From NCBI GenBank assembly GCA_944363885.1, contig CALVVO010000002.1:9632-73631 (forward strand): 64,000 nt of DNA, read 5' to 3'. The notes under the pieces are model-generated. The model ran no database searches. It saw only the letters and a list, made by a program, of their open reading frames with translations, and was not told where the DNA came from. Every line of letters starts with the position of its first letter. Position 1 is the first letter of the stretch. The translations under genes were made by a program, and so were the position numbers. This document shows, piece by piece, positions 1 to 64,000 of the stretch. This DNA comes from an uncultured Bacilli bacterium (GTDB lineage: Bacteria > Bacillota_I > Bacilli_A > RF39 > UBA660).

Positions 1-364
1 TTTTAAAATCTTCATTACTCTCACCCTTACCAATTATGCCAAAAGGTTTATTTTCTTTATCGATATAGTATACTTCACCTTGCCCACATTTTATTTTGTA
101 TAATAACAAAAACTGACTGTCAAAGTTATTTAAGTTAAAAACATTAATATTTATAATTTCAAAATTACCTGCACTTACTACAATTTCTCTATTATTAACC
201 AAATTCACATCATTATCTTCAATATAATATGAAAACAATATTTCACCATTAAATATATTATCTAATTTATACCTTTCAGTATAAATAAAAAAAATTGCAT
301 ACGAAAAACTTAATATAGTTGACATGAATATTAATAAAGTAATAATATATTTATTTAATCTCAT
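1..364 (-). CDS. hypothetical secreted/membrane protein; N-terminus in window, 3' end beyond window start
   Basis: ATG at 364 lies 7 nt after an AGGTGG RBS. The translation MRLNKYIITLLIFMSTILSF... has a hydrophobic N-terminal segment. The frame stays open to the window edge, so it is absent from the ORF track. Confidence 0.35.
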   Translation of the reverse strand, partial: MRLNKYIITLLIFMSTILSFSYAIFFIYTERYKLDNIFNGEILFSYYIEDNDVNLVNNREIVVSAGNFEIININVFNLNNFDSQFLLLYKIKCGQGEVYYIDKENKPFGIIGKGESNEDFK

Positions 365-570
365 CACAAACCACCTATATTCTAATTAAAATTATACTTA
401 GAGACACTACAATTGTCAAACGATAATAAGATTTAAAAACAAAATCATGCTAAAAAAATGCTTAAAAACTAAGCATAAATATTAACCCCATCATAATAAT
501 ATATTAAATTAATTTCTAATTAATTGTGCAAAAATAAATCATTAGTTAAATTAAGTTACTTTATAAAAAA

Positions 571-1170
571 CTAACTATTAGATTCATTTTTAACATATTT
601 TTCTATAATATTTTGTATAGATTCTCTTCCAACTTTAGTCACACTACTAAAATTAATTATCTCATCGCCTAAAGCTATATCTAAAGTATCATTAATCATC
701 CTATTTTGTTTTTCTTTCAAACTTTTTTTCACTTTATCATATTTTGTACAAACTATTGTAACAGGCAAATTATAATATTTTAAAAAGTCATACATCATTA
801 AATCACTATCAGTTGGTTTATGTCGATAATCGATTAATAAAAACACATGTTTCAAGTTTTTCCTTTTTTTTACGTATTCTTCAACCATTAGTCCAAATTT
901 TTCTTGTTTTTTATTACTTACCTGAGCATAACCATATCCTGGAACATCGACTAAATAACAAATATTATCTATTAAATAAAAATTCAAAGTTTGAGTTTTT
1001 CCCGGTTTACTACTAGTTCTAGCATAATTTTTCCTATTTACAAGAGTATTTATAAAACTGCTTTTCCCGACATTACTTCTACCTAAAATTAAAAATTCGG
1101 GTTTATCATCCGTTGGGTATTGACTTATTCTAATAGCAATCTGTGCCAAATCTATATCTTGAAAATTCAC
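571..1170 (-). CDS. engB: ribosome-biogenesis GTP-binding protein YihA/EngB (YsxC)
   Basis: 199 aa with a GRSNVGKSS P-loop, DVPGYG and TKYDK G-motifs. Size and motif order match EngB. Confidence 0.85.
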   Translation of the reverse strand: MNFQDIDLAQIAIRISQYPTDDKPEFLILGRSNVGKSSFINTLVNRKNYARTSSKPGKTQTLNFYLIDNICYLVDVPGYGYAQVSNKKQEKFGLMVEEYVKKRKNLKHVFLLIDYRHKPTDSDLMMYDFLKYYNLPVTIVCTKYDKVKKSLKEKQNRMINDTLDIALGDEIINFSSVTKVGRESIQNIIEKYVKNESNS

Positions 1171-1277
1171 ATTATCACCCTCTTATTAATAAATTATACT
1201 AAAAAATCAGTAAATTAACAATTGAAAATTATTGACATAATAAAATATATATATTAAAATATGAGCTTAAAAAGGAG

Positions 1278-1916
1278 ATGAAAAAAATGAAAGAGCGTTT
1301 TATCTTAGACAAAATCAGAAAACTTTATGAATATTATCCTCCTACCATACACGCAACAAAAAGTCAAAGACATATAATTGCGCAAGAATTAGATTCACTA
1401 TCTAACGAATATAATATCACTGAAAATTATATTGATTCAATCGCTAGCTATTACATTAGAAATCCGCATACCATAGGAAGCGTTACAACTACTATAAATT
1501 ATTTTTGGCACATCTTAAAATCATACGGAATAGACAAAGAAGATTTTTTTGAATGGATAAGGAATAATTTCCCAGTAATTTTTTCCAAACAAAGCGCAAT
1601 AGAAAGAAAAATTGTTGTTCTTAATTCACAAGGTATTCTTGAAAACGCATTATTTGAAAATACTCGAGTTTTGCAAGATTTATCAGAGCTATCATATCAA
1701 GATTTATATTCTGTCAGCCGATTTTTAAAAAGCAAAGGAGAAAGTTTAGATTTAAAAACATTACAAAGCACAACATATACTTCTTTAACACTGGCAGATT
1801 TAAGAAAGCAATATCCATTAGATAAGAACAGATATTTATTATACAAAGCTGCATTAGAAGTAAAACTATCACGGATGGAAAAAGAATCTGGAGTTCAATT
1901 TACAAAACATATTTAA
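1278..1916 (+). CDS. hypothetical protein
   Basis: 212-aa ORF on the opposite strand to its neighbours, followed by a stem-loop terminator. No recognisable motif. Confidence 0.45.
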   Translation: MKKMKERFILDKIRKLYEYYPPTIHATKSQRHIIAQELDSLSNEYNITENYIDSIASYYIRNPHTIGSVTTTINYFWHILKSYGIDKEDFFEWIRNNFPVIFSKQSAIERKIVVLNSQGILENALFENTRVLQDLSELSYQDLYSVSRFLKSKGESLDLKTLQSTTYTSLTLADLRKQYPLDKNRYLLYKAALEVKLSRMEKESGVQFTKHI

Positions 1917-1958
1917 TTTAAAAACTTATTTATTATTTATAAAAAATATTTAAACGCA

Positions 1959-1983
1959 GAAGCATAAAAAAATGCTTTTTTTA
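1959..1983. terminator. bidirectional rho-independent terminator
   Basis: Stem gaagcat / atgcttt with an A7 loop, flanked by T-runs on both strands. It sits between convergent genes. Confidence 0.5.
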
Positions 1984-2036
1984 TTTGTCAAAAAAGCAAA
2001 AATAATATTAATCTAAACGAAATTATAAATAAAAAT

Positions 2037-2996
2037 CTATTTATTTATAAACAATTTACAAGCTTCATCAAGTTCTTCAATAAGTTTATCTAAAACAGCC
2101 CTATCCGTAGTTCTAACTCCACTAGCATATTTGTGTCCGCCACCATTATATTTAGAAGCTATTTCATTAATAATTGGTCCTCGACTTCTAATATTAACTT
2201 TATACAAATCTTTTTTCTCATCTTTTGTAATAAAAAGCCAAACCAAAATTTCATTTATATTATTTAAATCGTTAATCATGTTAGATGCACTTGCAGCATC
2301 AGCATTAAAACTTTTTATAATATCATTTTCAAGTTCAATATAAGCAAAACCATTTTTAGTTACTTTTATATTAGACTGAATATAACCTAATAACCTAACT
2401 TCGCTAATAGGTTTCATATACATTTTCTTATAAAGTTCTTGAATATCAAGTTTATACTTTCTTATAATTAAACTAACTAAATCAAAAGTAAACGGATTAG
2501 TATATTCAAACAAAAATCTATTAGAATCACTAACAATTCCCATAAACAAATCTTCTGCCACAAATTTATTACATCTAAGCCTAGTATTAATAATCATTTC
2601 AAGAACAATTTGACACGTACTAGTATTTTTATCATCAATATATTCAAATTTCCCATATTTTTCAACAAATGGATGGTGATCAATTTTAATTACATTTTTA
2701 AATTTTTTTACATCAAGTCCATCAATTCTAGCAACGTCAGGCACATCAAGAGTTATAACCAAATCATTATCAAAATCAAAAGAGTTAGCCTTATCAAGTA
2801 AGCCCAAATACTTAAATCTGGCTGCATTCGTGCCTATTGCATAAACATTTTTACTCGGGAAAGTCAATTTGATAGACTCTCTCAAAGCAATTTGACTTGC
2901 AACAGCATCAGGATCAGGTCCAATATGTCTAACTAAATAAATTGTTTTACTCCTTTTAATTTCATTATATATTTTTTTAAATAACTCTTTTTTCAT
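2037..2996 (-). CDS. DHH-family phosphoesterase (NrnA-like oligoribonuclease / pAp phosphatase)
   Basis: 319 aa with HIGPDPDAVAS near the N-terminus, a DHH motif (IKIDHHPF) and a GGGH motif near the C-terminus. Confidence 0.75.
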   Translation of the reverse strand: MKKELFKKIYNEIKRSKTIYLVRHIGPDPDAVASQIALRESIKLTFPSKNVYAIGTNAARFKYLGLLDKANSFDFDNDLVITLDVPDVARIDGLDVKKFKNVIKIDHHPFVEKYGKFEYIDDKNTSTCQIVLEMIINTRLRCNKFVAEDLFMGIVSDSNRFLFEYTNPFTFDLVSLIIRKYKLDIQELYKKMYMKPISEVRLLGYIQSNIKVTKNGFAYIELENDIIKSFNADAASASNMINDLNNINEILVWLFITKDEKKDLYKVNIRSRGPIINEIASKYNGGGHKYASGVRTTDRAVLDKLIEELDEACKLFINK

Positions 2997-2997
2997 C

Positions 2998-4179
2998 TTA
3001 CTCCTTGACTAAATCAAAAGTATCTCTTGCTATCATGACCTCTTCATCAGTTGGAACAACAAACACTTTTATTTTTGAATTACTTGTACTTATTTCACCA
3101 AATTTACCGAACATTTCTTCATTTAAATCTTTATCTATCTCTACTCCGATAGCCTTTAATTTATCACAAACAAGACCTCTTACTATTGGACTATTTTCAC
3201 CTACTCCAGCAGTAAATACTATATACTCCGCACCATCTAGTAAAGTATTATACATAGAAATATAATTAACAATTTTTTTAGAATACATATCAAGCCCTAA
3301 CGCACATCTTTGATTTCCCTTTAAGTATTCATCCTCAACATCACGTAAATCACTACTGACACCAGTAATAGCAAGTAATCCACTTTCTTTATTAAATTTA
3401 TCTACCAATAAAGACGCACTTATTCCCAACTTATCACACAAATAAGGAACAACAGAAACATCTATATCTCCACATCTAGTACCCATCATAAGCCCAGCTA
3501 AAGGTGTAAATCCCATAGAAGTATCTTTGCATTTTCCATCTTCTATTGCGCACACGCTAGCTCCATTACCAATATGACAACTAATAATTTTAGCATCTTT
3601 TTTCAAATAACCATTCATAAACTCACTAATAAATCTATGGCTAGTACCATGAAATCCATACTTTCTTACACCGTATTTTTCTGCCCATTCTACAGGTAAA
3701 GGATATAAATACTCGCTCTCTTTCATAGTTTGATGAAAAGCAGTATCAAAAACAACGACCTGTTTAACATCTTTTAAAACCTCTTTAAAACTTTCTATAC
3801 CGATTAGATGAGCCTTATTATGCAAAGGTGCCAAAGGAATAAGTTCTTCAATATCTTTGCATACTTTATCAGTAACAAGCACACTTCTGTCAAATCTATC
3901 AGCACCCTGTACAATTCTATGGCCTATACCTTCAATTTCATCATAATTCTTAATAATCCTCATATTAATTAGCTCACTCATAAGAACATTTACTGCATCT
4001 TTATGAGTATTTAGCACACATTCCTTTTTAATTTTTTCTCCATTATATTTAATAGTGTAAATAGAACTATCAAGACCAATTTTCTCAAAAGCACCACTTA
4101 CAATAACTTTTTCTTCTGGCATTTCAAACAATGTAAACTTTAAAGATGAACTACCAGCATTAACGCTTAATATTTTCAT
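2998..4179 (-). CDS. ackA: acetate kinase
   Basis: 393 aa. MKILSVNAGSSSLKFTLFEM is a typical AckA N-terminus. HIGNGAS and GFHGTSH motifs are present. Confidence 0.9.
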   Translation of the reverse strand: MKILSVNAGSSSLKFTLFEMPEEKVIVSGAFEKIGLDSSIYTIKYNGEKIKKECVLNTHKDAVNVLMSELINMRIIKNYDEIEGIGHRIVQGADRFDRSVLVTDKVCKDIEELIPLAPLHNKAHLIGIESFKEVLKDVKQVVVFDTAFHQTMKESEYLYPLPVEWAEKYGVRKYGFHGTSHRFISEFMNGYLKKDAKIISCHIGNGASVCAIEDGKCKDTSMGFTPLAGLMMGTRCGDIDVSVVPYLCDKLGISASLLVDKFNKESGLLAITGVSSDLRDVEDEYLKGNQRCALGLDMYSKKIVNYISMYNTLLDGAEYIVFTAGVGENSPIVRGLVCDKLKAIGVEIDKDLNEEMFGKFGEISTSNSKIKVFVVPTDEEVMIARDTFDLVKE

Positions 4180-4521
4180 GTAATCATTCCCTTCAAATTG
4201 AATTATAACAAAAAAAGAAAAATAAGTAAATCAGTTATATCCGCGTAGTTTTAAGGTTTACTATTTATTTAGAAAAAAACTAATATTTATAAACTTAATA
4301 AATTATATATATTACAAATTAAAGATGACAAAAATACTGTTTTCTAATTTTAATATTTTCCCCAATAAAAAAAGAGCAAATTCATCTATATCTATCAGTT
4401 TTAAAAAATTTACTCTCTTTTTCATTTTCATACTTTTGTTCAGACAAATAACTTCTCACCTTACTAAGTGTAGCATTATTTTTATTCATATTAACACCTA
4501 GTAATATTTTATGTAGTTACC

Positions 4522-5697
4522 TTATAAATATTCATTATGTCTTTCTTTAGTTGGAACTTCAATATTTATAATATCTTCAAAAATTTGATCTAATAAAGCA
4601 AAATCAAATTTTTCCTCTTCAGAATGGATTACATCAAGTTTTGGATTGATTACAGGATGTTTAGGAACAAAGACAGTGCAACAATCTTCATATGGCAAAA
4701 TACTTATATTATAAGTCCCAATTTTTTTAGCAACATCAATTATTTCTAATTTATCATAGGTTGCAAGTGGTCTAATAATAGGATAGTTTGTAACATCATT
4801 AACCGCCTTAATACTTGTCAATGTTTGACTAGCAACTTGGCCAATATTTTCTCCATTGATTATTGCATTTGCCCCTATCTTTTCAGCTATCTTTTCAGCT
4901 ATCCTATACATCATACGTCTCATAAATGTAATCAAATATTCACCTTTCATATTTTTATAAATATATTCCTGTATTTTAGTAAAATTAACTACATAAATAT
5001 GCCCAATATTACCATAATTACATAGCGTATTTGCAAGAGATATAACCTTGTTTCTAGCTTCTAAACTAGTATGAGGTATACTTTCAAAATAAACAAAATC
5101 CAAACTAACTCCTCTTTTAATTGACAAATAGCCAGCAACCACACTATCAATACCACCACTTAACATAAGGAGAGCTTTACCCATAGTTCCAACTGGATAC
5201 CCATTCATGCCCGCATATCTCTCATAATAAAGGTAAACAGCTTCCTTTCTTATCTCAACATTTAACAAAATATCAGGATTATGAACATCAACAGTAATAT
5301 TATTTATATTTTTTAAAATTGAAGCACCAACAGTTCTACTAACATCATTACTCTTAATTTTGTAAGACTTATCACTCCTATTTGTTTCAACTTTAAATGT
5401 ATTAAAACTAACATTTTTAAGAACATCAACAGCTGAAGTACAAATACTATCAATATTACTATCGTTTAATTTATAAGCGATGACAATTTCATGAATACCA
5501 AAAACATTTTTTAATCTATTTAAGGCCTCATAAACATCATCAGTATGAATAAACATTCTATAATAATCTTTTTCAATTTTATAATTTAACCCTAACAACT
5601 TATTTTCAATTGATTTAACTAAAAAACAAATAAAATAATTTCTATTATCTCCTTTAGTAGTAAGCTCTCCGTACTTTATTAATAAAAGTTTTTCCAT
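4522..5697 (-). CDS. thiI: tRNA 4-thiouridine synthase ThiI
   Basis: 391 aa with an N-terminal THUMP-like region and an SGGIDS PP-loop motif. Confidence 0.85.
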   Translation of the reverse strand: MEKLLLIKYGELTTKGDNRNYFICFLVKSIENKLLGLNYKIEKDYYRMFIHTDDVYEALNRLKNVFGIHEIVIAYKLNDSNIDSICTSAVDVLKNVSFNTFKVETNRSDKSYKIKSNDVSRTVGASILKNINNITVDVHNPDILLNVEIRKEAVYLYYERYAGMNGYPVGTMGKALLMLSGGIDSVVAGYLSIKRGVSLDFVYFESIPHTSLEARNKVISLANTLCNYGNIGHIYVVNFTKIQEYIYKNMKGEYLITFMRRMMYRIAEKIAEKIGANAIINGENIGQVASQTLTSIKAVNDVTNYPIIRPLATYDKLEIIDVAKKIGTYNISILPYEDCCTVFVPKHPVINPKLDVIHSEEEKFDFALLDQIFEDIINIEVPTKERHNEYL

Positions 5698-5706
5698 AAA
5701 ATCTCC

Positions 5707-6831
5707 CTATTTTTTAAACAAAAGCTCATCATAAACTTTATAAAAAATTCTAATAAACTCATTAATTTCTAGTTTAGTCGTAAAATGACTCAAACTAATC
5801 CTAATACTAGTAGTATTTATTGTTTTATCATCGGTAACCGATTTTAATACAGTACTACTTTCCAAACTAGAGCACGCACTATTAGTAGAAATATAAATTT
5901 CATATTTTTCAAGTGCCCTAACAAAAGTTTCACTTCTAATACTTTTTAAACTCAAATTAACTATATGTGGAACACACAAATTATTAGAATTAATATGAAT
6001 TTTATCATCATTAAGCCCATTAATTAATAACTCGTTTAATTGTGCAACCTTTTTAATATTACTATCTAAGTTTTCATTCATAATTCTCATAGCTTTAGCC
6101 AAACTAACAATTAACGGTAGTGGCGGTGTCCCACCTCTAAATTTAGCATTTTCAGTTAAACCCCAAATTAAAGGCTCAATTATAACCTTTTTAGACTTAT
6201 ACAAAATTCCTATTCCCTTAGGCGCATAAACTTTATGCCCAGAAAAACTTGCGAGATCAACATCATACAAATTAACTTTAGTTTTTCCTAAAGCCTGTGT
6301 CATATCAGAATGAAAAATTACATTACTATTTTTTTTATTTATAATTTGTCTAATAGTTTTTAAAGGACTCTTATATCCGACTTCACTATTAACTGCACAA
6401 ATCGAAACCAAAATAGTATCATCTCTAATTAAAGATTCCAAATGCTTTAAATCAATTTGACCGTTAGGCATAAGTTTAGCATAACTTACTTCAAAACCAC
6501 ACATTTCTAAATATTTTAGTGTTTCTAAAACACTTTTATGCTCAAGTGGACTACTTACAATATGTTTCCCTTTTTTACAATGTTTAAAAGCCACACCTTT
6601 TAAAGCAGTACTATTACTTTCACTAGCCCCACTAGTATAAACTATTTCATTAATATCACAATTCAATATTTCACTAATCTGTTTAGTAGCTTTCAACAAC
6701 AATTCCTTACTTCTTACACCCAAACTATGAATACTATTAGCATTACCTATAAAATCTTTAGTAACGTGCACATAACTATCAAGTACTTCATCAATAACTG
6801 GCGTAGTAGCTGAATAATCTAAATAAATCAT
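5707..6831 (-). CDS. cysteine desulfurase (class V aminotransferase, NifS/IscS-like)
   Basis: 374 aa. MIYLDYSATTPV start, SFSGHKVYAPKGIG PLP-lysine region. The adjacency to thiI is the classic arrangement. Confidence 0.8.
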   Translation of the reverse strand: MIYLDYSATTPVIDEVLDSYVHVTKDFIGNANSIHSLGVRSKELLLKATKQISEILNCDINEIVYTSGASESNSTALKGVAFKHCKKGKHIVSSPLEHKSVLETLKYLEMCGFEVSYAKLMPNGQIDLKHLESLIRDDTILVSICAVNSEVGYKSPLKTIRQIINKKNSNVIFHSDMTQALGKTKVNLYDVDLASFSGHKVYAPKGIGILYKSKKVIIEPLIWGLTENAKFRGGTPPLPLIVSLAKAMRIMNENLDSNIKKVAQLNELLINGLNDDKIHINSNNLCVPHIVNLSLKSIRSETFVRALEKYEIYISTNSACSSLESSTVLKSVTDDKTINTTSIRISLSHFTTKLEINEFIRIFYKVYDELLFKK

Positions 6832-6833
6832 AA

Positions 6834-8480
6834 TTAAACCTCCTGAATAACTGTCAAAATAACAGGTTTACTTTCAGTCTTTTTATAAAGCATAGAGCCG
6901 ACGTTTTCTCTTATTTCATTTCTTATTTTAGTGTAGTCAGCATACTTTTCATTAGTATTATTTTTAATTATCTCTTCGCTTTTATCTTTTATTTCTGCTA
7001 TTAAATCCATATTATCTTTAACATATATGAAACCTCTAGTAAGAACTTCCGGCCCAACAAGAATTTTCTTAGTTTTTTTATCCATAGTAGCGCTTATAAG
7101 AACAACACCATTATTTCCTAACATTTCTCTATCTTTAAGTACCAATTCACCCACATCATTAATACTCTTACCATCAATTAATATATCATTTACATCAATA
7201 TGCTCAAAATCATCAATTAAATTCCCGTCTACTAAATGAATAACATCGCCATTTTCTTTGAGCAAAATATTTTCTTTTTTCATACCAACATTAAAAGCTA
7301 AATTACCATTTTCGACTTGATAACGATACTCACCCTTAATAGGTATATAGTATTTAGGATTAAAAAGTTTGATAATAAGCATAATATCTTCGCTTGAAGC
7401 ATGCAAACGCACACTATTCTCTCTAGGAACAGACTCTATATTTGCTCCAATAATAGCAATATCATTTTTAAGTTTTACCTCGGTGAGTTCATAAGCGTCA
7501 TAACTTGGTTCAGCGAAAACAACAGTGTCAGTTTCTTTCAAATTAACGTATTTATCATATCCACTAACCATCCTATTAAGATTATAAAAAGGCATTTCCC
7601 TATCATTACTTACCAAAACTATAGAATTTTCATCTTTCAAATTAGTTAAATCACCAATTAAATCAGAAGAAACATTTAAATACCCCTCCTTAATTGCCAT
7701 ATTAATAATAAGTTGTAGTTTTTTACCCATAACTACCACTTTACGTTTCTTACCTTTTAATGCATCAAATATTTCTTCTATAGTATGCAAATGCAAGCTT
7801 AAAAGAGAAAAAATAATTCTCCCTTGATTTTTATCAATAACACTTCTAAAAAACTTATCAAGTTTATGTCTAGGGCTAGTAAAACCTTTTTTTTCAGCAA
7901 AAACACTTTCACACATAAGGGCAAGAACACCTTGTTTACCAATATAAGCAAGTTTTCCTAAATCCATGTCATAATAACCATTCATAGTAGGATCTATTAC
8001 AAAATCAGCCATATAGATAATTGCCCCATCCTTTGTATTAATAGCATAACCAACACTTTCAGGTGCTGAGTGAGTTACACTAAAAGGAAACACACTAAAA
8101 TTACCAAAAGAAATCTTTTTGTATGGTTTAATGATACTTAAATTTTTAATAAAAACATTTTCTTCTTTACATTCTATATCAATAATTTTACTAGTATAAT
8201 TTGTAGCGTACACCTTTATATCTGGAATTGTTTTAATAAGTTCAGTTAAAGCACCCATATTTTCATAATGAGCATGACTTATAAAAACACCAACTATTTT
8301 TTCTTTATTTTGAACTAAATATGTAAAATCCGGAATTATGTAATCAACACCATACATATTATCACTAGCATATTTAATACCAACATCAAATATGAGAATA
8401 CTACCATCAATACTAACAGTATAGATATTCTTTCCATTTTCGTTTAGGCCACCTAAACTCATTATTTTTATATTACTCAT
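6834..8480 (-). CDS. rnj: ribonuclease J family protein (metallo-beta-lactamase/beta-CASP); motif II degenerate
   Basis: 548 aa, colinear with RNase J1 (SLGGLNE...GKNIYTV...DVGI...). The HGHEDH motif is replaced by HAHYEN. Confidence 0.8.
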   Translation of the reverse strand: MSNIKIMSLGGLNENGKNIYTVSIDGSILIFDVGIKYASDNMYGVDYIIPDFTYLVQNKEKIVGVFISHAHYENMGALTELIKTIPDIKVYATNYTSKIIDIECKEENVFIKNLSIIKPYKKISFGNFSVFPFSVTHSAPESVGYAINTKDGAIIYMADFVIDPTMNGYYDMDLGKLAYIGKQGVLALMCESVFAEKKGFTSPRHKLDKFFRSVIDKNQGRIIFSLLSLHLHTIEEIFDALKGKKRKVVVMGKKLQLIINMAIKEGYLNVSSDLIGDLTNLKDENSIVLVSNDREMPFYNLNRMVSGYDKYVNLKETDTVVFAEPSYDAYELTEVKLKNDIAIIGANIESVPRENSVRLHASSEDIMLIIKLFNPKYYIPIKGEYRYQVENGNLAFNVGMKKENILLKENGDVIHLVDGNLIDDFEHIDVNDILIDGKSINDVGELVLKDREMLGNNGVVLISATMDKKTKKILVGPEVLTRGFIYVKDNMDLIAEIKDKSEEIIKNNTNEKYADYTKIRNEIRENVGSMLYKKTESKPVILTVIQEV

Positions 8481-8785
8481 AATTCATCTCCTTAAAAAGT
8501 TAACGTGCTAGACAATTATATCATAAAACTAGTAAAAAGGAAAATATTTTAATTTTTCTTGCTATTTAAAGACTTAAATACAATAAAAAATGTAAAACCA
8601 CTAAAATAATTAAAGTATTTAATTAAATAAAAAAGCATTAGAAAAAATTATTTAAAAAATGTTTAAGTAATATTAAAGATAATAATTGAGAGTTTTCTAA
8701 ACCAGAAGAAATAGAATTCATTATAACAAGCAAAAAATTAATAAATATATTTAATTCGGAACTCTACTAGATGAAATTAAACTAA

Positions 8786-8962
8786 CACGAATTTATAAGA
8801 TATATGGTTTCCAAAAGAATAACACTTGATATTCTAACAAAAAACATTACCGATATGACAAATAATATCAATAACATTCAACGTAAAAGTTTAAATTATC
8901 AAAAACCACATGAGCTTTTATTAAAACAATATGGTGTAAATATTTCCAAAAAATTTTACTAA
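8786..8962 (+). pseudogene. IS30-family transposase C-terminal remnant
   Basis: A 58-codon open frame with no start encodes ...NNIQRKSLNYQKPHELL..., matching the IS30 C-terminal signature N-x-RPRK-x-L-x-(Y/F)-x-TP-x-E. It lies in an otherwise empty 560-bp intergenic region. Confidence 0.4.
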
Positions 8963-9040
8963 AAAATCATAAAAGCATTGCATTTTAATATTTAACTAAC
9001 TACTTTTTAAAAAATAAAAGCAAGTTCAATTTGAACTGCT

Positions 9041-9283
9041 TTAAAAAGAATCTATATTAATTTTAACATTTTTTATACCACTTAAATATGCTTTAGTTTG
9101 AATCAATGTTTTAATAGAATTAGCTACTTTTCCGCCCTTACCAATTACAGATGGCATATCACTTTCATTAACCAAAACTTCAATAATTAATCCTTCTTCA
9201 GTATCAAAATCTTTAACTTTTATCATATCAGGATCGCTTACTAAATTTTTAACTAAATATTCAGTATATTCTATCAAAGACAT
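9041..9283 (-). CDS. KH-domain RNA-binding protein (YlqC-like)
   Basis: 80 aa with the VIGKGGK KH motif, immediately downstream of rpsP as in Firmicutes. Confidence 0.75.
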   Translation of the reverse strand: MSLIEYTEYLVKNLVSDPDMIKVKDFDTEEGLIIEVLVNESDMPSVIGKGGKVANSIKTLIQTKAYLSGIKNVKINIDSF

Positions 9284-9550
9284 TTATTTTTTCTTATTAT
9301 TATGAAACTTTTCCATAATTCCAACTTGACTAAAAATACTTCTAACAGTATCAGTTGGCATAGCTCCCATATTTAACCATTTAATAGCTACTTCTTCATT
9401 AATATTATACTTATTAGATTCTTCTAATGGATGATATGTTCCAATTAGTTCAATAAAACTACCATCTCTCTTATCTCTAGAATCAGCTGCTACAATACGA
9501 TAACTTGGTTTTTTCCTTGATCCAGTTCTTTTTAATCTTAATTTTACCAT
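9284..9550 (-). CDS. rpsP: 30S ribosomal protein S16
   Basis: 88 aa. [30 protein letters not shown] is a near-canonical S16 N-terminus. Confidence 0.9.
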
Positions 9551-9667
9551 AATAATCTCCTTTCACACTAAAAGTATATTACAACATTTCAACATAGATG
9601 TCAACGTTTTTTGGTTGACATTACAATAAAAAAGAAATCAATATATATTACTATTGATTTCCTATAA

Positions 9668-11323
9668 CTACATTTTTTTTACTGACGTTTCATCATCAAC
9701 ATGTACATTATTCTTTTTTTCTTCAATTCTATTATAAAGCAATTGTAAATCTTCAATCTTAATATCACCACTAATCAATTGTTCTTTCCAAGAAAATTCA
9801 GGAAGATGTAACATTTGTTTAATTAATCTAGAACCATTTGGCAAAACTGGATTAATCATATTCGAAATATTTGCCATCATATAAGTACAAGTATAAGTTG
9901 TATTATTAAAATCATCAATATTTTCCTTAACTTGAATCCAAGGTTGTTTACTATCATAATACTTATTTGCCATACTGATATACTCAATCATCTGTCCAAC
10001 AGCATTTTTAATTTCGCCCTTTTCAAAATATTCACCAATCAACTGATACGTTTTTTGAGTTAACTCTTTAACAGACTCATCAATTATACCTTCTTTAATA
10101 TTACCATCAAATTTTTTTGCAATAAATGACAAATTCCTATTAACAAAATTACCAAGCATTCCAACTAAAAATTTATTATGAGTTTGAACAATATCATCAA
10201 TCGAACAATTAACATCATTTGTTTCTGGACCTTTAAAAGCAAAGTAAAATCTTACTGTATCACTACCAAACATTTCAAGTAATTCATTTGCAGTAATCAA
10301 ATTACCTTTAGACTTACTCATCTTCTCATTATTTAAGTTGACATAAGCCGAAGAAACAATATAATCTGGCAATCTATAATTGTTCTTCAATGAAGCTAGG
10401 ATAGCAGGATAAATTGTCGTATGAAAAGGAATATTATCTTTTCCATGAACATAATAAGTTTTTAAATTTTCATTGTCATCTGACATAAACTTATCAAAAT
10501 CAATTCCCCTTTTTTCTGCTACCTCTTTGCCCACAGACAAATAACCTAAAACGGCTTCAAACCAAACATAAATTCTCTTATCTTCATAACCGGGAACAGG
10601 AACAGGAACACCCCAGTCCAACTGACGAGTTGCAGCACGATCTACAAGACCCATATCTATATATTTTTGAGCTTCACCCAAAGCATTTTTTCTCCAAGTA
10701 AACTTATTTTTATTAATCAAATCTTGCAAAACACCTTCAAATTTTGGCAATGTAAAATATAAATGTTTATTAGGTCTAGAAGTAGTTAATTGTCCACATT
10801 TAATACAATGTTTATCCAAAACTTCAGAACTATTTAAAGAATGATTACATTGTTCACACTGATCTCCAGTACTTTTTCCTCCACAATACGGACAAGTTCC
10901 TGAAATTTCTCTATCTGCTAAAAACTTTTGACAAGTTTCACAATAATCTTCCATTTCTTCTTTTTCATAAATATAACCGTTATCCATCATTCTTTTAAAT
11001 TGTTCCATTACATATGCCTTATGATGTTCACTCATAGTTGTTGAATATTCATCATATTCAAACCCCAAATTATCAAATGTTTTTTTAAATTCATTATGAT
11101 AATGAGTTGCAATCTCACTAGGAGAAACGCCTTCTTTTCTAGCTCTTTCCGTAATCGGTGTTCCATGACAATCAGAACCGGAAACATAAATGACATTATC
11201 CCCTTTTCCTCTAAAATATTTTGCTAAAATATCCCCAGGTAACAAAGCAGCCAAATGACCTACATGTAAATAATAATTTGCATAAGGCCATGCTCCTCCT
11301 ATAAAAATATCTCTTTTAGCCAT
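9668..11323 (-). CDS. metG: methionyl-tRNA synthetase (short form lacking the C-terminal tRNA-binding domain)
   Basis: 551 aa with HLGH (HIGH-type) and KMSKS motifs and a Cys4 zinc knuckle (CETCQ...CPYC). Confidence 0.9.
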   Translation of the reverse strand: MAKRDIFIGGAWPYANYYLHVGHLAALLPGDILAKYFRGKGDNVIYVSGSDCHGTPITERARKEGVSPSEIATHYHNEFKKTFDNLGFEYDEYSTTMSEHHKAYVMEQFKRMMDNGYIYEKEEMEDYCETCQKFLADREISGTCPYCGGKSTGDQCEQCNHSLNSSEVLDKHCIKCGQLTTSRPNKHLYFTLPKFEGVLQDLINKNKFTWRKNALGEAQKYIDMGLVDRAATRQLDWGVPVPVPGYEDKRIYVWFEAVLGYLSVGKEVAEKRGIDFDKFMSDDNENLKTYYVHGKDNIPFHTTIYPAILASLKNNYRLPDYIVSSAYVNLNNEKMSKSKGNLITANELLEMFGSDTVRFYFAFKGPETNDVNCSIDDIVQTHNKFLVGMLGNFVNRNLSFIAKKFDGNIKEGIIDESVKELTQKTYQLIGEYFEKGEIKNAVGQMIEYISMANKYYDSKQPWIQVKENIDDFNNTTYTCTYMMANISNMINPVLPNGSRLIKQMLHLPEFSWKEQLISGDIKIEDLQLLYNRIEEKKNNVHVDDETSVKKM

Positions 11324-11423
11324 AAAAGCCTCCTCACTTATTCACAATATTATACCAATTTCCTTATATTAATGCAATAATTCAATCAAAATACATACAA
11401 ATTCAGTAAAATTTAACTCAATA

Positions 11424-12113
11424 TTACCTAACAATAAATCTATTAATAGCTTTTGTTTTTATTAATCCTTTTTGAGCTTCTTCTAAAGTTACATAATTTG
11501 CTATTACTTCAAGCAATTTATTATAGATTGCCTTTTCATATCTACTATCACTTTTAATGATTTCTAATATTTTTTGTTTTTGTTTAGGTGTTAAATAACC
11601 CCACACCATTACTTCAGCATTTTTTGCAATATATTCAAACGATTCTTCAATTGGTTCACCGCCCAAAACCAAAGCATCATTTTTTTCATCTGCATTTAAC
11701 CAAAATAGATTTACATTTTCATCGCTTGTTTCTCTTCTTTGCCTTTCAATTTGAGCATCATAAAATTCAACTGCTTCATAAATTTTACGAGCTGAATTTC
11801 CACCAATACCACGAAGTTTTGTCACAGAATTATTGCCTTTTGAATCAACATGAGAAAGCATGTGTTTTATTGAAGCAATATCATAATCTTCCAATTTCCT
11901 ACTAAGCGCGTTACAACCAGGCACTAATGGATTAAACACTAATAATTTATCTCCCGTAATTTCCACATCAGTTCTACTTGGAAAATAATCTTCAAAATTC
12001 CCAAATTCAAATATCTTAAAATCTTTATCTTTAGAATTTAATTTATCTAACCTTATTTTCACACCTTGCAACCAGTTCAAAAGATACTCACTACGAACTT
12101 CATGTTGTTCCAA
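11424..12113 (-). CDS. hypothetical protein with helix-hairpin-helix motif; 5' end uncertain or frameshifted
   Basis: 229 aa from a TTG start. LRGIGGNSARKIY is an HhH motif. Coding continues upstream without a start codon and in a second frame (12114-12296). Confidence 0.4.
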   Translation of the reverse strand: MEQHEVRSEYLLNWLQGVKIRLDKLNSKDKDFKIFEFGNFEDYFPSRTDVEITGDKLLVFNPLVPGCNALSRKLEDYDIASIKHMLSHVDSKGNNSVTKLRGIGGNSARKIYEAVEFYDAQIERQRRETSDENVNLFWLNADEKNDALVLGGEPIEESFEYIAKNAEVMVWGYLTPKQKQKILEIIKSDSRYEKAIYNKLLEVIANYVTLEEAQKGLIKTKAINRFIVR

Positions 12114-12335
12114 AACTTGCTTTAATTTTCCAAAATCCTTTATATTATACTTTTTAATAATTTTATAGGCTTCATCGCAGACTTATTACCATAATGCATT
12201 TGCCAATATAAATCTTCTAAAAATTCATTTATCGAAATCTGTTCTAACCTTACCGTATTTTTCCCCCTTAAATCTTCTTTAATTATACCATAATTATCGT
12301 TAATTTACAAATTACAAAGATTATTTCATAGTTAT

Positions 12336-13340
12336 CTAAACCTTTTTCATAACAAAATTATTTATTAAATTTGCAAGAACTATCATATCTCGCTTTCTTC
12401 CAACACTAACTCTAAACCAATTTGAACCTAAATCAGGATAAAATTTAGAAACATTAGCCACTTTAACATTATTATTTAACAAAAACAATTCTAAATCATC
12501 TGTAAGAACACAATCTTTAAATTTAACAAGCACAAAAGAACCATTATTTTTAACTATTTTTTCAACACAATCCTTATTAAGTTTATTTATAAACAACTCA
12601 AAATTATTACAAAACTTATTCCTATCAATTTCAAAAAATGACTTTCCCAAATCATCTAGAATACTATTAGTCATTATATTTGATGAAAATATCAAATTAT
12701 TTTTCTTTATTTTGTACAACAACATTTCATTAGAAAACATTAAACCCAATCTTAAACCAGGAATATTAAAAATTTTAGAACAAGACAAAATAACAGTCAA
12801 ATTATCAAACTTAGAAACATACCTAAATAATGTTTTTTCGTAAAATTTTGGATCAAAAGCCAAAACAGTTTCATCTACAACAAAATGACATTTAGAACAT
12901 TTTTTAACAATATCCAAAAAATCATCTACATTAATATCACTTAAAGTAGGATTATTAGGGTTACAAATATAAATCAATTCACATCTCTTAGCCAAATTTT
13001 CAATTTGACTATAATCATATTGAAACAAATCAATCATATTTTCTTCTATAATTTTACAATTATTAGTTTTAGCAAGTTCTTTCATTCCCCAAAAAGTCGG
13101 ATTCAAAAAGCCAATTTTTTTAAAATTTCCATACTTTAAAATCATATCAAAAGCCCCAAGTGTTCCAAGTGACAAAAACACATTTTTATAACTAATATCA
13201 AAATAATTTGAAATTATTTTTTCATACTCATCAGCAGTTTTATCAGGATAAATACAAACATTATTAACAGACTTTCTTAAATGATATTTCATTTTCTTAG
13301 TAGGAAAATAAGGGTTAGTATTTTTAGACAAATCAATCAT
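12336..13340 (-). CDS. class I/II PLP-dependent aminotransferase (HisC/CobD-like)
   Basis: 334 aa. IDLSKNTNPYFP N-terminus of the HisC/CobD type and an SCSK...GLRLG PLP-lysine region. Its start overlaps the upstream gene by 8 nt. Confidence 0.7.
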   Translation of the reverse strand: MIDLSKNTNPYFPTKKMKYHLRKSVNNVCIYPDKTADEYEKIISNYFDISYKNVFLSLGTLGAFDMILKYGNFKKIGFLNPTFWGMKELAKTNNCKIIEENMIDLFQYDYSQIENLAKRCELIYICNPNNPTLSDINVDDFLDIVKKCSKCHFVVDETVLAFDPKFYEKTLFRYVSKFDNLTVILSCSKIFNIPGLRLGLMFSNEMLLYKIKKNNLIFSSNIMTNSILDDLGKSFFEIDRNKFCNNFELFINKLNKDCVEKIVKNNGSFVLVKFKDCVLTDDLELFLLNNNVKVANVSKFYPDLGSNWFRVSVGRKRDMIVLANLINNFVMKKV

Positions 13341-13968
13341 TTAATACCTCCCTTATTTTTTCTCTCAAATATTTTTCTTTTTCTAAATAATTTTTCTTAT
13401 AGCCTAAAAACATTTCACCTTCAGCACCAGTAAATTTATTCCTATAAAAACAACTCAAAATTTCATCTTCAGATTTATCAATAATATTAAAGTACCTACA
13501 TACAACATCCACCATAATTTTAAATGCCTTTTTCTCATACTCAGCAACACTAAAACCAATAGTAACATGATCCGTAGTTAAAATATTAAATAACAATCGT
13601 TTTTTCATTTCTTTAGATGATAAAAATTCTTTACTTTTAACTATATCATTTATAACAACTTTACCATCCTTATAAAACGGAGGATTATTTATCGTATCTA
13701 CAAGTTCATTAAATGTATAAACTAATTTATTTTCATGAGGAATTTCTTCATCTATTTTTAAATTATGACTTCTATGAAAATCAATAGTTTTTTTAATAAT
13801 ATCTCCGATTATTTCAACATCTTTATCATCAATAATAACACAAGCATCCAAATCACTACTACTCTCATTATATATATTTGATCCATAAATAATAACAGAC
13901 CTTATTTTATTAGGAAAACAATTATTAAGCATATCATAATAACTTTCACACAACTTATTCATCAACAA
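13333..13968 (-). CDS. nucleotidyltransferase-domain protein (Pol-beta superfamily, ANT/LinB-like fold)
   Basis: 211 aa with the YGSNIYNESSSDLDACVI motif (G-S...D-x-D). Overlaps both neighbours, indicating translational coupling. Confidence 0.55.
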   Translation of the reverse strand: MLMNKLCESYYDMLNNCFPNKIRSVIIYGSNIYNESSSDLDACVIIDDKDVEIIGDIIKKTIDFHRSHNLKIDEEIPHENKLVYTFNELVDTINNPPFYKDGKVVINDIVKSKEFLSSKEMKKRLLFNILTTDHVTIGFSVAEYEKKAFKIMVDVVCRYFNIIDKSEDEILSCFYRNKFTGAEGEMFLGYKKNYLEKEKYLREKIREVLND

Positions 13969-15433
13969 TCTCCTTAGCTAAAATCCTTATATGATCTAAC
14001 ATATTATTTATATCTTCCCCAGTTATATTATCGTTTCCTGACATATATCTAAGTGGAATTAAATTAACATCTTTTTCAAAAACACCCTTACTATCAGGGA
14101 GAGAAAATTTATGCAAATAATACTTTCCCTCTTTAAGCAGTCTTTCATACAAAGCAAGATTCAATTCATTCAATTTATCAACCATACTAGAATTTAAATT
14201 ACTTTTATCACCAACATACATAAAAACAACTGAATTAATATTCACATCATTAATCATTACAAAATCTTCACTATTATTTATTTGATTTTCGAGATATTTT
14301 GCCATTTCACATCTTCTATCAATTATCTTTTCATAACCATTAATACCTATACTTTTCATAGCAAACCATAATTTCAAAGAAATCCAACTTTTAGAACCGA
14401 TAAAAGGTGTTACCTGACCATAAGCAAAGTCCTCTTGCATAATCAAATCAGAAGTTGAAGAAACAAGTTTCAATTTTTCGGGATTTTTTAATAACAAAGC
14501 ACTTATACAATATGGTATTGCTAATACTTTATGAGGATCAGTCGAAATACTATCAAATAAATTTATACCCCTTATTTTATCTTTTAATTTACTTGAAAAA
14601 GCCAAAGAAAATCCATGACAAGCATCAGCATGTAACCATATATTTTCATCAACGTCTTTAACTATTTTATATATTTCTTCCAAATTATCTATTGTCATTG
14701 TACGACTATCGCCAACATAAGCAACCACGCACATAACATGTCCCTTATTTTCTACTAAAGTTCTTTTTAATTCATCTAAATCATATTTAAAATCCTTAGT
14801 TTCAACCTCAATAACATTATCTCCACAGCCAATCCACATACAAGCACTTTTAATACTATAATGCCCTATACCTTTGGGAATAATAACCTTAAAATCTTCT
14901 GGATTATTCACACCGGTAAACATAGTATTTTTTCTAAAATTTTCTCTTGCTAGCAACATAGCAGTAGTGTTACTACCAGTCCCACCATAAGTAATAATAC
15001 CACCAGAATCAAAGACACTTTTAATGGGAACAATTTCATAACCAACTAACTCTCTTAACCATTTTATAACAGCAAACTCCATAAACGTTGCAATAGGAGC
15101 ACAAAAAGTAGAATTAATCAAATTTTGCTGCATAAAATCAGATACAATCGCACCTGAAATTCCAGCTATTGAATTACCCGCATCAGGAAATCCCATAAAA
15201 TTTTCATTTGAAAAATTAGTACAATACGGAACAATTTCATCATTAAACTCAGTTAAAACCTCCATAGGATTTGATCCATCAGAAGGCAATAACAAAAGTT
15301 TTTCTAAATCTGTCACGTTAAAATTTTTCTCTTTAACACTACCATTCAACTTAAAATCAATACCAATTTCAACTGCTTTTTCAAAACATTTTCTAGCATA
15401 TTCTTCATTATCAACATTTAAAATTTCTTTCAT
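13955..15433 (-). CDS. PLP-dependent group II amino-acid decarboxylase
   Basis: 492 aa with an S-x-D-x-H-K PLP site (STDPHKVL) and the HADACHG motif of glutamate/tyrosine-type decarboxylases. Confidence 0.7.
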   Translation of the reverse strand: MKEILNVDNEEYARKCFEKAVEIGIDFKLNGSVKEKNFNVTDLEKLLLLPSDGSNPMEVLTEFNDEIVPYCTNFSNENFMGFPDAGNSIAGISGAIVSDFMQQNLINSTFCAPIATFMEFAVIKWLRELVGYEIVPIKSVFDSGGIITYGGTGSNTTAMLLARENFRKNTMFTGVNNPEDFKVIIPKGIGHYSIKSACMWIGCGDNVIEVETKDFKYDLDELKRTLVENKGHVMCVVAYVGDSRTMTIDNLEEIYKIVKDVDENIWLHADACHGFSLAFSSKLKDKIRGINLFDSISTDPHKVLAIPYCISALLLKNPEKLKLVSSTSDLIMQEDFAYGQVTPFIGSKSWISLKLWFAMKSIGINGYEKIIDRRCEMAKYLENQINNSEDFVMINDVNINSVVFMYVGDKSNLNSSMVDKLNELNLALYERLLKEGKYYLHKFSLPDSKGVFEKDVNLIPLRYMSGNDNITGEDINNMLDHIRILAKEIVDE

Positions 15434-15445
15434 AAAATCCTCCTC

Positions 15446-16882
15446 TTATTTACTATTAAATTCCCTTATTCTTCGTTTAGCATATGTCGTTTTTGCCTTT
15501 TCTATCCAATCTTCTCTAGGTCCAAAGGACAACTCATCAGTAACAATTCTAACTCTATCCTTACTATGAAGAACATAATCCACCGGGACATATTCATCAT
15601 TAACATAAGCACCAACCATAGTGTTACCAACTTCCGTATGTATTTTATAAGCAAAATCTATAGCTGTAGCTCCTTTAGGCAATTCAATCACATCACCCTT
15701 TGTGGTATACACATATATTCTATCAGAAAAAAGTTCAAATTTTACTTGTCTAACAAAATCTTGATTATCTCCAAAAACAGCATTTATTTCAACTAACGAT
15801 CTAAAAAATTGAAACTTATCTTTTAAATCTTTTTGCATAGCATTTCTTGCATTACCTTTTTCCAAATCCCAATATGCAGTTAATCCAAACGAAGCAACAT
15901 AATCCATATCAAAAGTCCTTATTTGAGTTTGAACCAATCTATCTTCAGGACCAAACACAGTTGTATGCAAACTTCTATACATATTAGTTTTTGGATTAGA
16001 TATATAATCTTTGAATTTATCATTTATTGGATGGTACTGACTATGAATTACTCCTAAAGAACAATAACAATTCATTATGTCATCCACCATTATCTTCAAC
16101 GCAAATAAATCATGTATATCAGATAATTTACTACCTTCACTAAGCCTTTTATAAATTCCATAAATATTTTTGGTTCTAATTTTAATTTCATTTGGAATGT
16201 TTTTATCACTTAATAAAGTTTGAATATGACTTAACATTTCCTGCAAACAACACTGACTATCAAGTTCTATTTTTGATTTCTTCTCTTCTATTTGTTTATA
16301 CATATCAGGTTTCAAATATCGTAGTGATAAATCTTCTAATTCAGACTTAATCCTATATGCCCCTATATAATAAGCAATCGGGACAAAAATTTCCATTGTT
16401 TCTAAAGCATTTTCTTTTTGTTTAAATTCACTTTTAAATTCTAACGTTCGCATGTTATGAAGTCTATCAGCTAATTTAATAATAACTATTCTAACATCTT
16501 CAGTAATACTAGTTATTATCTTTCTTGTATTAGCATAACTCTGTGCTTGCTTAGAAGAAAAATTCATTTTAGACAATTTAGTCACACCATCAACCAAATT
16601 TGCAACATCCTGATTAAAATTATATGCAATATCTTCTTTAGATATATTACAATCCTCCAGCGTATCATGTAAAAGAGCAGCGCACAAAGTATCACCATCA
16701 GCATGCATCTCCGCCAAAATACATGCAACATTTAATGGATGCACTATATAAGGTTCGCCACTTTGCCGCAACTGTCCACTATGCAAAATTTTAGCATATT
16801 CAAATGCCTTTTTAACTCGTTCAATTTCTTCTTTATTATATTTTTCTACTAAAAGAAGCAATTTTTTTAGACCAGTTTCCAT
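15446..16882 (-). CDS. relA: bifunctional (p)ppGpp synthetase/hydrolase RelA/SpoT homologue (HD + synthetase + TGS, no ACT domain)
   Basis: HD motif HDTLED, synthetase domain, and a C-terminal TGS-like segment (RIYVYTTKGDVIELP). Start set at METGL, which follows a GGAGGTG RBS; the longer ORF in the track includes that RBS. Confidence 0.85.
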   Translation of the reverse strand: METGLKKLLLLVEKYNKEEIERVKKAFEYAKILHSGQLRQSGEPYIVHPLNVACILAEMHADGDTLCAALLHDTLEDCNISKEDIAYNFNQDVANLVDGVTKLSKMNFSSKQAQSYANTRKIITSITEDVRIVIIKLADRLHNMRTLEFKSEFKQKENALETMEIFVPIAYYIGAYRIKSELEDLSLRYLKPDMYKQIEEKKSKIELDSQCCLQEMLSHIQTLLSDKNIPNEIKIRTKNIYGIYKRLSEGSKLSDIHDLFALKIMVDDIMNCYCSLGVIHSQYHPINDKFKDYISNPKTNMYRSLHTTVFGPEDRLVQTQIRTFDMDYVASFGLTAYWDLEKGNARNAMQKDLKDKFQFFRSLVEINAVFGDNQDFVRQVKFELFSDRIYVYTTKGDVIELPKGATAIDFAYKIHTEVGNTMVGAYVNDEYVPVDYVLHSKDRVRIVTDELSFGPREDWIEKAKTTYAKRRIREFNSK

Positions 16883-16898
16883 ATATAACACCTCCATA

Positions 16899-16933
16899 CA
16901 ACAAAAAACAGCGACATGAATTATATCGCTGTT
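16899..16933 (-). terminator. rho-independent terminator downstream of cotE
   Basis: Hairpin acagcga...tcgctgt followed by a T-run on the minus strand, directly upstream of the relA RBS. Confidence 0.5.
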
Positions 16934-17176
16934 TCACTAACAATTTTCATCATTTTAAAAGAGCACATGCAAGCACAAACATCCATAATTTTTATTAAAT
17001 TAATTAAATTAAAGAAATTATACATTCTACCCATAACTTGCAAACTCCTTTTTAAATAATTTTCCTTGATTTTATTACTATTTTAAATATTTGTCAATAA
17101 CTTTTTTAAAGTTTGTTAATCTTTTTTAAAGTTTTAAAAAAAAACAAAATATTTGAACCAAATATTTTGTTTAAAA

Positions 17177-17728
17177 CTAATTTAAATAATCTTCATTTAC
17201 ATCATCTATTTCACTTATCACTTCATCAAGTTCTTCTTCACTCATAGTATCATCTAAAGTTTCATATTCTTCTTCATCATTATAAATAGCAATTTTTACT
17301 TTAGTATCACCAATAATTTCAATACCAAGTTCCTTTTCGACTACATACTTTATAACATTATCTTCACTACTAACTTCTACACAAGTAGGATTTTTAAGGC
17401 TCCTAATTATAATTTCAGAACTATCATTTAAATTACCATCATCTTTCAAACTTATATCAACATTATGTTCATAATTTATTCTCTTACTAGCAACATCGGT
17501 TTTTGTATTACCATCATAACTATACCAAATATTAACATCATAACTACCATTAATCTTAACTTTACCATTATTATTTTTACCACTCATTGTATGATTTATA
17601 ATCCAACAACCAAGTACAGTATCGACCTCATCTTCAAGAGCAATTTCATAATTATTTCTAAAAGTTTTTTTACCCTTACCAACAATTGCTTTAGTAACAA
17701 TTTCTTTAAACTTATTCACACATATCAC
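17177..17728 (-). CDS. cotE: spore-coat morphogenetic protein CotE
   Basis: 183 aa. EIVTKAIVGKGKK, LGCWIINH and VNIWYSYDGNTKTDV closely follow B. subtilis CotE. Acidic C-terminal tail. Confidence 0.8.
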   Translation of the reverse strand: MICVNKFKEIVTKAIVGKGKKTFRNNYEIALEDEVDTVLGCWIINHTMSGKNNNGKVKINGSYDVNIWYSYDGNTKTDVASKRINYEHNVDISLKDDGNLNDSSEIIIRSLKNPTCVEVSSEDNVIKYVVEKELGIEIIGDTKVKIAIYNDEEEYETLDDTMSEEELDEVISEIDDVNEDYLN

Positions 17729-17769
17729 CTAGTTTAATTTATGCAAAAAAACTAATTTATGTGCCTATC

Positions 17770-19173
17770 TTACTGAGCTAACACACCATCCATACTAAAA
17801 CTTTTAGTATCAGTTATTTTAACTTTTACAATTTGACCTATTAACTCATTCCCACCGACAACATTAACCAATTTCATATTTTCAGTGTACCCCATAACTT
17901 TATCTTCACCTTTTTCACTCTTACCCAAAACCAAAACATTTACTATTTTATCTAAGTATTTAGAGTTACCCATATTACTATACTTATTCACAACTTCGTT
18001 TAACCTATTAAGTCTTTCAAATTTTACATCTTCATCAACTTGATCTTTCATAATACTAGCAGGAGTATTTTCACGAGGAGAATAAGCAAAAGTAAACGCA
18101 CCATCAAACTTACACGTATTAACCAAGTCAAGAGTTTCATTAAAGTCTTCTTCCGTCTCACCAGGAAAACCAACAATAATATCAGTAGTTATGCTAACAC
18201 CTTCAATACTTCTAAGTTTATTATAAAGACTAATATAACTTTCCTTCGTATAACGTCTCCCCATTAATTTAAGAATCCTATTACTACCAGACTGAACAGG
18301 CAAATGAACATAAGGCATTACGTTAGGCAAATCTCTAATCGCACAAACCATTTCATCGGTAAAATCCCATGGATGACTAGTAACAAAGCGTATTCTTTCA
18401 ATACCAGTATCACTAACATCCTTCAAAAGATTAGCAAGAGTATAATTTTCATAAATATCTTTTCCATATGCATTCACATTTTGCCCCAAAAGAGTAACCT
18501 CTTTAAAGCCCTGTTTTTTTAGATTAACGACTTCCTCAACAATACTTTCCTTACTCCTACTCCTCTGCGCGCCTCTAGTATAAGGAACAATACAATAAGT
18601 ACAAAATTTATCACAACCAAGAATAATATCAACATAAGCAGTTATATTATTACTCCTTTTAAAAGGAAACCCCTCGCAAACATCACCATACTTACTAAAA
18701 ACTTCAATACTTTGTTTGCCACTAGTAACAGACTCATTAATAAGTTTTATAACATCTTCTATATTATGTGTACCAAATACAAAATTAACAAACTTATATT
18801 TATCTTTAAGTTCATTAGTAACACTTTCTTCCTGAGGCATACAACCACAAACACCAATAACCAAATCTTTTTTAGTTTCTTTCAAATGTTTAAGTTGACC
18901 CAAAAAGCCAAAAACCTTATTATGTGCATTTTCTCTAATCGCACATGTATTTATAATAACAACATCAGCATCAATATAATTTTTGCATGCAACAAAACCA
19001 TTTGATTCCAAAATTCCTTTAATCTTTTCAGTATCATGTTCATTCATCTGGCAGCCATAAGTCCTAATAAAATATTTTTTATTTTTCAAAACGCACTTTA
19101 CGTCTTCATAATTATAAACACTAAATTCCTTTTTATCCCTTTTTTTAGCTTCAATCATATTTGGTAGATTCAT
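17770..19173 (-). CDS. miaB: tRNA-i6A37 methylthiotransferase MiaB
   Basis: KKYFIRTYGCQMNEH N-terminal MTTase motif, CDKFCTYCIVP radical-SAM motif, C-terminal TRAM. Start set at MNLPN, which is preceded by a GGAG RBS. Confidence 0.9.
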   Translation of the reverse strand: MNLPNMIEAKKRDKKEFSVYNYEDVKCVLKNKKYFIRTYGCQMNEHDTEKIKGILESNGFVACKNYIDADVVIINTCAIRENAHNKVFGFLGQLKHLKETKKDLVIGVCGCMPQEESVTNELKDKYKFVNFVFGTHNIEDVIKLINESVTSGKQSIEVFSKYGDVCEGFPFKRSNNITAYVDIILGCDKFCTYCIVPYTRGAQRSRSKESIVEEVVNLKKQGFKEVTLLGQNVNAYGKDIYENYTLANLLKDVSDTGIERIRFVTSHPWDFTDEMVCAIRDLPNVMPYVHLPVQSGSNRILKLMGRRYTKESYISLYNKLRSIEGVSITTDIIVGFPGETEEDFNETLDLVNTCKFDGAFTFAYSPRENTPASIMKDQVDEDVKFERLNRLNEVVNKYSNMGNSKYLDKIVNVLVLGKSEKGEDKVMGYTENMKLVNVVGGNELIGQIVKVKITDTKSFSMDGVLAQ

Positions 19174-19256
19174 AAACTTCAACTCCGTTCCCAAAACATA
19201 CAAAAAAGTTTGCAAAAACATTTTACCAAATTTACTGAAAAAAGTCAGTATATAAC

Positions 19257-20084
19257 TTAAGAAAGACCATTATCATATAAATATTTAGACTTAAATTCCT
19301 CTATCATTCGATAAATACCATCATAATTTTTATTGGAATACAACAAAACGAGAGTTTTAACCCCATTAATTCCATCTACACTATATCTCCTATTTTGATA
19401 TTCATGCATTTGGCAATTTAGTTCCACGTTTATTTGTTGATACAATTCTGCATATTCTTCTTTACATTTAGTTCTTAAAAAGTCCATTTTCATATCATTT
19501 GGAACAAAGATTAATTTATCACATAAATCCTTCCCAAATATTTTTTGAAGTTCAATAGCAATTTTAACTTCATCTGAATAATTACAACAAGCAGTTTCAA
19601 TACCATATTTTAAAGAAAGTTCTCTAGTTTTCAGTTCTGTAAAAGCCTCACTAAGCATATCATTACCAGTTGCCCCACATAAATGCATAGTTTCATGCAA
19701 CGTAAACATTTCAAATACTTCCCTAGCCATCAAACCTGCAACAATTGCATATTCAAAAAAAGTAAAATAATTATTATCATTCACAATCTTATTTTCATCG
19801 CTAACAAATCTTCTATTTTTTTCAGTTGAAAATCTTTTATCAGTTTTTTTTAATTCTTCAATAATAGCATAATACTGTAAAGGGAAAATAATTTTTTCCT
19901 GTGAACTTGAATAAAAACAATTTATTCCCACTTCACCCATCAATACATTGCTTTCATTATTTAACAAATCACACAAATGTCTCACATGATCCGCCGGTAA
20001 TATTTCCTTATATTCTTGCAATATTATTTCTATACATTCTTTTACCTTTATTTCCAAGTATTTTATATCTTCAATTTTGCCCAC
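19257..20084 (-). CDS. hypothetical protein with HExxH motif (possible zinc metallopeptidase-like)
   Basis: 275 aa. LHETMHLCG...SEAF gives an HExxH plus a downstream E. No other similarity recognised. Confidence 0.4.
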   Translation of the reverse strand: MGKIEDIKYLEIKVKECIEIILQEYKEILPADHVRHLCDLLNNESNVLMGEVGINCFYSSSQEKIIFPLQYYAIIEELKKTDKRFSTEKNRRFVSDENKIVNDNNYFTFFEYAIVAGLMAREVFEMFTLHETMHLCGATGNDMLSEAFTELKTRELSLKYGIETACCNYSDEVKIAIELQKIFGKDLCDKLIFVPNDMKMDFLRTKCKEEYAELYQQINVELNCQMHEYQNRRYSVDGINGVKTLVLLYSNKNYDGIYRMIEEFKSKYLYDNGLS

Positions 20085-20120
20085 CGCTAAATCACCATAA
20101 AAATCATAACAAAATCAAAC

Positions 20121-20447
20121 TTATTTTTCAATTATTCCAAGTATATCTTTAATAGGTATAACTTTATTATCAATTGTTAAAACACCATCATTAGTTTTAG
20201 CAATCAAAGTTTCCTCCCTCTTTCCATCCTTCAAAGTCAAAATAACATTAACCTTATACACAAAATTAGGAGAATTAAAAATATCATTTATTTTTTTTTG
20301 AACCAATAAATTATTAACAGCACTAGAACTATCTAACGTTTTAGAAACACTTTTACCCTTTTTAGAATAAAAAACTTCTTCATTATTAACACTTTTACTA
20401 CTTATTTTATTAACATAAACTTTAGGCAGTTTATTCATATCAATCAC
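20121..20447 (-). CDS. hypothetical protein
   Basis: 108-aa basic, serine-rich ORF. Confidence 0.35.
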   Translation of the reverse strand: MIDMNKLPKVYVNKISSKSVNNEEVFYSKKGKSVSKTLDSSSAVNNLLVQKKINDIFNSPNFVYKVNVILTLKDGKREETLIAKTNDGVLTIDNKVIPIKDILGIIEK

Positions 20448-20513
20448 CTATGTTATTTTATGAAAAACATAAAAAATAGTTCTAAATAACACAAACATGT
20501 AAATACTAATACT

Positions 20514-21641
20514 ATGAAAACAAAAAATTACAACATACTAATAATAACATGTTTTTTATTTATGATTAGTATAGGTATACTATCTATTTATAGTGCTTCA
20601 GTACTCATTGGCACTTCTTACAGTAATCTATACATAAAACAAATAACATCAATAATAACTGGAATTATAATAATGATATTTCTAATAATAATTGGAAACG
20701 AAAAAATACTAAAATATTCTAAAGTAGCTTATATAACGTCAATATTTTTATTAACAATAACGTTATTCATAGGAAAAGAAATAAACGGATCAAAATGTTG
20801 GCTTACACTAGGAGGAATAACATTCCAACCTTCAGAATTTATGAAAATCTCATTAATATTATTACTAAGCGAAATAATAGAAAAATATCATTTTAAAAAC
20901 AAAAGAAACACAAAAGAAGAATTAAAACTAATTATAACAACACTAATAATAACTTTAATACCATCATTTCTAGTATTCATAGAGCCAGACACCGGTTCAG
21001 TAATAATGTACATTTTAATATGGTTAACACTATTATTCATAAGCCCACTTAGAAGCAGGTGGTTTATAATTTTACTAACATTTATAACACTAATATTTAC
21101 AACATTCATAATAACATATATATTTTACCAAGATACACTAATAAACATATTTGGTAGTTCAATCTTTTATAGAATAGATAGAATATTAAATTGGCAAATA
21201 AGTGAAGGAATGCAATTAGAAAACAGTTTAATAGCTATTGGTACCGGTGGATTTAAAGGAACAGGATTAACAAATACACCTATTTACATTCCAGAAGCAT
21301 ACTCAGACTTTATATTTCCAATATACGCGAACAACTTCGGACTTATTGGAGTAGCAACACTAATAAGCATAATAATAATATTTAATCTAATCAGTATAAA
21401 CAAAATAATAAACACATCAAAAACAGTTGAAAAATATTTAATAACCGGCGTTATAATAACACTAATATTTAGTCAAATACAAAACATAGGAATGACACTA
21501 GGACTATTACCAATAATGGGAATACCCTTACCATACATTAGTTACGGAGGAAGCAGCATAATAACTTATACAATATTTATAGCATTCATAATAAATACAA
21601 ACCGAAAAAAAAGTCATACTTTGTCTAAACAATTGAAGTAA
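20514..21641 (+). CDS. FtsW/RodA/SpoVE-family peptidoglycan glycosyltransferase (SEDS)
   Basis: 375-aa polytopic membrane protein with SEDS-family conservation (GSKCWLTLGGITFQPSEFMKI..., GTGGFKGTG). Confidence 0.8.
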   Translation: MKTKNYNILIITCFLFMISIGILSIYSASVLIGTSYSNLYIKQITSIITGIIIMIFLIIIGNEKILKYSKVAYITSIFLLTITLFIGKEINGSKCWLTLGGITFQPSEFMKISLILLLSEIIEKYHFKNKRNTKEELKLIITTLIITLIPSFLVFIEPDTGSVIMYILIWLTLLFISPLRSRWFIILLTFITLIFTTFIITYIFYQDTLINIFGSSIFYRIDRILNWQISEGMQLENSLIAIGTGGFKGTGLTNTPIYIPEAYSDFIFPIYANNFGLIGVATLISIIIIFNLISINKIINTSKTVEKYLITGVIITLIFSQIQNIGMTLGLLPIMGIPLPYISYGGSSIITYTIFIAFIINTNRKKSHTLSKQLK

Positions 21642-21667
21642 AATATCTAGCGTAATATAATAAAAAC

Positions 21668-22213
21668 ATGAAAAAAATAATAACAATATCATTTGCAATA
21701 TTTTCTTTAATTATAATACCAATTCATTTTATAAACAAAATCAAAGAAATAGAAAAACAAAATACAATAACTAAATATTCATACACATACAATTACACAA
21801 GCGAAGGAATTAATTTTTATAAAACAAGTAATACAAGCACATTACTAAGTTATTACGAATGCGATGAGTGTGTATTACACAACATAAATACAAACATTTA
21901 CTTCAAAGATGGTGTAACAATAATAAAAGAAAATGATGCCTTAATAACATTTGACTTTGTAAACAACAAAACACTAAACACAAAAAAATACGAAAACAAA
22001 ACATACGACTACATAAAAACATACGATGACTTTTTACTCGTTATAGAAAATGAATCTTTAAAGCTGATAGATTATAAAGAAGACGAACTATTAATAATTG
22101 ACAAAATAACCGAATACACCAATATTACAAGCAAATTAAAAAACAATTTATTAACAGTAAAAACAAACAATAAAACATACAACATCAATACACTGACATA
22201 CGAATTAACATAA
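21668..22213 (+). CDS. hypothetical secreted protein
   Basis: 181 aa with an N-terminal signal/TM segment. Asn/Thr/Tyr-rich. Confidence 0.4.
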   Translation: MKKIITISFAIFSLIIIPIHFINKIKEIEKQNTITKYSYTYNYTSEGINFYKTSNTSTLLSYYECDECVLHNINTNIYFKDGVTIIKENDALITFDFVNNKTLNTKKYENKTYDYIKTYDDFLLVIENESLKLIDYKEDELLIIDKITEYTNITSKLKNNLLTVKTNNKTYNINTLTYELT

Positions 22214-22258
22214 TTTGGAAATTGACTAAATAGTCTTTTTTTTATATACTAGTTATAG

Positions 22259-22272
22259 CGAACAAAAGTTGG
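22259..22272 (+). promoter_or_regulatory. candidate LexA (Cheo/SOS) box
   Basis: cgaacaaaagttgg matches CGAAC-N4-GTTCG at 13 of 14 positions. It lies immediately upstream of the Y-family polymerase start. Confidence 0.4.
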
Positions 22273-22280
22273 TGTTATAT

Positions 22281-23531
22281 ATGGAAGAAAGAAATATTAT
22301 TTGTATTGATTTAAAAAGTTTTTTTGCTTCAGTTGAATGCGTAAATCGAGGACTAGACCCTGATACTACCCCACTTGTAGTAACAGACATAACAAGAGGT
22401 GAAGGTGCGATTACACTAGCAGTAACCCCATATTTAAAAAAAATGGGAGTAAAATCAAGAGGCCGAATTTTTGAATTGCCAAAAAACATAAAAATCATAT
22501 ATGCAAAACCAAGAATGAAACTATACCTAGAAAAAAGCAAAGAAATAATTGAAATATATTTAAACTATGTAAGTAAAGATGACATGCACATTTATTCAAT
22601 TGACGAAGTATTTTTAGATGTAACAGATTATTTAAAACTTTATAAAATGACAGATTACGAACTAGCACTAAAAATAAAAGAAGACATATTTAATAAAACA
22701 AAAATAAAAAGCAGTGCAGGAATAGGCCCAAACTTATTTATGGCAAAAGTCGCAATGGACGTGGAATCAAAACACAATGAAAACGGAATAGCAAAATGGA
22801 CAAAAGAAGACATACAAACCAAATTATGGAATATAACACCACTTGATAAAGTATGGTCAATAGGAACAAAAACAATGAAAAAATTAAACTCATTAGGAAT
22901 ATATAAATTAGGAGACATCAATAAATATGACATAAATTTTTACAAAAAAAGATTTGGAATTTTAGGAGAAGACTTATATTTACACGCGAATGGTATTGAT
23001 TTCAGTAAAATAAGTGAAAAAGAAGAAATAAAAAACAAAAGTTATGGAATAAGTCAAATACTATACAAAGACTACAACATAGAAACAACAAAACTAATTA
23101 TAAAAGAAATGTGTTCTAAAATAGCAAAACGTTTAAGAGAAAACAAAAAAAATTGTATGTTATTATCATTTGGAATATCATATTCAAGGGTTATAGGAGG
23201 TGGTTTCCACCATTCAAAAAAACTTGATAGTGAAACAGATGATGAAGAAACACTATACAAAATATGTATAAGCATATATGAAAGCTATATAGAAGATTTA
23301 CCAATAAGAAAAATATCAATCGCAGTTGGAAAAATTTCAGACAAGTTATATAAACAACTAAACCTATTTGAAGAAAACGAAAAACAAGAAAATAACGAAA
23401 AACTTATAAAAGGATTAGACGAAATTGCAAAAAGATTTGGTGACAATGCAGTTTTAAGAGCATCAAGTTTATTAGATTATTCAACTATTAAGAAGAGAAA
23501 TAACACTTTAGCTGGGCATAATAAAGAATAA
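22281..23531 (+). CDS. Y-family DNA polymerase (DinB/UmuC/UvrX-like)
   Basis: MEERNIICIDLKSFFASVECV is the canonical Y-family N-terminus. The whole protein is colinear with that family. ATG at 22281 preferred over the TTG of the track ORF. Confidence 0.85.
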   Translation: MEERNIICIDLKSFFASVECVNRGLDPDTTPLVVTDITRGEGAITLAVTPYLKKMGVKSRGRIFELPKNIKIIYAKPRMKLYLEKSKEIIEIYLNYVSKDDMHIYSIDEVFLDVTDYLKLYKMTDYELALKIKEDIFNKTKIKSSAGIGPNLFMAKVAMDVESKHNENGIAKWTKEDIQTKLWNITPLDKVWSIGTKTMKKLNSLGIYKLGDINKYDINFYKKRFGILGEDLYLHANGIDFSKISEKEEIKNKSYGISQILYKDYNIETTKLIIKEMCSKIAKRLRENKKNCMLLSFGISYSRVIGGGFHHSKKLDSETDDEETLYKICISIYESYIEDLPIRKISIAVGKISDKLYKQLNLFEENEKQENNEKLIKGLDEIAKRFGDNAVLRASSLLDYSTIKKRNNTLAGHNKE

Positions 23532-23540
23532 GGTGATCTT

Positions 23541-23846
23541 ATGCGCAAAATGATTAAATGGAAACCATTTAACACAATTCCTGAAATGAGTAAAATAATA
23601 GATGAAATTGAAGAAAAGAAAACAAAACAACCTCTTCCAATAATGATGCAAGATTTAACAGAAAGCATAAATTACAATATAAAGGAAGCAATACACAATA
23701 ACACAAAAATTGAAATAAAATATTTTAAACAAGGATTTTTAAAATACGAATACGGATATATAGAAAAAATTGATACAAACAAAAAATATATCTTAATAGA
23801 CAATACAAAGATATATTTTAAATACATTATTAACGCAAAGATTTAA
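23541..23846 (+). CDS. YolD-like protein (accessory to Y-family polymerase)
   Basis: 101-aa ORF 10 nt downstream of the polymerase, the conserved position of yolD/yozL-type genes. Confidence 0.45.
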   Translation: MRKMIKWKPFNTIPEMSKIIDEIEEKKTKQPLPIMMQDLTESINYNIKEAIHNNTKIEIKYFKQGFLKYEYGYIEKIDTNKKYILIDNTKIYFKYIINAKI

Positions 23847-24282
23847 ATGACTTAGAAAAGCCATCATCTAACTTAAAATCATCCACAGATAATCCATCAG
23901 GAAATTCAATATTTTTCCACTTATTATATTCATCACTATTCCAAATTTCAGCATAATTTTTCATACCTATCCAAGTCACTACTGGAGTAACATTATTTTC
24001 TTTTACAAGACTTGAAGGTAACAAAATTCTTCTTTGAGCATCCATTTTGCAAGAGAATGTAGAAGAATAAATACCTCTTCCAAAATTTTCGCGAAGTTCC
24101 TTCATTTTCTTACTTAAAAAACTTTCAACCAAAACTTCAAAATTTTCTGGAGTACTAACTAATATAAATTCTTTTAAACTTGTTAAAAATAAAATTTCAG
24201 ACTGAAATTCACTAGCAAAAGCACTAGGAACAAATAATCTATTTTTTGAATCTAATTTACTATCATATTTTCCCAATATCAC
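23830..24282 (-). CDS. MraZ-family transcriptional regulator (orphan paralogue)
   Basis: Two DxxxR repeats typical of MraZ (LDSKNRLFVP and MDAQRRILLP). GTG start at 24282 follows an AAGGGGG RBS. Not adjacent to a dcw cluster. Confidence 0.6.
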   Translation of the reverse strand: MILGKYDSKLDSKNRLFVPSAFASEFQSEILFLTSLKEFILVSTPENFEVLVESFLSKKMKELRENFGRGIYSSTFSCKMDAQRRILLPSSLVKENNVTPVVTWIGMKNYAEIWNSDEYNKWKNIEFPDGLSVDDFKLDDGFSKSFKSLR

Positions 24283-24310
24283 AATAAAAAACCCCCTTTT
24301 TTTACAACAA

Positions 24311-24339
24311 AAGTATAACACAATTGACTAAATATGTCA
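24311..24339 (-). promoter_or_regulatory. sigma-A-like promoter for the mraZ-like gene
   Basis: On the minus strand: TTGACA, 17 nt, TATACT. The -35 element lies inside the palindrome ttgacatatttagtcaa. Confidence 0.4.
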
Positions 24340-24429
24340 AAAAAGTGTAAACTAAAAAAATATCTTGCATTATATAAAAATACAAAATATAATTACATTG
24401 AAAGAATATTAGGTAAAGGAGGATAAAAA

Positions 24430-24888
24430 ATGAAAAAATATCTAATAATTTTACTGACTTTTGGAATGCTTTTTGTAACTGGATGTGGAAATAGTTCTGG
24501 AACACTTACTTGCACAAAAACAGAAATGAGCGAAGATGGGTATAGTACCAATACTACTATGGTGGTAACTTATGCAGACAAAATAGTTACTAAAGTCGAA
24601 CAAACTAGTATCGAAGAAATGGAAGCAGATTTTGTTGATACATCTATTTATTTTAGTCAATTACTAGCAGAATCATTAAATGAAGTAGATGGTTATAACA
24701 TAACATTTGAAAAAGAAAATGACATGGCCGTTAGAATTGTAACTACAATTGATTATACTGTATTAGATAGTGAAAAAATAAAAGAAACACTTGGAAGTTC
24801 ATACAAAGAAGACGCTTTATACTCACTTTCAAATATCACTATAGAAGATTTTAAAGAAACTCAACTAGACGGATATACTTGCAAATAA
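24430..24888 (+). CDS. lipoprotein
   Basis: AAAGGAGG RBS. N-terminal signal peptide with an LFVTGC lipobox. Confidence 0.6.
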   Translation: MKKYLIILLTFGMLFVTGCGNSSGTLTCTKTEMSEDGYSTNTTMVVTYADKIVTKVEQTSIEEMEADFVDTSIYFSQLLAESLNEVDGYNITFEKENDMAVRIVTTIDYTVLDSEKIKETLGSSYKEDALYSLSNITIEDFKETQLDGYTCK

Positions 24889-24893
24889 AAATT

Positions 24894-24920
24894 TAAACGA
24901 CTTAATAAAAGTCGTTTTTA
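24894..24920 (+). terminator. rho-independent terminator
   Basis: Stem aaacgac / gtcgttt with loop ttaataaaa, followed by TTTT. Confidence 0.5.
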
Positions 24921-25047
24921 TGTGCTTAAAAATATATTTATATTTAAACTAATACGAGATAAATTTAAGTAATTTTAAGTAATTTTTAAGTAATTTGAAA
25001 CATTCAACAATGAAAAAAGCCCATAAATACGGGCTTTGCGGTCATTT

Positions 25048-25124
25048 TGGTGGAGAATGTGGGACTTGAACCCGCGACCCCCTGCGTGCAAGGCAGGTGC
25101 TCTAGCCAACTGAGCTAATTCCCC
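25048..25124 (-). tRNA. tRNA-Ala(TGC)
   Basis: 77-nt cloverleaf on the minus strand with a G3:U70 identity pair, TGC anticodon and an encoded CCA. Confidence 0.9.
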
Positions 25125-25186
25125 AAAATGGTAGGCACTTGATATTAATCAAGCATAAAGAGTGTACCATATTATAAACGAGTATG

Positions 25187-26137
25187 TCAAGACTTTTCTG
25201 AAAGTAAATAAGAAAAAATAGCTAAACTTAACTTTAAAGAATCATGCCTAATCATATTATTTTGAATTTGAAAAAAATTGGAAGCTATTACTTTAGTATT
25301 ATTTAAATTTTCAAAATCAACAATAACTTGATCTTTTTGCTCTTCGTTTGCATATTTATTTAGTAGTTTTTTAGGAATATTTTTATTATTAACCAAAACA
25401 GTATGAATTTTCTTTTCACCTAAATAACTATTTAATAACCTAACATGATCACTTACTTTAAATCCATCTGTCTCCCCTGGCTGTGTCATAATATTACAAA
25501 CATATATTATGTTCGCACTTGATTTATCGATTTCATCTATAACACTTTTGCATATAAGATTTGGAATTATGCTTGTGAAAACACTACCCATACTTAATAT
25601 TATTAAATTAGCTTCTTTTATAGCTTTAAGTGCCAAAGAATTTATTTCAGGAGTATCTTTATAAAATACTTCTTTTATTTTTTTATCACACTCAGTAATG
25701 TTATGTTCCCCTTCAACTATTGTATCATCACACATTCTTCCCATCAAAGTAACATTATCTTCTGTTAACGGAACAACTTTACCTCTTAAATTTAAAACTT
25801 TAGATAAAGCTTCTATTCCATCACTCATATTACCTGTAATATTGGACGCAGCAGTTAAAAGTAAATTTCCAACCGTATGTCCATTCAAATCACTTGTAGT
25901 ATTAAATCTATAATTAAGTAACTTTTCTACTAATGGTTCCGTTTCCGACAAAGCCACCAAAACTTGTCTAACATCTCCAACAGCAGGTATATTAAACTCA
26001 TCCCTTAATCTCCCAGTACTTCTCCCATCATCACTAACAGAAACAATTGCAGTAATATCAACAGGGAACATTTTTAAACCTTTTAATAATGTTGATAATC
26101 CTGTTCCACCACCTAAAACAACAACTTTTTTATTCAT
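25187..26137 (-). CDS. YvcK/UPF0052-family gluconeogenesis factor (CofD-like)
   Basis: 316 aa. MNKKVVVLGGGTGLSTLLKGLK N-terminus is diagnostic of the YvcK family. Confidence 0.8.
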   Translation of the reverse strand: MNKKVVVLGGGTGLSTLLKGLKMFPVDITAIVSVSDDGRSTGRLRDEFNIPAVGDVRQVLVALSETEPLVEKLLNYRFNTTSDLNGHTVGNLLLTAASNITGNMSDGIEALSKVLNLRGKVVPLTEDNVTLMGRMCDDTIVEGEHNITECDKKIKEVFYKDTPEINSLALKAIKEANLIILSMGSVFTSIIPNLICKSVIDEIDKSSANIIYVCNIMTQPGETDGFKVSDHVRLLNSYLGEKKIHTVLVNNKNIPKKLLNKYANEEQKDQVIVDFENLNNTKVIASNFFQIQNNMIRHDSLKLSLAIFSYLLSEKS

Positions 26138-26146
26138 AAATCCCCT

Positions 26147-27094
26147 TTATTTAACATAATATTCATAATATTCGTCAAAAGTTAAACCTTTATCATGTAT
26201 TTGAAGAGCTGCATTTCTTCCAACATACCTAAATCTCCAATTATTAGCATCAAATCCAGTAATATCCTCTTTACCCTCTTCATATCTCAATATAAATCCA
26301 TATTTATATGCATTATTTATTAACCACTTATGTTCGGCACTTTGAGTTACATCTTCAACATTTTTGTTATAGGGTTCAATATCAACCCCAAGACCCGTTT
26401 GATATTCAGAATGTCCTGGTCTAGCAACAAATTCATCTGCTTCCCTAGTACTATACGAACTCTTATAATTATTATATGTTTCTTCTTGTTCTGCATAACT
26501 TCTATAACCTTGGCTTACTACTAAAGTAAAACCATTACCTCTAGCAGCATCAAGTAATCCAACTAGATCATCATATATTGCACTACTAACATATTTATTT
26601 GCATAAGCATAAGTACTAGAAACAAGTACTAGTTCAGGTTCATAATCACTTGGTAAACCATAAAACTTATTAACAATCATTAAATTGCCTTTCGACGTAT
26701 CAGTTTCTTTAACATTTTCATACCAATCTTTATCTGCTCCAACATTGACAATAGCTATAACTTTTTGAATAGGCACATCTTTGTTTTCATTACTATAAGT
26801 AATGTAATCTTCTAACTTATCAAAATCAAAATATTCTTCTTTAACTAAATCAACATATTTTTCATCATACTCTTTACCTAAAAGTTTATCTAACTGAGAA
26901 TTATCTAACATTTCTTTAAGTACAATTATTTCTTCAGCACTATATCCAATTTGTCCAAACTTATATTCATAAGTTTCTTTTTCTCTCTTATCGTCCATAT
27001 ATCGTCTAAAACTAAATATAATTATTAAAATTATTACTAAAAATAGTCCTATAACTATTCCTAATTTTTTAACATTTAACTTTTTAACGGTCAT
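26147..27094 (-). CDS. D-alanyl-D-alanine carboxypeptidase, VanY/peptidase M15 family, membrane-anchored
   Basis: N-terminal TM, then an M15B signature (SQGYRSYAEQ...ARPGHSEYQTGLGVDI). Start at MTVKK, preceded by an AAGGAG RBS. Confidence 0.75.
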   Translation of the reverse strand: MTVKKLNVKKLGIVIGLFLVIILIIIFSFRRYMDDKREKETYEYKFGQIGYSAEEIIVLKEMLDNSQLDKLLGKEYDEKYVDLVKEEYFDFDKLEDYITYSNENKDVPIQKVIAIVNVGADKDWYENVKETDTSKGNLMIVNKFYGLPSDYEPELVLVSSTYAYANKYVSSAIYDDLVGLLDAARGNGFTLVVSQGYRSYAEQEETYNNYKSSYSTREADEFVARPGHSEYQTGLGVDIEPYNKNVEDVTQSAEHKWLINNAYKYGFILRYEEGKEDITGFDANNWRFRYVGRNAALQIHDKGLTFDEYYEYYVK

Positions 27095-27173
27095 ATCATT
27101 TCTCCTTATTATCAATTATAACAAAGTTTCATTTTTTTAACAATATAATGTATAATTATATCGGTGATATATT

Positions 27174-28010
27174 ATGACAAATTTAATAAGTGGCATTAAA
27201 TGTAGAGACGAGCTCAAAAAAAATTTATCTAAAAGGATCAAAAAAATAAAAGAAAAACTAACTTTAACAGTTATAAGTGTCGGAGATGATGAAGCAAGTA
27301 AAATATATATAAAAAATAAAATAAAAGAGTGTCAAAGTGTAAACATAGAATGTAACCATTTACATTTTGAAAATATAACAACTAATAAACTAGTGAAAAT
27401 AATAAAAAAATTAAATAAAGATTCAAGCGTTACGAGTATTTTAGTACAACTACCTTTACCAAAAAACATTGATGAAAATATAATCATTAACACAATTGAT
27501 TATAAAAAAGATGTAGATGGACTTACTGATATAAATATTGCAAAACTTTATTCAAATAAAAAAGGAATAATACCATGTACAGCAAAAGGAATTATAGATT
27601 TACTAGAATTTAGTAAAATAAATATTGAAGAAAAAAACGTTACAATAATCGGAAGAAGTAATTTAGTTGGAAAACCACTTGCAGTTTCTTTACTTAATAA
27701 AAACGCGACAGTAACATTGTGTCACTCTAAAACAAAAAATTTAAAAATTCATACAAAATCTGCAGACATAATAATAGTTGCTGTAGGTAAGCCTGGTTTA
27801 ATTAATCAAAAAATGGTTTCAAAAGATACTATAATAATAGATGTTGGAATAAATAGAATAAATGGCAAAATCTGCGGTGATGCTGATAAGTCAGTTTACA
27901 AAAAATGTAAAGCTGTAACACCAGTCCCTGGAGGTGTAGGGCCTATGACAGTTTATGAAGTTTTGTCTAACACTTTAGAATGTTATAAATTACAAAAAGA
28001 CAAGAAATAA
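27174..28010 (+). CDS. folD: bifunctional methylenetetrahydrofolate dehydrogenase/cyclohydrolase
   Basis: 278 aa with the FolD pattern (VQLPLP, GRSNLVGKPLA, PVPGGVGPMT). Confidence 0.9.
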   Translation: MTNLISGIKCRDELKKNLSKRIKKIKEKLTLTVISVGDDEASKIYIKNKIKECQSVNIECNHLHFENITTNKLVKIIKKLNKDSSVTSILVQLPLPKNIDENIIINTIDYKKDVDGLTDINIAKLYSNKKGIIPCTAKGIIDLLEFSKINIEEKNVTIIGRSNLVGKPLAVSLLNKNATVTLCHSKTKNLKIHTKSADIIIVAVGKPGLINQKMVSKDTIIIDVGINRINGKICGDADKSVYKKCKAVTPVPGGVGPMTVYEVLSNTLECYKLQKDKK

Positions 28011-28025
28011 AAATTTTCTTGTCTT

Positions 28026-29771
28026 TTAAATATTTCTAGTTTTATCTTTAATTGCAGCTAAAACTAACTTAGTAAATTCATCAAAAGCAATATTTTCAGT
28101 TTCATTTACCCCATATTTACGAACATTAACAAAATTACTTTCTTTTTCATTGTCGCCTAGAACTAAAGTAATTGGAATTTTTTTTGTTTGACTTTCTCTC
28201 ATTTTATATCCAAGTTTTTCATCCCTATCATCTACTTCAGCTCTTAAACCCAAATCTAACAATTTATTTTTTATAGATAAAGCATAATCTAAATGATAAG
28301 TATTATTAACAGGAATAATATTTATTTGTACAGGGCTTAGCCATAAAGGAAATGCACCAGCATAATGTTCAATTAAAATTCCAATAAATCTTTCAATAGA
28401 TCCATAAATAACCCTATGAAGCATAATTGGTTCGCGCTTTTCACCATGTTCATCTATATAGAATAATTCAAATCTTTTCGGCAATTGCATATCCAATTGA
28501 ATTGTTCCACATTGCCATGGTCTGCCTAAAGAATCATACACTTTAAAATCCAATTTAGGGCCATAAAAAGCTCCATCACCAGGATTTAATTTATATTCTT
28601 TTCCGGCATTCAAAACAGCATTTTTTAAAGCTTCTTCAGCCTTATCCCAAACACTAATTTCCCCAATAAACTTATCAAGTGGTCTAGTACTAAGTTCAAT
28701 AGAATAACTAAGACCAAAAACAGCATACATTCTATCAATAAACTTAATTAAATTAATTACTTCGCTTTCAATATCTTCTTCTCTCATAAATATATGGGCA
28801 TCATCTTGAGTAAAAGTTCTAACCCTAAATAGTCCACTTAATGCCCCACTCGCTTCATGTCTATGTACAAGCCCTAACTCACCTATTCTAAGTGGTAAAT
28901 CTCTATAAGAATGCAAACTATTTTTATAAACTAACATTCCACCAGGGCAATTCATAGGTTTAATAGCAAATTCCCTACCATCAATTTCACTAGTATACAT
29001 ATTATCTTTATAATTTGCCCAGTGTCCACTTAACTCCCATAGTTCCTTACTTAACATAGTCGGAGTTTTAATAAATTTATAATTTTCTTTCGTATGTTCC
29101 TCATACCAAAAATTTTCAAGAATATTTCTAATTATCATGCCATTTGGCAACCAAAAAGGAAAACCAGGACCAAAATCACTAATCATAAATAAATCAAGTT
29201 CTTTTCCTAATTTTCTATGATCGCGTTTTTTAGCTTCTTCTAAGAAATTCATATATTCATTTAATTTTTCCTCTGTATCAAAACATATACCATAAATTCT
29301 TTGAAGCATCTTATTATTTGCATCATTTTTCCAATAAGCGCCACTTACTTTAAGAAGCTTAAAATATTTAATTTCTTTAACAGATTCAACATGAGGCCCA
29401 CGACATAAATCAGTAAAATCACCTTGAGTATACATACTAATAATAGTATTATTTTCATCCATTCTACTTATTAAATCAATTTTATACGGATCATCTTTAA
29501 ATTTTTTTAAAGCTTCACTTTTTGAAATTTCTTCCCTATATATCCTTTTTCCATCTTTAGAAATCTTCTTCATTTCCTTTTCAATTTTATCTAAATCTTC
29601 TTCTTTTACTACATTATCACCCAAATCAATATCATAGTAAAAGCCATCTTCAATAACTGGGCCAACCCAAAACTTAGCATTAGGATATAAATGCTTAACA
29701 GCCTGAGCCAACAAATGTGCACAACTATGATTCAAAATACTTAACTTTTCATCTTCTTTAATATTAATCAT
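28026..29771 (-). CDS. thrS: threonyl-tRNA synthetase
   Basis: Class II aaRS motifs and a zinc site (HSCAHLL, CRGPH, FRVRTFTQDDAHIF). Start at MINIKE follows a GGAGGG RBS; the longer ORF in the track runs into the leader terminator. Confidence 0.9.
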   Translation of the reverse strand: MINIKEDEKLSILNHSCAHLLAQAVKHLYPNAKFWVGPVIEDGFYYDIDLGDNVVKEEDLDKIEKEMKKISKDGKRIYREEISKSEALKKFKDDPYKIDLISRMDENNTIISMYTQGDFTDLCRGPHVESVKEIKYFKLLKVSGAYWKNDANNKMLQRIYGICFDTEEKLNEYMNFLEEAKKRDHRKLGKELDLFMISDFGPGFPFWLPNGMIIRNILENFWYEEHTKENYKFIKTPTMLSKELWELSGHWANYKDNMYTSEIDGREFAIKPMNCPGGMLVYKNSLHSYRDLPLRIGELGLVHRHEASGALSGLFRVRTFTQDDAHIFMREEDIESEVINLIKFIDRMYAVFGLSYSIELSTRPLDKFIGEISVWDKAEEALKNAVLNAGKEYKLNPGDGAFYGPKLDFKVYDSLGRPWQCGTIQLDMQLPKRFELFYIDEHGEKREPIMLHRVIYGSIERFIGILIEHYAGAFPLWLSPVQINIIPVNNTYHLDYALSIKNKLLDLGLRAEVDDRDEKLGYKMRESQTKKIPITLVLGDNEKESNFVNVRKYGVNETENIAFDEFTKLVLAAIKDKTRNI

Positions 29772-30035
29772 AACACCCTCCAAAATAAAAAGGACAGTAC
29801 AAGGAGTGCAAAGCACGGTACCATCCTTAATTTAACTTAATTATTATAACGGAAATATTCCGGAACTTCTTTCGAAGTCAGTTCATAGGTAGTAATTAAA
29901 AATTTATCTTACTTGTCTCTCACCATCACAAGTTCGCTACATAGAATCAACAATTAACCATGTCCTAATCAAAACATTTATGCATAAATAATACCACAAA
30001 AGAACAATTATGTCTATACAAAAACCATTTAAATA
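29772..30035 (-). promoter_or_regulatory. T-box riboswitch leader of thrS
   Basis: On the minus strand AAATTAAGGATGGTACCGTG matches the T-box consensus AATTAGGGTGGTACCGCG at 15 of 18 positions. It is followed by a 9-bp terminator stem (GGATGGTAC / GTACTGTCC) and TTTTTATTTT. Upstream stem I contains GAGAGA and a candidate ACU specifier. Confidence 0.6.
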
Positions 30036-30113
30036 TCGTGAAATTTAGCATTAACTATAGAATTAGCAAAACATTATTATAGTTATAAAAATACTTTTAA
30101 TTAATTAGAACGG

Positions 30114-31334
30114 TTAATTAATAGTAACTACATAATAATCACCATCTCTATCTTTAAATATAACTGTATTATCACCATCTGACAAAGTATTTTCCATATA
30201 ATCATTTGTATCCAAACCTAATTTATATTTATATGATCCATCTCTAGCAGAAAAAATTGCAAACGTATCATGACTAGCAATCACAAAATAATCATTAGAA
30301 AGAATGCTAGACTTTTTACTTCCTTTAGAATTAACTATATTAATAACACTTCCATCTTTCAAAACACTAATTATTTTTCCATTATTTTTATCATCTTTAG
30401 ACAATAGAGTCAAATAGTAAAGATCGTTTCCAATAAACAACTCAGATACATTCCAATCATTTACATTAATATCATCATAAATAATTTTAGTTTTGTCAGT
30501 CAGTAAATCCAAAACTTTAACTGTACCAATATCATTATTAGTAATCTCATAATATATTAGTTCATTATTATACACCTTAAATGTATTAGCTGTATTAAAT
30601 AGATAAACTCCCGTATCATTTGTATAATCATATTTATTTGTAACTAACGGTATTAATTCATCATTTTCTAAAACACATATTTTAAATTCACCAACATTTG
30701 ATACTAAAATATCGTCATTATATCTTATATCATCAGATACAAAATAAACATACACTTTACCAGTAACGTCATCAACTTCTAATTTTGGAAAATCAACCGG
30801 AGATTTCACACATCCACTTTCAATATTAATCTTATTTTCAAAATTCAAATCAGATTTTATAAGCTCCCACATGTACAAATCACTTTCAAAATCAAGTTCC
30901 AATTTAATATAATATATATAGTCATTTAAAACATAAAAATCCCAAATTCTATATTCATCAGGATATTCATAATAATCAAAATCTTTACTAATAACATCAT
31001 AAATCCAAACACCTTTTGTCAGCATAACAATATTCATCAATTCTTTTGAAAGATAATTTCCATAAATCGAATTATTTTGAAATCTTAAAACAGAAGAACT
31101 ATAGTTACCATACTTCTCTAATTCTTGTTGAATATCTGTTTTATAAATAGAACTATCTTTCAATTCCAATTTATCTTCTAAATCATAGTAGTCAACAGTC
31201 ACCTCATTAATTACTGTCTCACTATTATCAGTATCATCACGCCAAAATATAAATCTAACAGCTAATAGTATAATAATTATTAAAATAGTTATTAAAGCAA
31301 CAAAATAAAGTAAAATGTTTTTACACTTTTTCAT
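30114..31334 (-). CDS. hypothetical membrane-anchored protein with repetitive beta-rich ectodomain
   Basis: TAAGGAG RBS before MKKCKN. One N-terminal TM, then about 370 aa rich in Y/D/N with recurring motifs, as in beta-propeller-type proteins. Confidence 0.5.
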   Translation of the reverse strand: MKKCKNILLYFVALITILIIIILLAVRFIFWRDDTDNSETVINEVTVDYYDLEDKLELKDSSIYKTDIQQELEKYGNYSSSVLRFQNNSIYGNYLSKELMNIVMLTKGVWIYDVISKDFDYYEYPDEYRIWDFYVLNDYIYYIKLELDFESDLYMWELIKSDLNFENKINIESGCVKSPVDFPKLEVDDVTGKVYVYFVSDDIRYNDDILVSNVGEFKICVLENDELIPLVTNKYDYTNDTGVYLFNTANTFKVYNNELIYYEITNNDIGTVKVLDLLTDKTKIIYDDINVNDWNVSELFIGNDLYYLTLLSKDDKNNGKIISVLKDGSVINIVNSKGSKKSSILSNDYFVIASHDTFAIFSARDGSYKYKLGLDTNDYMENTLSDGDNTVIFKDRDGDYYVVTIN

Positions 31335-31359
31335 AAAAAACTCCTTAAAACACAAAATA

Positions 31360-31851
31360 TTATTCATTAAAATTTATTTTATCTAACAAACCTAAAGCTA
31401 AATCTTTTAAACTTTCATCACTTAATTTAGATAACTTAGTTAATAAATCAAAAGTATATTTACTTTGAGGGAGCATATAGCCGGATTCGCGCATTAAGTC
31501 TTCTATAATCACTTTATTAGAATGAATTAATGCTTTGATAAACTTTGAATTACTTTCATTAGATTCTAGCAATAACTTATTAAGAATCTGCACTTCTTCT
31601 ATCTTATTATGTACAACTGTTAACAAAGCGTTTATAACTTCACCATTCTTTTCTTGTTGTTTAGGCATTTCATTAGGTATCATAGTGATAGCTCTAGAAG
31701 GACAGGCATTCGCACAAGCGCCACATCCAATACACTTAGAAAAATCTATTTGACCAGTTTCATTATTACTCGCACCTGTAGGACAAACAAATAAACAAAG
31801 ACAATCTTTTGTACATATCTTAGCATTACGATAAGCATGACATTTTCTCAT
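31360..31851 (-). CDS. 4Fe-4S ferredoxin-domain protein
   Basis: CIGCGACANACP canonical cluster motif plus a second Cys-rich motif, then a C-terminal helical extension. Confidence 0.55.
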   Translation of the reverse strand: MRKCHAYRNAKICTKDCLCLFVCPTGASNNETGQIDFSKCIGCGACANACPSRAITMIPNEMPKQQEKNGEVINALLTVVHNKIEEVQILNKLLLESNESNSKFIKALIHSNKVIIEDLMRESGYMLPQSKYTFDLLTKLSKLSDESLKDLALGLLDKINFNE

Positions 31852-31852
31852 A

Positions 31853-32476
31853 CTATTTTACCTCCAATATCTTAGAATTAGGAACTTTACATACAGGACA
31901 ATAAAAAGGTGGCTCTTCACCAACATAAATAAAACCACAAATATCACATACCCAAACTTTAGTATTAAATATTTCTCCATTTTGATAACTTTTTAATAAC
32001 GATTTTATCATATTAGTAGTTTTAGTTCCCCAAGCTATAACTCTTTTAGCGCCACTGTCATTATATTTATTAGCAACATTCATAGCTTTATCATATAATT
32101 CAACATCATCATTGACTTTACCCAAAATATCTTCAACATTTCCACCTTTAGTCTCTAATTTTGAAATAAAATATTCATATAATTTTTTAAACATTTCCAT
32201 TTCTTCAAACAAATACTGTTTTTCACAACCATTGGCAAGATTAGAACAAATATATGCAAGCTCACCAACATTTAATTCACGCATATTTTCTTCAACATCA
32301 TCATTTTGATGTTCTTTTTTAACCTCTTTAGAACTACTTTCTACAATTTCTTCAAACATATCTTTTGGTGCTCCACAAATAGGACATTTCCAATCTTCTG
32401 GTAAATCCTCAAATTTTACGCTTTCTACTGAATCATCATAAATATATCCACAAATTAAACAACGATATTTTTTCAT
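31853..32476 (-). CDS. rubredoxin-like protein with N- and C-terminal Cys4 knuckles
   Basis: CLICGY...CPICGAP at the N-terminus and CDICGF...CPVCK at the C-terminus. No ExxH di-iron motifs in between. Confidence 0.55.
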
Positions 32477-32561
32477 AAGTACCTCCTATACTAATTTTAT
32501 CAAAAAAAAGCACAAAGTCACAATAAAAAGTAGATAATATATAAAATTATCTACTAAATTG

Positions 32562-33659
32562 TTAATCATATTCTTTTTTACTTTTATAAATTTCTCCAGT
32601 AATCGCATCAATCTCATAATCATATTCATAATTTTGATATTTAAACTCTATTTCGTAAACTGCAATACCATTTTCATAATCAAACTCAATTTCAACATAA
32701 GACGGACTTATACCAGCATGGTCAACAGCAATTTTCTTAACCTCTTCTTTGGACAAATAATCATTATTTCCACTTGAAACATCATCACTATTCTCAAAAC
32801 TTTTATTATATTCGATAATTACACCAGTAACAGCATTAATTTCATAATCATATTCAATATTATCTGAATAAAATTCAACATCATATACCATAATTCCATC
32901 ATCTAAATCAAACTCTATATGTAACATATTTGGATTATCTACACTAGCATGATTCAAGGCAATATTTTTAGCTCTATCTTCACCAATATATTGTTTACTA
33001 CTTGCATTACCCAACTTATCAATATCTAAAGTATAAGTATCTAATAATAAATTAAGTTCATTAATTGTAAGCTTTGCCAAATCTTTAATATTTAATAAAT
33101 TATTAACTTGTACTAAAGCAGTTATCAGTTTAGCTTTACCAAGACTAATATCATTTGCATCTGCAACACCAGTTAAACTATCTGAAGAACTAAGAGTAAG
33201 ACCAATAACTGAGCCATCAATATTAGAATCTTTCAAAATATCATCAATTTCCTTTACCAATAAATTTTCCAAAGCTAAACTTTTATTAACATCTGCATTT
33301 TGAACCGAAACTAATACTGAATTCGATAAATCATTAATATAATCATTTCTAACCATAGATCCAATTATTGCATTTAAAGCAACAATAATATCAGTATTTT
33401 TTAAGTTCATATCAGAAATAAGTAATTCAAAATTATCATCAACTTCATAATCAACTATTCTATCGTTAGAATTTAACTTTAATTCAATACTAGGATTAAC
33501 ATCTATTGTAACAATAGAATACGAATTTTTATTAATTAATAAATATATAATGAATAAAGCCAAAATTATTATGCAAAGAATACCTATATAAATAAATTTC
33601 TTACTTTTATCAACTTTTTTATTTTTATTACTTTTTACATTCTTTTTATTAATTGTCAT
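32562..33659 (-). CDS. PepSY-domain membrane protein
   Basis: Start at MTINKK (GAAAGG RBS). One TM, then two C-terminal PepSY-like repeats (...DNPNMLHIEFDLDDGIMVYDVEF... and ...ISPSYVEIEFDYENGIAVYEIEF...). Confidence 0.6.
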   Translation of the reverse strand: MTINKKNVKSNKNKKVDKSKKFIYIGILCIIILALFIIYLLINKNSYSIVTIDVNPSIELKLNSNDRIVDYEVDDNFELLISDMNLKNTDIIVALNAIIGSMVRNDYINDLSNSVLVSVQNADVNKSLALENLLVKEIDDILKDSNIDGSVIGLTLSSSDSLTGVADANDISLGKAKLITALVQVNNLLNIKDLAKLTINELNLLLDTYTLDIDKLGNASSKQYIGEDRAKNIALNHASVDNPNMLHIEFDLDDGIMVYDVEFYSDNIEYDYEINAVTGVIIEYNKSFENSDDVSSGNNDYLSKEEVKKIAVDHAGISPSYVEIEFDYENGIAVYEIEFKYQNYEYDYEIDAITGEIYKSKKEYD

Positions 33660-33974
33660 AATACCCGCCTTTCTAAAATAATTATACATAAAGTTTATAT
33701 CAAATAAAAGTGTTTTCACATAAACAAAAAAATAAAAAAATAAGTGTAAATGTATACACCTAATATAGCTATAAAATAGAATTATTATATTGTAAATTAA
33801 CACAACTCAATAATAATATAATTAATATGTCACTTTTATCTAAAATATGTTACAATATCTATGGAGGTTTAGATTTTTGATGATTTTATCAATAATCTAA
33901 ACTTTTTGCCTATTCGAATATAAATTGTCAAATATATCACCTCCAAGAAATACATTTACATTTTCGAAAAAAAA

Positions 33975-34003
33975 GCAATACTCTCGTCAGAGAGTATTTT
34001 TAA
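33975..34003 (-). terminator. rho-independent terminator at the end of the tRNA operon
   Basis: Hairpin aatactctc / gagagtatt, followed on the minus strand by a T8 run. Confidence 0.45.
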
Positions 34004-34261
34004 ATTTTCCAAACTGCTAAATTATCAGCATCACTTTGTGTTTTAGCAACTTTAACCCAAAAAGCAAATTTAAAACAAATCAGAATTCATGATTTTAGGC
34101 ATTCATGTGCTAGTTTATTAATAAACAGTGGTGTAAGTATCGCACTCGTTGCAAAATATTTAGGACACAGCAATATTTCAACAACATTAAACACATACAC
34201 ACATATGTTCAAAACTGAAATGGAAGAGATAACTAAAATTATAGAAAATCTGAAAAAATAG
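34004..34261 (+). pseudogene. tyrosine recombinase (phage integrase) C-terminal fragment
   Basis: Open frame with no start codon ending ...IRIHDFRHSCASLLINSGVSIALVAKYLGHSNISTTLNTYTHMF. This carries the HxxR box and the catalytic-Tyr region of integrases. It ends 83 bp from the 3' end of tRNA-Phe. Confidence 0.7.
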
Positions 34262-34344
34262 TGCCTAATTAGTACCTAAAGGCATTTTGCAAATAAAAAA
34301 AGCCCTAAAAAATGGACTTTACAAACGTCATGGTGGTTTCAGTT

Positions 34345-34420
34345 GGAATCGAACCAACGACACCAAGATTTTCAGTCTTGTGCTCTACCGACTGAGCTAT
34401 GAAACCAAATGGCGGTTCCG
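34345..34420 (-). tRNA. tRNA-Phe(GAA)
   Basis: 76-nt cloverleaf, anticodon GAA, encoded CCA. Confidence 0.9.
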
Positions 34421-34423
34421 ACG

Positions 34424-34499
34424 GGAATTGAACCCGCGATCCCTCGCGTGACAGGCGAGTGTGATAACCGCTACACCACGGAACCATTGGTTGCGGGAG
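34424..34499 (-). tRNA. tRNA-Asp(GTC)
   Basis: 76-nt cloverleaf, anticodon GTC, encoded CCA. Confidence 0.9.
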
Positions 34500-34501
34500 C
34501 T

Positions 34502-34578
<77 letters not shown>

Positions 34579-34590
34579 GCGGAGGAAAAG

Positions 34591-34683
34591 GGATTCGAAC
34601 CCCTGCGCCGGTTTCCCGACCTCCCGGTTTTCAAGACCGGTCCCTTCAACCAGACTTGGGTATTCCTCCATAAAGTTGGTGCC
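34591..34683 (-). tRNA. tRNA-Ser(TGA)
   Basis: 93 nt with a long variable arm. Anticodon TGA. Confidence 0.9.
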
Positions 34684-34690
34684 TCGGGCC

Positions 34691-34779
34691 GGAGTCGAAC
34701 CGGCACGAGCTTTAATACTCGAGGGATTTTAAGTCCCTTGCGTCTACCTATTCCGCCACCGAGGCATCAATAATATAAA
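34691..34779 (-). tRNA. tRNA-Leu(TAA)
   Basis: 89 nt with a long variable arm. Anticodon TAA. Confidence 0.9.
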
Positions 34780-34798
34780 TAAAATGGTGACCCGCTGG

Positions 34799-34874
34799 AG
34801 ATTCGAACTCCAGACCCTTTGATTAAAAGTCAAATGCTCTACCGACTGAGCTAGCGGGTCATAACTAAAAAGTG
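34799..34874 (-). tRNA. tRNA-Lys(TTT)
   Basis: 76-nt cloverleaf, anticodon TTT. Confidence 0.9.
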
Positions 34875-34886
34875 GTTGCCTCGGTT

Positions 34887-34961
34887 AGATTCGAACTAAC
34901 GAATGCAAGAGTCAAAGTCTTGTGCCTTACCACTTGGCTACGAGGCAATAATCTAAGTGGT
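34887..34961 (-). tRNA. tRNA-Gln(TTG)
   Basis: 75 nt with a U1:A72 pair and a 3-bp D-stem typical of tRNA-Gln. Anticodon TTG. Confidence 0.85.
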
Positions 34962-34971
34962 GGGGAGACAT

Positions 34972-35055
34972 GGATTCGAACCATGGAACTCGAAAGAACA
35001 GATTTACAGTCTGCCGCGTTTGACCACTTCGCTATCTCCCCATAAAAATGGTGCC
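34972..35055 (-). tRNA. tRNA-Tyr(GTA)
   Basis: 84 nt with a long variable arm. Anticodon GTA. Confidence 0.9.
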
Positions 35056-35102
35056 GAAAACAGGAATCGAACCCGTAACCTACTGATTCATACTACTATA
35101 GT

Positions 35103-35711
35103 TTTCACTACCACCAAAGTGTTTGTAGTCTGGACTTTCTCTTTACCATATTATAAATAATTTAGGTACACCGTATAAAGTCTCTACACTCGATTTTCAT
35201 CTAGCTCGGGATTGCCATATAAACTATATCTTTTTCTATCCTTACGACCATTTCCTCTATTTGCACCTTTATAAGTGCAAGTCAAAGAATGACAATTAGG
35301 ACATAAAAGAATAAGGTTTTCCTCTGAATTGTTTAAATAATTTCCATCGATATGTTCAATTTCCAATGGAATTTTACCACTGAACTTATTAATTTCTCCC
35401 CATCCACAAATAGCACATTTATTATTATATTTTTCAAATAAGTATCTGTGAATGTATAATGAAATTTGATATCTTCCTCGAAGACCATTTTTTAAACCAT
35501 TCTTCCATTCAGAAATATAGTTTTTGTATTCATACTCTTTTTGACACAAATTACTACAAAATTTTAAATTTTTAGTAAATTTACCACAAAAAGCACAATA
35601 CATAAACTCCCCTTTCAAATTTAATTAGGTTTCCCCGAATTAGCGGTGTCCACCTTGAATGTTTCCAAACAAGGGTGCAAGATAGTTCAAAAGTACCAAG
35701 TACCCTATCCC
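35103..35711 (-). mobile_element. group I-like intron (IC3-like) with HNH homing-endonuclease ORF in tRNA-Thr anticodon loop
   Basis: The upstream exon ends in U and the intron ends in G (omega-G). Near the 5' end, ...GGTGGACACCGCTAATTCGGGGAAACCTAA... resembles the P3-P4-P5 region of tRNA-type IC3 introns. Near the 3' end there is a CAGACTA P7-like element and a GAAA-tetraloop hairpin. The ORF occupies the region where P6 would lie. Confidence 0.55.
35184..35603 (-). CDS. HNH homing endonuclease (intron-encoded)
   Basis: N-terminal Cys4 (CAFCGK...CSNLC) and an HNH core (CAICGW...EIEHIDGN...LLCPNCH). AAAGGGGAG RBS before MYCAF; the track ORF starts 15 nt earlier. Confidence 0.75.
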   Translation of the reverse strand: MYCAFCGKFTKNLKFCSNLCQKEYEYKNYISEWKNGLKNGLRGRYQISLYIHRYLFEKYNNKCAICGWGEINKFSGKIPLEIEHIDGNYLNNSEENLILLCPNCHSLTCTYKGANRGNGRKDRKRYSLYGNPELDENRV

Positions 35712-35754
35712 ACAAGTCAGTTGCTCTACCAATTGAGCTATTTCGGCAAATAAA

Positions 35755-35831
35755 TGGTGGGCGATGAGAGACTCGAACTCCCGACCCTCTGCTTGTAAGG
35801 CAGATGCTCTAACCAACTGAGCTAATCGCCC
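35755..35831 (-). tRNA. tRNA-Val(TAC)
   Basis: 77-nt cloverleaf, anticodon TAC. First gene of the operon. Confidence 0.9.
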
Positions 35832-35851
35832 ATTACTTCTTGACGTTTATA

Positions 35852-35880
35852 AATATAACATTTTAGTATTTTGATGTCAA
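35852..35880 (-). promoter_or_regulatory. sigma-A-type promoter of the tRNA operon
   Basis: On the minus strand: TTGACA, 17 nt, TATATT, about 20 nt upstream of the tRNA-Val 5' end. Confidence 0.5.
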
Positions 35881-35902
35881 GCAAAACTGAAGATTTTTAT
35901 CA

Positions 35903-36256
35903 TTATTTTTCATCTAATTCTTTCATTTTTTCCTCAGTCCAAATAGGAAGATTTTCTTCAAGTAATTTAAAACCCTGGCCATTTTCAGGAATTTTCGACA
36001 AAGTTTGCTCCACATTATAATCAATTTGTTTTATAGACAATTTCACCTGACTCTTACTTTCATCAATTTCCATAACTTTAACATTTATAATATCTCCTAT
36101 TTTGAACTTACTACTTAAATCTCTTATAAACTTATTGGAAACTTCAGAAATATGAACCATGCCCGTATAATCATCCATTAGACTAACAAAAACTCCATAA
36201 ACTGTAATTCCAGTTATTTGGCCTTTAACAATATCTCCTACTTTAATATTACTCAT
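35903..36256 (-). CDS. S1-domain RNA-binding protein (YugI/general-stress-protein-13-like)
   Basis: 117 aa. The N-terminal 70 aa form an S1 fold (VGDIVKGQITGITVYGVFVSL...GMVHISEV). Confidence 0.7.
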   Translation of the reverse strand: MSNIKVGDIVKGQITGITVYGVFVSLMDDYTGMVHISEVSNKFIRDLSSKFKIGDIINVKVMEIDESKSQVKLSIKQIDYNVEQTLSKIPENGQGFKLLEENLPIWTEEKMKELDEK

Positions 36257-36363
36257 AAACCAATCACATATACATTATACCACGATTTTTTACAAAATAC
36301 TTGCAATTTTTATTTGAATGTGTATATAATATTAATGCAATTCAGATTTAACCTAAGAGTGTT

Positions 36364-36440
36364 GTCCTCATAGCTCAATTGGATAGAGCGTTTGACTACG
36401 GATCAAAAGGTTAGGGGTTCGACTCCTCTTGGGGACGCCA
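36364..36440 (+). tRNA. tRNA-Arg(ACG)
   Basis: 77-nt cloverleaf, anticodon ACG. Confidence 0.9.
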
Positions 36441-36444
36441 TAAA

Positions 36445-36521
36445 CGGGAAGTGGCTCAATTTGGTAGAGCACTCGGTTTGGGACCGAGTGGTTGCAGGTT
36501 CAAATCCTGTCTTCCCGACCA
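36445..36521 (+). tRNA. tRNA-Pro(TGG)
   Basis: 77 nt with a C1:G72 pair typical of bacterial tRNA-Pro. Anticodon TGG. Confidence 0.9.
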
Positions 36522-36528
36522 TTTAAAA

Positions 36529-36562
36529 AATCAAATCTCTTAATTAAGAGATTTTTTAATTA
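36529..36562. terminator. bidirectional rho-independent terminator
   Basis: Hairpin atctcttaat / taagagat, flanked by A- and T-runs on both strands. Confidence 0.5.
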
Positions 36563-37474
36563 AGAAAATTTTCTAATTAACCATTCGATTTTAGGAATAT
36601 TGTAATATTTATTAATTAGAAAATATATATCATTTAACAAATCCTCATATTCTTCAGATTTTAAAATAACCTTATCCAACACACTTTCATCTTTTTCACC
36701 CTCAAGAATAAGTTTACACAAGTCAAAAAAATAAGAAGGATACATCAACCTAGCAAAAAGAAGCATCAAACTAGATCTAGAAAATTTATGGCTATTCAAA
36801 AGTTCCTCAATTTCACTAAAATCGAAAGAATGAAAAATAAATTTATTTTTTATGTATTCTGCAATATCACGAACATCGTAATCAAAAGTAAAAGTCAAAG
36901 GATTATACAAATACAAAAAAGTATTATCAACCCCGACTCTATTATGATTAATAGTTACCAACAAATCATCTTTTTTTAAAAACACATCTTTACAATAACT
37001 TATTGCATTTTCTGCCATGCCTAAATAATAAGGGAAAATTTCTTGTAATAATGGATATTCTTTATTCAGATCAGCTATTGTATTTTCGAGCAAATCTACT
37101 TTGTCACTCCACACTAAATACCAAGGCTTAATATTCAAATTATAATTATAACTACTAAGTGAATAATTAAATTTAGAAACGTCTTTTAAAGTATAATTAT
37201 CTCTTAAAGCCCCATTAATTCTCAATAAAACATAATTTTCTCCATCCACTTCAGCAAACAAATTACCAAGAACAGTTGGAACAAATGTATTAACATAAAT
37301 TTTTTTATAATAAAGTCGATTAGAAACATCAGCTAAAACGTTTAAATTACTTACGTCTCCGCTATATGTCATAAATAAATACTCATAATCTTTTACAAAA
37401 AAACGAAAACCATTATCTGTAGAATACAGTTTAACTGGAAATAATTTATAAAAATTATTAATAACATTTTTCAC
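36560..37474 (-). CDS. hypothetical protein (possibly CotS/YutH-like; weak)
   Basis: 304 aa with a size and hydrophobic/aromatic pattern reminiscent of the spore-coat CotS family. No diagnostic motif confirmed. Confidence 0.35.
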   Translation of the reverse strand: MKNVINNFYKLFPVKLYSTDNGFRFFVKDYEYLFMTYSGDVSNLNVLADVSNRLYYKKIYVNTFVPTVLGNLFAEVDGENYVLLRINGALRDNYTLKDVSKFNYSLSSYNYNLNIKPWYLVWSDKVDLLENTIADLNKEYPLLQEIFPYYLGMAENAISYCKDVFLKKDDLLVTINHNRVGVDNTFLYLYNPLTFTFDYDVRDIAEYIKNKFIFHSFDFSEIEELLNSHKFSRSSLMLLFARLMYPSYFFDLCKLILEGEKDESVLDKVILKSEEYEDLLNDIYFLINKYYNIPKIEWLIRKFS

Positions 37475-37526
37475 AATTATTCACCAGTAAATTATATTTA
37501 ATAAAATGAAAAAAAGACCGAAGTCT

Positions 37527-37775
37527 TTAATTTTTAAGCTTATAAGCAAAGTCCTCTCCTTTTCCACCTTCTGCATCAGAATTATAATTTTGAATTGCCT
37601 GACTCAAAGTATTTTCAGCAGCCCTTTGCCTTTCCACCGCAACTTTTGCATCATTTTGAGACTTATGAGCTAATCGAAGTGCCTCATCTAACGCCTCATT
37701 TTTAATACTAATAAACTTTTGAAGTTTAGAAATTTTATCTAAACATTCTTGAGAAGGATTAATTTTTTCTTCCAT
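37527..37775 (-). CDS. hypothetical small alpha-helical protein
   Basis: 82 aa, predicted helical or coiled-coil. Confidence 0.4.
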   Translation of the reverse strand: MEEKINPSQECLDKISKLQKFISIKNEALDEALRLAHKSQNDAKVAVERQRAAENTLSQAIQNYNSDAEGGKGEDFAYKLKN

Positions 37776-37778
37776 CAG

Positions 37779-38537
37779 TTAAACTACCTTTTTAAAACCT
37801 TGATCATTGACAACTTGATCAATTGCATTAGAATAAGCCGCATTATCTGCTTTTAACTGTTGTAAATTTTTCATCATCTGCATAACCAAATTCATTTGTT
37901 CTCTTTGAGACTTTACTAAAGCATCTTCCATAGCAGACTTAGCTCTATCATATATTTCCTGAGATTTAATCATAAATTCGTCTAAGTCAACAAGCCCACT
38001 TTCAGCAGGAACTTGAGTCATCTCCTGCTGTACAACAGGTTCTGGCTCAACATTTTCTCTAACGACTGGGGCATCAAAAATATTACTACTTTCCACCACA
38101 GGTTCAGGCTGTGATGCAACAGAAGGTTGATTAACAGTTTGTTGTGGAGCAACTGATGATTGACTGACAGTTGACTGAGGTGTTGCGACAGGATCTGGAA
38201 TATTAATATTTCCGACATTAACACTAGTTGCTCCTGGCGCAGCTGGTGTAACAGACGAAGCTGGCTCATTATAAGCCATACCAGGTGCATTTTGTTGTAT
38301 TACTTCATCAGAAGTTACTTTATTAGCCACATTTTGAGCATCAGAAACATTTTGAATTTCCGGCTCTTGAACAGTTAACTGTGGTTCAACAACCGTTTCA
38401 GGGCCAGCAACAATTTCAGGCTCTCTCATGTTAGCAGCATTAGCTAATTTTTCCATATCTGCATTTTTAAGCGCAATAACTCTATATCCATCAAAAACAG
38501 ACTGATTAGCAGCATTGTAATTAAAATTTCTCATCAC
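37779..38537 (-). CDS. hypothetical protein with low-complexity P/Q/V-rich linker and helical C-terminal domain
   Basis: 252 aa. Central linker (PEIVAGPETVVEPQLTVQEPEIQ...SVAPQQTVNQPSVASQPEPVV). 4-nt gap to the downstream gene. Confidence 0.4.
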   Translation of the reverse strand: MMRNFNYNAANQSVFDGYRVIALKNADMEKLANAANMREPEIVAGPETVVEPQLTVQEPEIQNVSDAQNVANKVTSDEVIQQNAPGMAYNEPASSVTPAAPGATSVNVGNINIPDPVATPQSTVSQSSVAPQQTVNQPSVASQPEPVVESSNIFDAPVVRENVEPEPVVQQEMTQVPAESGLVDLDEFMIKSQEIYDRAKSAMEDALVKSQREQMNLVMQMMKNLQQLKADNAAYSNAIDQVVNDQGFKKVV

Positions 38538-38538
38538 A

Positions 38539-38796
38539 CTATCCTCCTTGTACTATTTCTTTCATAGCTTGTTTTACTTTATCCCAAATAGTCTCATCAG
38601 TTATACCCACAAGTTTATAAATACCCGGAGATTCTTCAATAACTTCAGAAACATACACTTTACTCATACCTTCACCAGCAGTTTCACCCTTTGATAAAAT
38701 AATAAAATTTTTATTAATATCTTCAATACCAAAAGAGTTTATCAAATCCACTTCTTCCATCGTGCCATCCATATTTTTAATAGTTATTTTTTTCAT
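38539..38796 (-). CDS. DUF1292/UPF0473-family protein
   Basis: 85 aa from MKKITIK (AGGAG RBS). The pattern ITIKNMDGTMEEVDLINSF...SKVYVSEVIE...YKLVGITDETIWDKV fits the DUF1292 architecture. Confidence 0.55.
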   Translation of the reverse strand: MKKITIKNMDGTMEEVDLINSFGIEDINKNFIILSKGETAGEGMSKVYVSEVIEESPGIYKLVGITDETIWDKVKQAMKEIVQGG

Positions 38797-38846
38797 ATTC
38801 ACACTCCTATTATCAAATATAATTTTAGCACATATTACTCTCTTTA

Positions 38847-39134
38847 TCAAACATTTTCTTTCTTTAATATAAAATATTTGCAATCATAAGAACAATTTTC
38901 CTTTAAATATTTTTCTAATTTATCATAATCATTAATTGAATTAAAACCACTACTACTTTTAAGATTAAACCCTTTTAACCTTAACTTACCATAAGAAATG
39001 TCTCCAACTATATAATCATAATCATAAAAATAATCAGTAAACTTACTTAAAAATTCTGCTTCATCAAATGCATCTTTATAATCTTTAACCAATTTATATT
39101 TTTTTCCATCAACATCTATTATCATATATATCAC
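38847..39134 (-). CDS. hypothetical protein
   Basis: 95-aa ORF, Y/D/K-rich. Confidence 0.35.
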   Translation of the reverse strand: MIYMIIDVDGKKYKLVKDYKDAFDEAEFLSKFTDYFYDYDYIVGDISYGKLRLKGFNLKSSSGFNSINDYDKLEKYLKENCSYDCKYFILKKENV

Positions 39135-39177
39135 ATCATAATATTATCACATTAACTAAAACATATCAAATGCTAAA

Positions 39178-39924
39178 TTACGAACTTACTAAAGGACTAG
39201 TAGTAGAAAACATTCCACCATAAACAGAAGGAATTTTACCTTGTACCATTTTCACAAGAACAGGAATATCACTTTTAACAGTCACCTTTTTAGACAAAAA
39301 AGGCAAAATCACCTGTTCATTAACTTCAACTTCAACATAAATTTTAACAATTGCATTATTAATACCATATTCAATCACATCTGTCTTTACATTACTATAT
39401 ACCGCGCCTGCCAATTTATTTTTAACTGGTATTTTAGGCCCTATATCAGCAATAACAGATGAACCTGTAACAACACCCAAAGGAATATAATAAACAATTC
39501 CAGAAACATTATCTTTTTCATAAACATTACTAATTGGAATATCGAGTTCTTTTAGTTTCCCATTATCGAGTAGAATCAAATCTTCTTCAATACTATTAGT
39601 AATATCATATAAAATACTATTAACAACACTAGTATTAAAATCAACACTAATAATTTCATTTTCATCATTAACAGTTGTCAAAACCAACTCTTCAAGTCTA
39701 TCATCATTCAAAAAAGACAAAACAGATTTATTAATTACAGCCATAGCTATTCTTTCAGTTTCAACTTCAGCATAATTAACAAGAATTGGAGTAACTTTAC
39801 TATTGATTAACTTAAAAATCACTAAAACCACAAAGCAAACCAACAAAAATATAATTGCAATCTTATCTCTAAGTTTAATTGCAAAAGAAAATTTTCTAGT
39901 TTTTAACTTCATCCTATTACTCAT
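39178..39924 (-). CDS. YunB-like sporulation protein
   Basis: 248 aa. N-terminal TM, then IPLGVVTGSSVIADIGPKIPV... resembling the YunB family. Confidence 0.5.
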   Translation of the reverse strand: MSNRMKLKTRKFSFAIKLRDKIAIIFLLVCFVVLVIFKLINSKVTPILVNYAEVETERIAMAVINKSVLSFLNDDRLEELVLTTVNDENEIISVDFNTSVVNSILYDITNSIEEDLILLDNGKLKELDIPISNVYEKDNVSGIVYYIPLGVVTGSSVIADIGPKIPVKNKLAGAVYSNVKTDVIEYGINNAIVKIYVEVEVNEQVILPFLSKKVTVKSDIPVLVKMVQGKIPSVYGGMFSTTSPLVSS

Positions 39925-39956
39925 ATTAAATTATAGTGTAAAAAAAAAGAACTATT

Positions 39957-40877
39957 CTAAAATAGTCCTAAATTAAAAACATAATTCGCAATAACTAGCA
40001 AAGTTCCAAGTATTGAAATAACAAGAACAATTAAACTAATAATTACGAGAGTATTATTCTTTTTAACACTCTTTTCAAGTTCTTCAAAGCCTTCAAAATC
40101 TTCTTTGCTAAATGTCATAGAATTAGTATAAAAAGATTTATCTATTCCATTAACAACCTCTTTATCTTTTAAATTTTTCAATTCTTGTGTTTTTTCTAAC
40201 TCTTTATTTTTCTGATCTTCTTCTATTTCTTTAATTATTTCTCTTTTTAAATCTTCCTTAACTTTGTCAGGCTTCATAGGAGGCACTAATTCAACCTCAT
40301 CATTCGCATCACCCTTTAATTCATCTAACAAACCGACATCATCTTTATGAATAGTAACAGTATTAATTAAATCAATAAGAGTTCTCTCATCAGTATTAAA
40401 TTCTTCAAGTTCGTCTTTCTCATACTCTTTCTTTTCGTACATTTTTAACTGACTTAATATATCATATTGAGTATTATGAAGTTTTTTATACCTATCTCTC
40501 TCATAATTTATTTCTCTGCCTTCTCTAGCCTTTTCCAAAACAGAATTAATATCATAATCTCTGGGTTCTACTTTTTCTTCTTTAACCTCTTTTTCATGTA
40601 TTTCAGTAAATAAGTTTTCTCTTTTTGATACTGGCTTTTGGTTCATAGAAATCAGATATTTTTTAATTTTTTCCATATCAATGCTTTTTCCACCTGTTTC
40701 AATAACTTTAAAATTACTATTAGTTTGAACACGAGAAAGATCCCCATTACTAATGGTTTCATATAAATGCTTATTTTTACCGGTTCTAGTTTCAGAAATT
40801 ACACTATCATCTTCATTATATCTTTCCATTCTAGAATTCATACTATCCACCAATATTATAATATCATATTTACGCAA
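39957..40877 (-). CDS. hypothetical protein, charged coiled-coil with C-terminal TM anchor
   Basis: 306 aa, highly charged (E/K-rich). One C-terminal TM (LVIISLIVLVISILGTLLVIANYVF). Confidence 0.4.
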   Translation of the reverse strand: MRKYDIIILVDSMNSRMERYNEDDSVISETRTGKNKHLYETISNGDLSRVQTNSNFKVIETGGKSIDMEKIKKYLISMNQKPVSKRENLFTEIHEKEVKEEKVEPRDYDINSVLEKAREGREINYERDRYKKLHNTQYDILSQLKMYEKKEYEKDELEEFNTDERTLIDLINTVTIHKDDVGLLDELKGDANDEVELVPPMKPDKVKEDLKREIIKEIEEDQKNKELEKTQELKNLKDKEVVNGIDKSFYTNSMTFSKEDFEGFEELEKSVKKNNTLVIISLIVLVISILGTLLVIANYVFNLGLF

Positions 40878-40943
40878 AATTTTAAACTACAATTTGATTT
40901 TATATTATAATTTAGTATATAATAAATCTTAGGAGGAATAAGT

Positions 40944-41144
40944 ATGGAAAAAATAGTTATTAATAAAGAAGCATGTGTAGGATGTGGTATGTGTGTTCAC
41001 CAAAATCCAGATTACATAGTATTTGATGAAAACGGACACGCTGAACCAGTTGGAAAAGAAATCAATCCTGATGACAAAAAAAGCATACTAGAAAGTATTG
41101 AATGTTGTCCAACTGAAGCTATATGTATTGAAGAAGAAAAATAA
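40944..41144 (+). CDS. small 4Fe-4S ferredoxin
   Basis: 66 aa. CVGCGMC...CCP...C single-cluster ferredoxin pattern. AGGAGG RBS. Confidence 0.75.
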   Translation: MEKIVINKEACVGCGMCVHQNPDYIVFDENGHAEPVGKEINPDDKKSILESIECCPTEAICIEEEK

Positions 41145-41166
41145 AGCAAAAACCTGCTTTATTTTT

Positions 41167-41877
41167 TTATTTCAAACTATATAACTGTTTAACTTCTTTT
41201 AAAGATAACTTTCTATATTCACCGCTTTTTAATCCAGATAAATCCAAAAAAGCATACTTTTCCCTTTTTAACTTTAAAACATCATATCCTAAAAACGAAA
41301 ACATATCTTTAACCTGATGATTTCTACCCTCAGAAATAACAACTTTAACATAACTATAATCACTTTTTTTATCATATTTTTTTAATTTAAACAAAGCGGG
41401 TTTAGTTTTTTTCCCATTTAACAAAATACCCCTACTTAACAAAGTTGCATCATTTTTTTTAAAAAAGCCTTTTACTTTTGCAATATACTCTTTAGTTATA
41501 TTATTATTTGGATGTGTTAACAAATTTGATAGTTCACCATCATTTGTTAAAAGTATAATACCTGTAGTATCGTAATCCAATCTACCGACAGGATAAATTC
41601 TAGTTTCAGTGTTTATTAAATCAACAACAGTTTTCCTACCCTTTTCATCTTTAACAGAACTTATAACTTCTCTAGGCTTATAAAGCAAATAATATTCTTT
41701 TAAACTTTTACTAATCACTTCACCATTAACACTTACAACATCACTATCACTAACTTTTACACCAAGAGTTTTTACAACCTCACCATTAACCTTTACTTTA
41801 CCACTAACGATAAGTTCTTCACTTTTTCTTCTAGAAGCAACACCACATTCACTCAAAAACTTTTGCAATCTTTCCAT
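41167..41877 (-). CDS. rluB: pseudouridine synthase, RsuA/RluB family (S4 + catalytic domain)
   Basis: 236 aa. N-terminal S4 domain (MERLQKFLSECGVASRRKSEELIVSGKVKVNG) and the catalytic-Asp motif RLDYDTTG. Confidence 0.85.
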   Translation of the reverse strand: MERLQKFLSECGVASRRKSEELIVSGKVKVNGEVVKTLGVKVSDSDVVSVNGEVISKSLKEYYLLYKPREVISSVKDEKGRKTVVDLINTETRIYPVGRLDYDTTGIILLTNDGELSNLLTHPNNNITKEYIAKVKGFFKKNDATLLSRGILLNGKKTKPALFKLKKYDKKSDYSYVKVVISEGRNHQVKDMFSFLGYDVLKLKREKYAFLDLSGLKSGEYRKLSLKEVKQLYSLK

Positions 41878-41904
41878 AAAACATCACAAAAACATTATAA
41901 ATTA

Positions 41905-42963
41905 CTATTTCCAAAAAAACAACCAATTCTTAATCTTCTTTAATTTACTTTCTTTACTAATAGCATATATTTCTTCTTTATGCACTAATTCATCTTTAAC
42001 GTAAACATATACATAACCAACTTGTTCATTATCACTGACCTTATCTAGCTTTTTTAATTTTATTTCCAGCCTTATTTTATCTTTTTCATCTTCACTTAGC
42101 ATAACTTCAAAATCATTTTTAATATATAAGTGATAATCTTTATAATAATCTTCTTTTAAAGAAAATGTATATCTATTAAGTATCATATATTTATCATACT
42201 TATCAAAAGTTTCTTCATACAAATTTTTATGAGTATTAAATCTATCAGTATCTTTTATTGTCGCAATTACTAATTCTTCTTCACCTTTTTTAGCACTAGA
42301 AACAAAAACATGTTTACTACTAGTAGTATAGCCAATTTTACCACTTGTCGCATACCTATAAAGAGTTAACAACTTATTTTTATTATACCAAATATGTCTT
42401 TCTATATTAGAGTCCACAGTATACTTTGTTTGCCCGGTTATTTCCATAAAAGTATCGTTATTAGTAGCATATCTCATAAGAAGTGCCATATCATAAGCAG
42501 TAGAATAATTTTTAGTATCATCATCAAGCCCATGTGGATTTTCAAAAACAGTATTTTTCATACCAATAGAGACCGCTTTTCTATTCATTTCATCAATAAA
42601 CTTATCATAAGGCATAACATTACTAGCGATAACCATTGCTGCATCATTACCACTTTGGTAAATTAATCCATAAAGCAAATCTTTTAAAGTTAACTCCTCA
42701 CCAACATCCAAGTAAAGCATAGAACCATAGACAGAATTAACCTCTTCACCAGCTTCAATAACCAAATCTAAAGGAGCATTTTCTAAAGCCACCAAAGCAG
42801 TCATTATTTTAGTAGTAGAAGCAATCAAATTTTTCTCATTCATATTAGAACTCATTAAAACTCTTCCAGAACTTGCATCCATAACCACATATGCATGTAC
42901 TGAAGCGTTTACATTAGAGTCTAACAAAAACAAACATAAAAATAAGAATATCAACTTTTTCAT
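41905..42963 (-). CDS. D-alanyl-D-alanine carboxypeptidase (peptidase S11, DacA/DacF-like)
   Basis: Signal peptide, SxxK active site (ASTTKIMT), SGN motif (QSGND) and KTG-like region. Confidence 0.8.
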   Translation of the reverse strand: MKKLIFLFLCLFLLDSNVNASVHAYVVMDASSGRVLMSSNMNEKNLIASTTKIMTALVALENAPLDLVIEAGEEVNSVYGSMLYLDVGEELTLKDLLYGLIYQSGNDAAMVIASNVMPYDKFIDEMNRKAVSIGMKNTVFENPHGLDDDTKNYSTAYDMALLMRYATNNDTFMEITGQTKYTVDSNIERHIWYNKNKLLTLYRYATSGKIGYTTSSKHVFVSSAKKGEEELVIATIKDTDRFNTHKNLYEETFDKYDKYMILNRYTFSLKEDYYKDYHLYIKNDFEVMLSEDEKDKIRLEIKLKKLDKVSDNEQVGYVYVYVKDELVHKEEIYAISKESKLKKIKNWLFFWK

Positions 42964-43001
42964 AGTAATATATTATGAAAAAACATACTATTTATTACTA
43001 A

Positions 43002-43841
43002 CTAAAAAAGCATTATAACCATGCCAGAAACGACACTTATCAAATACAAAATTCCTAAAATCATAAAGTTTTCTTTTAAATTTTTATTATACTTAAACAA
43101 AATTAACAAAGCCATTCCACTATTAGCCAAAAGTCCAGCGATTAACGAACCAAAAGAAATCGCATTATTCAAAAACAATTCCGTAATAATTACACTAGAA
43201 GCACAATTAGGAATTAGTCCTAATAAACTAATTACAAACGGACCAAAAATACTATCTTTTAAAAATATTGAAGAAACAAGACTACTTTCCAAAGTTTCCA
43301 TAACTAATGAAATAGCAAAATTAACCAAAAATATAAACACAAATATATGGAAAGTATGTTTTAAAGAAGAGACAAAGACCCCTTCTTCACAATGACAATT
43401 CTCTTCATCACAAATACTATAATCAACACTAATTTTCTTATTTCTAAATAACAAATCAATTAAAACACCGAAAAAAATACCTATACACAATTTAATTAAC
43501 AAAACTTGCAATATAATAGTAATATTTATATTATTACTAATCATTATCGGCAACATCTCATCACTAGTAGCCAAATAAATACTTATTAAAGTTCCCAATG
43601 ACAAAATTCTTGTAACATATAAATTAGTTGCAACAACAGAAAAACCGCATTGCGGAATCAACCCAAAAAAGGCTCCAACAACAGGCCCAAATCTACCTGA
43701 ATTTTCAATTATTTTCTCACTTTTTTTACTAAATTTATGTTCAATTAACTCAATAATTAAAAAAGCAACAAATAAAAAAGGAAGAATTTTTAAACTATCT
43801 TTTAAAGAATGTAAAAAAATATGTATTACTTCATCTATCAT
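43002..43841 (-). CDS. polytopic membrane protein with internal two-fold repeat and Cys/His-rich central loop (putative metal transporter)
   Basis: Start at MIDEV (AGGGGTG RBS). Duplicated motifs GLIPQCGFSV and GLIPNCASSV flank a loop CDEENCHCEEG. Confidence 0.45.
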   Translation of the reverse strand: MIDEVIHIFLHSLKDSLKILPFLFVAFLIIELIEHKFSKKSEKIIENSGRFGPVVGAFFGLIPQCGFSVVATNLYVTRILSLGTLISIYLATSDEMLPIMISNNINITIILQVLLIKLCIGIFFGVLIDLLFRNKKISVDYSICDEENCHCEEGVFVSSLKHTFHIFVFIFLVNFAISLVMETLESSLVSSIFLKDSIFGPFVISLLGLIPNCASSVIITELFLNNAISFGSLIAGLLANSGMALLILFKYNKNLKENFMILGILYLISVVSGMVIMLF

Positions 43842-43891
43842 ACTTTCACCCCTATAAACAATAGAATTGTAACACTTTAAGTAGAAAAAAG

Positions 43892-46042
43892 TCAATTTTC
43901 TTCTAAAGGATTAATCAAACTTAAAGAAAACTTATTTTTTTCTAAATCAATATCAGTTACATAGCAGGTAACAATATCACCAACTGACAAAATATCACTA
44001 GGATGTTTTATATAACTATTAGTAAGTTTAGATATATGAGCCAGTCCATCATTTTTAAGACCAACATCAATAAAAACTCCAAAATCAACTACATTCCTAA
44101 CAGTACCTTCAAGTTTCATACCAACTTTTAAATTTTCAATTTTAAGAATATCACTTTTCAAAATAGGCTTATCAATTTCATCTCTTGGATCTCTAAGAGG
44201 TTTCTTTAAAGACTCAATTATATCAGAAAGCAAATATTTATCAGTTGAAATAGAAGATAAATTATCTAAATCAATATTTTCTAGCACATTTTTCACTTCT
44301 TCAGTACCTATATTTTTAATATCAATATTAAATTTATCTAAAATTTTAAAAGCAATATCATAGCTTTCTGGGTGAATTGAAGTCATATCCAAGAGATTAT
44401 TACCATCTACAATTCTCAAAAAACCAATACTTTGTTCATAGGATTTAGCCGTCATTCCATTTAAATGCCTAACTTCCTCCCTATCATTAAACCTACCAAA
44501 TTTATTTCTATATTCCAAAATAGAATTAATAAGTTTTTTTGACAAGCCAGATACATAATTAAGCAAACTTTGCGAAGCAGTATTAATATTTACACCAACA
44601 TTATTAACAACTTTACTAACAACAAAATCTAGTCCTTCCTCCAATTTTTTTGAAGAAACATCATGTTGATACTGTCCAACGCCAATACTCTTCGGATCAA
44701 TCTTTACATATTCACTTAAAGGATCTTGAAGTCTTCTTCCTATACTAATTGCACTTCTTTCTTCAACATGCAAATCAGGAAATTCACTAATGGCAAGTTT
44801 ACTAGCAGAATAAACACTTGCCCCACTTTCACTAACTATAATATATTTAACTGGCCTCTTTGAATCCTTAATAACGTCAACTATAAAAGCCTCACTTTCT
44901 CTAGAAGCAGTTCCATTCCCAATAGCAATAACATCCACCAAAAACTTATCAATTAACTCCAAAACAATTTTCTTACTCTTATCATACTCACATTTAGGCT
45001 CATGTGGATAAATAACACCAATATAAACAGGCTTACCCGTTTTATCAATTACACTAATCTTACAACCAGTTCTAAAAGCAGGATCCAAAGCTAACACAAT
45101 CTTTTCTTTCATAGGCGGAGTTAACAACAAATTTTCAAGGTTTTTACTAAACAACTTAATTGCTTCATCTTCACACCTTTCAAAAATCTCACTTTTAACC
45201 TCCCTAACAACACTCGGAAAAATCAACCTTTTAAAAGAATCTATGATTGCATCTAAAACATAATCCTTAACAAAAGAATCATTATCTTTAATTATTTTAC
45301 TAGAAAGATAGTTAATAATATAATTCTTATCAACATCAATATTTAATGAAATTACCTTTTCATTAACCGCGCGGTTCATCGCCAAATATCTATGCGATTT
45401 AACATATTTCACTGGCTCTTTGTAGTCATAATACATCTCATAAAGCTTACCTTCATCATCACCTATTTTTTTAGTGACAAAAACGCCATTATTAAAAACA
45501 TAATTTCTAATCCATTTTCTATAATAAGCATTATCACTAATCCATTCAGCAATTATATAAGAAGCTCCAACCAAAGCATCACTAGTAGTCTTAACTTTAT
45601 CATTAACAAACTTATTAGCCATTTCATTCAAAGAACCTTTTAAAGGAAAAGACATAATCATTTTAGCTAAAGGAGTCAAACCGTTAGAAATAGCCTCAGT
45701 TGCTTTAGTTTTTTTCTTTTCCTTAAAAGGCCTATACAAGTCTTCAACTAAAACCAATTTGTCACATTTTAATATCTCATCCTTAAGTTCAGGAGTTAAT
45801 AAACCCTTTTCATCTATAAGTCTAATAACATCCTCTTTTCTTTTTAACAAATTAACTTGATACTCATAAACCTCACTAATATTTCTTATTTGTTCTTCAT
45901 TCAAATTTCCAGTAACTTCTTTTCTATATCTTGCTATAAAAGGAATAGTACTTCCTTCACTAAGTAATTTCAAAACACTTCTAATTGAATTTTCGCTAAC
46001 ATTTATTTTAGTACTAATCTCTTTAATAATATTTTCATTCAT
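43892..46042 (-). CDS. tex: transcription accessory protein Tex
   Basis: N-terminus SIRSVLKLLSEGSTIPFIARYRKE, YqgF/RNase-H-like and HhH regions, and a C-terminal S1 domain. Start at MNENI. Confidence 0.9.
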   Translation of the reverse strand: MNENIIKEISTKINVSENSIRSVLKLLSEGSTIPFIARYRKEVTGNLNEEQIRNISEVYEYQVNLLKRKEDVIRLIDEKGLLTPELKDEILKCDKLVLVEDLYRPFKEKKKTKATEAISNGLTPLAKMIMSFPLKGSLNEMANKFVNDKVKTTSDALVGASYIIAEWISDNAYYRKWIRNYVFNNGVFVTKKIGDDEGKLYEMYYDYKEPVKYVKSHRYLAMNRAVNEKVISLNIDVDKNYIINYLSSKIIKDNDSFVKDYVLDAIIDSFKRLIFPSVVREVKSEIFERCEDEAIKLFSKNLENLLLTPPMKEKIVLALDPAFRTGCKISVIDKTGKPVYIGVIYPHEPKCEYDKSKKIVLELIDKFLVDVIAIGNGTASRESEAFIVDVIKDSKRPVKYIIVSESGASVYSASKLAISEFPDLHVEERSAISIGRRLQDPLSEYVKIDPKSIGVGQYQHDVSSKKLEEGLDFVVSKVVNNVGVNINTASQSLLNYVSGLSKKLINSILEYRNKFGRFNDREEVRHLNGMTAKSYEQSIGFLRIVDGNNLLDMTSIHPESYDIAFKILDKFNIDIKNIGTEEVKNVLENIDLDNLSSISTDKYLLSDIIESLKKPLRDPRDEIDKPILKSDILKIENLKVGMKLEGTVRNVVDFGVFIDVGLKNDGLAHISKLTNSYIKHPSDILSVGDIVTCYVTDIDLEKNKFSLSLINPLEEN

Positions 46043-46120
46043 AACATTCACCAGTAAAATTATAAAATACAAACAAAAAAAAGCATAGACTTTTAAAGAA
46101 TCTATACTTTTTATTTACAT

Positions 46121-46684
46121 TTATTTATCATCATCTTCATAATTATAAGTACCATGTAATTTTTCTTTAGTAATAGTATCTAAATCTTCCACTACCCACT
46201 TATTATCTTCTTTAATAAGATTAATTGTAATTGTATATTCGACATATTCATCAGCCTTATAAAGTTCATCAAGTATATATTTATTGACTTTTAACAAATC
46301 TCTATTAGTTGTATCATCCGCATAAAATTCTTCTTCATGTTCATCGATATAATTTTCTGCATCTTTTCTTGCTTTATACAGATCATAAACCTTTATTTTA
46401 ACTTCAACACTCGCAGTATCACCATCAATATTTTCTCCAGTAACCTCATAAGTCATATCCTGATATTGTCTTTTCATAACATCGATATACTTATCCTTAT
46501 GTTCAGTAGTTGTCAATCCAGAAGCCTCACTACTAAGTTCCAAATCACTTAAAACACCTTCATCCAAATTTTTATATCTCATCAAAAATTCTTCGGTTTT
46601 TTTAGTAGGAGTATTCATATTAAAATCACAACTACAGCCAACTAAAACCAACAAAAACGCGAATACTAGAAACAATTTTTTCAT
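46121..46684 (-). CDS. lipoprotein
   Basis: GAGGAGG RBS. MKKLFLVFAFLLVLVGCS lipobox. Acidic mature domain. Confidence 0.55.
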   Translation of the reverse strand: MKKLFLVFAFLLVLVGCSCDFNMNTPTKKTEEFLMRYKNLDEGVLSDLELSSEASGLTTTEHKDKYIDVMKRQYQDMTYEVTGENIDGDTASVEVKIKVYDLYKARKDAENYIDEHEEEFYADDTTNRDLLKVNKYILDELYKADEYVEYTITINLIKEDNKWVVEDLDTITKEKLHGTYNYEDDDK

Positions 46685-46724
46685 TATGTCCTCCTCATTT
46701 ATATCATTTACAGAAAGAAAAAAT

Positions 46725-47360
46725 TTATACATTTTTAACGTATAAATTCAAAATTTCATTTAATTTGTTAAGTTTATCACTATATTGACTAGTAACATCT
46801 TTAATTAAATCATCATAGCAACTTTTACCAACATATATTTTATTATTCCACTCATAATATAAATACTTAAGAAGTTCTAAATTATCTTTATGATCATTTA
46901 TCTTTGAAACCACATCATTAATAATTACCTCTTCATCCCTAGTAAATTTATTTACAAAGTTATCTTTACAAACAATATTAAAACTAACATCTTTTACTTT
47001 CAAATTATTAGCTAAATCAATAACTTCAAGTTCTTCGCCAATTACTAGTTTACTCTTTTTAACTGACGTTCCACCATCATCTAACATAACAGCAAAAGCA
47101 TCAAAACCATTAGTTAATACAAAAGCATATTTAACAGTTTTAAGCATTCGGCCTTTATACTGTTGTGCTTTATCTCTAACCAAAGACAACAACTCTTCAT
47201 CTACTACAACCTTATTATTTAGAAATTTATCATATTTCTTATCACTTAGTTTAATCAAAGGAATTTTTCTATAATGAGTAATACTATCAGTATCTTTCCA
47301 ATCATAAAAATCATAAAGTCTATCACTAAAATTCAAAGTCAAATCATAAATATAAATCAT
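46725..47360 (-). CDS. hypothetical protein
   Basis: Start at MIYIYDL (AAAGGGA RBS). ATGA overlap with the upstream small gene. Confidence 0.45.
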   Translation of the reverse strand: MIYIYDLTLNFSDRLYDFYDWKDTDSITHYRKIPLIKLSDKKYDKFLNNKVVVDEELLSLVRDKAQQYKGRMLKTVKYAFVLTNGFDAFAVMLDDGGTSVKKSKLVIGEELEVIDLANNLKVKDVSFNIVCKDNFVNKFTRDEEVIINDVVSKINDHKDNLELLKYLYYEWNNKIYVGKSCYDDLIKDVTSQYSDKLNKLNEILNLYVKNV

Positions 47361-47581
47361 AACATATTTCCCTTTCTCTTTAACATTGATATAATAACTA
47401 AACAAATACCAGGAATAAATGCAATTATTTCTAATCTCCTAATTATAAAATTAACATATTCAGAAAAAGTATACCCCATATTTAACAAATTAATATAAAT
47501 AATTAAAAAAGATATAGAAATACTTATAAGAACAATACCAATTACAAATAAAACAGCTTTCATAATCATGTAAATCACCAT
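47357..47581 (-). CDS. small membrane protein
   Basis: 74 aa with two predicted TM helices. Its stop overlaps the start of the next gene. Confidence 0.4.
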   Translation of the reverse strand: MVIYMIMKAVLFVIGIVLISISISFLIIYINLLNMGYTFSEYVNFIIRRLEIIAFIPGICLVIISMLKRKGNML

Positions 47582-47627
47582 TAATATTTTATTTATTAAA
47601 TATCAATATTATTATATAATTTAATAG

Positions 47628-48443
47628 GTGATTAAATTGATAGAAATAATAAAATACATAATATTAGGAATTATACAAGGGTTTACTGAACCATTACCAA
47701 TATCATCAAGTGGTCACGTATATATCTTACGAAGCGTATTAAATGTTGGTGAATTAACAGATTTAAATTTTGAAATAATTGTTAACTTTGGTAGTTTAAT
47801 AGCTATTTTACTTATATATTATAAAGATATAAAAAAACTAATTATAAACTTTTTTAAATACTTTAAAGTTAAAAACGAAGAAACAAAAAATGATTTCAAA
47901 TATTGCATTTTAATAATTTTAGGTGTAATACCAATTGGTATAGTAGGTTTTTTATTTAAAGACCAAATCGAAAACTTTTTAAACAGCACAAAAATAATAG
48001 GAATATCTTTTCTAATAACAGCCTTATTTTTATATTTAGTAAGAAATATAAAAGGAAAGAAAAATGACAATGATTTAACTTGGAAAGATGCTTTAATAAT
48101 AGGATTAGTCCAAATAATAGCTGTAATACCAGGAATTAGCAGAAGCGGTTCAACATTAATAGCTGCATTATTTTGCAATATAAAAAGAGAGAGTGCCTTT
48201 AAATATTCATTTATGCTTTATATACCAATAAGTGTTGGAACTACACTATTAGGAATAAAAGATTTAATTACAATGCCAAATATACACGAAATGATATTAC
48301 CATACGGACTAGGATTTATAGCATCATTAATAGTATCTTTCTTTACTTTAAGATGGTTTATGAACATAGTAAAAAAAGGAAAATTCATTTATTTCAGCAT
48401 ATATTGTTTAATATTAGGACTAGCAGTATTACTATTTTTATAA
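47628..48443 (+). CDS. uppP: undecaprenyl-diphosphatase (BacA/UppP)
   Basis: 271 aa. GFTEPLPISSSGH and PGISRSGST signature motifs. Confidence 0.9.
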   Translation: MIKLIEIIKYIILGIIQGFTEPLPISSSGHVYILRSVLNVGELTDLNFEIIVNFGSLIAILLIYYKDIKKLIINFFKYFKVKNEETKNDFKYCILIILGVIPIGIVGFLFKDQIENFLNSTKIIGISFLITALFLYLVRNIKGKKNDNDLTWKDALIIGLVQIIAVIPGISRSGSTLIAALFCNIKRESAFKYSFMLYIPISVGTTLLGIKDLITMPNIHEMILPYGLGFIASLIVSFFTLRWFMNIVKKGKFIYFSIYCLILGLAVLLFL

Positions 48444-48478
48444 AAATAAAAAGGCCTTGCTTATAACAAGGTCTTAAT

Positions 48479-50140
48479 TTATTCACTTAAATCAGTAAAT
48501 TCAAAGTCATCCAAAACTTCCATTTCACTACTATTAGTTCCATCATCGGATACTTCACCAGAATCTTCTATTTCAGTTACATCATCCGTTGGCTTTTCTA
48601 CCTCAATTTCTTCTTCGACGTCTTCTTTATTATCTTTTTCTTCTACAATCTCTTCTCTATCAGAAGATCCAGAACGTTTCCATAAATTATAAATCTCCTC
48701 TTTAATAACTTTAGAGTCAACATATAAATATTGCTGTTGATTTTTCAAAGATTTAAGTCTCTCATTATATTCTATTAATAAAATACTATCAGAAAGCTTA
48801 GACAGCTTATTCTCACAAATATCATTACTAGAAATCTCTAGGTTAAGAATATCTAATATTTTCTCTTCTTTACTTATCTCACTTTGTAAAGTTGCATAAT
48901 TTATGTCAAGATTTTTAAGTTCTTCTTTATAAGCATATATATCATCTATATATTCATTTTCAAGATATCTATTATTTTCAATATCAACTTTAATTTCACC
49001 AATAAGTGTATCAATATTCTTTAATTCTTCATCCGAAATATCTAAAGTATTAACGCCATAAAGTCTAGTTTCTAAATAAAACAATTTATTTTCACTACAC
49101 ATTCTAGCCTGTTTTACATCTTCACTTAAATTCTTACTAACACTAATTAAATTAAGAACTTCAGACTTTCTAGCATTAATTCCTTCCAAATTAGCTTTAT
49201 ATTTTGATATTTTTTCTTTATGATAAGTTTGTTTAACATGGATTCGATTTTTTTCTTCTTCGTTGTCATAATTATAACTAGAAACCTTACCTTTCAAATT
49301 AACACTCATTTTTTCATAATTATCAATAATTTCAAAAATATTAGATCCGTTAATTTCTTCTTGAGTACATTTCAACTCACAATTTGCCATTTTAACCAAA
49401 GAATCAATTTCGTCTTTAACATCATTAATGTCCTTATTCCCCTTAAATGCATCCAATATTTTTCCGCCTAAAACTTCTGCACTGTTTTGCCATACATCGA
49501 CTGAAGAATCAATGATTTCAATTTCCTTCTTACAATTAGATAACATTAATTTATCTTTATTAAAAGTTAAATCGTCCATATATCTATCATCAGAAATTTT
49601 CTTTTCAACTTCATTAAGTCTAATAGTATTGAAATTTATTTCATCCTCAACCCTAATTATTTCCTCTTCTAAATATTTTTTACGATTAACTTCTTTTTCT
49701 TTATTATGAATACTATCTAAAGTATCCTCATATTCTTTTTTAATTTCATCAGAAGGCGACATCTCATTTTTTATCATTAATTTCTTAGAAAGCTTATTTA
49801 ATCTTTTAATATCTTCCTCTAAAGATTTAAAATAAGTTTCTCCGCTTTCCAATGTTCTGTTAAATCCCTCTAATTCAGAATAATACTCTTCCTTTTCTTG
49901 GTTAAGTAACTTAATCATTTTCTCCAAATAGCTTTTTTCATTTAAATCTTTATCCTTATCCATCTGGAGAATATAATCGTCTTTTTCAAGCTTGTCATCT
50001 AGTTTATTTTTTTCTTTAACTAATTTTTTCTTTTTTTCTTCTAACCTCACCACTTCATTAGAAACCACTTGAACTCCCAAATCTGTACCAGATTTTTTTA
50101 CTAAAATATTAATCAAATCTTCTAATGCTTTATAGTTCAT
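48479..50140 (-). CDS. long coiled-coil protein, acidic C-terminus (paralogue A)
   Basis: 553 aa. Heptad-rich throughout. The N-terminus ALEDLINILVKKSG and the internal motif VWQNSAEVLGGKILDAFKGNKD are shared with the downstream paralogue. Confidence 0.5.
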   Translation of the reverse strand: MNYKALEDLINILVKKSGTDLGVQVVSNEVVRLEEKKKKLVKEKNKLDDKLEKDDYILQMDKDKDLNEKSYLEKMIKLLNQEKEEYYSELEGFNRTLESGETYFKSLEEDIKRLNKLSKKLMIKNEMSPSDEIKKEYEDTLDSIHNKEKEVNRKKYLEEEIIRVEDEINFNTIRLNEVEKKISDDRYMDDLTFNKDKLMLSNCKKEIEIIDSSVDVWQNSAEVLGGKILDAFKGNKDINDVKDEIDSLVKMANCELKCTQEEINGSNIFEIIDNYEKMSVNLKGKVSSYNYDNEEEKNRIHVKQTYHKEKISKYKANLEGINARKSEVLNLISVSKNLSEDVKQARMCSENKLFYLETRLYGVNTLDISDEELKNIDTLIGEIKVDIENNRYLENEYIDDIYAYKEELKNLDINYATLQSEISKEEKILDILNLEISSNDICENKLSKLSDSILLIEYNERLKSLKNQQQYLYVDSKVIKEEIYNLWKRSGSSDREEIVEEKDNKEDVEEEIEVEKPTDDVTEIEDSGEVSDDGTNSSEMEVLDDFEFTDLSE

Positions 50141-50155
50141 TATCCCAACTCCTTT

Positions 50156-51400
50156 TTACCAATCCAACTCTATTTTGTTGGATTCTTTTTTTTCTTCTTT
50201 TTGTTCTGATTTAATAACTTCTTTCTTATCTTCCACTTCTCTACAATTACTTTCCACAACAAGTGGTTCATCGGCAACTAATTCAATTTTTTTATTTTCA
50301 ACTAACTTATCATTATCTGCATCTTCACTAATCATTTTATCTAACTTATCAGGTTTTAATTTTACTGGCGAATCATCTGAAGAATTTTTTGACCATTCCC
50401 TAATTAGTTCTTCTTTAACCATATCAACATTTACATATATAACATCTTTTTTATTTTTTAATTCATTTAATTCAATTCTAATTAGCTCTTTTTTATTAAG
50501 ATCTTTTATCTTTTTAGTAAAATCTAAATAATCATCATTATTTAATCTTTGTTCTATTCGATTTAACTTATTATTACTCTTATCAATTTCTTTAGATAAC
50601 ATTGTTTTCTTATTATTGCATTTTTCTCTATTTACATTTACTTCATTCAAAATATTATCTGTTTTCTTAAGAATATTTAATACTTTTTCAAGTTTTTCCT
50701 TAATATTAAGTTCAATATCCTCGATTTTTTCCCATACTTCTAAAGTTATACCCTTATCCAAAGAATTCTTTTTTAAACTATCTAAAAGTTCTACATCTTT
50801 TTTCACATTAGCAATGTAAGCATTTAGCCTTTCTTTAATCATTTGCTCTTTATGTTCAACATCTTTTAATCTTTCTAATTCATTATCACATAAGATAATT
50901 TCATTAGAACAGTTGTCTATACTATTTATTAAATACTCTTTTAACCTAACATCTAAATCCTTTTCCTCTTGATTAATATAATCATTAGATTCTATTTTCA
51001 AATTCAACTCATTGTATTCATTTTCAAGTTTCTTAAGCTTAGAATATACATAACTCATTAAAGACTGATCATTTTTTAATTCTTCATCTTTCTTTGCAAG
51101 ATTAGACAAAAACTCTACTTTGCCCCTTACATCCATATATGATTTATTATTTTTATAGCAATTCAACAAAGCCTTACCTATAACTTCAGCATTATTTTCC
51201 CAATTAGCCTGTCTAATTTTTAAGTTTGCAATAAGTTCATTTTTAGTAGCTTTTTCTATATCTTTATTATTTTCAAGTTTACTTATAGTTTCCTTAGTTT
51301 TTTTTAGTTCATTCTCAGAATAATTCTTATTAATATCATATCCTGCTTTTTTTACTAAAATCTCAATAAGACATTTAACTGCTTCATAATTAGTATCCAT
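50156..51400 (-). CDS. long coiled-coil protein, acidic C-terminus (paralogue B)
   Basis: 414 aa. N-terminus AVKCLIEILVKKAG and the motif NWENNAEVIGKALLNCYKNNKS parallel those of paralogue A. Confidence 0.5.
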   Translation of the reverse strand: MDTNYEAVKCLIEILVKKAGYDINKNYSENELKKTKETISKLENNKDIEKATKNELIANLKIRQANWENNAEVIGKALLNCYKNNKSYMDVRGKVEFLSNLAKKDEELKNDQSLMSYVYSKLKKLENEYNELNLKIESNDYINQEEKDLDVRLKEYLINSIDNCSNEIILCDNELERLKDVEHKEQMIKERLNAYIANVKKDVELLDSLKKNSLDKGITLEVWEKIEDIELNIKEKLEKVLNILKKTDNILNEVNVNREKCNNKKTMLSKEIDKSNNKLNRIEQRLNNDDYLDFTKKIKDLNKKELIRIELNELKNKKDVIYVNVDMVKEELIREWSKNSSDDSPVKLKPDKLDKMISEDADNDKLVENKKIELVADEPLVVESNCREVEDKKEVIKSEQKEEKKESNKIELDW

Positions 51401-51514
51401 ATTGCCACTTCCCTTATTTTCCTATATTAATTTTAGCATAAAGTATTTTTAAAAACAATAGTTTTTTATTTTACATTTTTTTACATTTTTTGTTTACATG
51501 TAAATAAAAAGGAA

Positions 51515-52255
51515 TTATTTTTTATTAATTCCTTCAAGTGCTCTTAATACCTCAATTGGTAAAGCAAAAATTATTGTATTAGATTGATCACTACTTAAAT
51601 CATTTATAGTAGAAAGCGTTCTTAAATGTAAAGCTCCAGGAGACTTAGCCATTGTTTCAGCTGCTTCTGCAAGGTTTTTACTTGCTTCCACTTCACCAAC
51701 AGCTTTAGTAATAACAGCTTGCTTTTCACGTTCAGCTTCAGCTATTTTTGCAATTACTCTTTTCATTTCTTCTGGCAAACTTATATCTTTAAGTTCTACA
51801 TTTGCAACTTTAATTCCCCACGGATCAGTCGCTTCATCTACTATAGAACAAATCTCCCCACTTATTTTTTCCCTTTCAGTCAAAAGTTCATCCAAGCTTA
51901 CCGTTCCAACAACATTTCTCATAGTTGTCTGAGCAAGTTGACTAACAGCGTAATTAAAATTTTCAACAGCTAAAATTGCTTTAGAAGCATCAAAAATTTC
52001 ATAATACAAAACTGCATTTATTTTAATAGAAACATTATCTTTAGTAATTGCTTCCTGTTCAGGAACATCAACAGCTTTTGTCCTAATATCAACTTTTCTA
52101 AAAGACTGAAAAATTGGCACAACTATATTCCACCCAGGATTCATTATTTTAGAGAACTTACCTAAAGTAAATTTGACACCTCTCTCATACTCATTTATCT
52201 GCTTAACTGAAACAACTAGAAAACATATAATTAAAACTAAAACACCTATTAACAT
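51515..52255 (-). CDS. SPFH/band-7 (stomatin/slipin-like) protein
   Basis: N-terminal TM, SPFH domain and a C-terminal AEAEREKQAVI helix. Start at MLIGV (AGGAGG RBS). Confidence 0.8.
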   Translation of the reverse strand: MLIGVLVLIICFLVVSVKQINEYERGVKFTLGKFSKIMNPGWNIVVPIFQSFRKVDIRTKAVDVPEQEAITKDNVSIKINAVLYYEIFDASKAILAVENFNYAVSQLAQTTMRNVVGTVSLDELLTEREKISGEICSIVDEATDPWGIKVANVELKDISLPEEMKRVIAKIAEAEREKQAVITKAVGEVEASKNLAEAAETMAKSPGALHLRTLSTINDLSSDQSNTIIFALPIEVLRALEGINKK

Positions 52256-52285
52256 AATATACCTCCTAGTAATAATATAGCACAA

Positions 52286-53371
52286 TTAATTTAATAATTC
52301 ATCATCATTATGAACAATTTCTACATGACTAATAGAATCAAACCTTTTAGTGATTTTTTCTGTTGTAACATGAATATCCCTAACATCCTTGCTAACAGTA
52401 TCAATACTTCTAGACAATTTATCCCATCTAATTCTATATTTACTAAACTCTTCCCCCAGTTTATTTAATTCTTCGTGAATAACACTTGTATACTTATCTC
52501 TTTCCATTCCCATTAAAACTGCTTGAATAATGGTGAGCAGACTCATTAAAGTCGTTGGGCTACTTATCCAAACATTTTTACTTTGAGCATAACTTATTAA
52601 ATTAGTATGATAAGCATTAATTTCCGCGAAAATAGCTTCAGCAGGTAAAAACATAATTGCTTGATTACTTGTTTCACCGCTTATAATATACTTACTACTA
52701 ATCGCATCAATATGCTTTTTAACATCATCCCTAAACATCTTTTCACGTCTTAATTTTTCTTCTTCAGTTATACCTTTTTCCAACATATATCTGTAATTTT
52801 CCAATGGAAACTTTGAATCAATACAAATATTTCCTAAAGGTTCTGGGCCAAACACAATAGCATCTGCAATATACTTATTACTAAGTGTATATTGAATTTT
52901 ATATATTTTATCATTCTTTTCACCAAAAACACTAGATAAAATATGTTTTAAATTAACTTCACCAAATATACCACGACTTTTCTTATCAGTTAAAATACTT
53001 TGTAAGCTAACAATATCATTACTTAAATTATCAATTTTCTTCTGAGCTTCATCAATCTTAGCAAGCCTTTCCAAAACACTATTAAAAGTTTTATTAGTTT
53101 TTTCAAAATTAACATCAATTCTTTCATTTACTTTATCATTAATTTGAACAAGTTTATTTTCAATTTCCGAACGTAATTTTTCAAAGTCCCCATTTACAAT
53201 TTTAGAAAAATCATATTTAAAGTCACCAATTTCCTTAGTTACTTCATTTTCAATTTTTAAAAGTTTTTCAATAATTTCACTTTCATTCACTCGTTTTATT
53301 TTAAAAAACATAAAAATTGCAATTAATATCAAAACTATTAATAAACCTATAACAATATAATCTACTATCAT
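52286..53371 (-). CDS. rmuC: DNA recombination protein RmuC
   Basis: 361 aa. N-terminal TM and coiled coil, with an RmuC-family C-terminal domain. Its stop abuts the SPFH start. Confidence 0.75.
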   Translation of the reverse strand: MIVDYIVIGLLIVLILIAIFMFFKIKRVNESEIIEKLLKIENEVTKEIGDFKYDFSKIVNGDFEKLRSEIENKLVQINDKVNERIDVNFEKTNKTFNSVLERLAKIDEAQKKIDNLSNDIVSLQSILTDKKSRGIFGEVNLKHILSSVFGEKNDKIYKIQYTLSNKYIADAIVFGPEPLGNICIDSKFPLENYRYMLEKGITEEEKLRREKMFRDDVKKHIDAISSKYIISGETSNQAIMFLPAEAIFAEINAYHTNLISYAQSKNVWISSPTTLMSLLTIIQAVLMGMERDKYTSVIHEELNKLGEEFSKYRIRWDKLSRSIDTVSKDVRDIHVTTEKITKRFDSISHVEIVHNDDELLN

Positions 53372-53417
53372 ACATCATTCACCTAAAAACATTTTAACAC
53401 CAAACAAATATTTTTGT

Positions 53418-54008
53418 CTATTCCAAATTAACTTTTTTATTTACAAAACGCGAAATAATATACATAATCATAACCAAAGCAAAAATACGTATTAAAATAA
53501 TGGGATGTTTTAAACTTTCTATAAAGCTTGTCCCAATGTATCCCCAAAAATAAACTAAAGAAATTTTTCCCATGAAAATACCAGCAAAATATTTTTTAAA
53601 ACTCATATCGCTTAACCCAGCTGCAATATTTACAAGAAAAGCTGGTGTAAAAGGTATAGCAGTTAAAATAACTAATTCACTTAAAGTCATACTGCTTACA
53701 GTCTTCATAAATTTTTTTAATCTACGTTTAGAATTGGTAAAATTACAAAATTTTTTATAAAAACCTTTTCTAAATATAAAAAATGACATAGCACATCCCA
53801 ACAACGTAAAAATCCAAGAAATAATAAAACCAATTAAATTACCAAAAGTCATAAAATTTAAAGTAATAAAAACTGCTAAAGGCAAAATTGGAACAATTGA
53901 CTCAATAACAATTAAAAAACAGCCAAAAACTGGGCCCCAAATTCCCAGTAAATTTATAATTTCTAAAATATATTCCTCAATTTTCGAAAATACTCCCAAT
54001 TCTATCAC
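53418..54008 (-). CDS. DedA/TVP38-TMEM64-family membrane protein
   Basis: 196 aa, polytopic, with a DedA-like pattern. Confidence 0.65.
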   Translation of the reverse strand: MIELGVFSKIEEYILEIINLLGIWGPVFGCFLIVIESIVPILPLAVFITLNFMTFGNLIGFIISWIFTLLGCAMSFFIFRKGFYKKFCNFTNSKRRLKKFMKTVSSMTLSELVILTAIPFTPAFLVNIAAGLSDMSFKKYFAGIFMGKISLVYFWGYIGTSFIESLKHPIILIRIFALVMIMYIISRFVNKKVNLE

Positions 54009-54265
54009 TAACTTTCTAACATAATAGTATTATACCCCAAATAATTTAAAACTACCACTAATCTCTTACTTAATTTGCCACTTTTACAGTAAATATAATA
54101 TATATTATCTTTACTTAAATAATGCCTATAATTATTAACAAGTTCATCATAGGGAATATTTATAGAGTTAGGTAAATGCCATTTATTATAATCATATTTA
54201 TCTTGTATATCAATAATCCTTATATTTTTTTTATTTTTTATATTAAAATAATTTTCTTTAAACAT
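54008..54265 (-). CDS. single-domain rhodanese-like protein
   Basis: 85 aa. Active-site loop YCKSGKLS. Confidence 0.7.
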   Translation of the reverse strand: MFKENYFNIKNKKNIRIIDIQDKYDYNKWHLPNSINIPYDELVNNYRHYLSKDNIYYIYCKSGKLSKRLVVVLNYLGYNTIMLES

Positions 54266-54352
54266 TATTTAACACCCATTATAATTTATGAAAAAAATTT
54301 AATTTGTCATAGTAAAAAAACATCAAAAAAGAATAGATTACTATTCTAAACT

Positions 54353-55669
54353 TTATTGATACCTATATTTAAAAGTGATTTCAAGATCTACATTTATATC
54401 CTCTGACATTTCTTCCAAAGTTCTTCCTAAAGTCTCCTCAAATTCAGTTCTTTCCAAGAATTCATCTAAAACTAAAAATGATCTTATCTTATATTTTATC
54501 ATATATCTAGAATGAACATTAGTGATTTCCTCCCTATAATATTCATTATCAGAGTTAACGCTCGAATAAGTTACAAATCTTGACCAATCAGTATACCTAG
54601 TTAAGTCCTCATCTTTATATATATAAGACTTAGAAGGAGGCGTTGCTGAATAAGAAGAATAATATCCTCGTGCCTCACCATTATACCATTTCCAAAGATA
54701 ATCAAAATATCTATACATCGTTATCTTATTATCATCATCTCTTTTATATCCATCTTCCGGCATATCTGGATAATATTCACCATTATTCCACCAAACAATG
54801 TTCCCATTATCATCTTTTTTATACCACCTGTAACCATTTCTATTAGATATTACTCTGTATGACTTTTCTTCAGGATAATCTATACTCCATTCAGAATAAT
54901 CGCTTTTAATTTCTGTCCTTTTATCTTTATTAACATAACCACTAGGTTGTTCACTACTAAAATCACTATAATCGTTATTATTTACTTTATACCACAACCA
55001 TAATTTATCTCTATAACTATAAAATGTTTTATCTTCTTTAACAATTTCAGTTATAATAGCTTCATCACTGATATCAGGCAAATCTTCTTCATCTAAAGGT
55101 AACATAACACCATTAGTTTCTTCAGTACTTATCTCTTCATAAGGAATATATTCACTCCAAGGAGAATTATTATTTGTAACATTATAATAATTTATGTAAA
55201 CTATTACATCAGCATTTAATTTACTATTATATTTAGATTTTTCATTTTTAAAATCACTTTCTGAAGCTGAACAATAATTACAATTTTCCAAATAAAACGT
55301 TTTTATGAATTCATCATTAACTTTTGTTATTTTGACTTCTCCAGAACAAACTTGATCTTTAAAAGTTACTTTTTTTACATTATCTAAATTAATAACTACA
55401 CTGTCCCCATTTATAGTTGGCCAAAGATTATAACTCATAACATAAGAATCAACATAATTACTTAATTCTTTTCTAATATTATAGCAATTACTATTTCTAA
55501 CTCCAGAAATAATCAAATTAATAATAATTATAATAATTACAACTGGAACAACAATTACAATAATTTTAATAATAACTTGCTTGCTATTTGAAATTTCCTT
55601 TGCATGTTTAGAAAAAATACTTGTAAAGCTATTTATTATTTCATCAATTATCTCATTAACCTTTTTCAT
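54353..55669 (-). CDS. hypothetical membrane-anchored Tyr/Trp-rich protein
   Basis: 438 aa. One N-terminal TM. The ectodomain is rich in Y/W/D/N. Confidence 0.4.
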   Translation of the reverse strand: MKKVNEIIDEIINSFTSIFSKHAKEISNSKQVIIKIIVIVVPVVIIIIIINLIISGVRNSNCYNIRKELSNYVDSYVMSYNLWPTINGDSVVINLDNVKKVTFKDQVCSGEVKITKVNDEFIKTFYLENCNYCSASESDFKNEKSKYNSKLNADVIVYINYYNVTNNNSPWSEYIPYEEISTEETNGVMLPLDEEDLPDISDEAIITEIVKEDKTFYSYRDKLWLWYKVNNNDYSDFSSEQPSGYVNKDKRTEIKSDYSEWSIDYPEEKSYRVISNRNGYRWYKKDDNGNIVWWNNGEYYPDMPEDGYKRDDDNKITMYRYFDYLWKWYNGEARGYYSSYSATPPSKSYIYKDEDLTRYTDWSRFVTYSSVNSDNEYYREEITNVHSRYMIKYKIRSFLVLDEFLERTEFEETLGRTLEEMSEDINVDLEITFKYRYQ

Positions 55670-55686
55670 ATTTATATTCCCTTTTC

Positions 55687-57867
55687 CTATACTTCATCAT
55701 CAAAAAAATCATCAAAAAAATCATCATCTATAATATTATCATTAACAACTATACTTTCTTCATCGATATTAATATTAGGTTTTTCAATTTTTGGTTGCTC
55801 TTTTAATTCTTTTTCATCATCAATTAATTTTTTGTTTATCAAGTCATCTGATAAAACACTATTTTTATTACTAACCTGACTGTTTTCTTCATTACGCTGT
55901 GAATTTAATTTGTTTGCCTCTTTTTCTTTTTTTTCTTCTTCTTCTAACTCGGCAATTTTAGCATCAATACGTTTTACTAAATCATCAACATCTACTGTAG
56001 ACTTTGTATTGTTACCAACATTCGTCGGCGCAAATGACCTATCAGGAAAAGAAAACTGTGGAGGGAAACTCATCATACCAGTATTTATAGCTTTACCAAA
56101 ACCACTTTCTTCACGTTTTTTATCAACAAATTCTTTCAAATCAAAAACTTTTACATCATCCACTTGAGTTTCTGGATAACCACTTTTTTCATATGTCTGT
56201 CCCCAATCTATTTCAAATGAAGGGACAAGTTTAGTTTTAAAAGGTTGATTCCTAAATCTTTTAACAATAATTTCAAACTTTTTCATTTGCTGCAAATCGC
56301 TAACAGAAACAAGTGGCCTAACAGGAGGAAGTGGTTTATCTTTTTCAGCTTTAGGTTGAACATCACCACATAATTTACTGAATTCTTCCAAAGCTTGATA
56401 TTCTGTAGTCATAAGATAAATCATATTACCACAGTTTCCTTTGATAGTTTCAGCAACCTCTTTCCCATAAACTTTATTTAACTGGCTAAAGTTTTGAATA
56501 ACAAAAGTAAATCTAATACGCCTACTACGACTAGCTGTAACCATACTTTCAACATCTCTCAAAGCAGGCATATTTGCAAACTCATCTAGCAAAAAATTTG
56601 TTCTTATTTTTAATTTGTTTCCTTCTTCTGTTTGAGCCACTTCAATTAAACTTTCATAAATTTGTTTAACCAAAATTGTAGCCAATGCATGGTACGTGGT
56701 TTTCTCATCATGTATTTTTATAAATAAAGCAGTTTTTTCTCGACCAATATCTCTTAAATCAAAATCACTTCTACTCAACATTTTAGACAATTCTTCACGA
56801 GAAGAGAAAATTCTGATTTTTTGTTTAAACACTGACACTATACTTCCCTTTGTCTCCGCAGGAGAATTAATAGTAGAACTTGCACTTACATACGCGCCAC
56901 TAAGAGGATCTTTAAGTTTAAAGTATTCATTAATATATCTTGTTGCGCCAAGTCTATCTTCACCCATACTATGCATTAAATTTATACTATTTAAGTTAAC
57001 TTGACTTTCATCAACAGCATCTTCAAACAAACCTAACGCAAGACCAGTAAAATAGTCAGCGGCATTGTTTTCCCAAAAAGGTTCAGCCTTATTATTAGGA
57101 TCAATTAATATATTATTACCTAAGTCTTCCAAAAGTTCTTGACTTTTATCATGATTCCCTTCTTTCCATAACCTATATGGATAACTAAAAGGATTCCAGC
57201 AAGCGCCATATTTAGGATCACGGAAATTCAAAATAATAACTTTATACCCATGATCACGCAACATATTAGCATTGTTTTCGTATATTTCCCCTTTAGGATC
57301 AGTTATTATCATGCTTTCTCCACGTTTACCTAAAATCTTTACCATAGAATCAAGAATAGCCCACGTTTTACCGCTACCACTAGCTCCCATAATCAAAGTA
57401 TGATTTTCACCATCATCAACCCACGCATTACACTTTTTTAATTTAGAACCGTGTATTTTTTTTCCCTCAATAATAATTGGAACTCCAGAATGATCATAAT
57501 CATTATTAAACAATTCAATCTTTTTTATATCATAGGCTTTTTTCATATCTGATTCTTCCATCCATTTTGCCCATCCGCCTTTAGTGTCTTCTTTCTTCTT
57601 AGACGTATAACCAAAACCCTTTTCACGTTCAAAAAAATATGAAGAAACACTCATAAATACACCAACTAATGCCAACAAATAAAAAACCAATGTGGACACT
57701 ATTAAATCAGAGCCAAAAGCTGGAAAAGGATTTAAACCATAAAAATAGCCATAATTTGAAAAATAATGTAAATTAAGCACAGCTATAGCTACAAGATATA
57801 GCAAAAATATACAAAATATAACAAAAATAACTACGTCTTTTACAGTCGCCCTAAATTTTAGTTTCAT
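55687..57867 (-). CDS. type IV coupling protein (VirD4/TraG/PcfC-like)
   Basis: Two N-terminal TMs, a Walker A motif (IMGASGSGKT) and ITDPKGEIY. Start at MKLKF (AGGTGAGGTG RBS). Confidence 0.8.
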   Translation of the reverse strand: MKLKFRATVKDVVIFVIFCIFLLYLVAIAVLNLHYFSNYGYFYGLNPFPAFGSDLIVSTLVFYLLALVGVFMSVSSYFFEREKGFGYTSKKKEDTKGGWAKWMEESDMKKAYDIKKIELFNNDYDHSGVPIIIEGKKIHGSKLKKCNAWVDDGENHTLIMGASGSGKTWAILDSMVKILGKRGESMIITDPKGEIYENNANMLRDHGYKVIILNFRDPKYGACWNPFSYPYRLWKEGNHDKSQELLEDLGNNILIDPNNKAEPFWENNAADYFTGLALGLFEDAVDESQVNLNSINLMHSMGEDRLGATRYINEYFKLKDPLSGAYVSASSTINSPAETKGSIVSVFKQKIRIFSSREELSKMLSRSDFDLRDIGREKTALFIKIHDEKTTYHALATILVKQIYESLIEVAQTEEGNKLKIRTNFLLDEFANMPALRDVESMVTASRSRRIRFTFVIQNFSQLNKVYGKEVAETIKGNCGNMIYLMTTEYQALEEFSKLCGDVQPKAEKDKPLPPVRPLVSVSDLQQMKKFEIIVKRFRNQPFKTKLVPSFEIDWGQTYEKSGYPETQVDDVKVFDLKEFVDKKREESGFGKAINTGMMSFPPQFSFPDRSFAPTNVGNNTKSTVDVDDLVKRIDAKIAELEEEEKKEKEANKLNSQRNEENSQVSNKNSVLSDDLINKKLIDDEKELKEQPKIEKPNINIDEESIVVNDNIIDDDFFDDFFDDEV

Positions 57868-57918
57868 ACACGACACCTCACCTAGAATATTATAACATAA
57901 AAAAAACAAATGAACAAC

Positions 57919-58605
57919 TTAGATTTCATTTGATTTTTCTATACGTTTTTTTATAATTTTACACAAAAATATAAACAAAACTACACTAACAATAAACAAT
58001 AAAATCCAAAAAAACAAAGGGAAAATATTATATATATAAGCAATTATATTTAATTGATCTGTAAATTCAATTTCAAGAGTCTTTTCTTCATCTGTCGGTT
58101 CAAATTCCCACTTATAAATCCCCAACATGTTATTTGCACTACTAGCATTTGTTTTAACTTTATAATTAGTTACAAGTGTAACATTCAAATTCGATAGTTC
58201 TACCTGAGTAGTATCATCATAATAATAATTATATCCACTTAATTTTACAACTAAATTATCCCCATCATTATAAACATCTCGATTTAAAAATGCCATACTT
58301 AAAACTTCGTTAGAAAGTAAATCCTCTATATTTTTATGATTTTTTTTCAAAATCATATATGAACTACCAGTTCTTTCTTTTAAAGACATTTTATACTTTT
58401 CCAAATTATAAGATTCTCTATAACTGTTAACAATTCCATTAAAATAATCTTCAATATTTTCGTCATTCTGATAAATTATAGAATTATAAACACCAACAGT
58501 TACTTCTTCAGTAATATCATTAGAAGAATTATAAATTATTTTATAGTCTATTTCACAACCAGATACAAATAACAAAATTGTAATTAGTAAAAATAATTTT
58601 TTCAT
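57919..58605 (-). CDS. conjugation-module lipoprotein with C-terminal TM (paralogue 1)
   Basis: LFVSGC lipobox and a C-terminal TM. Confidence 0.5.
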   Translation of the reverse strand: MKKLFLLITILLFVSGCEIDYKIIYNSSNDITEEVTVGVYNSIIYQNDENIEDYFNGIVNSYRESYNLEKYKMSLKERTGSSYMILKKNHKNIEDLLSNEVLSMAFLNRDVYNDGDNLVVKLSGYNYYYDDTTQVELSNLNVTLVTNYKVKTNASSANNMLGIYKWEFEPTDEEKTLEIEFTDQLNIIAYIYNIFPLFFWILLFIVSVVLFIFLCKIIKKRIEKSNEI

Positions 58606-58606
58606 A

Positions 58607-59257
58607 TCATACCTCTTGATTATTTTTTAATTTTTTATAAATTTTAAAACCTAAAATTATTAAAGATAATACTATTACAATTACAATCATAATTACAGCA
58701 TACAATATAAAACTATAATTTTTAGGATTATCCTCATTTTTATCAATTTCAAATTCTATATTTATACTTTCATATGGCTTAAAATACCATATGTGCTTCC
58801 CGTTTTTTTCTTCATCAGCATTTGAATACGTAACCTTTTTATCAGTAATTAAACTTATTTTTAGTTTATCAAAGTATTCACAATAATATTCACCATATGC
58901 TGTAATATATATTTTTTCTTCATCTTCAACAAAATCATGATATTGTACGCAATTATTTAAAACACTGGAAAACTCATATGAAACTTTATCAAATGTAGCA
59001 GTGTATTTTAGATCATAATAATTTTCACTAGTCTCTTCATAATTTACTTTATACGGATTCAAGCCATCAATATCATAATATTGTTTTTTGTTGACAAAAT
59101 ACGATAAATCTTTATCTTCGCTGCTTTCATCTTCGGAATTATAGTAATCAAAAACTTCAATAGAATCAGAAAACACATTATCTTCGTATTTGAGGGTATA
59201 TTCAGCATCGCATCCAGTTATAAAAAGTAACAATATTAGTATTAATAATTTTTTCAT
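58607..59257 (-). CDS. conjugation-module lipoprotein with C-terminal TM (paralogue 2)
   Basis: LFITGC lipobox and a C-terminal TM. Same architecture as its neighbour. Confidence 0.5.
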   Translation of the reverse strand: MKKLLILILLLFITGCDAEYTLKYEDNVFSDSIEVFDYYNSEDESSEDKDLSYFVNKKQYYDIDGLNPYKVNYEETSENYYDLKYTATFDKVSYEFSSVLNNCVQYHDFVEDEEKIYITAYGEYYCEYFDKLKISLITDKKVTYSNADEEKNGKHIWYFKPYESINIEFEIDKNEDNPKNYSFILYAVIMIVIVIVLSLIILGFKIYKKLKNNQEV

Positions 59258-59314
59258 ATTTTATATTATCTCCTTTTATAATTTTTTCTTTAATTTATAT
59301 TAATGAGCTTCATA

Positions 59315-64000: not shown

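Follow-up and report, generated by a model that had tools for sequence, protein, structure and literature searches.

A tRNA-Thr(UGU) gene on the minus strand of the 64,000-nucleotide stretch analysed here (the window) is, with a probability that we place near nine in ten (0.88), split at tRNA positions 36/37 by an IC3-type group I intron of 623 nt, whose P5a loop contains an HNH homing-endonuclease gene. The split gene, the family membership of the intron, its secondary structure and the selection acting on its open reading frame (ORF) were all computed here. The first-pass annotation had called an IC3-like group I intron with an HNH gene, and homology, covariation, family covariance models and conservation of the ORF bear this out.

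A tRNA-Thr(UGU) gene split in the anticodon loop

ARAGORN with intron search reported tRNA-Thr c[35049,35747] with anticodon tgt and i(37,623), which divides the minus strand into exon 1 (35712–35747; tRNA nucleotides 1–36, ending in the anticodon base U36), an IC3-like group I intron (35089–35711; 623 nt) and exon 2 (35049–35088; nucleotides 37–76, 40 nt including an encoded CCA). The intron starts with GGGAUAG and terminates in GUAUG, its final base being the omega-G at 35089. Both exons are intact, and the joined 76-mer is recognized by ARAGORN as a tRNA-Thr(UGU) with a perfect cloverleaf. A natural intron-less tRNA-Thr gene at another locus, L292, has 75/76 identity to the spliced product (exon 1 identical, exon 2 39/40 identical, the window copy having G56 in the T-loop where L292 has A56); because this gene matches the spliced 76-mer it fixes the splice junction, and the intron-less site reads GCAACTGACTTGT followed directly by AATCAGTAGGTT. 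Both the ARAGORN intron call and the L292 allele uphold the earlier description of minus-strand exons of 36 and 40 nt that join into a 76-nt tRNA, broken at 36/37 with an upstream exon ending in U and an insert ending in G, but the measurements needed correction: the insert is 623 nt rather than 609 nt, the 3′ end of the gene lies at 35049 rather than 35063, and the spliced join would connect 35712 to 35088 rather than to 35102. A reading shifted by two bases, as tRNA-Gln(UUG) interrupted at 34/35, was rejected because its intron would end in A, against the omega-G rule; the loop CUUGUAA of the intron-less allele also contradicts it.

The gene lies in an array of ten tRNAs in the order Val-Thr-Tyr-Gln-Lys-Leu-Ser-Met-Asp-Phe. 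The first, tRNA-Val(UAC) (35755–35831, minus strand; ARAGORN and Rfam tRNA, 74.1 bits), is 7 nt upstream of tRNA-Thr, and the remaining eight, from tRNA-Tyr to tRNA-Phe, occupy 34331–35041 on the same strand. A consensus scan placed a putative promoter about 20 nt upstream of tRNA-Val (35852–35880, minus strand; TTGACA, a 17-nt spacer and TG-TATATT, with 11/12 consensus matches plus the extended −10 TG), and a putative terminator, a hairpin with a T-run, directly after tRNA-Phe (34299–34320, minus strand). The array had been described as such, together with the statement that the window holds no second tRNA-Thr, and both observations stand: no other tRNA-Thr was found within the 64 kb. Default ARAGORN and Rfam both skip the split gene, so that the genome seems to be without a tRNA-Thr(UGU); recognition of the intron restores a complete tRNA set.

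Secondary structure of the intron

P1 (35676–35714; all helices are on the minus strand) pairs the exon UGU and GGGAUAG (35705–35714) with CUAUCUU and the internal guide GCA (35676–35685; the guide itself at 35676–35678), with U36 in a U·G wobble at the 5′ splice site. This wobble is present in 63/63 aligned relatives, helix 1 is 84.9% paired, and P1 was recovered by the MFE fold; a small P1 extension hairpin occupies 35693–35704. P2 (35653–35674) is a hairpin with a GAAA tetraloop (35662–35665) in which six of nine pairs covary, and its stem contains two U·U mismatches in the window copy. The stretch 35630–35649 holds the 5′ strand of P3 (ACACCG, 35644–35649), J3/4 (CUAA), the 5′ strand of P4 (UUCGGGG, 35633–35639) and J4/5 (AAA); four of the six P3 pairs covary, with 96.6% pairing, and P4 is 99.1% paired and nearly invariant. 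Alignment to ORF-less relatives places the 5′ strands of P5, with a CCUAA receptor-like motif, and of P5a (UAAAUU) at 35618–35629, and P5a is predicted to close the loop that holds the ORF.

P5a′ (AGUUUA), P5′ (UAUGG), J5/4 (CAA), P4′ (UCCCGAG) and P6 (CUAGAU-GAAA-AUCGAG) follow at 35189–35225, a stretch covered by the match to covariance model R1 (below), in which GGCAAUCCCGAGC is invariant in 36 sequences and P6 covaries. The next stretch, 35132–35188, comprises J6/7 and the 5′ strand of P7 (GUAGAGACUUU, 35177–35188, where the P7 strand is located in GUGUAGAGACUUU), P3′ (CGGUGU, 35168–35173), P8 with a CCUAA...AUGG receptor motif (35145–35167; 100% paired, two of three pairs covarying), and J8/7 followed by the 3′ strand of P7 (AAAGUCC, 35132–35138). 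At 35089–35129, P9.0 (ACUAC/GUAGU) is formed around P9a (CAC-UUUG-GUG) and P9b (GUAGU-GAAA-ACUAU), after which AUG ends in the omega-G, which is invariant in alignment A2; helices 9–11 are 96.8–100% paired, covary and were recovered by the MFE fold. The P3-P4-P5-like string and the GAAA hairpin noticed at first reading are thus both present, whereas the element CAGACTA, then taken for P7, runs from the last bases of the P7 3′ strand (AGUCC) into the first of P9.0 (ACUAC).

All core helices (P3-P4-P5-P5′-P4′-P6-P7-P3′-P8-P7′) are present and collinear, with the P3/P7 pseudoknot, and those that covary are P3, P5, P6 and P8; since P7 (in 63 sequences) and P4 are invariant, covariation speaks neither for nor against either helix. 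Across the P1–P9 model 91.5% of base-pair cells are paired, compared with 33–42% when partners are slid, a difference that is inflated because the structure was derived partly from the window sequence. Compensatory changes occur in 27 of 60 pairs, and the covariation score of 0.308, compared with 0.133 in shuffles, was reached by none of 500 shuffles. The single-sequence fold was no more stable than shuffled sequences (z = −1.17). The P2 and P9 tetraloops and the receptor-like motifs in P5 and P8 presumably form Azoarcus-style docking pairs.

Family-specific and general covariance models

Two covariance models, R1 and R2, were built without the window sequence from training introns that are themselves predicted. 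R1 matched 35085–35219 (138.7 bits, E 1e-28) and R2 matched 35627–35719 (48.9 bits, E 3e-14); each is the sole match of its model in the 64 kb, and the two are collinear on either side of the ORF. The general model RF00028 (Intron_gpI, threshold 50 bits), applied both at gathering and in a narrow search by E value, gave only a partial match in the window (13.8 bits, E 0.89). It scored 27.0 bits (E 6e-5) on an ORF-less ortholog (L135), found no match at E 0.01 in three closer ORF-less relatives, and failed to detect an annotated DnaB intron of a phage, which contains a GIY-YIG ORF; two reports describe RF00028 as insensitive to bacterial tRNA introns (10.1101/2020.01.27.920355; PMC13011429). 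The lack of an Intron_gpI hit had been proposed as grounds for refutation, but because the model also misses the phage intron and ORF-less orthologs, we do not read the low score in that way. A bridging covariance model made from RF00028-passing introns only was considered and dropped, the P7–P9 regions of those introns being too heterogeneous.

The sub-threshold RF00028 score does lend something to the alternative that the locus is a dead tRNA-Thr pseudogene, in which the gene would be disrupted by a mobile HNH cassette, or by an intron that has decayed, and would not be spliced, while an intron-less tRNA-Thr(UGU) elsewhere does the decoding, as do the tandem U·U mismatches in P2 and the L292 gene, which has an identical exon 1, comes from the same population and may lie in a paralogous operon. 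We nevertheless consider a pseudogene very improbable, because the exons are undamaged and pair into a perfect cloverleaf, no core helix or invariant nucleotide of the family has been lost, the family-specific models score 138.7 and 48.9 bits, conspecific contigs contain no disruptive SNPs, and the ORF sits in a peripheral loop closed by P5a. Moreover, ORF-bearing copies that have diverged to dS of about 1–2 still have an intact core, intact exons and an intact ORF.

The same intron-less gene bears on whether splicing is needed. It hints that this genome, or that of a close relative, has a tRNA-Thr(UGU) copy free of the intron, and is possibly a paralogous operon near rimP-nusA; the rimP and nusA genes of L292 are absent from the window, and its tail had no match among the other loci retrieved. 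The earlier statement that splicing would be needed to make this tRNA thus went too far. If the interrupted gene is the only tRNA-Thr(UGU) of a host, splicing by the ribozyme would be required for ACA and ACG codons to be decoded.

Relatives and distribution

Over its entire length, the window intron can be aligned with more than 60 relatives that lack an ORF. A search with the 17-mer AATTCGGGGAAACCTAA returned 23 viral loci, every one with the rest of the core; ten of these were among 13 loci scanned with RF00028, and seven of the ten contain an intron above the gathering threshold (53.5–92.7 bits). Without its ORF, the window intron has 52–65% identity to the viral-locus introns over about 210 nt, with 36 invariant columns. 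A genome scan yielded at least 120 loci with the P4′–P7 core, about 100 of which ARAGORN placed in tRNA anticodon loops, and a gut-metagenome scan yielded at least 53 tRNA-Thr(UGU) 36/37 introns (49 ORF-less and 4, or about 8%, with an ORF), along with sister clades in Tyr(GUA) and Thr(CGU). Group I introns in tRNA-Thr of Firmicutes had at first seemed unfamiliar; their rarity was overstated, the same intron being abundant in gut metagenomes.

Within the species, 17 contigs carry the intron with 0–8 SNPs, none of them in core helices, and the intron with its ORF appears fixed, being present in every conspecific contig that covers the site intact. We give practically no credence to a chance resemblance or an assembly artefact, such as two tRNA halves joined chimerically about unrelated DNA: the weak Rfam score is all that speaks for it, whereas the identical arrangement recurs in the 17 conspecific contigs, which were assembled independently, and in dozens of diverged loci. 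These contigs and loci, together with the R1 and R2 matches, refute it, and chance resemblance in particular is excluded by the homologs.

The HNH open reading frame

The HNH homing-endonuclease ORF (139 aa, minus strand) runs from an ATG at 35603 to a stop at 35184 (35184–35603), and is preceded at a distance of 3 nt by a putative ribosome-binding site, AAAGGGGAG (35607–35615, minus strand). It was correctly placed on the strand of the tRNA by the first-pass annotation and matches Pfam PF01844 (HNH; E 4e-5, 24.1 bits against a cut-off of 21.4), but it lies in the terminal loop of P5a rather than in that of P6 as was then supposed, and it overlaps the core: its last 14 codons (ending in SLYGNPELDENRV and the stop) overlap P5a′, P5′, J5/4, P4′, P6 and J6/7, with the stop falling in J6/7. 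In standard annotation this ORF is labelled merely 'HNH endonuclease' or 'hypothetical'.

A PHROG HNH match was obtained at E 2e-17, and homologs number 2,117 clusters. H84, N92, N96, H105 and the CxxC cysteines C63, C66, C101 and C104 are invariant in 33 homologs. Among nine diverged copies, all intact, dN/dS is 0.09–0.49, and SNPs within the species comprise nine synonymous changes and one conservative change (R to K); the ORF is under purifying selection. A structure model resembles HNH folds, its best Foldseek matches being generic HNH domains, namely those of McrA, Cas9 and Cap5, all at E > 0.001; a PDB sequence search with the HNH protein found no real relative, and the tail that encodes the invariant peptide SLYGNPEL has a pLDDT below 55. 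Position 36/37 of tRNA-Thr(UGU) is the location of each of the nine diverged copies examined, three of which were drawn at random from the listed homologs, and homologs at 61–71% identity occupy this same site in unrelated genome contexts. One intron-bearing copy is in a tRNA-rich, possibly phage, contig, and in Enterococcus phage iF6 a free-standing, unannotated homolog adjoins tRNA-Thr.

An alternative interpretation is that the intron splices while the HNH protein has ceased to drive homing and is instead a maturase, has another cellular role or is a fixed passenger. The apparent fixation of intron and ORF in the species is consistent with this, since targets for homing within the species would then be rare, and fixed homing endonucleases can decay or become maturases, as reviews note (PMC3984707). 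We consider it unlikely, however, because none of the 33 homologs departs from the catalytic His/Asn residues and zinc ligands, and purifying selection on the ORF is strong. The recurrence of the same combination of ORF, intron and site in unrelated contexts, and in a possibly phage contig, fits continuing site-specific mobility, and the presence of the ORF in only about 8% of the Thr introns is as expected for a cycle of gain and loss.

Predicted splicing and mobility

In the mechanism that we propose, the ten-tRNA array would be transcribed from the putative promoter upstream of tRNA-Val, and the intron would fold into P1–P9 with the exon UGU paired to the guide GCA, placing U36 in the U·G wobble. 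An external guanosine would attack after U36; the omega-G (35089) would then enter the G-site in P7, and the freed 3′-OH of exon 1 would attack after the omega-G, sealing the anticodon loop CUUGUAA to give a normal tRNA-Thr. The ORF would be translated from the precursor or from the excised intron by way of its own ribosome-binding site. As its last 14 codons run through P5a′-P5′-P4′-P6, no RNA molecule could be translated and keep its ribozyme folded at the same time. Close to the insertion site, tRNA-Thr(UGU) genes that lack the intron would be cut by the HNH protein, and repair from an intron-bearing copy would spread the intron (homing). In such a clade a natural ribozyme, compact at about 230 nt, would be combined with a predicted site-specific HNH nuclease aimed at a tRNA gene.

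On account of the free-standing homolog in phage iF6 and the copy in the tRNA-rich, possibly phage, contig, the Thr(UGU)-36/37 intron with its HNH gene might also be an actively moving element that passes back and forth between tRNA arrays of phages and tRNA operons on the chromosomes of gut Firmicutes, a suggestion that we offer tentatively and regard as rather doubtful. If it is true, the overlap of ORF and core would make translation and splicing compete on each transcript in hosts whose sole tRNA-Thr(UGU) is interrupted. In other respects the clade agrees with what is established for group I introns and homing, and raises no new question.

Relation to known introns

The classical IC3 tRNA introns used for comparison were those of tRNA-Leu(UAA) at 34/35 (cyanobacterial and proteobacterial), Azoarcus tRNA-Ile(CAU) at 36/37, Agrobacterium tRNA-Arg at 36/37 and cyanobacterial tRNA-fMet. 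Like them, the window intron interrupts the anticodon loop after a U (position −1) that forms a U·G wobble, and terminates in omega-G; its compact P1–P9 core measures about 230 nt, both P2 and P9 carry GAAA tetraloops, and P5 and P8 contain receptor-like motifs (CCUAA...UAUGG). Twenty tRNA-Leu(UAA) 34/35 introns align with it along their full length at 53–68% identity, including the strings UUCGGGGAAACCUAA, GGCAAUCCCGAGC, GUGUAGAGACU and AAAGUCCAGAC, and its short P2 with a tetraloop, P9 with a tetraloop and absence of a P5abc extension and of P7.1/7.2 are IC3 architecture. Judged by homology and by the architecture shared with tRNA-Leu(UAA)/Azoarcus-type introns, the window intron belongs to subgroup IC3, the class to which the tRNA-Leu(UAA) introns are assigned in GISSD according to Williams 2020 (10.1101/2020.01.27.920355). 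Unlike the classical introns, its host gene is tRNA-Thr(UGU) and its host a gut Firmicute of low GC content (the label on related MAGs is 'Bacilli'), its clade is barely detected by RF00028, and its P3 is a continuous 6-bp helix in place of the bulged form of the Leu introns; unlike most tRNA introns, which are without an ORF, it carries one for an HNH protein.

The tFind catalogue contains 21 tRNA/site classes of group I introns (Williams 2020, 10.1101/2020.01.27.920355); the window intron is an element of the same kind, detected by the same logic of a split tRNA, an intron covariance model and the U-1/omega-G rule, and in that nomenclature it would be 'Thr.5Ug'. Endonuclease-bearing tRNA introns are covered by another survey, the available part of which describes HNH in Patescibacteria tRNA-Asn(GUU) 35/36 and Bacteroidota tRNA-Leu(UAA), PD-(D/E)XK in tRNA-fMet and LAGLIDADG in tRNA-Arg(CCU) introns, and counts an endonuclease gene in 12 of 333 tRNA introns, with none listed there in tRNA-Thr (PMC13011429). 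Although such introns are reported there as rare in complete genomes (12/333), they are common in uncultured gut Firmicutes. Like the cases set out in that part of the survey, the window intron is a group I intron of more than 500 nt in a tRNA anticodon loop with a homing-endonuclease family specific to tRNA and site, and Pfam PF01844 HNH is common to it and the Asn and Leu cases; tRNA and site (Thr-UGU, 36/37) and phylum differ. A review describes group I introns of phages in which the endonuclease ORF and the ribozyme core overlap (PMC3984707); as in those, the ORF here begins in a peripheral loop and enters core helices, so that bases double as codons and RNA structure, and in the window the overlap takes in P5a′, P5′, J5/4, P4′, P6 and J6/7 and encodes SLYGNPEL.

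Boundaries of the split tRNA-Thr(UGU) gene

Default ARAGORN and Rfam at the gathering threshold recovered 12 tRNAs in the window and left 713 nt of the minus strand without a call between tRNA-Val (35755-35831) and tRNA-Tyr (34958-35041); with its intron search on, ARAGORN called a tRNA-Thr at c[35049,35747], anticodon tgt, with an intron of length 623 at position 37. Direct reading of the minus strand gives exon 1 at 35747-35712 (GCCGAAATAGCTCAATTGGTAGAGCAACTGACTTGT), the intron at 35711-35089, beginning with GGGATAG and ending in GTAGTATG, and exon 2 at 35088-35049 (AATCAGT...TTTCGGCACCA). ARAGORN and the strand reading thus bear out much of the first-pass annotation: exons of 36 and 40 nt, a break at 36/37 that follows a U (-1), an insert ending in G and an array of 10 tRNAs; a second tRNA-Thr is indeed absent within the window. 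The insert, however, measures 623 nt by the ARAGORN intron search rather than the 609 nt claimed, the gene ends at 35049 rather than 35063, and splicing would join 35712 to 35088 instead of 35102.

An alternative interpretation is a shifted reading as tRNA-Gln(UUG) broken at 34/35, and PMC13011429 reports that a two-base-shift ambiguity troubles ARAGORN calls in other phyla; in that reading the intron would end in A, and an intron-less allele rules it out. Upstream of the array, on the minus strand, an S1-domain protein is encoded at 35903-36256; a look-up of contigs with exactly this protein returned ten places, eight of them with the same intron. One contig among those returned, L292, carries an uninterrupted tRNA-Thr(UGU) identical at 75 of 76 positions to the predicted spliced product of the window gene, which fixes the splice junction of the tRNA-Thr(UGU) and excludes the two-base shift. 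In Sphingomonas cremea (L038, 7134-7429), ARAGORN calls a tRNA-Thr(UGU) with an intron at position 35, which would then end in U; reread as a tRNA-Lys(UUU) interrupted at 35/36, the locus obeys the U-1 rule as well as the omega-G rule and is an example of the boundary ambiguity known from the literature.

The intron-less allele L292 (ENA ERZ28636346, TEEM22-1 scaffold_1704; 142-1000 compared with window 36260-35049) shows 100% identity to the window over 549 nt (S1 gene, tRNA-Val and Thr exon 1), and the identity ends exactly at the 5′ splice site. Past that point lie the intron-less tRNA-Thr(UGU), tRNAs only ~85% identical, a tRNA-Arg and then rimP-nusA, which is absent from the window. L292 is most simply explained as an assembly chimera or recombinant involving a paralogous operon, or a close relative, with an intron-less tRNA-Thr(UGU); the alternatives to a chimera through the paralogous operon are a genuine recombinant and an empty-site allele. 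Splicing would be essential if the window gene were the only tRNA-Thr(UGU) copy, a claim that the continuation of L292 weakens without settling.

Ribozyme core and covariance models

A P1-P9 model was written on the ORF-deleted sequence and scored on an alignment of 63 mutually related sequences of the Thr and Tyr clade. Standard pairs fill 91.5% of cells, compared with 33-42% when partners are slid by 1-3 columns, a comparison that favours the model in that the structure was partly derived from the window sequence. Compensatory change on both sides occurs in 27 of 60 pairs, and the covariation score is 0.308 against 0.133 for shuffled alignments, none of 500 shuffles reaching 0.308. P3 is 96.6% paired with covariation in four of its six pairs, covariation is also seen in P2, P6, P8, P9.0, P9a and P9b, and the splice-site U.G is present in all 63 sequences; P4 and P7 never vary in this alignment, so covariation is neutral on both. 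A single-sequence MFE fold, whose energy is not unusual (z = -1.17), independently yields P1, P2, P3, P4, P5/P5a and the P9 three-way junction. P2 and P9b are capped by GAAA loops, P5 and P8 have CCUAA...AUGG receptor-like motifs, and this architecture is in keeping with the Azoarcus IC3 ribozyme.

Covariance models built from 62 ORF-less relatives, with the window and conspecific contigs left out, each gave a single match in the 64 kb: R1 (3′ half) at 35085-35219 (138.7 bits, E 1e-28) and R2 (5′ half) at 35627-35719 (48.9 bits, E 3e-14), collinear and separated by a 407-nt gap at the position of the ORF. The split tRNA-Thr(UGU) is real, and relatives, covariation, R1 and R2, and ORF conservation show that its main interpretation as a group I intron with an HNH ORF is right, although structural details were misplaced: the ORF, for example, lies in the terminal loop of P5a and not in P6.

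Rfam RF00028 (Intron_gpI) scores the window intron at only 13.8 bits (E 0.89), over part of the 3′ half. With the same model, a crAss-like phage DnaB intron with an annotated GIY endonuclease (L013) goes undetected, the ORF-less ortholog L135 scores 27.0 bits (E 6e-5), and three ORF-less relatives closer than L135 give no hit at E 0.01; according to Williams (2020), the RF00028 seed contains no bacterial sequence, and bacterial tRNA introns required other models (Williams 2020; PMC13011429). For these reasons we do not count the weak score against the intron, and the proposal that an RF00028 miss should refute it was mistaken, since the model likewise fails on the L013 intron and on ORF-less relatives.

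The HNH open reading frame

The ORF (139 aa, minus strand, ATG at 35603 to TAG at 35184) is preceded by a predicted ribosome-binding site, AAAGGGGAG. The 14 codons at its 3′ end run through P5a', P5', J5/4, P4', P6 and J6/7, with the stop codon inside GUGUAGAGACU; because these codons lie in the ribozyme core, the peptide SLYGNPEL is fixed by RNA constraints, and the bases encoding it are invariant in ORF-less introns too. ORFs overlapping an intron core are documented (PMC3984707).

The product passes the curated cut-off of Pfam PF01844 (E 4e-5) and matches the PHROG 'HNH endonuclease' (E 2e-17) and, at domain level, the IscB HNH region. Its AlphaFold model (pLDDT 80, pTM 0.70) finds its best PDB matches in the HNH domains of McrA, Cas9 and Cap5, all at E > 0.001, and the catalytic His/Asn residues and the two CxxC pairs never vary among 33 homologs. 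The C-terminal 30 residues (HNH residues 109-139, window 35184-35277), which include the 14-residue core-encoded tail, are modelled at pLDDT < 55, and the tail may have no fold of its own and arise only as a side effect of translation through the RNA core.

The family comprises 2,117 clusters at E <= 1e-5, and three sampled homologs (71%, 69% and 61% identity) all sit at tRNA-Thr(UGU) 36/37 in unrelated genomic neighbourhoods. All nine diverged ORF copies are intact, with pairwise dN/dS of 0.09-0.49; among conspecific contigs, ORF SNPs comprise nine synonymous changes and one R-to-K, and the five non-coding SNPs are confined to loops or variable positions. Together with the shared insertion site, this speaks for selection on the ORF and for its site specificity.

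Distribution of homologous introns

The 17-mer AATTCGGGGAAACCTAA (P4-J4/5-P5) recovered 23 viral contigs, all 23 containing the remaining core ATGGCAATCCCGAGCCAAGC...GTGTAGAGAC; a scan with RF00028 covered 13 loci, ten of these contigs among them, and seven of the ten contain an intron above gathering (53.5-92.7 bits). In a one-genome-per-species collection, the two-block pattern GGCAATCCCGAG...GTGTAGAGAC occurs at at least 120 loci; among the matches listed, which spread over many phyla, ARAGORN places ~100 in tRNA anticodon loops, mostly of Leu-UAA and also of Met, Phe, Arg, Ser, Asn, Tyr, Gln, Gly and Thr. The ORF-deleted window intron aligns end to end with 35 of these introns (36 invariant columns), with 52-65% identity to RF00028-passing introns and 53-68% to tRNA-Leu(UAA) introns. 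Two 'Bacilli bacterium' MAGs of the genome collection carry the Thr intron, at 659 nt with a homologous 140-aa ORF (L113) and at 231 nt without an ORF (L135).

The clade-specific pattern GTAGAGACTTTATAC...AGAGAAAGTCCAGAC matches at least 120 metagenome loci, labelled human gut wherever the contigs' record names state a source. Among the matches listed, ARAGORN assigns 49 ORF-less and 4 ORF-sized introns to Thr(UGU) 36/37, 2 to Thr(CGU) 36/37 and 43 ORF-less introns to Tyr(GUA) 35/36. With at least these 49 and 4 Thr(UGU) loci, the element of the window is not exceptional but common. The sister clades Tyr(GUA)/Thr(CGU) lie in metagenome loci L157-L276 (e.g. L108 169-477, L192 38-281); Tyr(GUA) 35/36 also has at most three ORF-sized calls, with less certain positions, and L184 contains the core motif twice, ~680 nt apart.

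Williams (2020) reports 5,292 mapped introns in 21 tRNA/site classes, and PMC13011429 reports 333 introns in 4,934 complete genomes, only 12 of the 333 with an endonuclease gene and none of the 12 listed there for tRNA-Thr. Outside the published class tables, where it may already be catalogued, our search turned up no publication on an HNH-bearing intron at Thr(UGU) 36/37 in Firmicutes.

Locus context and possibly mobile relatives

On the minus strand, a promoter-like site with near-consensus TTGACA, 17 nt and TG-TATATT (35880-35852) lies upstream of tRNA-Val, and a terminator-like hairpin (34320-34299) follows tRNA-Phe. The GC content of the window (24-34%) and genes for a YutH-like spore-coat protein and an RsgI-like anti-sigma factor mark the host as a low-GC spore-forming Firmicute. 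A threonyl-tRNA synthetase gene (28026-29816, minus strand) lies ~5 kb from the interrupted tRNA-Thr; an Rfam gathering scan of the whole window, which returned only tRNAs, detected no T-box leader upstream of it.

The DNA just downstream of tRNA-Phe (~33800-34330) varies among conspecific contigs, which suggests an integration hot spot at the array end: an IS21 transposase pair, a phage-integrase fragment or an rve transposase occurs there in L001 (4590-6420), L005 (4343-4570) and L287 (4758-5066), and the RsgI-like gene instead in the window. In L285, the place of the array after the S1 gene is taken by an HTH_38 transposase-like gene.

Enterococcus phage iF6 (MT909815.1, ~41097-41645; L301 1253-1801) encodes, within its tRNA array, a free-standing and unannotated homolog of the intron HNH protein; this 182-aa ORF overlaps at its 3′ end an annotated tRNA-Thr on the opposite strand and may specify a free-standing homing endonuclease that targets tRNA-Thr. 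A 110-kb contig rich in tRNAs, possibly phage (L299 2023-3061, L300), has an HNH-bearing intron in one tRNA-Thr(UGU) and a second, very different intron-less tRNA-Thr(UGU) 300 nt upstream. According to a 2014 review, the phage introns then known all lay in protein-coding genes; in IMG/VR phage contigs (viral loci L014-L035), group I introns lie inside the phages' own tRNA genes, among them a tRNA-Arg(UCU) (L030 7345-7633, 81.6 bits) and one called Gln that reads as CAU (L015 5172-5490, 92.2 bits). The 204-kb viral contig of L030 also carries a GOLLD RNA (RF02032, 165.5 bits, E 2e-44) at 1207-1645, near its tRNA genes.
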